Below, in pieces: positions 1 through 38,058 of a stretch of DNA of 38,058 nucleotides. The position numbers were made by a program, and so were the translations under genes. This stretch comes from Rhodoferax sp. Its GTDB lineage: Bacteria > Pseudomonadota > Gammaproteobacteria > Burkholderiales > Burkholderiaceae_C. Location of the stretch: assembly GCA_017880985.1 (NCBI GenBank), contig JADGRK010000001.1:1-38058 (forward strand). The letters run 5' to 3'. The first letter of the stretch is position 1, and every line of letters begins with the position of its first letter. The notes beneath the pieces were generated by a model that was not told where the DNA came from, ran no database searches, and saw only the letters and a list, made by a program, of their open reading frames with translations.

Positions 1-124
1 ATGACGCAATTCACGTGAAAAATACCAGTTCGGCATTGTTGCGTTGGGATGATTTTCAGTTTGGCCAATGCGATTGAGCGAACCTAAACCCTATAGACAA
101 TCAATTTTTTAATGGAGACAAGAC

Positions 125-1480
125 ATGAAAAAAGAAGTTAACGAAATCCCCCGGCGCAGCTTTATCAAGCTGAGTGGTGCCGTTGCGTCACTGGCGGCGG
201 GAAGCATGGTCAGCCAGACGGCTCAAGCGGCCGATGCGCCAAAAAATCACATGATCGGCGCCGGAGTCGCAGCTGATTTGCCCAAGGCCAAGGGCCCACG
301 CCTGGTGGTGGTGGGTGGCGGTGCTTCCGGGCTGACTATCGCCAAGTACGCCAAGAAAGAATATCCAAAATTCGACGTGGTCATGGTCGAGAAACGCGAC
401 ATGTACTCGTCCTGTTTTTTAAGCAATCTGTTGTACTCCAACGTGATCAACCTGGAGTTTCTGGCCGACCATAGCTTTCTGGACGCGGCAAAAAACAACA
501 AGTACACTTTCTTCAACGCAACCTGCATCGGACTCGATCGCAGCGCGCGCAAGCTCTACACTGACCAAGGCGAAATTGCTTATGATTTTCTCGTGATCGC
601 ACCGGGCATCAGCTACGATTATTCCCGGATTGGTGTCAAGGACGCGGAAACAGAAACTGCGTTGCGCACGCAGTATCCAGCCGGCTTTACCATGCCCACT
701 GAACATATATCGATTCGCAAGAAAGTCCATGAATTCGAGAGCGGCACGTTCGTCCTGAATGTGCCTGGCGGCAATTACCGCTGTTTGCCGGCGCCCTACG
801 AGCGCGCCTGCATGATTGCCTCCTACTTCAAGAAAAACAAGATCAAAGCGAAAGTTCTGCTGCTGGACCACAATCCCGAAATTACCATCAAAGCCAAGGG
901 CTTCCATGCCGCTTTTAATGAGCTGTACAAGGACTACATCATTTACAAGCCATCGATCGAGATCAAGGGCGTGGATCTCGAAAAACGTCTGATCAAGACT
1001 GATTTTGACAGCTTTGGTTTTGATGATGCCGCCATCTATCCGGGGATTCGCGCCTCAAGGTTAATAGAGCAATTGGGACTTGTCGATCCAAAAAGTCTGC
1101 AAAAAGAAGCACTGATTGACACGCTCAAATACAACGTGATTGGTGACGAGCGCGTGTATGTAACCGGGGATTCGCGGCCACATCCTTACTCCAAGAGCGC
1201 CAATACCTCCAATACCGAAGGGAAGTATGTCGCGAAAGTGCTCGCAGCGCGGGCTCAGGGCAAGGATATCGACTGGTATAGCCCGGAAACCATCTGTTTT
1301 TCGCTGGTCAATGCCGATCCACTAGAGGGTATTTCCGTCGATGCAACCTATGCCTACGATGCAAAAACAAAGGCTTTCTCGTTCTCCAAAGATACCAAGA
1401 TGTTCGAGGATCGCGATCAGGTCAAAGGGCGCGGCACATTGTCTTGGGCAGAAGCCCTACACCGGGATCTTTTTGCGTAA
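125..1480 (+). CDS. fccB: Flavocytochrome c sulfide dehydrogenase flavoprotein subunit (FccB/SoxF-like), Tat-exported
   Basis: Tat signal RRSFIK; Rossmann VVVGGGASG; YSSCFLSN and YRCLPAPYERA motifs; C-terminal Cys (TICFS); RBS GGAG at ~114-117. Confidence 0.85.
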   Translation: MKKEVNEIPRRSFIKLSGAVASLAAGSMVSQTAQAADAPKNHMIGAGVAADLPKAKGPRLVVVGGGASGLTIAKYAKKEYPKFDVVMVEKRDMYSSCFLSNLLYSNVINLEFLADHSFLDAAKNNKYTFFNATCIGLDRSARKLYTDQGEIAYDFLVIAPGISYDYSRIGVKDAETETALRTQYPAGFTMPTEHISIRKKVHEFESGTFVLNVPGGNYRCLPAPYERACMIASYFKKNKIKAKVLLLDHNPEITIKAKGFHAAFNELYKDYIIYKPSIEIKGVDLEKRLIKTDFDSFGFDDAAIYPGIRASRLIEQLGLVDPKSLQKEALIDTLKYNVIGDERVYVTGDSRPHPYSKSANTSNTEGKYVAKVLAARAQGKDIDWYSPETICFSLVNADPLEGISVDATYAYDAKTKAFSFSKDTKMFEDRDQVKGRGTLSWAEALHRDLFA

Positions 1481-1492
1481 CACCCATGCATC

Positions 1493-1510
1493 GAGGGGGC
1501 AACCCCCCTC
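1493..1510 (+). other. Intergenic GC-rich hairpin (gaggggg-caac-ccccctc)
   Basis: 7-bp perfect stem, extendable by flanking tgcat/atgca; no U-tract, so more likely an mRNA stability/processing hairpin than a terminator. Confidence 0.5.
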
Positions 1511-1532
1511 TTGAATGCACCAGGAGAAAAAC

Positions 1533-2246
1533 ATGGATCGACGGCGTTTAATCAAAATTTGCAGCGTAACGGCTGCGCTTGCGGGGATTCGAGGGGGGGC
1601 GCTTGGCTCAGCCAATGCGGCCGAGCTTAAAGAATACAAGCGCGTGAAGCTGGTGGACGACAAGGGTCAGGCGATCAAAATCAAGACCCTGTCCACCAAG
1701 GAGGCGTATATTTTTCACTACCCCTACAAGGGCACGCCGTGTTTCCTGATCAATCTCCCAAACAAGGCGGTGGCTGGAGAAAAATTGACCACAGACGACG
1801 GGGAATACACTTGGGAAGGTGGCGTCGGCCCCGAAAGTCGTGTGGTGGCTCTGACCGCGATTTGCGCCCATCAACTGGCCTATCCGACCCGTGAGCACAC
1901 CTCGATTAGCTATTACCCACCCGGCGAAAATCCAGACCCGCAAAGAGCGGGTCAGATCGTGTGTTGCGAGCACGCCAGGGTTTTTGACCCGGCGCACGGC
2001 GGCAAGATGATCGCCCACAACAAAGTGACTCAGCCCTTGGCCGCAATTCGGCTGGAATACGACCCGGGCAAGGACGAGTTGTACGCATCAGGTGTGTATG
2101 GTGCCGAGCGCTTCGACGACTTCTTCAAAGCCTATAAGCAGGAGCTGATCAAAGAATATGGCCCAGGAGTCGCCAAAGAGGAAGCCGTCGATAGCGCCGC
2201 AGTCGTATTGCTATCAAAGTATTCAGCAATTCGGGATATGTGTTAG
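1533..2246 (+). CDS. Tat-exported Rieske-type [2Fe-2S] protein
   Basis: Start moved to ATG 1533 (AGGAG at 1522-1526); Tat motif DRRRLIK...ANA; Rieske boxes AICAHQ (CxH) and CCEH (CxxH) followed by FDP. Confidence 0.75.
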   Translation: MDRRRLIKICSVTAALAGIRGGALGSANAAELKEYKRVKLVDDKGQAIKIKTLSTKEAYIFHYPYKGTPCFLINLPNKAVAGEKLTTDDGEYTWEGGVGPESRVVALTAICAHQLAYPTREHTSISYYPPGENPDPQRAGQIVCCEHARVFDPAHGGKMIAHNKVTQPLAAIRLEYDPGKDELYASGVYGAERFDDFFKAYKQELIKEYGPGVAKEEAVDSAAVVLLSKYSAIRDMC

Positions 2247-2385
2247 CTTGCCGGCTTCTGCGGAAGCCGCAGCGCAATCGTGTTCCTGTGGATTCGGTGA
2301 TGGAGCAGGCTATTTAAGTCTATCGTTTGCGCCAAAAACAAACTTGCGGGGACAATTGATTGCGTGTTTCGCCTTTTTGAATCCG

Positions 2386-2763
2386 ATGGAACTGATATAC
2401 GACATCGACGAGACCAACTTTGACGAGCGGGTGCTTGCCCGTTCGGATGAAGTACCCGTGCTGCTGGACATTGGCGCCGAATGGTGTAGCCCATGTCGGG
2501 TGTTAGGGCCGATGTTGGATCAACTGGTCAGGCAATACGACGGCAAATTCTTGCTGGCAAAGGTCGATGCTGACGAAAACATGCGCATCGCCGGTCGGCA
2601 TCAGGCAAAAGGTTTCCCGACGGTGATTGCCTACAGCCACGGCCAAGCCGTTGACCGATTTCACGGCATGCAAACTGAAGGCTTTCTGCGCCGTTTTCTG
2701 GACAAGCTGATTGCGCTGCATGCGGCCAAACCCGATCTCGGCACGCTAGATATGACCGACTGA
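2386..2763 (+). CDS. Thioredoxin family protein
   Basis: WCSPC active site, KVDADEN and cis-Pro GFPT; start moved to ATG 2386 (MELIYDIDETNF). Confidence 0.85.
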   Translation: MELIYDIDETNFDERVLARSDEVPVLLDIGAEWCSPCRVLGPMLDQLVRQYDGKFLLAKVDADENMRIAGRHQAKGFPTVIAYSHGQAVDRFHGMQTEGFLRRFLDKLIALHAAKPDLGTLDMTD

Positions 2764-2801
2764 AAAGTCACCCGAACCAACACCAACATGAGGTACTTAC
2801 G

Positions 2802-3095
2802 ATGAACTTGCCAGAACGCGACGGCGATGGTTACCTGACCGACATGGGCACGTGGACTGAAGAGGTGGGTCGCGCCATGGCTCAGGCTGACGGGTACGAC
2901 CTTGATGATGTCAAGTGGTCGCAAATCTTGAAGGCCCGCGCCTACTACGAAGAGTTTGGCAGCGTTCCCCCGATTAGAAAATTTGCAAAATACCTGGGGG
3001 AAGACCAAACCAAAGTGTTCAAACTCTGGATGACGGGCCCGATGAAGCCCATCACCAAGTACGGTGGTCTTCCAAAGCCGACGGGCTGCGTTTAG
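2802..3095 (+). CDS. TusE/DsrC-family sulfur relay protein with only the penultimate Cys
   Basis: DGDGYL..W N-terminus; GLPKPTGCV C-terminus; the second (CysB) position is not Cys; RBS GAGG. Confidence 0.85.
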   Translation: MNLPERDGDGYLTDMGTWTEEVGRAMAQADGYDLDDVKWSQILKARAYYEEFGSVPPIRKFAKYLGEDQTKVFKLWMTGPMKPITKYGGLPKPTGCV

Positions 3096-3110
3096 CGTCG
3101 ATGCCCGCTG

Positions 3111-3494
3111 TCAGATGTAGTGTTTGGATGCCCGTCGCCGCCCTGGCAACGCTTTTTGAATGATGACACCGCGCACAGCTGCCAGATCGGGAATCGGTGC
3201 ATCGGCAAAAGCCGGGTTCAGTGGGTGCAACACCCAGCCGATGGTGGCGCGCAGCAGTTGCCTGAAAGTCCATTCCTCTTGATGCCAAGCCAGCACGTAG
3301 GAACCGTCTTTGGTTAAGCCCTCCGGCTCGATGATGATGATTTCACCTTCCAGAAACTCTGGAGCCATGCTGTGTCCAAGCACCATCAGCGCAAAAGACT
3401 CGCCGCCTGCACAGTCGGGCAGCAGCGTGCCGGGTGCCGGGTTTGACGCATCGGCATAGGCGGCTGCGGCGGGGATGGAACTTGGTGGATGCAT
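3111..3494 (-). CDS. Stand-alone S24 (LexA/UmuD-type) peptidase-like domain
   Basis: FALMVLGHSMAPEFLEGEIIIIEP and LHPLNPAF motifs; no N-terminal HTH. Confidence 0.75.
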   Translation of the reverse strand: MHPPSSIPAAAAYADASNPAPGTLLPDCAGGESFALMVLGHSMAPEFLEGEIIIIEPEGLTKDGSYVLAWHQEEWTFRQLLRATIGWVLHPLNPAFADAPIPDLAAVRGVIIQKALPGRRRASKHYI

Positions 3495-3521
3495 GTCTGA
3501 TCGGTCCTCAGGGGCAACAAA

Positions 3522-4997
3522 TCACAGCACCAGGGTAAAAATTTGGGCTGCTGCCACGCCTGACGAACGCAAGTCTTCATGCAATGTGCGGATGAAGTCG
3601 GCAGGCCCAGCCAAATAAAAGTCGCAATCAATGCCAAACAGGTCAGCTCGCATCGCCTGCGCAATCTGCCACGCGCCCAGCGAGGCATCCGCTTGCGTCA
3701 CCAATTCATATTCAAACTGGTCCAATGCCTCAGACCAGGCTCGGCATTGGTTGCTGAAAAAATGACCGTCGCTGCGCGTCGCGAGCCAGAAAAGCGAAAG
3801 AGAAGGTGCATCATCGAGCGACAGGGCCTGCTCGATCAAGCTTTTGACGGGTCCAAAACCACCGTCACAGGCCGCAAATACCAAGGGTCGATGCCCGCCT
3901 GCCAACACAAATTCACCTGTCGGTCCCAAGACGGTGACGATTGTTCCGGGTTGAATGTCGCCATCAAACAAGCACCGGGCAAACCCATCAGCCTCATCCC
4001 GGCTAACAAAAAACAGCAAATTGTGATCGTCACAGGGGCAACTGGCGATCGGGTAAATGACGTGGACATCGTCTTGCCCAGGCATTGTCCAACCCAATTG
4101 CACCGACTGACCGGCCAGAAAACGCAGTCGATGGGTACGTGGGGTCTGCAGGTGCAACAGGCGGGTGTCGGGTGCCAGCACAGTCAATGCGCGCACCCGA
4201 GTTGAAATGTGCTGCTCCGGGATGTCTTGAGGACCACTGGCTTCAAGCAACTCCAGCGTCAGTTCACTGCTGGCCGCTGTATGGCAGCACATCAGGACGT
4301 ATCCTTGGGACTTTTCGGTTTCTGACAGGGTGTAGTCGAAGTGCTGTGTCTTGGCGACCTCGCCAGAAATCACGCGAACCTTGCACATGCCACAACTGCC
4401 ATTGCCACAACCATAGTTGAGTTTGAGTCCTGAGTGCAAACCTGCCTGCAACAGATTGGCACGGCCCTCCACGGCAAACTCATGTCCACTGGGTCGCACC
4501 GTGACCTGTGCCGTCATCACCTTGAGCATATCGTCCATGACTTCCAGCATGTTGACCGAATCGGTGGCCAGCGCTTGCGCGAGCCCTTGGGTGATCTGCT
4601 GTTCCAGTGCAAGCCAATTGGCCGCACCAGGTTGTTGGGCAAGTTGTTGCCTCGCCTCTTTTTGCAGCCTGATGACCAGCGCATGGTAACGCTGCAGATG
4701 CCGGCGCACGTCGGCGAGTTCCTGACTTTGCGCAAACAAGCGTTGCGCCAACACTTCCTGGCTTGGCAACAGCCGCTCACGCACCCGTTTGCCAAAGGCT
4801 TCATCGCGAATCTTGACCACCCGCTCAAGCATCCCGGACTCTTCCAGCCGAGCATCGGGGTAGAGCCGCAGCAAGACGTCGGTTGAGACCCAGCCGTCAT
4901 TCAAAACCAAGGTGCCATCGCGCACCTGCTGCTGCAATACGCCGCGTGCCACCCCCAGTAACTGAGCGGCGCGCCAAACGCTGACTTGGTGGCTCAT
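3522..4997 (-). CDS. HTH + coiled-coil + [2Fe-2S] ferredoxin + FNR-type reductase multidomain protein
   Basis: N-terminal AAQLLGVARGVLQQQV (HTH-like); CGNGSCGMC...C ferredoxin motif; FLAGQ, GPTGEF, YLAGP reductase motifs; ATGA overlap with upstream gene. Confidence 0.75.
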   Translation of the reverse strand: MSHQVSVWRAAQLLGVARGVLQQQVRDGTLVLNDGWVSTDVLLRLYPDARLEESGMLERVVKIRDEAFGKRVRERLLPSQEVLAQRLFAQSQELADVRRHLQRYHALVIRLQKEARQQLAQQPGAANWLALEQQITQGLAQALATDSVNMLEVMDDMLKVMTAQVTVRPSGHEFAVEGRANLLQAGLHSGLKLNYGCGNGSCGMCKVRVISGEVAKTQHFDYTLSETEKSQGYVLMCCHTAASSELTLELLEASGPQDIPEQHISTRVRALTVLAPDTRLLHLQTPRTHRLRFLAGQSVQLGWTMPGQDDVHVIYPIASCPCDDHNLLFFVSRDEADGFARCLFDGDIQPGTIVTVLGPTGEFVLAGGHRPLVFAACDGGFGPVKSLIEQALSLDDAPSLSLFWLATRSDGHFFSNQCRAWSEALDQFEYELVTQADASLGAWQIAQAMRADLFGIDCDFYLAGPADFIRTLHEDLRSSGVAAAQIFTLVL

Positions 4998-5974
4998 GAT
5001 ACGCTATAGTTTAAATAGCTGCCAACGCCCGTCAAAGAATGACTACAGGCATTTTTAGCATTATTCTCAACGGCTCTGACAGAGTCCTGGACTTGCGTTG
5101 GCTTGACGATACGATCCAGATAGCGTGCGCGATACAGCAGTCGGGGCTGACTCGGATCGTCGTCGAAGCCCGCGCGGTTATGCAGCACGTTGTTACAGAC
5201 CAGTCCCATGCCGGGCTGTAGCCGCAAGCGAACGATGTGAGATGAGTCGTTTGACAATAACTGCTCAAGAAAGCCCACCGCATCCCGTGTGGCCGTATCG
5301 CCTTTCCATAGCACGCTACGGGTACGGGCCGTGTAGCGCATATGCAACTCACCAGTTTGTGCGTCCACCGAGAACACCGGTCCGGCCTGCTCAGCGCGGG
5401 CGATGCCGTCTTCGTCCAGCCGCTCCGGAATGGTCATGGCCTGCGGAGCCATCAGCGCGCGCACCCAGTCGGGATTGGCGTCTCTTATAGCGATGTACGC
5501 CATTTCATGATCCATCAAGGCAGTCTCACCGCCGTGGCTGGCCTGGCGCACGCAATGCAAGGTCATGGCCCGAATTTGGCGCGTTTCGGGGTGGTAGTAG
5601 CCGTCGGTGTGCCACTTGATAGGTCGGTTGGTGTACGGAATGAAGGCGGCGCGGTCGCCCACCGGCCTGGACACGGCAATCCGAGAGATACCGTCTTCGT
5701 CGGCCAACCAGTTGCCATCAAGCCGGTGCGAGCCCAGTTGACTGGCTAACTGCCGGGCAATATCTTTGTCTTCGGCATGAGCCGGGCTGCGGTAAATGGC
5801 CATATTGCTGCTTGCGCATCGCTCCAGCAAGGCTTGGCGCTCACGGGTCTGCAGCGCTCTTGGGTCTGCCACATCGACAATCAAATCGGATGCCTGCCGC
5901 GGCTGACACGCCAATTTGGCATCACGCCAGCGTTGGTAGGCGGTGGGGCAGGCAAGGTCAAATGGGGTGGTCAT
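4994..5974 (-). CDS. TauD/TfdA-family Fe(II)/2-oxoglutarate dioxygenase
   Basis: WHTDG (HxD) and NNVLHNR (distal His) facial triad, R..R..Y C-terminal motif. Confidence 0.8.
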   Translation of the reverse strand: MTTPFDLACPTAYQRWRDAKLACQPRQASDLIVDVADPRALQTRERQALLERCASSNMAIYRSPAHAEDKDIARQLASQLGSHRLDGNWLADEDGISRIAVSRPVGDRAAFIPYTNRPIKWHTDGYYHPETRQIRAMTLHCVRQASHGGETALMDHEMAYIAIRDANPDWVRALMAPQAMTIPERLDEDGIARAEQAGPVFSVDAQTGELHMRYTARTRSVLWKGDTATRDAVGFLEQLLSNDSSHIVRLRLQPGMGLVCNNVLHNRAGFDDDPSQPRLLYRARYLDRIVKPTQVQDSVRAVENNAKNACSHSLTGVGSYLNYSVS

Positions 5975-5988
5975 GGCGTGGCGTGAAG

Positions 5989-6597
5989 TCAGTCGCCAGA
6001 GGCACCACTGCGGGCAGCGCGGGGTGGTCTTGGCTCGGTGGATAGAACGCCGTGCATGCCGCGTTGAAGCGTCTCCAGCGCATCGGGCACTTCACTGGCC
6101 ATGATTTGATCAACCACCCAACGCTGGTCCTTTTGCGGCATGATGGCTTCAATGCGATGCCCGAAATAACGCATGAACGCAAAGTCAGGGCCGTCGGGGC
6201 CATAGTCAAAATCGGCGTAATGATCGGCCAATTGGTTGAACAAGTCGATGAATCGGTCACTGTGCGTGGGCTCACTCGCAGGCGGCACACCCAGCAGGCT
6301 GTCTTCGTTTTCCTGCAACACCTGTGCCACGCGCAGCACCAGTGCAGTCATGAATTCGGTGCGCGAAGGTGCGTCCATACGTTCATACGCCATGCGATCA
6401 AGGACCTGGATCAAAAACACCAACACCTCACCCGTAAACGCAAAGTATTGCGGCCCCACTTCAATGTCAAAACGCGCTGTTCGCATCTGCTTGAGCATGT
6501 TTTGCGCCGCACGCCAGGTGATGAAAGCCATGGCACTGGCGGTTTGCTGCGGGGTTTTGGGAGTGGTGCTCTGAAACCACTGACTCTTGATTCTCAT
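5989..6597 (-). CDS. Hypothetical protein (202 aa)
   Basis: Fills the gap in a tightly packed minus-strand operon; plausible composition; no recognised motif. Confidence 0.65.
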   Translation of the reverse strand: MRIKSQWFQSTTPKTPQQTASAMAFITWRAAQNMLKQMRTARFDIEVGPQYFAFTGEVLVFLIQVLDRMAYERMDAPSRTEFMTALVLRVAQVLQENEDSLLGVPPASEPTHSDRFIDLFNQLADHYADFDYGPDGPDFAFMRYFGHRIEAIMPQKDQRWVVDQIMASEVPDALETLQRGMHGVLSTEPRPPRAARSGASGD

Positions 6598-6610
6598 GAT
6601 TTACGATGTG

Positions 6611-6658
6611 TTGGGGACAGAGCTGGTTCGCTTCGCGTAACTGCGGTCTGTCCCGCAA
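6611..6658 (-). repeat. 48-nt dispersed hairpin element, copy A
   Basis: ttggggacagagctggttcgcttcgcgtaactgcggtctgtcccgcaa; gggacaga(6614-6621) pairs with tctgtccc(6647-6654); 44/48 identical to 32633-32680. Confidence 0.9.
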
Positions 6659-6662
6659 AGCT

Positions 6663-6992
6663 TCAATACCCGCCCTTGCCCAAGGGCTGCGGCAACGCGG
6701 CTACTTTGGGACCTTGCTTGGCTGGCCCGATGGGGAACAGGTCATAGAGATACTTGCTGTCCACCTCGGGACGAATCTCAGTCATGCCCTTGAGCATGTT
6801 GCGAAAACTGGGGGTATGGCCGTGCTCGCGGTATTGGTTACGCAGGTAGTTCACGACTTCCCAGTGCGCATCGGTCAAAGTAATGTTTTCAGCCTGTGCA
6901 ATCACCCGCACAGCTTCATCGTCATACAGCGGTTCCAGCAAAAAACCCTGTTCATCGGCTTCATATTCAGTGCCGTTAATGTTGTAGCCCAT
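6663..6992 (-). CDS. Cysteine-less DsrC/TusE homologue (RspA-type)
   Basis: DEQGFL, LTDAHWEVVNYLR and YLYDLFPIGPAKQ closely match DsrC; the protein contains no Cys and ends LPQPLGKGGY. Confidence 0.85.
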   Translation of the reverse strand: MGYNINGTEYEADEQGFLLEPLYDDEAVRVIAQAENITLTDAHWEVVNYLRNQYREHGHTPSFRNMLKGMTEIRPEVDSKYLYDLFPIGPAKQGPKVAALPQPLGKGGY

Positions 6993-7023
6993 CTAACGTC
7001 TCCATTTCAGTTAAAAAATCTGT

Positions 7024-7638
7024 TTACACCGCTGCCGCGGACTTGTGAGGTATAAAAATCCCGCAACCAAGCAGTCGATGGCGTCCGATACCCTTGTGTT
7101 GCAAGCGCAGTGATTGATCCGGTGGCAGAGCATGCAACATCAGGCTAAAAGTGTTCACGACCCCATCTGTCACGCTCAGCACTTGACGTTTGCCACAAAC
7201 CCGCTCGCCGCCAATGCCCAGTTCAGCCAGCTCGCGCTCCGCCGCTGCCATGAAAACCACTTCATTCTCACTGTCTGCGGCTACCTTGTATGCATACAAG
7301 GTCGTGTGCGGTTGCAGTTCCCGCAGGTGTGCGGTCCCGAGGTGCAGCCGCTGGCCTGCCACCATCAGGTCTAGACCGGCCAGCGTACTCAATTCTTGTG
7401 CACGCTGGGTTGGCACCCGCAGTAACAATAGCGAACGCCGGGACAGCAAAGCCGGACTGTCGCTGCCAGGCACGAGCTTGATTGGATGGATGCCGACGTG
7501 GGCATCCGTCTCTAGCCAAGGCATTTGCAGGCACAAAGTCTGCCTTAACTCGTGGGCATGGTCGCGCGCCAGATATTGCCCCTCAATTGGAAAAACGACG
7601 TCAACCGCTTCATCATCCTCATTTTGAACCTGCGTCAT
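7024..7638 (-). CDS. cas6: Orphan Cas6-family (Cas6/Cmx6-like) RAMP endoribonuclease
   Basis: C-terminal Gly-loop GIGRHRLLGCGIF (GhGxxxxxGhG); N-terminal DVVFPIEG..L..DH; GIHPI; SLRLQ..GIG; start moved to ATG 7638, 2 nt after the upstream stop. Confidence 0.8.
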   Translation of the reverse strand: MTQVQNEDDEAVDVVFPIEGQYLARDHAHELRQTLCLQMPWLETDAHVGIHPIKLVPGSDSPALLSRRSLLLLRVPTQRAQELSTLAGLDLMVAGQRLHLGTAHLRELQPHTTLYAYKVAADSENEVVFMAAAERELAELGIGGERVCGKRQVLSVTDGVVNTFSLMLHALPPDQSLRLQHKGIGRHRLLGCGIFIPHKSAAAV

Positions 7639-7640
7639 GA

Positions 7641-7874
7641 TTAATCCACCATGGGCGGTTGCGTCGGCGCTTGAGTTTGCGCCCAGCGCAGCAATGCCTC
7701 GCCCCAAAGCCGTGCCGATTGGGGGTCAATTTCAAATACAGTGAAACGGCTTTTTTCGCGAATGCGCGTACGCAGCAAGCTCATGCCACCGCCAGCGTAG
7801 TCCAATTGCTGCAATTCGATAACCTGCCCGCCCAGGGGAATGATCAATTTTTCAAGCGGCGTAATGGTGGTCAT
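7641..7874 (-). CDS. Small hypothetical protein (77 aa), first gene of the accessory operon
   Basis: Abuts cas6; beta-rich then helical pattern (LLRTRIREKSRFTVFEIDPQSARLWGEALLRWA). Confidence 0.65.
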   Translation of the reverse strand: MTTITPLEKLIIPLGGQVIELQQLDYAGGGMSLLRTRIREKSRFTVFEIDPQSARLWGEALLRWAQTQAPTQPPMVD

Positions 7875-7890
7875 AGTGCCTGTATTTTCT

Positions 7891-7913
7891 ACTATACCAA
7901 GTGCAAATTTGCA
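7891..7913 (-). promoter_or_regulatory. Candidate extended -10 promoter (TGG-TATAGT) with adjacent 12-bp palindrome TGCAAATTTGCA
   Basis: Minus strand reads ttgcacttggTATAGT just upstream of ATG 7874; perfect palindrome at 7902-7913; no -35 at canonical spacing. Confidence 0.35.
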
Positions 7914-7995
7914 ACTGTGTCGGATTCATGCGGGTAGTGCGTCAAGCAAACTGCCCCAACCAGTATTGGGCGCAATCAAAGGCGGTGCCGTCTAT

Positions 7996-8055
7996 TACCG
8001 GGAAGGGTTGGACGGTATAGCCCAAATGGGTAGCACCCAATACTCAACGAGGGGG
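7996..8055. promoter_or_regulatory. Phased TACCCAT-type operator array upstream of dsrA
   Basis: Core 8017-8035 atagcccaaatgggtagca is 18/19 identical to the reverse complement of 26072-26090; degenerate neighbours at 7996-8010 and 8041-8055. Confidence 0.6.
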
Positions 8056-8185
8056 ATAGCGTCATGGGCGTCCCGCGACCTACCATTTGCGCTAGAGTTG
8101 ATCAAGAAGTGCCCCCAGAGGCAAGCCATCAACAAAGCGGGTTTGAACGTTCGGCGCAGCCCCTGCGCCACCTGACAGGAGACAC

Positions 8186-9469
8186 ATGATGAGCAAAAAG
8201 CAACACGATACACCCATGCTGGACCAGCTCGAAAGCGGCCCGTGGCCCAGCTTTGTCACCGGCCTCAAGCGTTTGGCCAAAGACAGCGACTACATGACCG
8301 ATTTGTTGGGTCAACTTGAGCATTCTTACAAGACCCGAAAAGGCTATTGGAAAGGCGGCACCGTTGGCGTCTATGGCTATGGCGGCGGTGTGATTCCCCG
8401 TTTTTCCGAGGTGGCCGACATGTTCCCGGCCTCGAAAGAATTCCACACTATCCGGATTCAGCCAGCGGCGGGCATGCACTACAACACCGATGTGCTGCGC
8501 AAGATGTGTGATATCTGGGAACGTCACGGTTCGGGCCTGATCGCCTTTCATGGGCAATCGGGTGACATCATGTTCCAGGGTGCCACCTCTGCCAATGTGC
8601 AGGGGGCGTTCGATGAGCTCAATGAGCTCGGCTTTGACTTGGGAGGTGCCGGCCCCGCGGTGCGCACCAGCATGTCCTGTGTCGGTGCAGCGCGCTGCGA
8701 GCAATCGTGTTTTGACGAGGCACGGGCGCATCGTCAAGTGCTCAACACGTTTCTGGACGATATGCACCGCCCGGCGTTGCCTTACAAATTCAAGTTCAAA
8801 TTCTCCGGTTGCCCAAACGACTGCATGAATGCCATTCAGCGTGCCGACATGGCCGTCATTGGCACCTGGCGCGACAACATCCGCACCGATGAAGCCCTGG
8901 CGCGCAAGTGGTTCAACAAACATGGCTTGACCGAACTGGTCAATGATGTGGTCAGCCGTTGCCCCACCAAGGCGATCATGCTCAAGGAGAGCAAGAAAGT
9001 TTCCCAGGGTAAAAAGATCTCCAGCGTTGTTATCAACGAGACGCAGTCGCTTGAAATTGACAATGGCAACTGTGTGCGCTGTATGCACTGCATCAACGTC
9101 ATGACCGGCGCTTTGGCGGCGGGTACTGACAAGGGGGTCACGATTTTGATGGGCGGGAAACGCACGCTCAAAATCGGTGATCTGATGGGCACGGTGGTGG
9201 TCCCTTTCAAGTCGATGAAGACTGATGAAGACTACGAGTGGTTGGTTGAATTCGGTCAGAAGTCCATCGATTTCTTTGCCGAAAACGCACTCGAACACGA
9301 ACGCACCGGCGAGATGATCGAGCGTATTGGCTTGATCAACTTCCTGGAAGGCGTCGGGCTTGAAATTGACCCCAACATGGTCTCTACACCGCGTACCAAT
9401 CCTTATGTTCGCACCGACGGCTGGGACGAGGAAGTGGCCAAGATCAACGCCCGTAAAGCGGCAGCGTGA
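8186..9469 (+). CDS. dsrA: Reverse dissimilatory sulfite reductase alpha subunit
   Basis: TPMLDQLESGPWPSFV, WKGG.VGV.GYGGGVI, siroheme motif C-x5-C...GCPNDC, CVRCMHC. Confidence 0.98.
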   Translation: MMSKKQHDTPMLDQLESGPWPSFVTGLKRLAKDSDYMTDLLGQLEHSYKTRKGYWKGGTVGVYGYGGGVIPRFSEVADMFPASKEFHTIRIQPAAGMHYNTDVLRKMCDIWERHGSGLIAFHGQSGDIMFQGATSANVQGAFDELNELGFDLGGAGPAVRTSMSCVGAARCEQSCFDEARAHRQVLNTFLDDMHRPALPYKFKFKFSGCPNDCMNAIQRADMAVIGTWRDNIRTDEALARKWFNKHGLTELVNDVVSRCPTKAIMLKESKKVSQGKKISSVVINETQSLEIDNGNCVRCMHCINVMTGALAAGTDKGVTILMGGKRTLKIGDLMGTVVVPFKSMKTDEDYEWLVEFGQKSIDFFAENALEHERTGEMIERIGLINFLEGVGLEIDPNMVSTPRTNPYVRTDGWDEEVAKINARKAAA

Positions 9470-9478
9470 GACGAAAAA

Positions 9479-9492
9479 AGCTCTGTCCTCAA
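9479..9492 (+). repeat. Half-copy of the dispersed hairpin element (agctctgtcctcaa)
   Basis: Exact reverse complement of 32592-32605; lies in the dsrA-dsrB spacer. Confidence 0.7.
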
Positions 9493-9517
9493 TTTATCAA
9501 GAAACAGGAAGACAAAA

Positions 9518-10591
9518 ATGGCAACTACTATGCGCACCCCGATTGAAAGCGGCGTCCCGGATAACAAACAGTTCTTGCATCCGCTCATGCTCAAGAACTA
9601 TGGCAACTGGAAATACCATGACCGGCCGCGTGTCGGCGTGTTGCACCACGTTTCCCATACCGGCGATGAACTGTGGACGGTGCGCGTTGGCACCCAAAGG
9701 ACGATGGATCTGTACACGGTCCGCAAGCTTTGTGATATTGCCGATACTTACGCTGACGGCTATGTACGATTCACAACCCGCAGCAATATGGAGTTCATGG
9801 TCTCGGACGGCACACGTGTGGCACCCCTGGCCGAGGCCCTCAGCAGCAGTGGTTTTCCGGTCGGCGGGACCGGCAACTCGGTGTCCTCCATTTCACACAC
9901 CCAGGGCTGGCTGCACTGCGACATTCCTGGCACTGACGCCGCAGGCGCAGTCAAAGCGCTGATGGACGAATTACACGCCGAGTTCATCAAGGAAGAAATG
10001 CCCAATCGGGTGCACTTGTCATCCTCCTGCTGCGAAATCAATTGTGGTGGTCAGGCCGACATTGCCATCATCATGCAGCACACCAAACCACCAAAAATCA
10101 ACCACGATCTGGTCGCCATGATGTGCGAGCGACCGACGGTGGTGGCACGCTGCCCGGTGGCTGCCATCCGACCTGCGATGGTGAACGGCAAACCTTCGCT
10201 CGAAATTGACGAAACCAAATGCATGTGTTGTGGCGCTTGCTACCCACCCTGCCCTCCGATGCAGATCAATGACCCCGAATACAGCAAGCTGGCGATCTGG
10301 GTCGGTGGCAAGAATTCCAATGCCCGTAGCAAACCCACGTTTATGAAAATGGTAGCTTCGGGTCTGCCCAACAACCCCCCGCGCTGGCCTGAGGTTTCAG
10401 CCGTCGTCAAGAAGATCCTGTACGCCTACAAGGAAGATGGACGGGCTTGGGAGCGCATGTCGGACTGGATCGAGCGCATTGGCTGGCCGCAATTTTTCGA
10501 AAAATGCGATCTGCCCTTTACCAAATACCTGATCGACGACTGGCGCGGATCGCGCTCGAGCTTGAACGCATCGACCCATATTCGCTTCTAA
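9518..10591 (+). CDS. dsrB: Reverse dissimilatory sulfite reductase beta subunit
   Basis: NYGNWKYH, RFTTRSN.EF, HTQGWLHC, CMCCGAC, WIERIGW. Confidence 0.98.
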   Translation: MATTMRTPIESGVPDNKQFLHPLMLKNYGNWKYHDRPRVGVLHHVSHTGDELWTVRVGTQRTMDLYTVRKLCDIADTYADGYVRFTTRSNMEFMVSDGTRVAPLAEALSSSGFPVGGTGNSVSSISHTQGWLHCDIPGTDAAGAVKALMDELHAEFIKEEMPNRVHLSSSCCEINCGGQADIAIIMQHTKPPKINHDLVAMMCERPTVVARCPVAAIRPAMVNGKPSLEIDETKCMCCGACYPPCPPMQINDPEYSKLAIWVGGKNSNARSKPTFMKMVASGLPNNPPRWPEVSAVVKKILYAYKEDGRAWERMSDWIERIGWPQFFEKCDLPFTKYLIDDWRGSRSSLNASTHIRF

Positions 10592-10615
10592 CTTCAACCC
10601 GGAACCAAGCTCACC

Positions 10616-10975
10616 ATGAAATTTGGCTTACTTGTCAGCGAAGGCCCTTACACGCACCAGGCGTCCGACAGTGCCTACCAATTTGTCGTGGCTGCATTAG
10701 CCAAAGGACATGAAATTCAGCGCGTCTTCTTCTATCACGACGGTGTCAATAATGCGACCCGGCTGACGGAGCCACCGCAGGACGACCGTCACGTGGTGAA
10801 CCGCTGGTCGGCGCTGGCAGCCGCTAACAAGGTGGATCTGGTCGTCTGTGTGGCCGCAGCGTTGCGCCGAGGCATCAAGGAAGAAGTCCTGGCACCGGGT
10901 TTTCGCATCTCGGGTTTGGGCCAATTGATAGACAGTGCGATCAAGGCAGACCGGGTCGTCGTGTTTGGTGACTAA
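10616..10975 (+). CDS. dsrE: Sulfurtransferase DsrE
   Basis: FFYHDGV, active-site VVCVAAALRRG, ISGLGQL. Confidence 0.95.
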   Translation: MKFGLLVSEGPYTHQASDSAYQFVVAALAKGHEIQRVFFYHDGVNNATRLTEPPQDDRHVVNRWSALAAANKVDLVVCVAAALRRGIKEEVLAPGFRISGLGQLIDSAIKADRVVVFGD

Positions 10976-11000
10976 TCAGCTAAAGAGAAGAGAGCCAAGA

Positions 11001-11396
11001 ATGAGTGAACAGCAACCCAGCCCGGCGGGCGGGCCCAAGGTGAAGAAATTCATGATCGTCAACCGTAAGGCGCCCTACGGAACGATCTATGCACTGGAGA
11101 GTTTGGAGGTGGTTTTGATCGCCGCTACCTTTGACCAGGACGTCAGCCTGGTTTTTATCGATGATGGCGTCTATGAGCTGGTCAAAGGCCAGCAAACCAA
11201 GGGTATCGGCGTCAAAAACTTCTCACCCAGCTACCGCGCACTGGAAGACTACGATGTTGAAAAGCTCTATGTCGATCGGGCCTCAATGGATCAACGCGGC
11301 TTGACCGAGAGTGACCTTCTGGTACCCGTCGCGGTGCTTGACGCCCAACAAATGGGCCAGCTTATGGCGCAACAGGACGTGATCCTGAGCTTCTGA
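11001..11396 (+). CDS. dsrF: DsrF
   Basis: NRKAPYGTIYALESLE, FIDDGVY; start moved to ATG 11001. Confidence 0.95.
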   Translation: MSEQQPSPAGGPKVKKFMIVNRKAPYGTIYALESLEVVLIAATFDQDVSLVFIDDGVYELVKGQQTKGIGVKNFSPSYRALEDYDVEKLYVDRASMDQRGLTESDLLVPVAVLDAQQMGQLMAQQDVILSF

Positions 11397-11411
11397 CGAC
11401 GAGAACAAACC

Positions 11412-11711
11412 ATGTTGCACATCATTAACAAATCACCCTTTGAAACCAACACGCTGGACACCTGCTTGCGAATGGCGCAACCCGGCCACGCCTTGCTCTT
11501 GATTGAGGATGGTGTCTATGCCGCGACCAAGGGCAGCGCCGCCGAAGAGCGCGTACGCGAAGCCTGCACAACGCTCAAGGTCTATGCACTGCAACCTGAT
11601 ATGGATGCCCGCGGTGTGACCGGCAAAGTCATCGATGGTGTGACCCTCGTGGACTACGGCGGCTTTGTGGATTTGGCCGAGCAGCACGATACGTCGCATT
11701 CCTGGCTGTGA
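11412..11711 (+). CDS. dsrH: DsrH
   Basis: MLHIINKSP, LLIEDGVY, DYGGFVDL, SWL end. Confidence 0.95.
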   Translation: MLHIINKSPFETNTLDTCLRMAQPGHALLLIEDGVYAATKGSAAEERVREACTTLKVYALQPDMDARGVTGKVIDGVTLVDYGGFVDLAEQHDTSHSWL

Positions 11712-11753
11712 CACTCACAGAGTGCAGCAATCAATTTTTACCTGGAGATAATT

Positions 11754-12086
11754 ATGAGCTTTGAAATTAATGGCAAGACCTATGAAACGGACGAAGAGGG
11801 CTACCTGCTGAACCTGGCGGAATGGACCAAAGATGCGGCCGAACACATGGCCGAAGAAGAAAAGGTTCCTTTGACAGACAGCCACTGGGAAGTCATCAAT
11901 TTCCTGCGCGAGTACTACAACGAGTACCAGATTGCACCGGCCGTGCGCGTGTTGACAAAAGCCATTGGCAAGAAGTTTGGCGCGGAAAAAGGCAACAGCA
12001 AATACCTGTATGACTTGTTCCCTTACGGGCCGGCCAAACAGGCTTGCAAGATCGCCGGCCTGCCCAAACCGACAGGCTGCATTTGA
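11754..12086 (+). CDS. dsrC: Canonical DsrC
   Basis: Both C-terminal cysteines (ACKIAGLPKPTGCI, C-x10-C); position after dsrEFH. Confidence 0.97.
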   Translation: MSFEINGKTYETDEEGYLLNLAEWTKDAAEHMAEEEKVPLTDSHWEVINFLREYYNEYQIAPAVRVLTKAIGKKFGAEKGNSKYLYDLFPYGPAKQACKIAGLPKPTGCI

Positions 12087-12108
12087 CCTGAACGGCGGGC
12101 GTGAAACC

Positions 12109-12843
12109 ATGTCAATGTTGACAATTTTTTATACGGTTTTGTTTTACGCCGCCAGCGGCGTGTTGGTTATTGGCTTGGTTCGCAAGATACGCTGCTACGC
12201 CATAACCCCGGCACCGTTGAAGATTCCAACGACCCCTGCTCCGACCACTGCGGCGGGGGTGAGATGGCGCATGGCGCGTGAAGTTGTGTTATTCGAGAGT
12301 CTGTTCAAGTCCAGCAAATGGACCTGGATTTTTGGCTGGGCCTTTCATGTGACGCTGTTGCTGGTTGTATTACGCCACTTGCGCTACTTCCAGGAGCCGG
12401 TGTGGCTGCCCGTTGTATTGATTCAACCGTTTGGCACTTATGCCGGGTTTGCCATGCTGGCGGCCCTGGCTGGACTGTGGGCACGGCGCTGGCTGATTGA
12501 CCGTGTGCGATACATTTCGACGCCATCCGATCATCTGATGCTGGCACTGTTGCTGACCATCGCCCTGAGTGGTCTACTCATGCGTTTCGTTGCCCACACC
12601 GATATTCTGGCGGTGAAGGCGTTTGTACTCGGCTTGATGCGCTTTGATTGGCAGCCTTTGCCCGCTGATCCAATCTTGCTGTTGCATCTGGCGCTGGTGG
12701 CCTTGCTTATGTTGATTTTTCCGATCAGCAAGCTGCTGCACGCACCCGGTCTGTTTTTCAGTCCGACCCGTAACCAGGCGGATAACGCCCGCGAAGTGCG
12801 CCACATCTCGGCTTGGGCTGCCGCGCTGGACAAGAAAGCCTAG
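12109..12843 (+). CDS. dsrM: DsrM, NarI-type b cytochrome
   Basis: Multiple TM helices, His ligands (FHV, LRH, LHL, SKLLH), RNQ.DN; start moved to ATG 12109. Confidence 0.93.
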   Translation: MSMLTIFYTVLFYAASGVLVIGLVRKIRCYAITPAPLKIPTTPAPTTAAGVRWRMAREVVLFESLFKSSKWTWIFGWAFHVTLLLVVLRHLRYFQEPVWLPVVLIQPFGTYAGFAMLAALAGLWARRWLIDRVRYISTPSDHLMLALLLTIALSGLLMRFVAHTDILAVKAFVLGLMRFDWQPLPADPILLLHLALVALLMLIFPISKLLHAPGLFFSPTRNQADNAREVRHISAWAAALDKKA

Positions 12844-12852
12844 GAATTCACC

Positions 12853-14346
12853 ATGGCTACCGCCGCGTTCGAAACCCCCAAGCTGAAAAGCTACCCGGTC
12901 ATTCCCCTGGTGCAAGTGGGTGCGATGGCGCACATCAAGTCGTTTCCGGCTGCCGCTCCGATCCAGAAGACGCTCGGGTTTCCAGAAGCACTGGTTGAGG
13001 ACTGGCAGTCCAAAGCGATTGCCAAGATGGGTGAATTGCTGGGCAAGTACAAATCGCTTCAGGTGTACATGGATGCCTGCGTGCACTGCGGAGCGTGCTC
13101 CGACAAATGCCACTATTTCTTGGGCACCGCAGACCCCAAGAACATGCCGGTAGCGCGTCAGGATTTGATGCGTAAGATTTATCGGCGCTATTTCACATTG
13201 GCCGGTAAATATTTCCCCAAACTGGTGGGCGCGGTGGATCTGACACGCGAGGTGTTGGACGAGTGGTATAGCTATTTCAACCAGTGTTCCGAGTGTCGCC
13301 GTTGCTCGGTCTTCTGCCCTTATGGCATCGACACCGCCGAGATCACCATGGCCGCGCGCGAGATCATGGATTCGATCGGGCTGGGGCAAAAATATACCAA
13401 CGAAATTATTGGAAAAGTACACAACATCGGCAACAACCTGGGTATGCCGGGGCCGGCACTGAGAAATACGCTGGAAGGCGTGGAAGAAGACACCAAGGAC
13501 GAGACCGGCCTTGACATCAAGTTTCCGCTTGATGTCAAGGGTGCCGAGGTTCTGTTCATCACGCCTTCAGCGGATTTTTTTGCCGAACCTCACATTGAGA
13601 GTCTGATCGGTTACGCCAAGGTATTCCATGCCGCAGGCATCAGTTGGACCATGAGTTCACACGCTTCGGAGGCTGGCAACTTCGGCATGTTTATTGGCAA
13701 CTACGAGAACATGCGCAGGGTCGCTTTGCGGGTGCGTGAAGCCGCTCTGGAGCTGGGGGTTAAGCGCATCGTGGTCGGCGAGTGCGGTCACGCCTGGCGC
13801 GTGGCCTATAGTTTCTGGAACACCTTGATTGGCCCGTTTGATTACCTCGATCCCCGCTACCCGGTGCCGCAGCACATCTGCGAGTTCACTGACGATCTGA
13901 TTCAGCGCGGTGCGTTGCAGTTTGATAAAGAAGCCAATGACGATCGCATCATTACTTTTCACGATTCCTGCAATGTAGCCCGCGGCTCACGCATGGGCAA
14001 CATGCCCGGCGGTCAGTTCATCATTCCACGTCGCATCATTACGTCGGTCGCCAACCATTTCTACGACATGGCGCCCGAAACCATCCACGAAAATACATTT
14101 TGTTGTGGTGGAGGCGGCGGTCTACTCACCGATGATCTGATGGAACTGCGTGTCAAGGGTGCATTGCCCCGCGTAGAAGCTTTAAAGAATGTGGTGGATG
14201 AGCATGGCGTGAATTTCATGGTCATGATCTGCGCCATTTGCAAGTCCCAGTTCACCAAGGTGCTGCCCTACTATGGCTTCAACATGAGCATGGTGGGCGG
14301 TGTCCATCAGTTGGTCAGCAAGGCCATTCGCCTGGGCGACAAGTAG
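12853..14346 (+). CDS. dsrK: DsrK, HdrD-like Fe-S subunit
   Basis: CVHCGACSDKC, CSECRRCSVFCP, GECGH, FHDSC, CCGGGGG, CAIC. Confidence 0.96.
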   Translation: MATAAFETPKLKSYPVIPLVQVGAMAHIKSFPAAAPIQKTLGFPEALVEDWQSKAIAKMGELLGKYKSLQVYMDACVHCGACSDKCHYFLGTADPKNMPVARQDLMRKIYRRYFTLAGKYFPKLVGAVDLTREVLDEWYSYFNQCSECRRCSVFCPYGIDTAEITMAAREIMDSIGLGQKYTNEIIGKVHNIGNNLGMPGPALRNTLEGVEEDTKDETGLDIKFPLDVKGAEVLFITPSADFFAEPHIESLIGYAKVFHAAGISWTMSSHASEAGNFGMFIGNYENMRRVALRVREAALELGVKRIVVGECGHAWRVAYSFWNTLIGPFDYLDPRYPVPQHICEFTDDLIQRGALQFDKEANDDRIITFHDSCNVARGSRMGNMPGGQFIIPRRIITSVANHFYDMAPETIHENTFCCGGGGGLLTDDLMELRVKGALPRVEALKNVVDEHGVNFMVMICAICKSQFTKVLPYYGFNMSMVGGVHQLVSKAIRLGDK

Positions 14347-14389
14347 CTCTGCCCGTTCGCCATTAATACAAATGCCAGGAGACTCCAAT

Positions 14390-16348
14390 ATGTCCGTCAG
14401 CACCGAAGCCGTTACCGTCAAACCACTCAGCTTTCGCCGTTACAAAGATGGCGACAGCACGGTAAAAACCTGGCAGTCGCAAATTTTTGACGCGGGTCAT
14501 TCGCACAAGTGTCCGACTTATATTCAGAGCACGCCACCCTGCCAGGGCAGTTGCCCGGCTGGCGAGGACATTCGCAGCTATCTCAACATCGTGCGCGGCA
14601 TCGAGAAGCCACCAGCCGGCATGGTCTGGCAGGAATACGCGTTTCGCCGTTTGACCGAGGCCAACCCCTTTCCCTCCGTCATGGGGCGAGTCTGCCCGGC
14701 GCCCTGCGAGTCGGGTTGTAACCGCAACCAGGTGGATGATTTTGTCGGTATCAACTCAGTGGAGCATTTTCTGGGGGACTACGCGATTCAGAACAAGTTA
14801 GCGTTCGCCAAGCCAGCGACGCAAAGTGGAAAGAAGGTAGCTGTCATTGGCGGCGGCCCGGCGGGTCTGTCAACCGCCTATCAGCTCACGCTCAAGGGGC
14901 ACGAGGTCACAGTATTTGACGAGCGCGCCGAACTCGGCGGCATGATGCGTTACGGCATTCCAGGTTTTCGCACGCCACGCGATGTGCTTGATGCCGAGAT
15001 CCAGCGCATCCTGGACTTGGGCGTAAAGACCCGCATGAACTGCCGCATCGGCACCGATATTACGATGGCGCAAATTCGCGCCCAGTTTGACGCCGTGTTC
15101 CTGGGGCTGGGCGCGCAAGCCGGTCGGGCGCTGGCGGTAGAGGGTGCCGATGCCCCCAACTGCGTCACCGCCACCTCGTTCCTCAAGGCTTTCAACGACG
15201 GGCGTTTGCGCCATGTGGGCAAACGCGTGGTGGTGATTGGCGGCGGCGACACCTCGATCGACGTGGCCACCGTGGCGCGCCGTCTGGGCCACATCGACAA
15301 AATCAACGAATCTGATCGACCCGAACACGCCATTGCCGGTCGTGTGGCACATGATGTGGCTGAAGTCTCGGCGCGCCAGGGCGCGGAAGTAACGCTGACC
15401 TCGGTTTTCACCACCGACAAGATGCAGGCCACCAAACACGAGGTGGAGCAGGCGCTGGCTGAGGGCATCACCATTCGTGGCGGCATGGCGCCCGTAGGCG
15501 TGGTGCGTGGGCCGGACGGACGCGCCACCGGACTGCGCGTAGTGCGCTGCGAGGCCAAGATCGTGGGGGGTCGGCTGGAGATCAAAAACATCGAAGGCAC
15601 AGAAGAAGTCATTCCCGCCGACCTGATCGTCTCCGCCATTGGTCAAGCCGTTGATTTCACCGGACTCGACGAATTCAACAACGGCAAAGGCGCCATCAAC
15701 AGCGACAAGAACTATCAGGTTCAGGGGCAGCCCGGCTTCTTTGTAGGTGGAGATGTAGTGCGACCCCATCTGTTGACCACGGCCATTGGGCACGGCGCGA
15801 TTGCGGCGGATGGCATTGATCGGTTCCTGCAAAACGAAGCCCCCGACAAGCGCCCCAAGATTGACGTGCATGTCTTCGACCTGAAACGCAAAATGCTGGA
15901 AAAAGGCTACGCCTTCAACGAAGTACATGAGCCCATCCGTGGCACCGACAAGAGCACGGCGGCGATCCATAATTTTGACAATCGCTCGGACCGGTATGTG
16001 ATTTCGCACAAGGAACTGTTCCTGGGTCACTTCCCCTACGTTGCGCGCAATCGCCGTGGCGTGGTGACGCTCACTGCCGAGCAGGCTTTGAACAATTTTG
16101 AGGAGCGCCTGCAAGCGCTGCTGGAGACCCAGGCCCAGGCCGAAGCCAAGCGCTGCATGAGTTGCGGCCAGTGTTTCGAGTGCGACAACTGCGTGGTTTA
16201 TTGTCCCCAGGTGGCGGTGTTCAAGGTACCCAAGTCGAAAGCGACGATCGGACGCTATGTCGACACCGATTACAGCAAGTGCATTGGCTGCCACATCTGT
16301 GCTGACGTCTGTCCTACGGGCTATATCCAGATGGGCTTAGGGGACTAG
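14390..16348 (+). CDS. dsrL: DsrL, NAD(P)H:rDsrAB oxidoreductase
   Basis: PPCQGSCPAG, GRVCPAPCE, GGGPAG, GGGDT, RCMSCGQCFECDNC and C-terminal ferredoxin; start ATG 14390 with AGGAG. Confidence 0.95.
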   Translation: MSVSTEAVTVKPLSFRRYKDGDSTVKTWQSQIFDAGHSHKCPTYIQSTPPCQGSCPAGEDIRSYLNIVRGIEKPPAGMVWQEYAFRRLTEANPFPSVMGRVCPAPCESGCNRNQVDDFVGINSVEHFLGDYAIQNKLAFAKPATQSGKKVAVIGGGPAGLSTAYQLTLKGHEVTVFDERAELGGMMRYGIPGFRTPRDVLDAEIQRILDLGVKTRMNCRIGTDITMAQIRAQFDAVFLGLGAQAGRALAVEGADAPNCVTATSFLKAFNDGRLRHVGKRVVVIGGGDTSIDVATVARRLGHIDKINESDRPEHAIAGRVAHDVAEVSARQGAEVTLTSVFTTDKMQATKHEVEQALAEGITIRGGMAPVGVVRGPDGRATGLRVVRCEAKIVGGRLEIKNIEGTEEVIPADLIVSAIGQAVDFTGLDEFNNGKGAINSDKNYQVQGQPGFFVGGDVVRPHLLTTAIGHGAIAADGIDRFLQNEAPDKRPKIDVHVFDLKRKMLEKGYAFNEVHEPIRGTDKSTAAIHNFDNRSDRYVISHKELFLGHFPYVARNRRGVVTLTAEQALNNFEERLQALLETQAQAEAKRCMSCGQCFECDNCVVYCPQVAVFKVPKSKATIGRYVDTDYSKCIGCHICADVCPTGYIQMGLGD

Positions 16349-16350
16349 CT

Positions 16351-16824
16351 GTGCTCGGACGACTGTTCGGTTTGATCCTGTTGTTGGCAGCAATACCGGC
16401 CGGGTGGGCGGACGCACTGGCACCTCAGGTCGCTGCAAGCCGGGTGCTACAACCTGTGATTGAGACTGCCCGTGGTGGTCAATGTGTGGAAGCACCCGCG
16501 TTCATGCGTCGCAACCACATGAAACTACTCATGCATCAACGCGATGACACGCTGCGCGGCGGCATTCGCACCGGCAAGTACTCTCTGAAAGCGTGCGTTG
16601 CCTGTCACGCCAGTCAAACCAGTCAGAGTGTCAATGCCGACCCCAGCAATTTTTGTCAGAGTTGCCACAACTACGCAGCGGTCAAGATTGACTGCTTTGA
16701 GTGCCATGCCAATACACCACCCGCCAATGCTCCACACCCAGCGGTGTCTGAAAATAAATTGGGCAATCAGCCGGTGAATCTGCAGTTGCAAGCGAGGTTG
16801 GCACAGCAACAGGTCAAGCCATGA
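16351..16824 (+). CDS. dsrJ: DsrJ triheme cytochrome c
   Basis: Three CxxCH (CVACH, CQSCH, CFECH), MRRNHM motif, signal peptide; GTG start. Confidence 0.92.
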   Translation: MLGRLFGLILLLAAIPAGWADALAPQVAASRVLQPVIETARGGQCVEAPAFMRRNHMKLLMHQRDDTLRGGIRTGKYSLKACVACHASQTSQSVNADPSNFCQSCHNYAAVKIDCFECHANTPPANAPHPAVSENKLGNQPVNLQLQARLAQQQVKP

Positions 16825-17600
16825 AGCACGAGAACACGACTCCTCCCAATGACGCTGCCGACACCGCATCCAAGCGCCGTGGTTTTTTGGCTGTCGCCGC
16901 CGCTGGTCTGGCGGGCATTGTGCTCGCGCCAGGGGTTCGACTGATCGAGATGGCACAGGCGACGCCGCTCGGCAGTGCCAGCAGCACGGGTGCCAGCAGC
17001 AAGGTTCGCTGGGGCATGTTGATTGACAGCGGCAAGTGCAGCAGGGACTGCACTGACTGTGTGACAGCCTGCAATACCGAAAATGGACTCTCGGGTGGCA
17101 CCCTGCCAACCGATTCCCAGTGGATTCGCAAACTCGAAATCAAGGAAGTACGCACCGGTAAAACACAGTTTCTGCCAATGATGTGCCAGCACTGTGCCGA
17201 GCCACCTTGTGTCGATGTGTGCCCGACAGGAGCTTCTTTCAAACGCGCCGATGGCATCGTGCTGGTGGACAAGCACATATGCATTGGCTGCCGCTATTGC
17301 CTGATGGCCTGCCCTTACAAAGCACGCTCCTTTGTCCATCAACCCTTGACCCATCAAAAAACCGATGTCCCCCGTGGTATGGGGACGGCAGAGGCATGCA
17401 CATTTTGTGTTCACAGGGTGGATCGTGGCGAGCAGCCGGCCTGTGTCAGTGCCTGCTCGGAAGCGGGCCACGCTGCAATTCTCTTTGGCGACCTCAATGA
17501 TCCCGCAAGCGAGATCGCCAAACGGGTCGCCAGTTACCCCTCGCGTCAGATTCGTGAAGACCTGAATCTGAACACCGGCGTGCGCTACAGCGGCATTTGA
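16821..17600 (+). CDS. dsrO: DsrO periplasmic Fe-S protein
   Basis: Tat KRRGFL; CQHCAEPPCVDVCP, CIGCRYCLMACP, CTFC. Confidence 0.93.
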   Translation: MKHENTTPPNDAADTASKRRGFLAVAAAGLAGIVLAPGVRLIEMAQATPLGSASSTGASSKVRWGMLIDSGKCSRDCTDCVTACNTENGLSGGTLPTDSQWIRKLEIKEVRTGKTQFLPMMCQHCAEPPCVDVCPTGASFKRADGIVLVDKHICIGCRYCLMACPYKARSFVHQPLTHQKTDVPRGMGTAEACTFCVHRVDRGEQPACVSACSEAGHAAILFGDLNDPASEIAKRVASYPSRQIREDLNLNTGVRYSGI

Positions 17601-17625
17601 AGAAAGAACGGCTGAGGAATCCAGG

Positions 17626-18849
17626 ATGAAAATCGTTTGGCGTGAATTGCAGGGTACTCAGCGCGGCTACTACCAGCTTTTGTCTGGCTTGGCACTGGTC
17701 ATCCTGCTGGGTATGGGGGCTGTCCTGTACACCGAGCACCATGGTCACATTGTCACGGGCATGAACAATCAGTTTGTTTGGGGACTGCCCGACGTGTTTT
17801 CCATGTTTTTGATGCTCTCTGCCGCCGGGGCGCTCAGCTTGGCACTGCTGGCTTCGGTCTTCGGCAAAACAGAATTCAAACCGGTGGCACCGTTGTCGGG
17901 GGTGCTGGCCATCGCGCTGCTGATCGCCGGGTTGACGCTGTTGATGCTCGATCTGGGGCGACCTGACCGCGTGATCGTTGCCATGCTGCATTTCAACCCC
18001 AAGTCGGTGTTGGCGTGGAATCTGATGCTTTATTCGGGTTTCGTGGCTTTCGTCGCTCTCTATTTGTGGACCCTGCTTGAGCACCGCATGAATCGCTACA
18101 CGCCGTGGGCGATTTCTTTTGCCTTTATCTGGCGTGTCGCCTTGACCACTGGAACCGGTTCTATTTATGGTTTTCAGGTGTCCCGTCAGGCTTTTGACTC
18201 AGCCCTGCTGGCACCGATGTTCATCGCACTCTCCCTGAGTTACGGTCTGGCGGTATTCGTGCTGGTGTTGATGTTGACCTGCCAGGGCAATGACTGCCCG
18301 TTGGGCGATGCCATGATGGCACGCTTGGCGCGCCTACAAGTGATCTTCATTGCCGTCGGGGCCTACTTTGTGCTGGTCTATCACCTGACCAATCTTTACT
18401 TCACCAAGCACTACGATTTTGAACGGTTTATTTTGTTCGAGGGTGGCATTTACAGCACCTTGTTCTGGTTCGGCGAAGTCTTGCTGGGCAGCATCCTGCC
18501 GCTGGTGCTGCTGCTGCACCCCAGGATTGGTCAAATGCGTCAACGCATCGTCGCAAGCACGGCACTGGTGGTACTAGGTGGTTTCGCCCAGTTGTATGTG
18601 ACCATCATTGGCGGTCAGGCGTTCCCGCTGGTGCTGTTCCCCGGCCGCCAGGTCAGCAGCAGTTTTTACGACGGCGTGGTCAATAGCTACACGCCCTCCC
18701 TGCCCGAGTGGCTGCTCGGCTTTGCCGGCTTGGCCATTGCGGGCCTGATCGTCATGCTTGCGCTCAAATTGTTTGGCTTTCTGCCGGATCGACTCGATGA
18801 CGCGGCGTTTGAAGTGAGTCTGACCACACCAGCAGTTGCTACGATCTGA
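17626..18849 (+). CDS. dsrP: DsrP (NrfD-family membrane protein)
   Basis: TGM..QFVWGLP, DLGRPDR, many TM segments. Confidence 0.92.
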   Translation: MKIVWRELQGTQRGYYQLLSGLALVILLGMGAVLYTEHHGHIVTGMNNQFVWGLPDVFSMFLMLSAAGALSLALLASVFGKTEFKPVAPLSGVLAIALLIAGLTLLMLDLGRPDRVIVAMLHFNPKSVLAWNLMLYSGFVAFVALYLWTLLEHRMNRYTPWAISFAFIWRVALTTGTGSIYGFQVSRQAFDSALLAPMFIALSLSYGLAVFVLVLMLTCQGNDCPLGDAMMARLARLQVIFIAVGAYFVLVYHLTNLYFTKHYDFERFILFEGGIYSTLFWFGEVLLGSILPLVLLLHPRIGQMRQRIVASTALVVLGGFAQLYVTIIGGQAFPLVLFPGRQVSSSFYDGVVNSYTPSLPEWLLGFAGLAIAGLIVMLALKLFGFLPDRLDDAAFEVSLTTPAVATI

Positions 18850-18862
18850 AACGGTGTTGTGC

Positions 18863-20620
18863 ATGTCACGTGTTTTGGTTTCAGCGGCGCATAAATCGTC
18901 CGGCAAGACCACCATTTCGGTGGGTTTGTGTGCGGCACTCAGAGCACAGGGTCTGACGGTACAGCCTTTCAAAAAAGGGCCGGATTACATTGACCCGATG
19001 TGGCTGAGTCAGGCCAGTGGACGCGACTGCTTCAACCTTGACCCTTACCTGATGACGCCTGAGCAGATCAGAGCCTGTTTCACACACCATGACGCGCAAG
19101 CCGACATCAGCATCGTGGAAGGCAATAAAGGCTTGTACGACGGGCTGGCGCTGGACGGCAGCAACAGCAATGCGGCGCTGGCTGAGTTGCTGGAGCTGCC
19201 GGTGGTACTGGTGCTCGATGCGCGCGGCATGACACGTGGCATCGCACCATTGATTCTGGGTTATCAGGCGTTTGATCCACGCATTCGCATTGTTGGTGTC
19301 ATTCTGAATCAATTGGGCGGGGCCCGACACGAATCCAAACTGCGCGCCGTGATCGAGCATTACACCGATGTCGCGGTGCTGGGCGCGATTGCCCAGGACT
19401 CGCGTCTGGCACTGGTGGAGCGCCATCTGGGTCTGATGCCAAATCAGGAGTTCGACGATGCAGCCCAGCACATATTCATGATCGGACAACGCATTGCCGA
19501 GCAGGTTGATTTGGCCAAAATAACGCAATTGGCCGCAAGTGCGACACCTCTGCCCGAATTGTCGCGCTGGATGCCACCAGTTTCCGACATTGTGCCGGTC
19601 GCCCCCAGTCCATCGGTGCGCATAGGGGTGGTTCGCGACAAGGCGTTTGGCTTTTACTACCCGGATGACATGCTGGCATTGCAGGCGGCGGGCGCAGAAT
19701 TGGTTCCGGTCGACGCGCTTAAAGACCCCGGTCTGCCCCCGCTGGATGGTCTGTTTATTGGCGGTGGTTTCCCCGAAGTGTTCATGTCTGAGTTGCAGGC
19801 CAACTCGGCTCTGCGCAACAGCATTCGTAGCGTTATTGAGTCCGGACTGCCAGTGTATGCCGAATGTGGTGGCTTGATGTACCTGGCACGCACGCTACGC
19901 TGGAAAGACACGGTTGCGGATATGGTGGGTGCATTGCCGGTGGATGTCGTAATGCATGAGCGTCCGGTGGGTCGCGGCTATGTGACGTTGCAAGTCACGG
20001 CGGATGCGCCTTGGGCCAGCGCCGCAGGCGATGCCCCACAAACGCTGCGTGGGCACGAGTTTCACTACTCCAGTCTGGAAAATATGTCGCCTGACCTGAA
20101 ATTTGCCTATCGGGTCGTGCGAGGTCATGGCATTGACGGTCAACGCGACGGCATTGTCTGCCGTAATGTGTTGGCTTCTTATGCGCATCTGCGCAGCGGT
20201 GCCGGCTCCGATTGGGCCGGACGCTTTGTTGACTTTGTGCAAAGGCACAAAAGCGCAGGTGGGTTGCCATCAGCGACATCGGTGCGTACCTTGCTGGTCA
20301 ATGGCCAGCCGGTGACGACCGATGTAGAAGGTTATCTGAAAAATCTCGACGAGTGGTCTGAAGACTTTGCGCGCAGCCAAGCGGAATCTGAAAATCTGGT
20401 GTTGACTGAAGCTCATTGGCAAGTCATCAGCTTTTTACGTGCCTATTTTGAAGAGTACCGGGTGCAGGCGCAGGTGCGTGCCATGATCCGGCACTTTTCA
20501 AAGGTTTGGGGACCAGAATTGGGCAATAATCACTATTTACATACGCTTTTCCCGATGGGTGGGCCGCAGAAGCAAGGCAACCGTTTGGCAGGTCTTTTAA
20601 AGACCAAGGGCGAACATTAA
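18863..20620 (+). CDS. dsrN: DsrN siroheme amidase fused to a C-terminal Cys-less DsrC-like domain
   Basis: SSGKTT, FKKGPDYIDP, VEGNKGLYDG, AECGGLMYL, GHEFHYS; from ~20282 a DsrC fold (TDVEGYL, LTEAHWQVI, LFP.GGPQKQ); start moved to ATG 18863. Confidence 0.9.
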   Translation: MSRVLVSAAHKSSGKTTISVGLCAALRAQGLTVQPFKKGPDYIDPMWLSQASGRDCFNLDPYLMTPEQIRACFTHHDAQADISIVEGNKGLYDGLALDGSNSNAALAELLELPVVLVLDARGMTRGIAPLILGYQAFDPRIRIVGVILNQLGGARHESKLRAVIEHYTDVAVLGAIAQDSRLALVERHLGLMPNQEFDDAAQHIFMIGQRIAEQVDLAKITQLAASATPLPELSRWMPPVSDIVPVAPSPSVRIGVVRDKAFGFYYPDDMLALQAAGAELVPVDALKDPGLPPLDGLFIGGGFPEVFMSELQANSALRNSIRSVIESGLPVYAECGGLMYLARTLRWKDTVADMVGALPVDVVMHERPVGRGYVTLQVTADAPWASAAGDAPQTLRGHEFHYSSLENMSPDLKFAYRVVRGHGIDGQRDGIVCRNVLASYAHLRSGAGSDWAGRFVDFVQRHKSAGGLPSATSVRTLLVNGQPVTTDVEGYLKNLDEWSEDFARSQAESENLVLTEAHWQVISFLRAYFEEYRVQAQVRAMIRHFSKVWGPELGNNHYLHTLFPMGGPQKQGNRLAGLLKTKGEH

Positions 20621-20640
20621 TTCACACAAGGAGCTTCACC

Positions 20641-21024
20641 ATGTTTACCTTAACCAGTGCCGCTGCAAAACAAATTCAACAGGCTGCAAGCGCTAGTGGA
20701 GCCCATGAATTGGCACTGCGTGTGGCCGCCAAAATAGATGCTGACGGTGCGCTACAGTACGGCATGGGCTTTGATGATCCCAATGAAGAGGACATGAAAC
20801 TTGACCTCGAAGGCATCTCCGTCGTCATCAACGGCGAGTCCCAAGAGTTGCTGTTTCAGACGGTGCTGGATTTTGTTGAGCTCAATCCAGGCGAGTTCAA
20901 TTTTATTTTCATGGAAAGCAGGCATCCCTCATGTGGTGGCGGTGATGGGGCGGCGAATTCTGGTGTTTGCGGCAGCAAAGGCTGCGGTGGCGGTGGCTGC
21001 GGCAGCAAAGGGGTGTCTCATTGA
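20641..21024 (+). CDS. dsrR: DsrR (IscA-like) with Cys/Gly-rich tail
   Basis: [32 protein letters not shown]; follows dsrN. Confidence 0.88.
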
Positions 21025-21812
21025 AGGCCGATGTCACACGCCCCCTAACGGGTGCGGGTCGCGTCTATCTGGTCGGCGCTGGACCGGGTGACCCTGAGTT
21101 ATTGACGCTGCGTGCCGTGCGTCTGCTGCAACAAGCAGATGTGGTTGTCTATGACCATTTGGTTTCAAGCGCAGTGCTTGACTTTGTGTCGCCCACGGCT
21201 GAACGTATTTACGCTGGTAAACGGCGCAACGAACACACCATGCGCCAAGAGCAAATCAACCTGCTGCTTGTCAAACTTGCCGGCAAGGGCAAACAGGTGG
21301 TGCGACTTAAGGGGGGTGACCCGTTTATCTTTGGGCGTGGTGGCGAAGAACTGGAGGCACTGGCAAAACAGGGCATCGCCTTTGAGGTGGTTCCCGGTGT
21401 GACGGCGGCGTCTGGTGTCGCTAGCTACGCGGGCATTCCGCTGACGCACCGCGACTATGCGCAAAGCTGCCTTTTCGTCACCGGTCACCTCAAGGATGGA
21501 ACTGCCGATCTGGACTGGCCGAGTTTGGTCAGACTGCGCCAGACGGTCGTTATCTACATGGGTCTGGGCGGACTGGCCGAAATTTGCCACCAGATGATGC
21601 TACACGGCGCGTCACCCGAGCTTCCGATCGCCGTGGTGCAAGACGGCAGCATTGCCACCCAAAAAGTCGTCGTTGGTACGTTGTCCAATATGTCCGAACG
21701 GGTTGCAAGGGAAAATCTCAAATCTCCTTGCTTGACGATCATCGGTGAGGTTGTCAAATTGCACGATGCGCTGGCGTGGTTCAAGCCGGCAATAACGCTC
21801 ACAACACAGTAG
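21021..21812 (+). CDS. cobA: Uroporphyrinogen-III C-methyltransferase (siroheme synthesis)
   Basis: [38 protein letters not shown]; probable TTG start overlapping the dsrR stop. Confidence 0.93.
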
Positions 21813-21897
21813 AGTAATGTTTTCTTGAGAGGTTCATCCGTATCTCCATTTCCGGGACAGGTTTGGAGAAAGCGCTAGATTCCGAGGAGGTTGCACT

Positions 21898-22581
21898 ATG
21901 GACTTGCTGAATTTCGCCCGCGGCCCGGCGCTGACCCTCGCCCTCGTCGTCTTTGTGCTGGGTACGCTGTGGCGTCTGGCCGGCGTGCTGCGGCGCCCGC
22001 GCATGCGAGATCTGTCGCCGCCACGCGCGGGCGCGCCGTCCAACCTGATGGGCGCGCTGCGCGCCATCGTGCGCGGCATGTGGCCGCGCAAGGAGTTCGG
22101 TCAGGCCGCGCTGGTCACGACCGTCAACGGCTACGTCTTCCACATTGGCCTGGCGCTGGTGTTTTTCGGCTACGCGCCGCACATCGCGTTCATACGCCGC
22201 ATCACCGGCCTGTCGTGGCCGGCCTTGCCTGACATGGTGATGTACCCCGCCGCTGGCGCCACCATCGTCTCGCTGCTGCTGGCACTGGCATCGCGCTTGA
22301 CCGACCCGGTGCTCAGGAAGATTTCGAACGCTGACGACATGATCACCTGGACCATCACCTTTCTGCCCATCCTCACTGGCATGGCCGTGGTGGGCGAGCC
22401 CTCCGCAGTCATCCTGGCGCGTGACCACGTGATCTACGCTGGCCCGCTGGCCGTGCACCTGCTGACCCTGGAACTGCTGCTGATCTGGTTTCCGTTCGGC
22501 AAGCTGATGCACGCCTTCCTGTTCGCCTTCTCGCGCGCTGCCACCGGCATGCGCTTCAGTCATCGGGGAGTCAAGTTATGA
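21898..22581 (+). CDS. NarI/DsrM-like membrane b cytochrome (second copy)
   Basis: Hydrophobic helices, FHIG, APH, AVH, PFGKLMH; RBS GGAGG. Confidence 0.8.
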   Translation: MDLLNFARGPALTLALVVFVLGTLWRLAGVLRRPRMRDLSPPRAGAPSNLMGALRAIVRGMWPRKEFGQAALVTTVNGYVFHIGLALVFFGYAPHIAFIRRITGLSWPALPDMVMYPAAGATIVSLLLALASRLTDPVLRKISNADDMITWTITFLPILTGMAVVGEPSAVILARDHVIYAGPLAVHLLTLELLLIWFPFGKLMHAFLFAFSRAATGMRFSHRGVKL

Positions 22582-22656
22582 GCGCCACACGGCAGCTCCG
22601 AAGGCGCTCGCTCCCCCTCGGGGGGGAGACCCGCAGGGCCAAGGGGGTCACATGAG
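22578..22656 (+). repeat. GC-rich palindromic insertion flanked by ATGAG direct repeats
   Basis: ATGAG at 22578-22582 and 22652-22656; hairpin ctccccc-tcgg-gggggag at 22611-22628; 25-codon ORF spans it. Confidence 0.6.
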
Positions 22657-23956
22657 TATGGCTGCCACCGCAACATCCACCTTCGACCAGCAGGGCGACC
22701 AGAGCGACGGGGCTCGCGTCGATGCGGCGATGCGCAGCTTCGTGTCCGAGTTCGGTGTCACTGCGGCGTTGCACATGGAATCCTGCGTGCGATGCGGCCT
22801 GTGCGCGCAGGCCTGCCACTTCTACGTGACCACCGGCGATGCCAAGTACACGCCGATTCACAAGCTTGAGCCCTTTCGCCGCGCCTACCTGCGCGAGGCC
22901 AGTCCGTTTGCGCCGCTGGTGCGTGCACTCGCTCTGGTCAAGAAGCCGAGCATCGTCGATTTGCAGCAGTGGCAGGAGCTGCTCTACGACTCCTGCACCA
23001 TGTGCGGCCGCTGCACCCTGGTCTGCCCGATGGGTATCGACATCGCCGAACTGGTGAAGGAAGCCCGCCACGGCATGTTCAAGGCCGGACTGGTCCCGGA
23101 GCGGCTGGCGCTGATGGACCGCACGGCCCGGCAGTGGGGCAGCACCGCGACGCCGGGCGAAGACCTGCCCGACATCCTGGCCGAGGCGGCCAGGGAGCAT
23201 GGGGTTGATATCCCCTGCGATCTGCACAGCGCCGACATCCTGGTCACCGCCGCGTCGGCCGAGCTGGGCGAACACACCAAGGCGCTGGCCGACGCGGCCA
23301 AGATCCTCAATCGCATCGGAGTCAAGTGGACCATGCACCAGGGCGGCTTCGATGCCTCCAACATCGGTTTCAACAATGGCGACCTGGAGTTGCAGGAGCG
23401 GCTCACGCGCGCGCTAGTCGATACCGCGCTGAAGATCGGTGCCAAGACCGTGTTGCTGCCCGAATGCGGCCATGCCTATGGGGCGGCGCGCTGGGAGGCC
23501 GCCAAGTGGTACGGCAGGGCGTTGCCGGTGCGCATCATTCACATGACCGAGTTCCTGGACGAGCTGATTACAACCAAGCGCATTCGCCTCAAAAAGATCG
23601 GCGAGAGCGCGACCTTCCACGACCCCTGCCAGATCGTGCGCCGCGGCGGGCTGGAAGCAGCGGCGCGCCGAGTGCTGGCGGCACTCGGCTTCGAGCTGAT
23701 CGAACTGCAAGACCATGGCGTGACGGGGTATTGCTGCGGTGGCGGTGGCGGTGTGGTGTCGAACCCGCGCGCCGCGCCCTTGCGCCATAAGGTCTTCGAA
23801 ATGAAGCAGCAGCAGATTGAAGCGACTGGCGCCAAGCACTTTGTCACGAGTTGCGGCCAATGCCGTATTACCTTCGAGATGGGGGCCAAATATGCCAACT
23901 GGGACAAACCAACCGAGAGCCTGCTGGAGCTCGTGGCCGACAACCTCGCCGAATGA
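22652..23956 (+). CDS. DsrK/HdrD-like CCG-domain Fe-S oxidoreductase (second copy)
   Basis: CVRCGLCAQAC, CTMCGRCTLVCP, PECGH, FHDPC, CCGGGGG, CGQC. Confidence 0.88.
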   Translation: MSMAATATSTFDQQGDQSDGARVDAAMRSFVSEFGVTAALHMESCVRCGLCAQACHFYVTTGDAKYTPIHKLEPFRRAYLREASPFAPLVRALALVKKPSIVDLQQWQELLYDSCTMCGRCTLVCPMGIDIAELVKEARHGMFKAGLVPERLALMDRTARQWGSTATPGEDLPDILAEAAREHGVDIPCDLHSADILVTAASAELGEHTKALADAAKILNRIGVKWTMHQGGFDASNIGFNNGDLELQERLTRALVDTALKIGAKTVLLPECGHAYGAARWEAAKWYGRALPVRIIHMTEFLDELITTKRIRLKKIGESATFHDPCQIVRRGGLEAAARRVLAALGFELIELQDHGVTGYCCGGGGGVVSNPRAAPLRHKVFEMKQQQIEATGAKHFVTSCGQCRITFEMGAKYANWDKPTESLLELVADNLAE

Positions 23957-24090
23957 GGAACAGTCTGCGCTGTCGCGAAGCAGGTCAATTTCAGCCTGGT
24001 ACGCGCACCAGACATTGTCTGGATCCGAAACCATGAACAAGACTTTGGTGGGCGGATCGACCGTTGGCACAACCTCTTGGCGTGCTCAGC

Positions 24091-24789
24091 TCAGACTTTG
24101 GTCTCTTTCCCGACCGCGTCGATCGCCCTGGCCCCGTCCGGTGAATGTTGGTACTCAAACGAAAATACGGCTGCTTCGACCCGTGACCGCAAATTTAGTT
24201 TGCCCATGATGTGACGCACATGCAATTTGACCGTGTTGTGGCTGATATCAAGCGCCTTGGCAATGACCTTGTTGCTCTGACCACTGGCTACATGCTCAAG
24301 CACCTGGCGCTCGCGTTCGGTGAGCGTGGCCACCAGACTGCCCATGGCAGACCCCTTGGGACCAGACTGGAGAATTTGCGCAAATTTCAGCATCATGGCC
24401 GGGGCCACGACCATCTCGCCACGCGTCACCCGACTGATCGCGTCAATGATTTCTTCGGGCTCCATATCCTTGAGCAGGTAGCCCCGGACTCCGGCCCGCA
24501 GTGCGGCCGACATATCGTCCTCGCTGTCACTCATGGTAAGGATGACGACCGGGATATCGCATCCATCCGCGCGGATCATGCGCAGCACACTTAAACCGTC
24601 GGTTTTTCCCAGACCCAAGTCCAGCACCATCAGGTCGGGCTGGTGTTCGCGCAACATCGACACCACCAGAGCCGGGTCACCGGTGGCCGCCACGACGGAC
24701 ACGCCGCCACGATGATCGAGCAGATCGGTCAGGCCACTGCGACACAGCGCATGATCATCCACCAGCATCACCCGCGGCTTGGCGTTCAT
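24091..24789 (-). CDS. NarL/LuxR-family response regulator
   Basis: LVDDH, phospho-Asp in VLDLGL, GYLLKD, LTERE...GQSNKVIA..L.IS.NTVKLHV. Confidence 0.93.
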   Translation of the reverse strand: MNAKPRVMLVDDHALCRSGLTDLLDHRGGVSVVAATGDPALVVSMLREHQPDLMVLDLGLGKTDGLSVLRMIRADGCDIPVVILTMSDSEDDMSAALRAGVRGYLLKDMEPEEIIDAISRVTRGEMVVAPAMMLKFAQILQSGPKGSAMGSLVATLTERERQVLEHVASGQSNKVIAKALDISHNTVKLHVRHIMGKLNLRSRVEAAVFSFEYQHSPDGARAIDAVGKETKV

Positions 24790-25994
24790 GTGGAGCCCTT
24801 CGCCAACGCAGAACCAAGCGGAAGCACCAGGCGTACCAGGGTGCCACTACCATCATTCCCGCCGACCTCAAGGGTACCGCCCAGGCGCCGAGCGCGGCTC
24901 TGCATAATTTCCAGCCCAAGATGGGTGGATGGCACCAGCTCACGCGCCATGGTCACAATGGTTGACACCGACGGCTCATCCATGCCCAATCCATCGTCCT
25001 CAATCAAAAACTCCAGGCCCTGGGGCGACTTGTCAATGGTCACGACGGCATGCCGGGCCATCGAGTACTTCGCGATGTTGGCCAATGTTTCCTGAACAAT
25101 GTGAAAAACCTGAACCTCCTGTTGGTCAGTCAGGTCCAGCTTGGGGGCCAAATTTTTCAATTCAAGTTCAATGCCGGTTCGGTTAAAAAATCCGTCTGCA
25201 AGGCCCTGAAGTGCGTGCAGCAGTCCCATCGGGTCCATGCGGGTGCGAAAGTATGTCATAACCTCACGCAAGTTGTCATGAACCTCACTCACGGCGCTTT
25301 TGACATCAGAAAAATACTTGAGCGATTTCTGATCGTCGTGCGCCAGTATGGCGTCACTCAACAATGGCAAACGCATCCTTGCGTAAGCCAAGGTCTGCGC
25401 CAGAGCGTCATGCACCTCATTGACCATTTCCTGGCGCTCCTTCATGACCGTCGTGCGCAACCTCTCGCGCTCAATCTTGGCATTATGCAGTGCCTGACCA
25501 AGCAGCTGCCCAATCAGGCGCAACAGCGTCTCCATCGTCGCGTCGACATGTGCTTGGGCATCAAAAAACAAATTGTAAATCCCAAGCACTTGATGCCCGT
25601 AGGGCAGCGATATGGCCAACACACCCCGGCATTGCGCACCAAAATAGACTTGCGTGTGACGTGCGGCGCAAGACGCCACATCGTCCACCCAGCCGATCAC
25701 GTCCTTGCTGACGGCGAGCCCGCACATACCACAATTGGAATCAACCAACTGCTCGGACGCCAGCACATCCGCCGGCAAGCCTTGCTGCGCTACCAAGCGC
25801 ATTGAGTGTCCGTCATCCGTCAGAACCCGTACCGCCCCGGCTTGCGCCCCAGCCAACGCAACAATGGGAATCAAAAAACGCGCCAACAGTGACTCCAGAT
25901 CACCAGGGTTGGCAAGGTCAGTTGTCAATGCGGCGGCGAGCAGATCCGCGTCCACAGAAGTTGCAGAGGTGAGCGTGGCAGAAGTTGAAGACAT
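24786..25994 (-). CDS. Soluble GAF-domain NarX-like (HisKA_3) sensor histidine kinase
   Basis: H-box ERQEMVNEVHDALAQ, QETLANIAKYS, IEDDGLG, HLGLEIM; no TM helix; ATGA overlap with the regulator. Confidence 0.88.
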   Translation of the reverse strand: MSSTSATLTSATSVDADLLAAALTTDLANPGDLESLLARFLIPIVALAGAQAGAVRVLTDDGHSMRLVAQQGLPADVLASEQLVDSNCGMCGLAVSKDVIGWVDDVASCAARHTQVYFGAQCRGVLAISLPYGHQVLGIYNLFFDAQAHVDATMETLLRLIGQLLGQALHNAKIERERLRTTVMKERQEMVNEVHDALAQTLAYARMRLPLLSDAILAHDDQKSLKYFSDVKSAVSEVHDNLREVMTYFRTRMDPMGLLHALQGLADGFFNRTGIELELKNLAPKLDLTDQQEVQVFHIVQETLANIAKYSMARHAVVTIDKSPQGLEFLIEDDGLGMDEPSVSTIVTMARELVPSTHLGLEIMQSRARRLGGTLEVGGNDGSGTLVRLVLPLGSALAKGST

Positions 25995-26071
25995 ATTGGT
26001 TCAATTCAACAATTATCGCAGCGATGACTTAGGGACGAGAAGAGCCCACGGTTCGAAGCTAGAACAGCAGA

Positions 26072-26140
26072 TGCTACCCATTTGGGTTATTACCACTTAC
26101 CCGTGTCGGTTATAGACGGGCCGGGTACCCGTGTATCTAA
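26072..26140. promoter_or_regulatory. Phased TACCCRT operator array between kinase and sat
   Basis: TACCCAT-T-TGGGTTA at 26075, TACCCGT-G-TCGGTTA at 26098, TACCCGT at 26126. Confidence 0.6.
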
Positions 26141-26407
26141 TTGGAACACTTGCACATCCTATCCATCCAGACAGTTTGTGTTTACCCATTTCTTTCATCC
26201 GCCATTGAGAAAAGTATCAACCGCATGTACGTCACTCCGCGTCACGATCAAAGTACCGCAGCATTGGCTGCGGCTGTCGCCAAAACCAGTGGCAACCCCG
26301 GTCACGTGCGCGCTTGCCGTTTTATGGTCAGACAACGCCGGTAGCGTCGACCCAAATGCTGCCAAACCACACACCCAAAAATACTAAACCCAAGAGGAAC
26401 AAACACC

Positions 26408-27583
26408 ATGTCTCTAGTTGAACCCTATGGCGGGCGCGGCCTGCAGGAACTGCTGCTCGAAGGTGATGAACTCGCCGCCGAACTGGCTCGCGCTGCCACT
26501 TTACCCAAAATACGCGTAAGTTCGCGTGAAAAGGGCGACCTCATCATGCTGGGCATTGGCGGGTTTACGCCGCTGGAGGGATTCATGTCGCACGCCGACT
26601 GGTCAGGCATTTGTGACGGCATGAAGATGGCGAGTGGCCTGTTCTGGCCCATCCCGATCACCCTCTCTACCGACCCGGCGACTGCTGATGCCATCAAACT
26701 GGGTAGCGACATCGCGCTGACCGACCCGGACAACGGCTGCATCCTCGCGACCATGCGCGTGACCGAAAAATATGCAATCGACAAGGCGCACGAATGTGCG
26801 ACCGTGTTCAAGACCACCGATCCGAAGCATCCCGGTGTCAAGTTAGTCATGGAACAGGGCGACATCAATCTGGCGGGCCCGGTCAAAGTGCTATCCCAGG
26901 GCGATTTCCCGGAAAAATACGGCGCCCTTTTTATGTCGCCCAGACAGACGCGCGCGCAGTTTGAGGCGATGGGATGGAGCAAGGTTGCTGCCTTTCAGAC
27001 CCGTAACCCGATGCACCGATCCCATGAGTACCTGGCCAAAATTGCCATCGAAACCTGCGATGGCGTTCTGATCCACTCCTTGCTCGGCAACCTCAAACCG
27101 GGTGACATTCCAGCCGAAGTACGCGCCAAAGCCATCGCCACCCTGACTGAAAATTACTTCGTCAAGAAAACCGTCATTCAAGCCGGTTACCCCCTGGATA
27201 TGCGCTATGCCGGCCCGCGCGAAGCGCTGCTGCATGCCCTGTTCCGGCAGAACTACGGCTGCTCGCACCAGATTGTCGGACGCGACCACGCCGGCGTCGG
27301 CAGCTACTACGGCCCGTTCGACGCCCACCACATCTTTGACACCATTCCCCCAGACGCGTTACAGACACAGCCACTCAAAATCGACATAGCATTCTGGTGC
27401 TACAAATGCGGCGGCATGGCCTCGGCGCGCACCTGCCCGCACACCGATGCGGATCGGCTGCAGGTCTCCGGCACCCAATTGCGCAAATCGCTGTCTGAAG
27501 GTGCACCCGTTGCGCCCGAATTCAGCCGACCTGAAGTACTGGCAATCTTGCGCGAGTACTACGCCAGTCTTGATACCAAGTAA
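26408..27583 (+). CDS. sat: Sulfate adenylyltransferase
   Basis: [40 protein letters not shown]. Confidence 0.98.
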
Positions 27584-27620
27584 ACCCCGTAAACCCCAAC
27601 CCCCAAGAAGGAGATAAGAA

Positions 27621-28097
27621 ATGCCAACCTACGTGAGAACCGACAAGTGCGATGGATGCAAAGGGCAGGACAAAACTGCTTGCATGTACATCTGCCCGCA
27701 CGATCTGATGGCGCTGGACAAGGATGGCTCGCAAACCGGCCATGCCATGAAGGCGTGGAATCAGGAGCCTGAACAGTGCTGGGAATGTTATTCCTGTGTG
27801 AAGATTTGTCCGCAAAACGCGATCGAAGTGCGTCACTACGCAGACATCGTGCCGTTGGGCGGCTCGGTGCAGCCGATGCGCGGCTCCGATTCAATTATGT
27901 GGACCATCAAGTTCCGCAACGGCACGCTCAAACGCTTCAAATTTCCGATTCGTACCACCGCCGAGGGTTCCATTGATCCCTACGGTAACAAGCCGATGCC
28001 AAAAATGGCTGAGCTCTCCAGTCCAGCCATGTTTACCCAGGCAGTGATGGGCGGCTACCGTACCGGCCTGGCCTCCGAACTGATCCGCTGCAAATAA
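27621..28097 (+). CDS. aprB: APS reductase beta subunit
   Basis: CDGCKGQDKTACMYICP, CWECYSCVKICP, WTIKFRNG. Confidence 0.98.
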   Translation: MPTYVRTDKCDGCKGQDKTACMYICPHDLMALDKDGSQTGHAMKAWNQEPEQCWECYSCVKICPQNAIEVRHYADIVPLGGSVQPMRGSDSIMWTIKFRNGTLKRFKFPIRTTAEGSIDPYGNKPMPKMAELSSPAMFTQAVMGGYRTGLASELIRCK

Positions 28098-28123
28098 CCC
28101 AACCCATTCAAAAGGTGAATCGA

Positions 28124-30154
28124 ATGTCTCAAGCTAGCTTTGAAAATCCCAAAATCATTCAGGAAGACCTGGACATACTGATAGTCGGCGGCGGCATGGC
28201 AAGTTGCGGTGCCGCTTATGAAGTGGTGCGCTGGGCCGATGCCGTCAAGGCCGAAACCGGCACCGAACTCAAGATCAAACTGGTGGACAAGGCAGCCTTG
28301 GACCGCTCCGGTGCCGTGGCGCAGGGTCTTTCCGCGATCAATACCTACATCGGGCCTGACCTGGACCCAGCCGACTATGCCCGCATGGTCTCCAACGACC
28401 TGATGGGCATCACCCGTGACGACCTGACCTACGACATGGGCCGTATCGTCGATGACTCCGTGCATTTGTTCGAAGAGTGGGGCCTGCCGATCTGGAAAAC
28501 CGACGCCGAGGGCGTGCGCCACGACGGTGCCGAATCGCTGAAAGAAGGCATTCCATCTCTCAAGGACGGCGGCAAACCAGTACGCTCAGGCAAGTGGCAG
28601 ATCATGATCAACGGCGAGTCCTACAAATGGATCGTCGCCGAGGCGGCCAAAAAGGCGCTCGGTCTGGCACGCATCGAAGAACGTATATTTATTGTCAAGC
28701 TGATCAACGACAAGAACGACCCCTCGCGCGTGGCTGGCGCAGTGGGCTTCTCGGTGCGTGACAACACGATCCATATCTACAAGGCCAAGGCCGTCCTGCT
28801 GGCGGCAGGCGGCTGCGTCAACCTGTTCCGTCCGCGCTCGGTCGGTGAAGGTCAGGGCCGCGCCTGGTATCCGGTGTGGAATGCCGGCTCCACCTATGCC
28901 ATGGCCGCTGAGGCCGGTGCCGAGATGACCATGATGGAAAACCGCTTTGTGCCGGCTCGATTCAAAGACGGCTACGGTCCGGTCGGTGCCTGGTTCCTGT
29001 TGTTCAAGGCCAAGGCAATCAATGCCTACGGCGAGGATTACATGGTCAAGAACAAGGAAATGCTCAACGACTACCCGCCGTACGGCCAGGCCGCCGTTCC
29101 GGCTTCCTGCCTGCGCAACCACCTGATGCTCAAAGAAATGAAGGACGGTCACGGCCCGATCTACATGGACACAGTCACCGCGCTGGCCAAACTGCGCGAA
29201 ACGCTCTCGCCCAAGGAAGTCAAGCATCTGGAAGCGGAAGCCTGGGAAGACTTCATCGACATGTGCATCGGCCAATGCGGTATCTGGGTCGGTGAAAACA
29301 TCGAGCCCGAAAAGAAAATGTCCGAACTGATTCCGACCGAGCCCTACCTGCTCGGCTCGCATTCGGGTTGCTGCGGCATCTGGGTGTCGGGTCCGGAAGA
29401 TCTGGGCGCACCGACTACCGAAGAGTATGACGGCATCCCCGCCCATCTGCCCAAGGGCTGGAACTGGGGCTATCGCTCCATGACCACGGTCAAGGGGCTA
29501 TTCACTGCGGGCGATGGTGTGGGCGCTTCGGGCCACAAATTCTCTTCCGGTTCCCATGCAGAAGGACGCATAGCCGCCAAGGCCATGGTCAAATTTGCCA
29601 TTGACAACAAGGATTGGAAGGTTGAGCTTGACACCTCTGTCGAGCAACTCGCAGCAGAGATTTATCAGCCGGTGCGTACTTTCCTTGAGTTCAAGGATTA
29701 CAGCACCGCGATCGACATCAATCCGAACTACATCGTGCCCAAGATGCTGCAGATGCGCCTGCAGAAAATCATGGACGAGTATGTTGCCGGTTGCAGCACC
29801 TACTACAACACCAATGACAAGATGCTGGCGGTGGCCGAGGAGAAGCTCAATCTGCTCAAGGAAGACTCGCTGAAAATGCGCGCAAAAGACCTGCACGAGT
29901 TGCTGCGGGCCTGGGAAAACTACCATCGCATCATCACTGCCGAAGCACACATGAAGCACATCCAGTTCCGCGAAGAAAGCCGCTACCCCGGTTTCTACTA
30001 TCGCACCGACAAGAACTTTGTCGATGAGAAAAACTGGCACTGCTTCGTCAATTCGATCTACGACAAGAACACCAAGCAGTGGACTTGCTTCAAACGCAAG
30101 CACGTTGATCTGGTGGACAAGTCCAAGCTGTTCAAGGTAGCGCCAGCGCATTGA
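28124..30154 (+). CDS. aprA: APS reductase alpha subunit
   Basis: RSGAVAQGLSAINTY, WQIMINGESYK, RFKDGYGPVGAW, GHKFSSGSHAEGR; ATG 28124 preferred over GTG 28115. Confidence 0.98.
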   Translation: MSQASFENPKIIQEDLDILIVGGGMASCGAAYEVVRWADAVKAETGTELKIKLVDKAALDRSGAVAQGLSAINTYIGPDLDPADYARMVSNDLMGITRDDLTYDMGRIVDDSVHLFEEWGLPIWKTDAEGVRHDGAESLKEGIPSLKDGGKPVRSGKWQIMINGESYKWIVAEAAKKALGLARIEERIFIVKLINDKNDPSRVAGAVGFSVRDNTIHIYKAKAVLLAAGGCVNLFRPRSVGEGQGRAWYPVWNAGSTYAMAAEAGAEMTMMENRFVPARFKDGYGPVGAWFLLFKAKAINAYGEDYMVKNKEMLNDYPPYGQAAVPASCLRNHLMLKEMKDGHGPIYMDTVTALAKLRETLSPKEVKHLEAEAWEDFIDMCIGQCGIWVGENIEPEKKMSELIPTEPYLLGSHSGCCGIWVSGPEDLGAPTTEEYDGIPAHLPKGWNWGYRSMTTVKGLFTAGDGVGASGHKFSSGSHAEGRIAAKAMVKFAIDNKDWKVELDTSVEQLAAEIYQPVRTFLEFKDYSTAIDINPNYIVPKMLQMRLQKIMDEYVAGCSTYYNTNDKMLAVAEEKLNLLKEDSLKMRAKDLHELLRAWENYHRIITAEAHMKHIQFREESRYPGFYYRTDKNFVDEKNWHCFVNSIYDKNTKQWTCFKRKHVDLVDKSKLFKVAPAH

Positions 30155-30188
30155 GCGTCCCATTGCTCTTGGTCGCGTAAGATCGCGA

Positions 30189-30224
30189 AGGCCGGGTGCC
30201 GCAAGGTAGCCGGCCTGTTTTTTT
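30189..30224 (+). terminator. Rho-independent terminator after aprA
   Basis: aggccgg-g-tgcc-GCAA-ggta-g-ccggcct stem-loop followed by a T7 tract. Confidence 0.85.
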
Positions 30225-30273
30225 ACAAAAAGGTTTTCGTCCTGCTCCAGTGACGTGCAACAAGGTATCAGCA

Positions 30274-31176
30274 ATGAACGACAACAAGACGAAGAATCTA
30301 CCCTTTCCTGGCAGCCCGGTGGTGCCGCAGACATTTGATGGCAGCAAGGTGATCCAGTTTCAATGCCGCAAAGGCATTGCTTGCTGGAACGCCTGTTGTA
30401 GCAACATCGACATCTCTTTGACTCCTTATGACATTCTGCGACTCAAGCGCCGCTTCGAGACCAGTTCCGGCGAGTTCCTGCAAAAATACACGGTCCCCTT
30501 CGAGATTGAGCAGAACAGCATCGCTGGCGTCAAACTGCGACCGGTCGAAAATGGCACAGCCTGCCAGTTCATGACACCAGCAGGCTGTAGCGTCTATGCA
30601 GACCGTCCGACCGCCTGCCGCTACTATCCGGTCGCGCTGTTGTCGCTGCGACGCCAGGATGAAAGCACTGACCATACTTCCTACGCGCTGGTTGAAGAGG
30701 CGCACTGCCTGGGCCACAAGGAGCCGCGCCAAATTAGCGTCAATGACTACCGCAAGGAGCAGGGGCTGGAAGAGTATGACGATCTGGCGCGCGGCTGGCG
30801 TCAACTGATTCTGAAGAAAAAATCATCCGGCCCGAGCATTGGAACGCCCTCCAAGCGCAGCCTGGAGCTCTTCTTCATGGTTTGCTACGACCTCGACCGT
30901 TTCAGCCAATTCGTGGCCAGCGATGGCTTCAGCGACATCTACGATTTGCCAGCGCAAGAGATGAAGAACATTCTTTGCGACGACGTTGAGCTGATGCAGT
31001 TCGGCTTCCGCTTGCTCAGGCAAGTCCTGTTCGGTGAGGAGTCCATTCCACTGCGCAAGGAAGCGGCGCATGAGCGGCGTTTGCGTCACCAGGAGAAGAT
31101 CCAGCGCATGGAGACTGAGTCGGCAGCGCGCCGCGCTGCGGAGCAGGATGAGATGTACGAAAACCCGGATGAATGA
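30274..31176 (+). CDS. YkgJ-family (CxxCxxCC) cysteine-cluster protein
   Basis: FQC..GIACWNACC, CQFM...GCSVY..RP.ACRYYP; start moved to ATG 30274. Confidence 0.85.
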   Translation: MNDNKTKNLPFPGSPVVPQTFDGSKVIQFQCRKGIACWNACCSNIDISLTPYDILRLKRRFETSSGEFLQKYTVPFEIEQNSIAGVKLRPVENGTACQFMTPAGCSVYADRPTACRYYPVALLSLRRQDESTDHTSYALVEEAHCLGHKEPRQISVNDYRKEQGLEEYDDLARGWRQLILKKKSSGPSIGTPSKRSLELFFMVCYDLDRFSQFVASDGFSDIYDLPAQEMKNILCDDVELMQFGFRLLRQVLFGEESIPLRKEAAHERRLRHQEKIQRMETESAARRAAEQDEMYENPDE

Positions 31177-31184
31177 ACACCGGC

Positions 31185-31574
31185 TCAGAGTTGGCGCCAG
31201 GGCAAGCCATGCATGCGCCATCCGCCCAATGTTCCGCGATGATGCTGCGGATCCAGGTCGCCCTCGAAACCCTCAAGGACATTGCTCACATTGGTGAAGC
31301 CGTCCCGTTCAAGCGCCAGCCCCGCATCCACTGATCGTTTGCCGCTGCGGCAGATCAGAATGACCTGCCGGTCCCTGCGCCCAGCCATGCGCAAAACAGA
31401 GTCGCAAAAGTTCGGGTTGACTTCAAAATCGGGCGAGATATTCCACTCGATATTGACCGCATCAGTCGGATGGCCGACGTAATAAAACTCGTCTTCCGTT
31501 CGGCAGTCAATTAGCAAAGTGTTCGGATTGGCTTGAAGAACCTCAAAGGCTTGTTTCGGGTGTAAGTGTTCCAT
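31185..31574 (-). CDS. Single-domain rhodanese
   Basis: IDCRT..EF, active loop ICRSGKRS, LEGFEG, GW...GLPW; ATG 31574 with AGGAG. Confidence 0.9.
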   Translation of the reverse strand: MEHLHPKQAFEVLQANPNTLLIDCRTEDEFYYVGHPTDAVNIEWNISPDFEVNPNFCDSVLRMAGRRDRQVILICRSGKRSVDAGLALERDGFTNVSNVLEGFEGDLDPQHHRGTLGGWRMHGLPWRQL

Positions 31575-31666
31575 GTATGACTCCTTGGCCGTATTGTGCA
31601 ACGACAAATGGCGTGCCTTCGGACTTCTTTGTCATATCGATATTACCCGCAGTCAAGTTCCAAAGC

Positions 31667-32569
31667 CTATTTTTTCTGCGCGAGCTCCTGCAGCTTTGTC
31701 GGCTCAATGATGTGTTGGTTCAGGCCCGCTTCTTTCACGCTGGCACCGTAAGCCACGCTCATGAGTTGTGAGTAGTACATCACCGGCATGTTGAGCTTGG
31801 TGCCATGGTTGCGGTTGATCTCGGACTGATAGACCTCCACATTGGCCTGACACAATGGGCAGGGCGTGACAATCATGTCGGCACCGTTATCGTAGGCCGA
31901 TTCAACAAGCTCACGAATGAGCTTCTGACTCTTTTCAGGCTCTGGAAAGCCGAGCGCCCCACCGCAGCAGCTCACTTTATGCTCCCAGTTCGCAATCGGC
32001 TCGCCGCCCACGGTCTCAATCAGTTTGTCCAGATACATCGGGTTTTCAAACGACTCACCGGCAATGCCAAATGGGCGGTTGGTCTGGCAGCCCACATAGC
32101 CGGCAAACTTGATACCTGCCAACGGTTTCACCACCGGTTTCTTGAGTTCATCGTAGCCAAAGTCTTCAATCAAAACTTCAACCATGTGGCGTACTGGCGC
32201 GCTGCCCTTGTAGGTCAATCCGGCTTCTTTCAGCGCCTTGTTGGTGTCGGCCAGCAGCGCCGCACTGCCGTCAATCTTTTCCTTGGACTCGCGCGCATTG
32301 AGCCAGCAACCGGCGCAGGTGGCGACGATGTCCTTACCCGGCAGGTGCTGTTCGGCCAATACCAGGTTGCGCGCATTCAAGGCCAGGCGTTCGAGTTGCC
32401 CGCCGCCCGCGTAACTGATCGACGCACTACAGCAGTTCCAGTCCGGGATCGGCGTCATCTTGAGATCAAGCGCCTTGCACATCGAGTTGACCGATACCAG
32501 GTAATTGGCAGCAGAGGCCTTGGGCTGTGACGAGCAGCCGGGGTAAAACGCGTATTCTTTTTTGGCCAT
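31667..32569 (-). CDS. hdrB: Heterodisulfide reductase subunit B-like
   Basis: FYPGCS, DWNCCS, CAGC, YVGCQ, CCGG, TPCPLCQ. Confidence 0.92.
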   Translation of the reverse strand: MAKKEYAFYPGCSSQPKASAANYLVSVNSMCKALDLKMTPIPDWNCCSASISYAGGGQLERLALNARNLVLAEQHLPGKDIVATCAGCWLNARESKEKIDGSAALLADTNKALKEAGLTYKGSAPVRHMVEVLIEDFGYDELKKPVVKPLAGIKFAGYVGCQTNRPFGIAGESFENPMYLDKLIETVGGEPIANWEHKVSCCGGALGFPEPEKSQKLIRELVESAYDNGADMIVTPCPLCQANVEVYQSEINRNHGTKLNMPVMYYSQLMSVAYGASVKEAGLNQHIIEPTKLQELAQKK

Positions 32570-32591
32570 AATGGGGAACTCCTTTAATCAG

Positions 32592-32715
32592 TTGAGGACA
32601 GAGCTAGCGAACATCCAACATCTGACGATCACTTGGGGACAGAGCTTGTTCACTTCGTGTAACTGCGGTCTGTCCCACAAGGTATTTTGGTTGGTAGCTG
32701 CGGTCAGTCCCGCAA
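32592..32715 (-). repeat. Nested double copy of the dispersed hairpin element
   Basis: Outer left arm 32592-32605, full 48-nt copy B 32633-32680, outer right arm 32698-32715; fills most of the hdrC-hdrB spacer. Confidence 0.88.
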
Positions 32716-32719
32716 AATT

Positions 32720-33373
32720 TCATGATGTTGGGTGCTGGTTCTGGTGCTCGATTTCGCGCGCCTTCTTCAGCATCGCGGTAATGCCGCTCTGGCCCTTGCA
32801 GCGGTGCCCGCCGAATAATTCAAACGGGTTGAGCCGCTGGGCCAGCATCATGTTGCGGCCGATGTCGCGCATGACCCAGGCTTGTTTGATGCCAGCCATC
32901 AGACCGTCCTTAAAGTACAGGCCCATCGTCAATTTAAGTTCATTGAGTCGGCCGGTCTTGACGCAGTTGTTCCAGAACTGCACCGAAAATAATCGGGTTG
33001 ACTGCTTCTCGCGTGCCAGCCCGACCTGGTGCGCATAGCTGGCAAGCCCATGCATGATGTGGGTGATCGGAAGCTTGCGCGGGCAGCGTGCCATGCAGTT
33101 GTAGCAGGAGGTACACATCCACATTGAGTCAGACTTGAGCACCTCGTCGCGCTTGCCGGCCCGGATCATCATAAAAATCTTTTGTGGCGTGTGTTCCCAG
33201 TGCGGGCCCAGCGGACAGGAGCCCGCGCAAACGCCGCACTGCATGCACATCTTGACCCATTGACCATCCTCAACGTACGCCTCAACTTCTTTGAGAAAGT
33301 TGTTGTGGTAGCGCGTTGTGGCAGCGGTATTGTTGGCGCTCATTGTCATCTTTGTCGTTTGCAGCGTTTCCAT
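32720..33373 (-). CDS. hdrC: Heterodisulfide reductase subunit C-like
   Basis: CMQCGVCAGSCP and WMCTSCYNCMARCP; start ATG 33373 overlaps the qmoB stop (TAATG); a slightly later ATG is possible. Confidence 0.9.
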   Translation of the reverse strand: METLQTTKMTMSANNTAATTRYHNNFLKEVEAYVEDGQWVKMCMQCGVCAGSCPLGPHWEHTPQKIFMMIRAGKRDEVLKSDSMWMCTSCYNCMARCPRKLPITHIMHGLASYAHQVGLAREKQSTRLFSVQFWNNCVKTGRLNELKLTMGLYFKDGLMAGIKQAWVMRDIGRNMMLAQRLNPFELFGGHRCKGQSGITAMLKKAREIEHQNQHPTS

Positions 33374-35577
33374 TAACTGAACCCCTTCATCGGCGACATT
33401 CCAATTTCCTTGATCTTGGCGGCATACTCGTTGATCAACGCTGCCACACGCTGGCTGTCGGTAATCGCCACCTCGTAGCTGGCCACGCGCTCCGGCTCCA
33501 ACCCCATCCCCTTGAGTGTGTCGTCGATCTTGCTCATGCGGTAATACGCCAGCTCCGAGCCTTTGACAAAATGACACTGATAGTCATCGCCCCGCTTGCA
33601 GCCCATCATCATCACACCGTCCCAGCCACCATTGAGCGCATCGGTAATCCAGATCGCATTGATCGAGCCGAGGCAGCGCACCGGAATAGCACGCACAAAG
33701 GCGGAATAAACAGTGCGCGACAGGCCCGCCATGTCGAGCGCCGGGTAGGCATCGTTCTCACAAGCCAGCAGCAGGATGCGCGGCCGCTCGGAGAACTCAT
33801 CAGGCATGTCGAGTGACTTGATCTGACTGCCCACCGTATCGACCGAGTAGTTCTCAAAAGAGATCACCCGCACTGGACAGGCACCCATGCAGGTTCCACA
33901 ACGCCGACAACGCGATTCATTGAATACCGGGAAGCGCCGCTCGTCCTCGTCGATCGCACCAAACGGACATTCGACCGTGCAGCGCTTGCACTGCGTACAA
34001 CCCTCCAGCCGCACAATCGGGTATGACAAGTCGCCAGAGCGCGGATGTGCGGCCCGACCCAGCAGCGCATTCTCCACCGTCTGAATCGCTTTGAGCGCTG
34101 CGCCGGTGGCATCATCCGTGGCTTGCTGCATGTCCATGGGACGGCGCACCGGGCCCGCCGCATAGATGCCGGTGCGCCGCGTCTCGTAGGGAAAACAAAT
34201 AAAGTGTGAATCAGTCAAACCAGCTTTGAGTTGCGGCAAATCCTTGCCCTGGCGATAGGTCAGATTCAGGATCGAAATGGGCTTGACGCCCGTCTGCTGC
34301 TCCTCAGGGATATCGATGTTGACCCCAGAATTCGGTACCTGGCCGGTAGCGAGCACCACCAGATCAGCACTGACAGTGGCGTCTTCATCAAGAATCAAAT
34401 CCCGGAAGTTCACCGTGCATCCAGCGCCTTGTGCATTAACCTTGCTCACCTTGCCTTTGGTGAAGGTCACACCCTTGCGCTGCGCACTGCGGTAAAAATC
34501 CTCACTCATGCCGGGCAAACGAAGGTCAGAATAAAGTACAACAGTGTCAATGTCAGGATTGGCATCCTTGAAATACATCGCCTGCTTGACACTGGTCGCA
34601 CAGCAATGACCCGAGCAATACGGCAAATGCGCTCCGGTCTCATCGCGCTGACCCGCACACTGAATGAACACGACGCTTTGCACCACGTGGCCATCGGTGC
34701 GCTGAATGGCGCCGCCATTGGCCGAGCAAGCCAGCGCTTCCAGCCCGGCTTGATCGACCACACCGGGCAGGCCGCCGCCGAGTTCAGGCAAACGTGCCAT
34801 GTCATAAGTCGAAAAACCGCTGGCCTGAATGATCGCCCCAACCATCTCCTGCACCACGGCACCGCTCTCCTGCGCGATCTGGACCGCAAACCGACCCGGC
34901 GCCCCAGCCGTCTCGGCCAGTGTGGAACCCAGATGAACGCTGATGCGTGGATGCGCCACAACCCTGGCAATCAATTCCTTGACGCCAGTGGCTTGTGGCT
35001 CGGCATAGGGGTCACGAAACGGCACCCGCTTCCACAGCTTGGCCGCCCAGCCACCCAGCGCCGGCGCTTTTTCAACAAGAACCACTTCGTAGCCGGTTTC
35101 AGCCGCTTCGATCGCCGCCGTCAGGCCCGACACGCCGCCACCAACGACGAGAATCCGCTTGTTCGCACCGCGATCAGGGCTGCCAGCGGGCACTTTCATC
35201 TTCTTCAATTCGGCGCAACCCATGCGTATGTAGTCATCGGCCATTTCCTGACGCACTTCGTTATGTGCTGGCCCTTCGGCCACGATCCAGATCACACCTT
35301 CACGCAAATTGGCGCGTGCCATGGAAATCTCGGGGAAATTGAAAGCCTCGGTCTTTGCGCGACGCGAACAGGCAGCGATCATCAGATGACTGATACCCTC
35401 TTTCTTAATATCGTCGCGAATCATCTGGACGCCACCGGCGCTGCAAAGGAAGTCGTGGCGCTTGACCACCTGGATCTTGCCTTCCTTCTTCGCAATTTTC
35501 TCCAGCCCGTCGATATCGAGCGCCTCACCCAAGCCACAGCCAGCGCACAGGTACGCGGCGAATTTATTGTCAGCCAC
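33373..35577 (-). CDS. qmoB: QmoB (HdrA-like + ferredoxin + MvhD domain)
   Basis: GGGVSG, IQCAGQRD, CSGHCC, CTQCKRCTVECP, CENDAYPALD, VRCLGS, YQCHF; GTG 35577 with GGAGG. Confidence 0.93.
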   Translation of the reverse strand: MADNKFAAYLCAGCGLGEALDIDGLEKIAKKEGKIQVVKRHDFLCSAGGVQMIRDDIKKEGISHLMIAACSRRAKTEAFNFPEISMARANLREGVIWIVAEGPAHNEVRQEMADDYIRMGCAELKKMKVPAGSPDRGANKRILVVGGGVSGLTAAIEAAETGYEVVLVEKAPALGGWAAKLWKRVPFRDPYAEPQATGVKELIARVVAHPRISVHLGSTLAETAGAPGRFAVQIAQESGAVVQEMVGAIIQASGFSTYDMARLPELGGGLPGVVDQAGLEALACSANGGAIQRTDGHVVQSVVFIQCAGQRDETGAHLPYCSGHCCATSVKQAMYFKDANPDIDTVVLYSDLRLPGMSEDFYRSAQRKGVTFTKGKVSKVNAQGAGCTVNFRDLILDEDATVSADLVVLATGQVPNSGVNIDIPEEQQTGVKPISILNLTYRQGKDLPQLKAGLTDSHFICFPYETRRTGIYAAGPVRRPMDMQQATDDATGAALKAIQTVENALLGRAAHPRSGDLSYPIVRLEGCTQCKRCTVECPFGAIDEDERRFPVFNESRCRRCGTCMGACPVRVISFENYSVDTVGSQIKSLDMPDEFSERPRILLLACENDAYPALDMAGLSRTVYSAFVRAIPVRCLGSINAIWITDALNGGWDGVMMMGCKRGDDYQCHFVKGSELAYYRMSKIDDTLKGMGLEPERVASYEVAITDSQRVAALINEYAAKIKEIGMSPMKGFS

Positions 35578-35578
35578 T

Positions 35579-36859
35579 TTATGCTTCCTCCCCAACGGTC
35601 TGATGAATAACCTTGATGGCGCGCAGCGCAGCGCCGGTGGCACTTTGCACCGAACGATTCACATCAAGGGGACTGGCCGCAGAGCCGGCACCAAGCATGC
35701 CGCCATCGGCCGAGCCCTCAATAAATCCTGAAGAATCCGTGATCACGTCGTCCGGCAGTGTGATTCCGTTGGCCTCCGGTTCCATGCCGATCGCCAGCAC
35801 CACAAGGTCGTGCATGCTGGCATAACGGTGATAGCCCTCGGTGTCCACACCATGCAGGACCAGATCCCCATTCTTGGCCTGCTCGATGTTCGCTACTTTT
35901 GATTTGACAAAAGTAACCGTCGCATCCTGTTGCACCATCTGATAAAAATCTTCGAAGCGGTCAATCGCACGGATATCGATGTAATAGACCGTTGATTTGG
36001 CTGCGTCGCCATGGGCTTCACGCACGTACTGCGTCTGTTTCAGCGTGGCCATGCAACAGATACGCGAACAATGCCGCAAATGGTTCTCGTCGCGCGAACC
36101 GGCACACTGGATGAAGGCAATGTCTTTCGCTTCCCGTCCGTCCGATGGACGCAGCAGCTTGCCACCGGTAGGCCCGGCCGGATCAGCCAAGCGCTCGAAC
36201 TCGACGCTGGTGATCACATTGGGGAAGCGCCCATAGCCGTAGGGCTGAATCTTGGCTGCATCGTAGGGTTTCCAGCCGGTCGCCCAGACCACAGCACCCA
36301 CCGCAAGTTCGACCGTCTCTTCCTGCATCGCGAGGTCGATGGCATCGACCTTGCAGGCCGCTTTAGCCTTGTCGGCCTCTTCCGTGCCAATCAGGGACGG
36401 GTCGAGCACATAGCGCTGCGGATACGCCATCGCGTACGGCAGATGCGCCGCCTTGATCTTGCCCTGACCATAGTTGTACGCATCAGGAATCTCGCTACTG
36501 ACCACTGCGGCGCACTCGCCGCAAGCGGTGCAGTTCTCGTTGACGTAGCGCGGACGAATCTTCAACGTAGCCGTGTAGGCCCCGCGTTTGCCTTCAATTC
36601 GAACGACCTCAGTCATCGTCATCACACGCACATTCCGGTTGCCCTTGAGTCGTCGCAGATTGATTTCGAGTCCGCAGGCCGGATGGCACATCTTCGGAAA
36701 ATATCGGTACAGCAGCGCGGTACGCCCACCCAACGTAGCGCTGCGCTCGATCAGGACAACCTCCCGTCCGCATTCTGCCGCTTCGAGCGCCGCCGTCATG
36801 CCGCTGATGCCAGCGCCAACCACGAGAATGGTTTGACTGGTCGCGATAGGTACCTTCAT
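35579..36859 (-). CDS. qmoA: QmoA (HdrA-like flavoprotein)
   Basis: VVGAGISG, YFPKMCHPACG, IQCAGSRD, CSRICC; ATG 36859 with AGGAGG. Confidence 0.93.
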   Translation of the reverse strand: MKVPIATSQTILVVGAGISGMTAALEAAECGREVVLIERSATLGGRTALLYRYFPKMCHPACGLEINLRRLKGNRNVRVMTMTEVVRIEGKRGAYTATLKIRPRYVNENCTACGECAAVVSSEIPDAYNYGQGKIKAAHLPYAMAYPQRYVLDPSLIGTEEADKAKAACKVDAIDLAMQEETVELAVGAVVWATGWKPYDAAKIQPYGYGRFPNVITSVEFERLADPAGPTGGKLLRPSDGREAKDIAFIQCAGSRDENHLRHCSRICCMATLKQTQYVREAHGDAAKSTVYYIDIRAIDRFEDFYQMVQQDATVTFVKSKVANIEQAKNGDLVLHGVDTEGYHRYASMHDLVVLAIGMEPEANGITLPDDVITDSSGFIEGSADGGMLGAGSAASPLDVNRSVQSATGAALRAIKVIHQTVGEEA

Positions 36860-36882
36860 AAATCCTCCTTTGCTTCGATCGC

Positions 36883-37392
36883 TCATTCGAGCGGTCGAAT
36901 TTCAAAATCAAAATTGACAAGATCAACCAGCAGCCAGGTCGCGGGAGCGCCGAGCCCCGCCACGCTACCCGGATTTACCAGCCACGTCATACCCCCGCCA
37001 AGGGTCGGCTGCTGTACCACGCTGGCTTCATGAGAGTGGCCACAACAAACGACGTCATAGTCACCGGTGCAGGCCAATCCGCGCGCATAGTGCGGATAGT
37101 GCGTCGCAAACAGCCTTCGGCCGGCCAAGCGCAAGTCGATATCCGGCCCGTGGTAGATGATCAGCCCAGCCGACGAACTGCACAAATTCCAGAGCGCCAC
37201 TGGGTCTCCCAGATTGTTACCATGCACCACATGGACCGGCAGCCCGAGTTGCAGCAGTGGGCGCAAAGTCATCGCGCCAATCAGATCACCGCAGTGGATG
37301 ACAAGCTCGGCCCCGGCTTTCTTTGCGGCAGTCACTGCCGCCGTCAACATCGGGGCACGATCATGACTATCAGAGACGACACAAATTTTCAT
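36883..37392 (-). CDS. YfcE-type metallophosphoesterase
   Basis: SDSHD, HCGD, GNN, GHSH, VNPGS. Confidence 0.88.
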   Translation of the reverse strand: MKICVVSDSHDRAPMLTAAVTAAKKAGAELVIHCGDLIGAMTLRPLLQLGLPVHVVHGNNLGDPVALWNLCSSSAGLIIYHGPDIDLRLAGRRLFATHYPHYARGLACTGDYDVVCCGHSHEASVVQQPTLGGGMTWLVNPGSVAGLGAPATWLLVDLVNFDFEIRPLE

Positions 37393-37402
37393 TGTGCAAG
37401 TC

Positions 37403-37819
37403 TCATATCACCAACGGCCCGTAATAATCAGCGCCGTCTGCACCGGTTGCCAAGTCAGCAGCCGTGGTCCCGCTGGAGAGGCCCTTCCTCTGGCTTGCAT
37501 GGTCGGCTTGAACGCGCAACAACGTCAACACGCAGCGCCGCAAGTCGGTGTAATCTGTATGCCCGGTTCCATACTGGTCAGCGTCGGCGTAAAAAAACTG
37601 GCAGCGATAGCGCTCCTGGGCTGTCTTGCACACCACAAAATTGGCGCCGTCCACGCTCCAATACAGCGTCGGGCAACTCGTCAATTCATCGCTGCCGGGG
37701 TCAAGCTTCAATTCGCTGTCGGCCAGCTCCGGCGACATCGGCTGGCGATAGCGTTGCCGCAAAAGCTCAGCCACGAGTTCGCACTCTTGCTCAGTGAAAT
37801 TGGAAACTGGGACATTCAC
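37403..37819 (-). CDS. Hypothetical protein, first gene of the qmo-hdr operon
   Basis: Ends 10 nt before the phosphoesterase start; start uncertain (GTG 37819 with GAGG, or 37837). Confidence 0.6.
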   Translation of the reverse strand: MNVPVSNFTEQECELVAELLRQRYRQPMSPELADSELKLDPGSDELTSCPTLYWSVDGANFVVCKTAQERYRCQFFYADADQYGTGHTDYTDLRRCVLTLLRVQADHASQRKGLSSGTTAADLATGADGADYYGPLVI

Positions 37820-37913
37820 GCATCGACCTCGATTCAAGAAACAACGTGCCCTTTTTTATCCCCTAAGAGCACGATTAAGGCGTGATTGTCAGACACGTAA
37901 ATTGATAAGTCAC

Positions 37914-37952
37914 CTACCCATAGGGACTAGCGGGGCTACCCATTCGGAGTAT
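37914..37952. promoter_or_regulatory. Phased TACCCAT operator pair upstream of the qmo-hdr operon
   Basis: TACCCAT-A-GGGACTA at 37915 and TACCCAT-T-CGGAGTA at 37937 (22 bp apart); 37935-37952 is 15/18 identical to 26073-26090. Confidence 0.6.
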
Positions 37953-38058
37953 GGTCGTAGGTGCATTTTTCTTGTTCAATCAATGTCAGTCAATCTGTGA
38001 ATCGGCATGAAACATCAACTTAGCTGACAGTCTGCGTGTCACGTCGATCAGATCGTGA

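Follow-up and report, generated by a model that had tools for sequence, protein, structure and literature searches.

A CRISPR-less Cas6 at the reverse dsr locus of Rhodoferax and a dispersed hairpin repeat that is likely unrelated to it

RESULTS

Gene content of the locus

The window analyzed here is a stretch of 38,058 nucleotides from a Rhodoferax sp. assembly (2.78 Mb, 74% complete). A profile scan of its proteins identified a reverse dsr cluster, sat-aprBA, and a qmo/hdr-type operon. Divergent from dsrA lies an operon with the order DUF6967 gene, cas6, cysteine-free DsrC paralog, a gene for a helical 202-aa protein, and dsrQ. These genes are listed in Table 1, together with a set of palindromic boxes and the copies of a short hairpin-forming element. 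DsrC-like sequences occur four times within the window by tblastn cross-hits (2802-3095, 6663-6992, 11754-12086, and 18836-20620), one of them being a region inside the long dsrN ORF. The operon continues beyond dsrQ (3111-4997, minus strand) with a 491-aa Fe-S/FAD/NAD reductase, which carries an N-terminal extension of ~160 aa outside Pfam families, and then a stand-alone S24 peptidase domain; synteny of both genes extends to many Comamonadaceae and Thiobacillus loci.

Table 1. Coordinates of genes, boxes, and element copies in the window
Feature	Position	Strand	Basis or context
TauD-like dioxygenase DsrQ	4994..5974	-	PF02668; name after a passage of PMC7596348
Conserved all-helical protein, 202 aa	5989..6597	-	Structure model, pLDDT 89
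Full element copy, likely a recent insertion	6610..6658	-	5 nt past the DsrC paralog's TGA; next ATG 13 nt on
DsrC/TusE-family paralog, no cysteine, KGGY end	6663..6992	-	TIGR03342; translation
Orphan Cas6, Cmx6/type I-B lineage, 204 aa	7024..7638	-	TIGR02807 above cut-off; predicted structure
DUF6967 small protein, 77 aa, first operon gene	7641..7874	-	PF22295, 91.6 bits
Three phased palindromic boxes, core CCC-N4-GGG, 23 bp apart, upstream of dsrA	7994..8056	+	Box in 90/94 cas6-dsrA spacers
Decayed 3' half of element between dsrA and dsrB	9479..9493	+	Element match
Element mosaic (5' half, full copy, 3' half) between hdrC and hdrB	32591..32715	-	5 nt after TGA, 22 nt before ATG

A Cas6 protein without a CRISPR system

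The cas6 gene at 7024-7638 is the sole PF09559 gene of the assembly. Its product scores 193 bits against PF09559 (cut-off, 26.7) and 144.8 bits against the Cas6/Cmx6 model TIGR02807 (cut-off, 98.85), and the predicted structure (pLDDT 91) has the double ferredoxin/RAMP fold and C-terminal Gly-rich loop of the family and matches chain B of 8FCU (TM 0.86; rmsd 1.9). Fold, Gly-rich loop, and an Asp-His motif near the N terminus are shared with type I-B/MYXAN Cas6/Cmx6 proteins (TIGR02807 and PF09559; type I-B CAST Cas6, 8FCJ/8FCU chain B). The family comprises 396 clusters at 50% identity, to E 1e-30.

The window protein keeps His27 and the Gly-loop residues G183, G185, G191, and G193. A sequence-only reading of this stretch had claimed a Cas6-like gene with intact Gly-loop and N-terminal histidine and with neither other cas genes nor an array in 38 kb; the family scores, the residues, and a scan of 40 window proteins, which matched no further Cas family, confirmed this. 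The cas3, cas8, cas7, and cas5 genes of type I-B/MYXAN systems were not found beside cas6 in the window scan, and the 102 cas6 loci that we collected show dsr genes instead. Across the whole 74%-complete assembly, no cas1, no cas3 above cut-off, and no Cas7/DevR were found, and a crude 20-mer periodicity scan detected no CRISPR array. The Cas6 is CRISPR-less within this assembly, an absence that reaches only as far as the completeness of the assembly.

We compared the dsr-linked proteins (the query and 101 loci) with more distant members of the family. His27 is present in 90% of the dsr-linked set, in which R74, R188, and the Gly-loop are also kept, while the histidine is replaced by tyrosine in 28% of 149 distant Cas6 representatives. 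With these residues conserved, the dsr-linked Cas6 may still bind or cleave RNA. The clade-specific residues W41, H51, R68, E126, C148-G149, and H198-K199 are conserved among these representatives, at positions where the CRISPR proteins differ. The core of the dsr-linked proteins has a median net charge of 0 (pI 7.3) versus +5.5 (pI 9.35) in CRISPR-lineage Cmx6, the latter represented by six cyanobacterial plasmid proteins, one of which (L107) has no annotated cas genes nearby. To judge from the sequences, basic charge is much reduced relative to CRISPR Cas6, and the surface is altered. In a tree of 29 rows, which was midpoint rooted and had a small outgroup, the dsr-linked Cas6 proteins formed a clade separate from the six plasmid proteins (support, 100/99). 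The dsr-linked proteins differ from type I-B/MYXAN Cas6, then, in lacking a cas operon or array, in their fixed dsr neighborhood and separate clade, in a shorter loop around C148-G149, in newly conserved residues, and in being near-neutral rather than basic.

cas6 is tied to dsrA

Of 251 genomes of the family, 23 carry PF09559, and these were taken together with 57 evenly spaced negatives. dsrA was present in 23/23 cas6-positive genomes and in 0/57 cas6-negative ones. By Cas6, the nearest relatives of the window are Rhodoferax, Polaromonas, and further Comamonadaceae records. A divergent dsrA lies within 1.2 kb of cas6 in 93 of the 102 loci. Neighbors were counted on 101 loci, L101 being left out as broken: the cysteine-free DsrC paralog adjoins cas6 downstream in 96 and the DUF6967 gene lies directly upstream in 87, while the gene for the helical 202-aa protein, and often also the TauD-like dsrQ, follows further downstream. 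Distances between Cas6 proteins follow those between DsrA proteins (Spearman 0.63; 81 loci), and in four orthologue pairs the synonymous codon changes in cas6 at least equal the non-synonymous ones. In a phylum-wide draw, cas6 was found in 3/3 further dsrA-positive genomes of the same class and in 0/42 from other classes, so that Dsr systems of other classes, reverse or otherwise, do without it. The gene is a fixed neighbor of dsr and, on this pattern of occurrence, likely a repurposed accessory of sulfur oxidation.

In one 2.2-Mb genome, G311, a long distance separates cas6 from dsrA, and no DsrC paralog occurs within 1.5 kb of cas6. By-eye annotation of this locus (L168, C11:1194672-1198259) shows an orphan cas6 with a thioredoxin-like gene behind it and rnc-era-like genes in divergent orientation.

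The DsrC paralog next to cas6 is presumably RspA-like. Having no cysteine, it cannot carry a persulfide, and its tail, K106-G107-G108-Y109, is invariant in 49 sequences. It resembles the DsrC/TusE/RspA family, as described in passages of PMC8477390, in its family HMM match and fold, and differs from it in the missing cysteine and the invariant KGGY tail. In the Thiobacillus/Sulfuricella loci (L048-L103), an insert of ~900 nt with an extra ORF separates the KGGY paralog from the helical protein; by its N terminus, we take this ORF to be rhodanese-like. The helical 202-aa protein itself had no Pfam or NCBIfam match, only unnamed atlas clusters, no Foldseek hit, and no PDB sequence match. Its best fold match was a bacterial homolog of the assembly chaperone Cbp3 (6RWT; Z 9.3, rmsd 4.5, 160 residues aligned), a weak match in a range common for helical bundles. 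This likeness to Cbp3 would fit a maturation module, but it is only a lead.

A tauD-like dsrQ divergent from dsrA has been described before (Lenk et al. 2012, as cited in PMC7596348), and the published gene is like that of the window in being TauD-like, opposite to dsrA, and upstream of the dsr cluster; the passage on dsrQ in PMC7596348 makes no mention of cas6, DUF6967, the KGGY paralog, or the helical protein. A full-text literature search, with supplements outside its scope, retrieved no description of a dsr-linked Cas6, and subscription literature may mention the gene. The passages on cas6 in PMC5728499, PMC10952691, PMC5944118, PMC8889020, and PMC3632139 concern ordinary CRISPR systems.

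A palindromic box beside sulfur genes

The palindromic boxes upstream of dsrA recur elsewhere in the assembly. Five strong hits were obtained, all intergenic and beside sulfur genes, which makes the box more sulfur-specific than the hairpin-forming element. One precedes dsrA, two precede the qmo/hdr operon, one lies between cysB and tusA, and one is in the gap that separates sat from a sensor kinase-regulator pair. The further copies lie at window positions 26074-26090 and 37914-37952 and at G000:C359:6702. The CCC-N4-GGG boxes are phased at 22-23 bp and occur in either orientation to the gene. On the minus strand at 24091-25994, divergent from sat, the window encodes a GAF histidine kinase and a NarL-family response regulator (24091-24789). 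This regulator was found in 23/23 cas6-positive and 0/37 other genomes. The phasing, the indifference to orientation, and the co-occurrence with the regulator point to a DNA operator, and for these same reasons the box ranks below that reading as an RNA target of Cas6. We regard the box as a likely, putative transcription-factor operator of a sulfur regulon and the NarL-family regulator as its candidate activator.

A hairpin element scattered over the genome

The sequence-only reading had also placed a recurring hairpin at three sulfur-operon sites of the window, on the mRNA strand, after a stop codon and before the next start. The positions proved correct, with co-transcription inferred from gene spacing. 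As to recurrence, the full copy at 6610-6658 folds (-20.4 kcal/mol; z -2.9), as does the full copy in the hdrC-hdrB mosaic (z -3.6), whereas the 56-nt stretch at the dsrA-dsrB half copy does not (z +0.6). Similar remnants occur in some Rhodoferax loci. An Rfam scan of the window gave no match to E=1.

A profile built from 62 full copies was used to search the 2.78-Mb assembly, and it retrieved 114 copies at 92 loci on 77 contigs; the 15-mer of the element gave 93 matches versus 0 for a reversed control. Only two of the 92 loci fall inside genes called by a simple in-house caller, the rest being intergenic. The three sites in 38 kb compare with 1.26 expected [P(≥3) = 0.13], so that the window carries the element at the background density of the genome, with no enrichment. 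To survey its surroundings, 40 loci were drawn at random from the 76 outside the window with both neighbors called, and the 80 flanking genes were annotated. In 38 of these 40, the flanking genes were non-sulfur genes, among them rpoB-rpoC, dnaN-gyrB, pheS-pheT, tig-clpP, rpmA-obg, leuD-leuB, trpA-accD, sucA-sucB-lpd, pstB-phoU, and tal/zwf; the two sulfur-related loci were cysB-tusA (sense) and soxX-soxB (antisense). The element thus sits mostly in housekeeping operons. A nuclease aimed at it would hit the rpoBC and dnaN-gyrB transcripts as much as those of dsr.

Between co-oriented genes, the element is sense at 48 of 63 loci and antisense at 15 (p = 4e-5), that is, ~76% sense or ~3:1. This bias is real but not absolute. 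A processing system of Cas6 and hairpin, as proposed in the sequence-only reading, would have the element enriched in sulfur operons and invariably sense; the 2/40 sulfur-related loci, the 15/63 antisense copies, and the window density (p = 0.13) speak against this. Proximity to stop codons is a general property of the element: of 45 co-oriented sense loci, 20 start 4 to 6 nt past a stop codon, and where a gene on the opposite strand faces the element, 11 of 24 loci end 4 nt away from the stop of that gene. The earlier observation that the hairpin begins just after a UGA is explained by this habit.

The structure of the element is conserved. A cGNAg triloop, typical of stable single-stranded DNA hairpins, is kept in 48 of 62 full copies, and compensatory changes were found at 6 of 18 predicted pairs (22 copies). 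The inner stem combines compensatory changes with a G-U pair that is workable on one strand only. Together with the sense bias, these features make an RNA-level role of the element plausible.

The element is decoupled from cas6 in relatives

Relatives were searched with the 15-mer arm, allowing at most one mismatch. Among the 22 other cas6- and dsrA-positive genomes, there were no matches in 13, 1 to 5 in four, 13 in two, and 57 to 100 in three. Two of the 57 genomes lacking cas6 and dsrA, G033 and G081, gave 31 and 16 matches, with 25 and 6 full hairpins, respectively. No full hairpin was found in the complete cas6-positive genomes G122 and G178, and the complete genome G162, of the same genus as the window, has a single one, antisense between dsrB and dsrE. 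Element-rich genomes (at least 10 matches) make up 5/22 of the cas6-positive and 2/57 of the cas6-negative genomes (Fisher p = 0.016), a comparison in which the genomes belong to 3 versus 2 genera and are non-independent by kinship.

At the locus level, the element occurs in 15 of 102 cas6 loci, 22 of which span only ~3.5 kb, and the copies inside dsr transcripts are divided between sense (7) and antisense (7). None of the 102 related loci has it at the junction behind the DsrC paralog, where the window carries its full copy, and the junction is without it in 4/4 aligned orthologues (L025, L026, G162, and G236), two of them at 80 to 83% Cas6 identity. In relatives, the same spacer is short or filled by other repeat families. 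A second, unrelated GC-rich repeat family occupies it in L019, L020, L027, L031, L035, L038, and L040 (other Comamonadaceae), which marks the spacer as a hotspot for small repeats.

These counts bear on the central claim of the sequence-only reading, that the hairpin is the sulfur-mRNA target of Cas6, and the claim fails on them: the hairpin is absent from 13/22 cas6-positive genomes, abundant in 2/57 cas6-negative ones, and found at the junction in 0/102 loci. That reading had itself named absence of the hairpin from other dsr-cas6 genomes as evidence against it, and the 13 genomes without a match include complete ones. Its alternative, a generic REP/MITE family, gains support from the dispersal of the element, its housekeeping loci, its antisense copies, and its decoupling from cas6.

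A likely REPIN/TIR-type repeat and its candidate mobilizer

Passages of Di Nocera et al. 2013 (PMC3733652) and of PMC6006769 describe a GGGGWSAS motif in the inverted repeats on either side of TIRYT tyrosine transposases, with some of these repeats forming families of dispersed dimers. On the opposite strand, the 3' arm of our element reads GGGGACAG, or GAGGACAG in the T variant, and fits GGGGWSAS as given there; the 5' arm has one mismatch to it. In line with TIR/REPIN-type repeats, the element is dispersed, multicopy, and intergenic, has inverted arms, and shows both filled and empty orthologous sites.

The one Y1 transposase of the assembly passes NF047646, and TCTGWCCCCAA-type motifs flank the gene and its orthologues in element-rich genomes. 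These flanks hold short related motifs, but a full element was absent from the surroundings of all 9 Y1 genes examined. The transposase gene (L001 278-973) is single copy, lies upstream of gltB, has short terminal inverted repeats, and is syntenic in 4/5 element-rich relatives.

As far as the TIR families of TIRYT transposases are described in passages of PMC3733652 and of Quentin et al. 2018 (PMC6006769; subclass 2.1), the element shares with them and with REPINs the dispersed intergenic inverted-repeat doublets and clusters, a GGGGWSAS-like arm, a patchy high copy number, closeness to stop codons, and a related motif beside a Y1 transposase. It differs from them in lacking a GTAG tag, in its imperfect arms, inner stem, and cGNAg loop, in its 3:1 sense orientation, in having no full copy beside the transposase, and in belonging to no Rfam family. 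The classical REP 5' foot, GTAG/GTGG, is absent from the consensus of the 62 full copies. As a MYXAN CRISPR repeat, the element was rejected: its likeness to one was no better than that of shuffles, with no match within 10/36 substitutions. From these comparisons, the element is likely a non-autonomous, mobile REPIN/TIR-type repeat unrelated to Cas6, and the Y1 transposase is a likely candidate for its mobilizer. The repeat adds a new member to an already known kind of element.

DISCUSSION

Collectively, we consider it quite probable that two things overlie each other at this locus. One is a CRISPR-less Cas6, fixed in the operon divergent from dsrA and likely an accessory of sulfur oxidation; the other is a hairpin repeat found throughout the genome, likely mobile and probably unconnected with Cas6. 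The repeat would be moved as single-stranded DNA by the Y1 (HUH) tyrosine transposase and land just behind stop codons. By analogy with REPs, it would act on mRNAs only generically, plausibly on their decay. The copy at 6610-6658 would then be a late arrival on top of an older, repurposed Cas6.

As to what that Cas6 does, the reading we favor, at just under an even chance, is a protein-level one. Cas6 would no longer be a repeat-processing nuclease and would instead use a remodeled surface to form a small module with the co-inherited cysteine-free DsrC, DUF6967, and the helical protein, by which the Dsr machinery is tuned or matured; the KGGY DsrC paralog may serve as decoy or adaptor. In evolutionary terms, we lean towards an early capture of a CRISPR Cas6 by the reverse-Dsr pathway in Gammaproteobacteria (including Burkholderiales); the protein may now regulate sulfur oxidation post-transcriptionally or at the protein level, in a dedicated module with the cysteine-free DsrC as a decoy.

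A possible, clearly less probable reading is that the dsr-linked Cas6 still binds or cuts RNA as a regulator, but with another conserved target, such as a structure in dsr coding sequence, a leader, or a small RNA. The complete Cas6 fold (TM 0.86 to 8FCU_B), the conservation of His27 (90%), Gly-loop, R74, and R188, and the strict co-occurrence with dsrA would all suit such a regulator, and the CCC-N4-GGG box could fold into a stem of 3 to 5 bp with a 4-nt loop. The box is the conserved candidate, yet its phasing, its use in either orientation, and its company with the NarL-family regulator point to DNA; no motif is common across lineages in four spacers (dsrA-B, B-E, H-C, and C-M) or after the DsrC paralog; and the basic charge of the protein has been lost. 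Far less probable is the model from which the analysis started, in which a domesticated Cas6 processes or stabilizes sulfur mRNAs at the hairpin. Three sense-strand sites in the sulfur operons of the window, the genome-wide sense bias and conserved structure, and the nominal enrichment of the element in cas6-positive genomes speak for it. They are outweighed by an element that is missing from most cas6-positive genomes and present without cas6, sits mostly in housekeeping operons including rpoBC and dnaN-gyrB, runs antisense at soxX-soxB and in half of the dsr-operon copies of relatives, and does not fold in its dsrA-dsrB half copy. What stands of that model is a Cas6 that is CRISPR-less and tied to dsr (dsrA in 23/23 versus 0/57 genomes); what falls is the hairpin as its sulfur-mRNA target.

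The least probable reading, to which we give hardly any weight, is that Cas6 works in trans for a CRISPR system encoded at another site or else is a relic in decay. The protein scores above the equivalog cut-off of TIGR02807, the assembly is incomplete (74%), and a cas1 match was found in 8 of the 22 other cas6-positive genomes. The remaining 14, however, including the complete genomes G022, G122, and G178, have none; the presence of cas6 follows dsrA and not cas1; and the tracking of DsrA distances over 81 loci (Spearman 0.63), like the balance of synonymous and non-synonymous changes in the four orthologue pairs, argues against decay or a distant employer.

The repurposed Cas6 is a variant within a known protein family, and a Cas6-hairpin system is unsupported. 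The negative result removes the hairpin as the obvious Cas6 substrate, so that in vitro work need not be spent on an ordinary repeat. In sulfur oxidizers, "type I-MYXAN Cas6" labels in databases are misleading on this view. The box and its co-occurring regulator offer a directly testable sulfur regulon, and the five-gene accessory operon of sulfur oxidation is unstudied and can be deleted in culturable dsr bacteria. A Cas6 lineage whose distribution mirrors that of dsrA, and not that of CRISPR, is a clear candidate for the takeover of a Cas protein by metabolism and, if this is true, would be a Cas protein domesticated by core energy metabolism.
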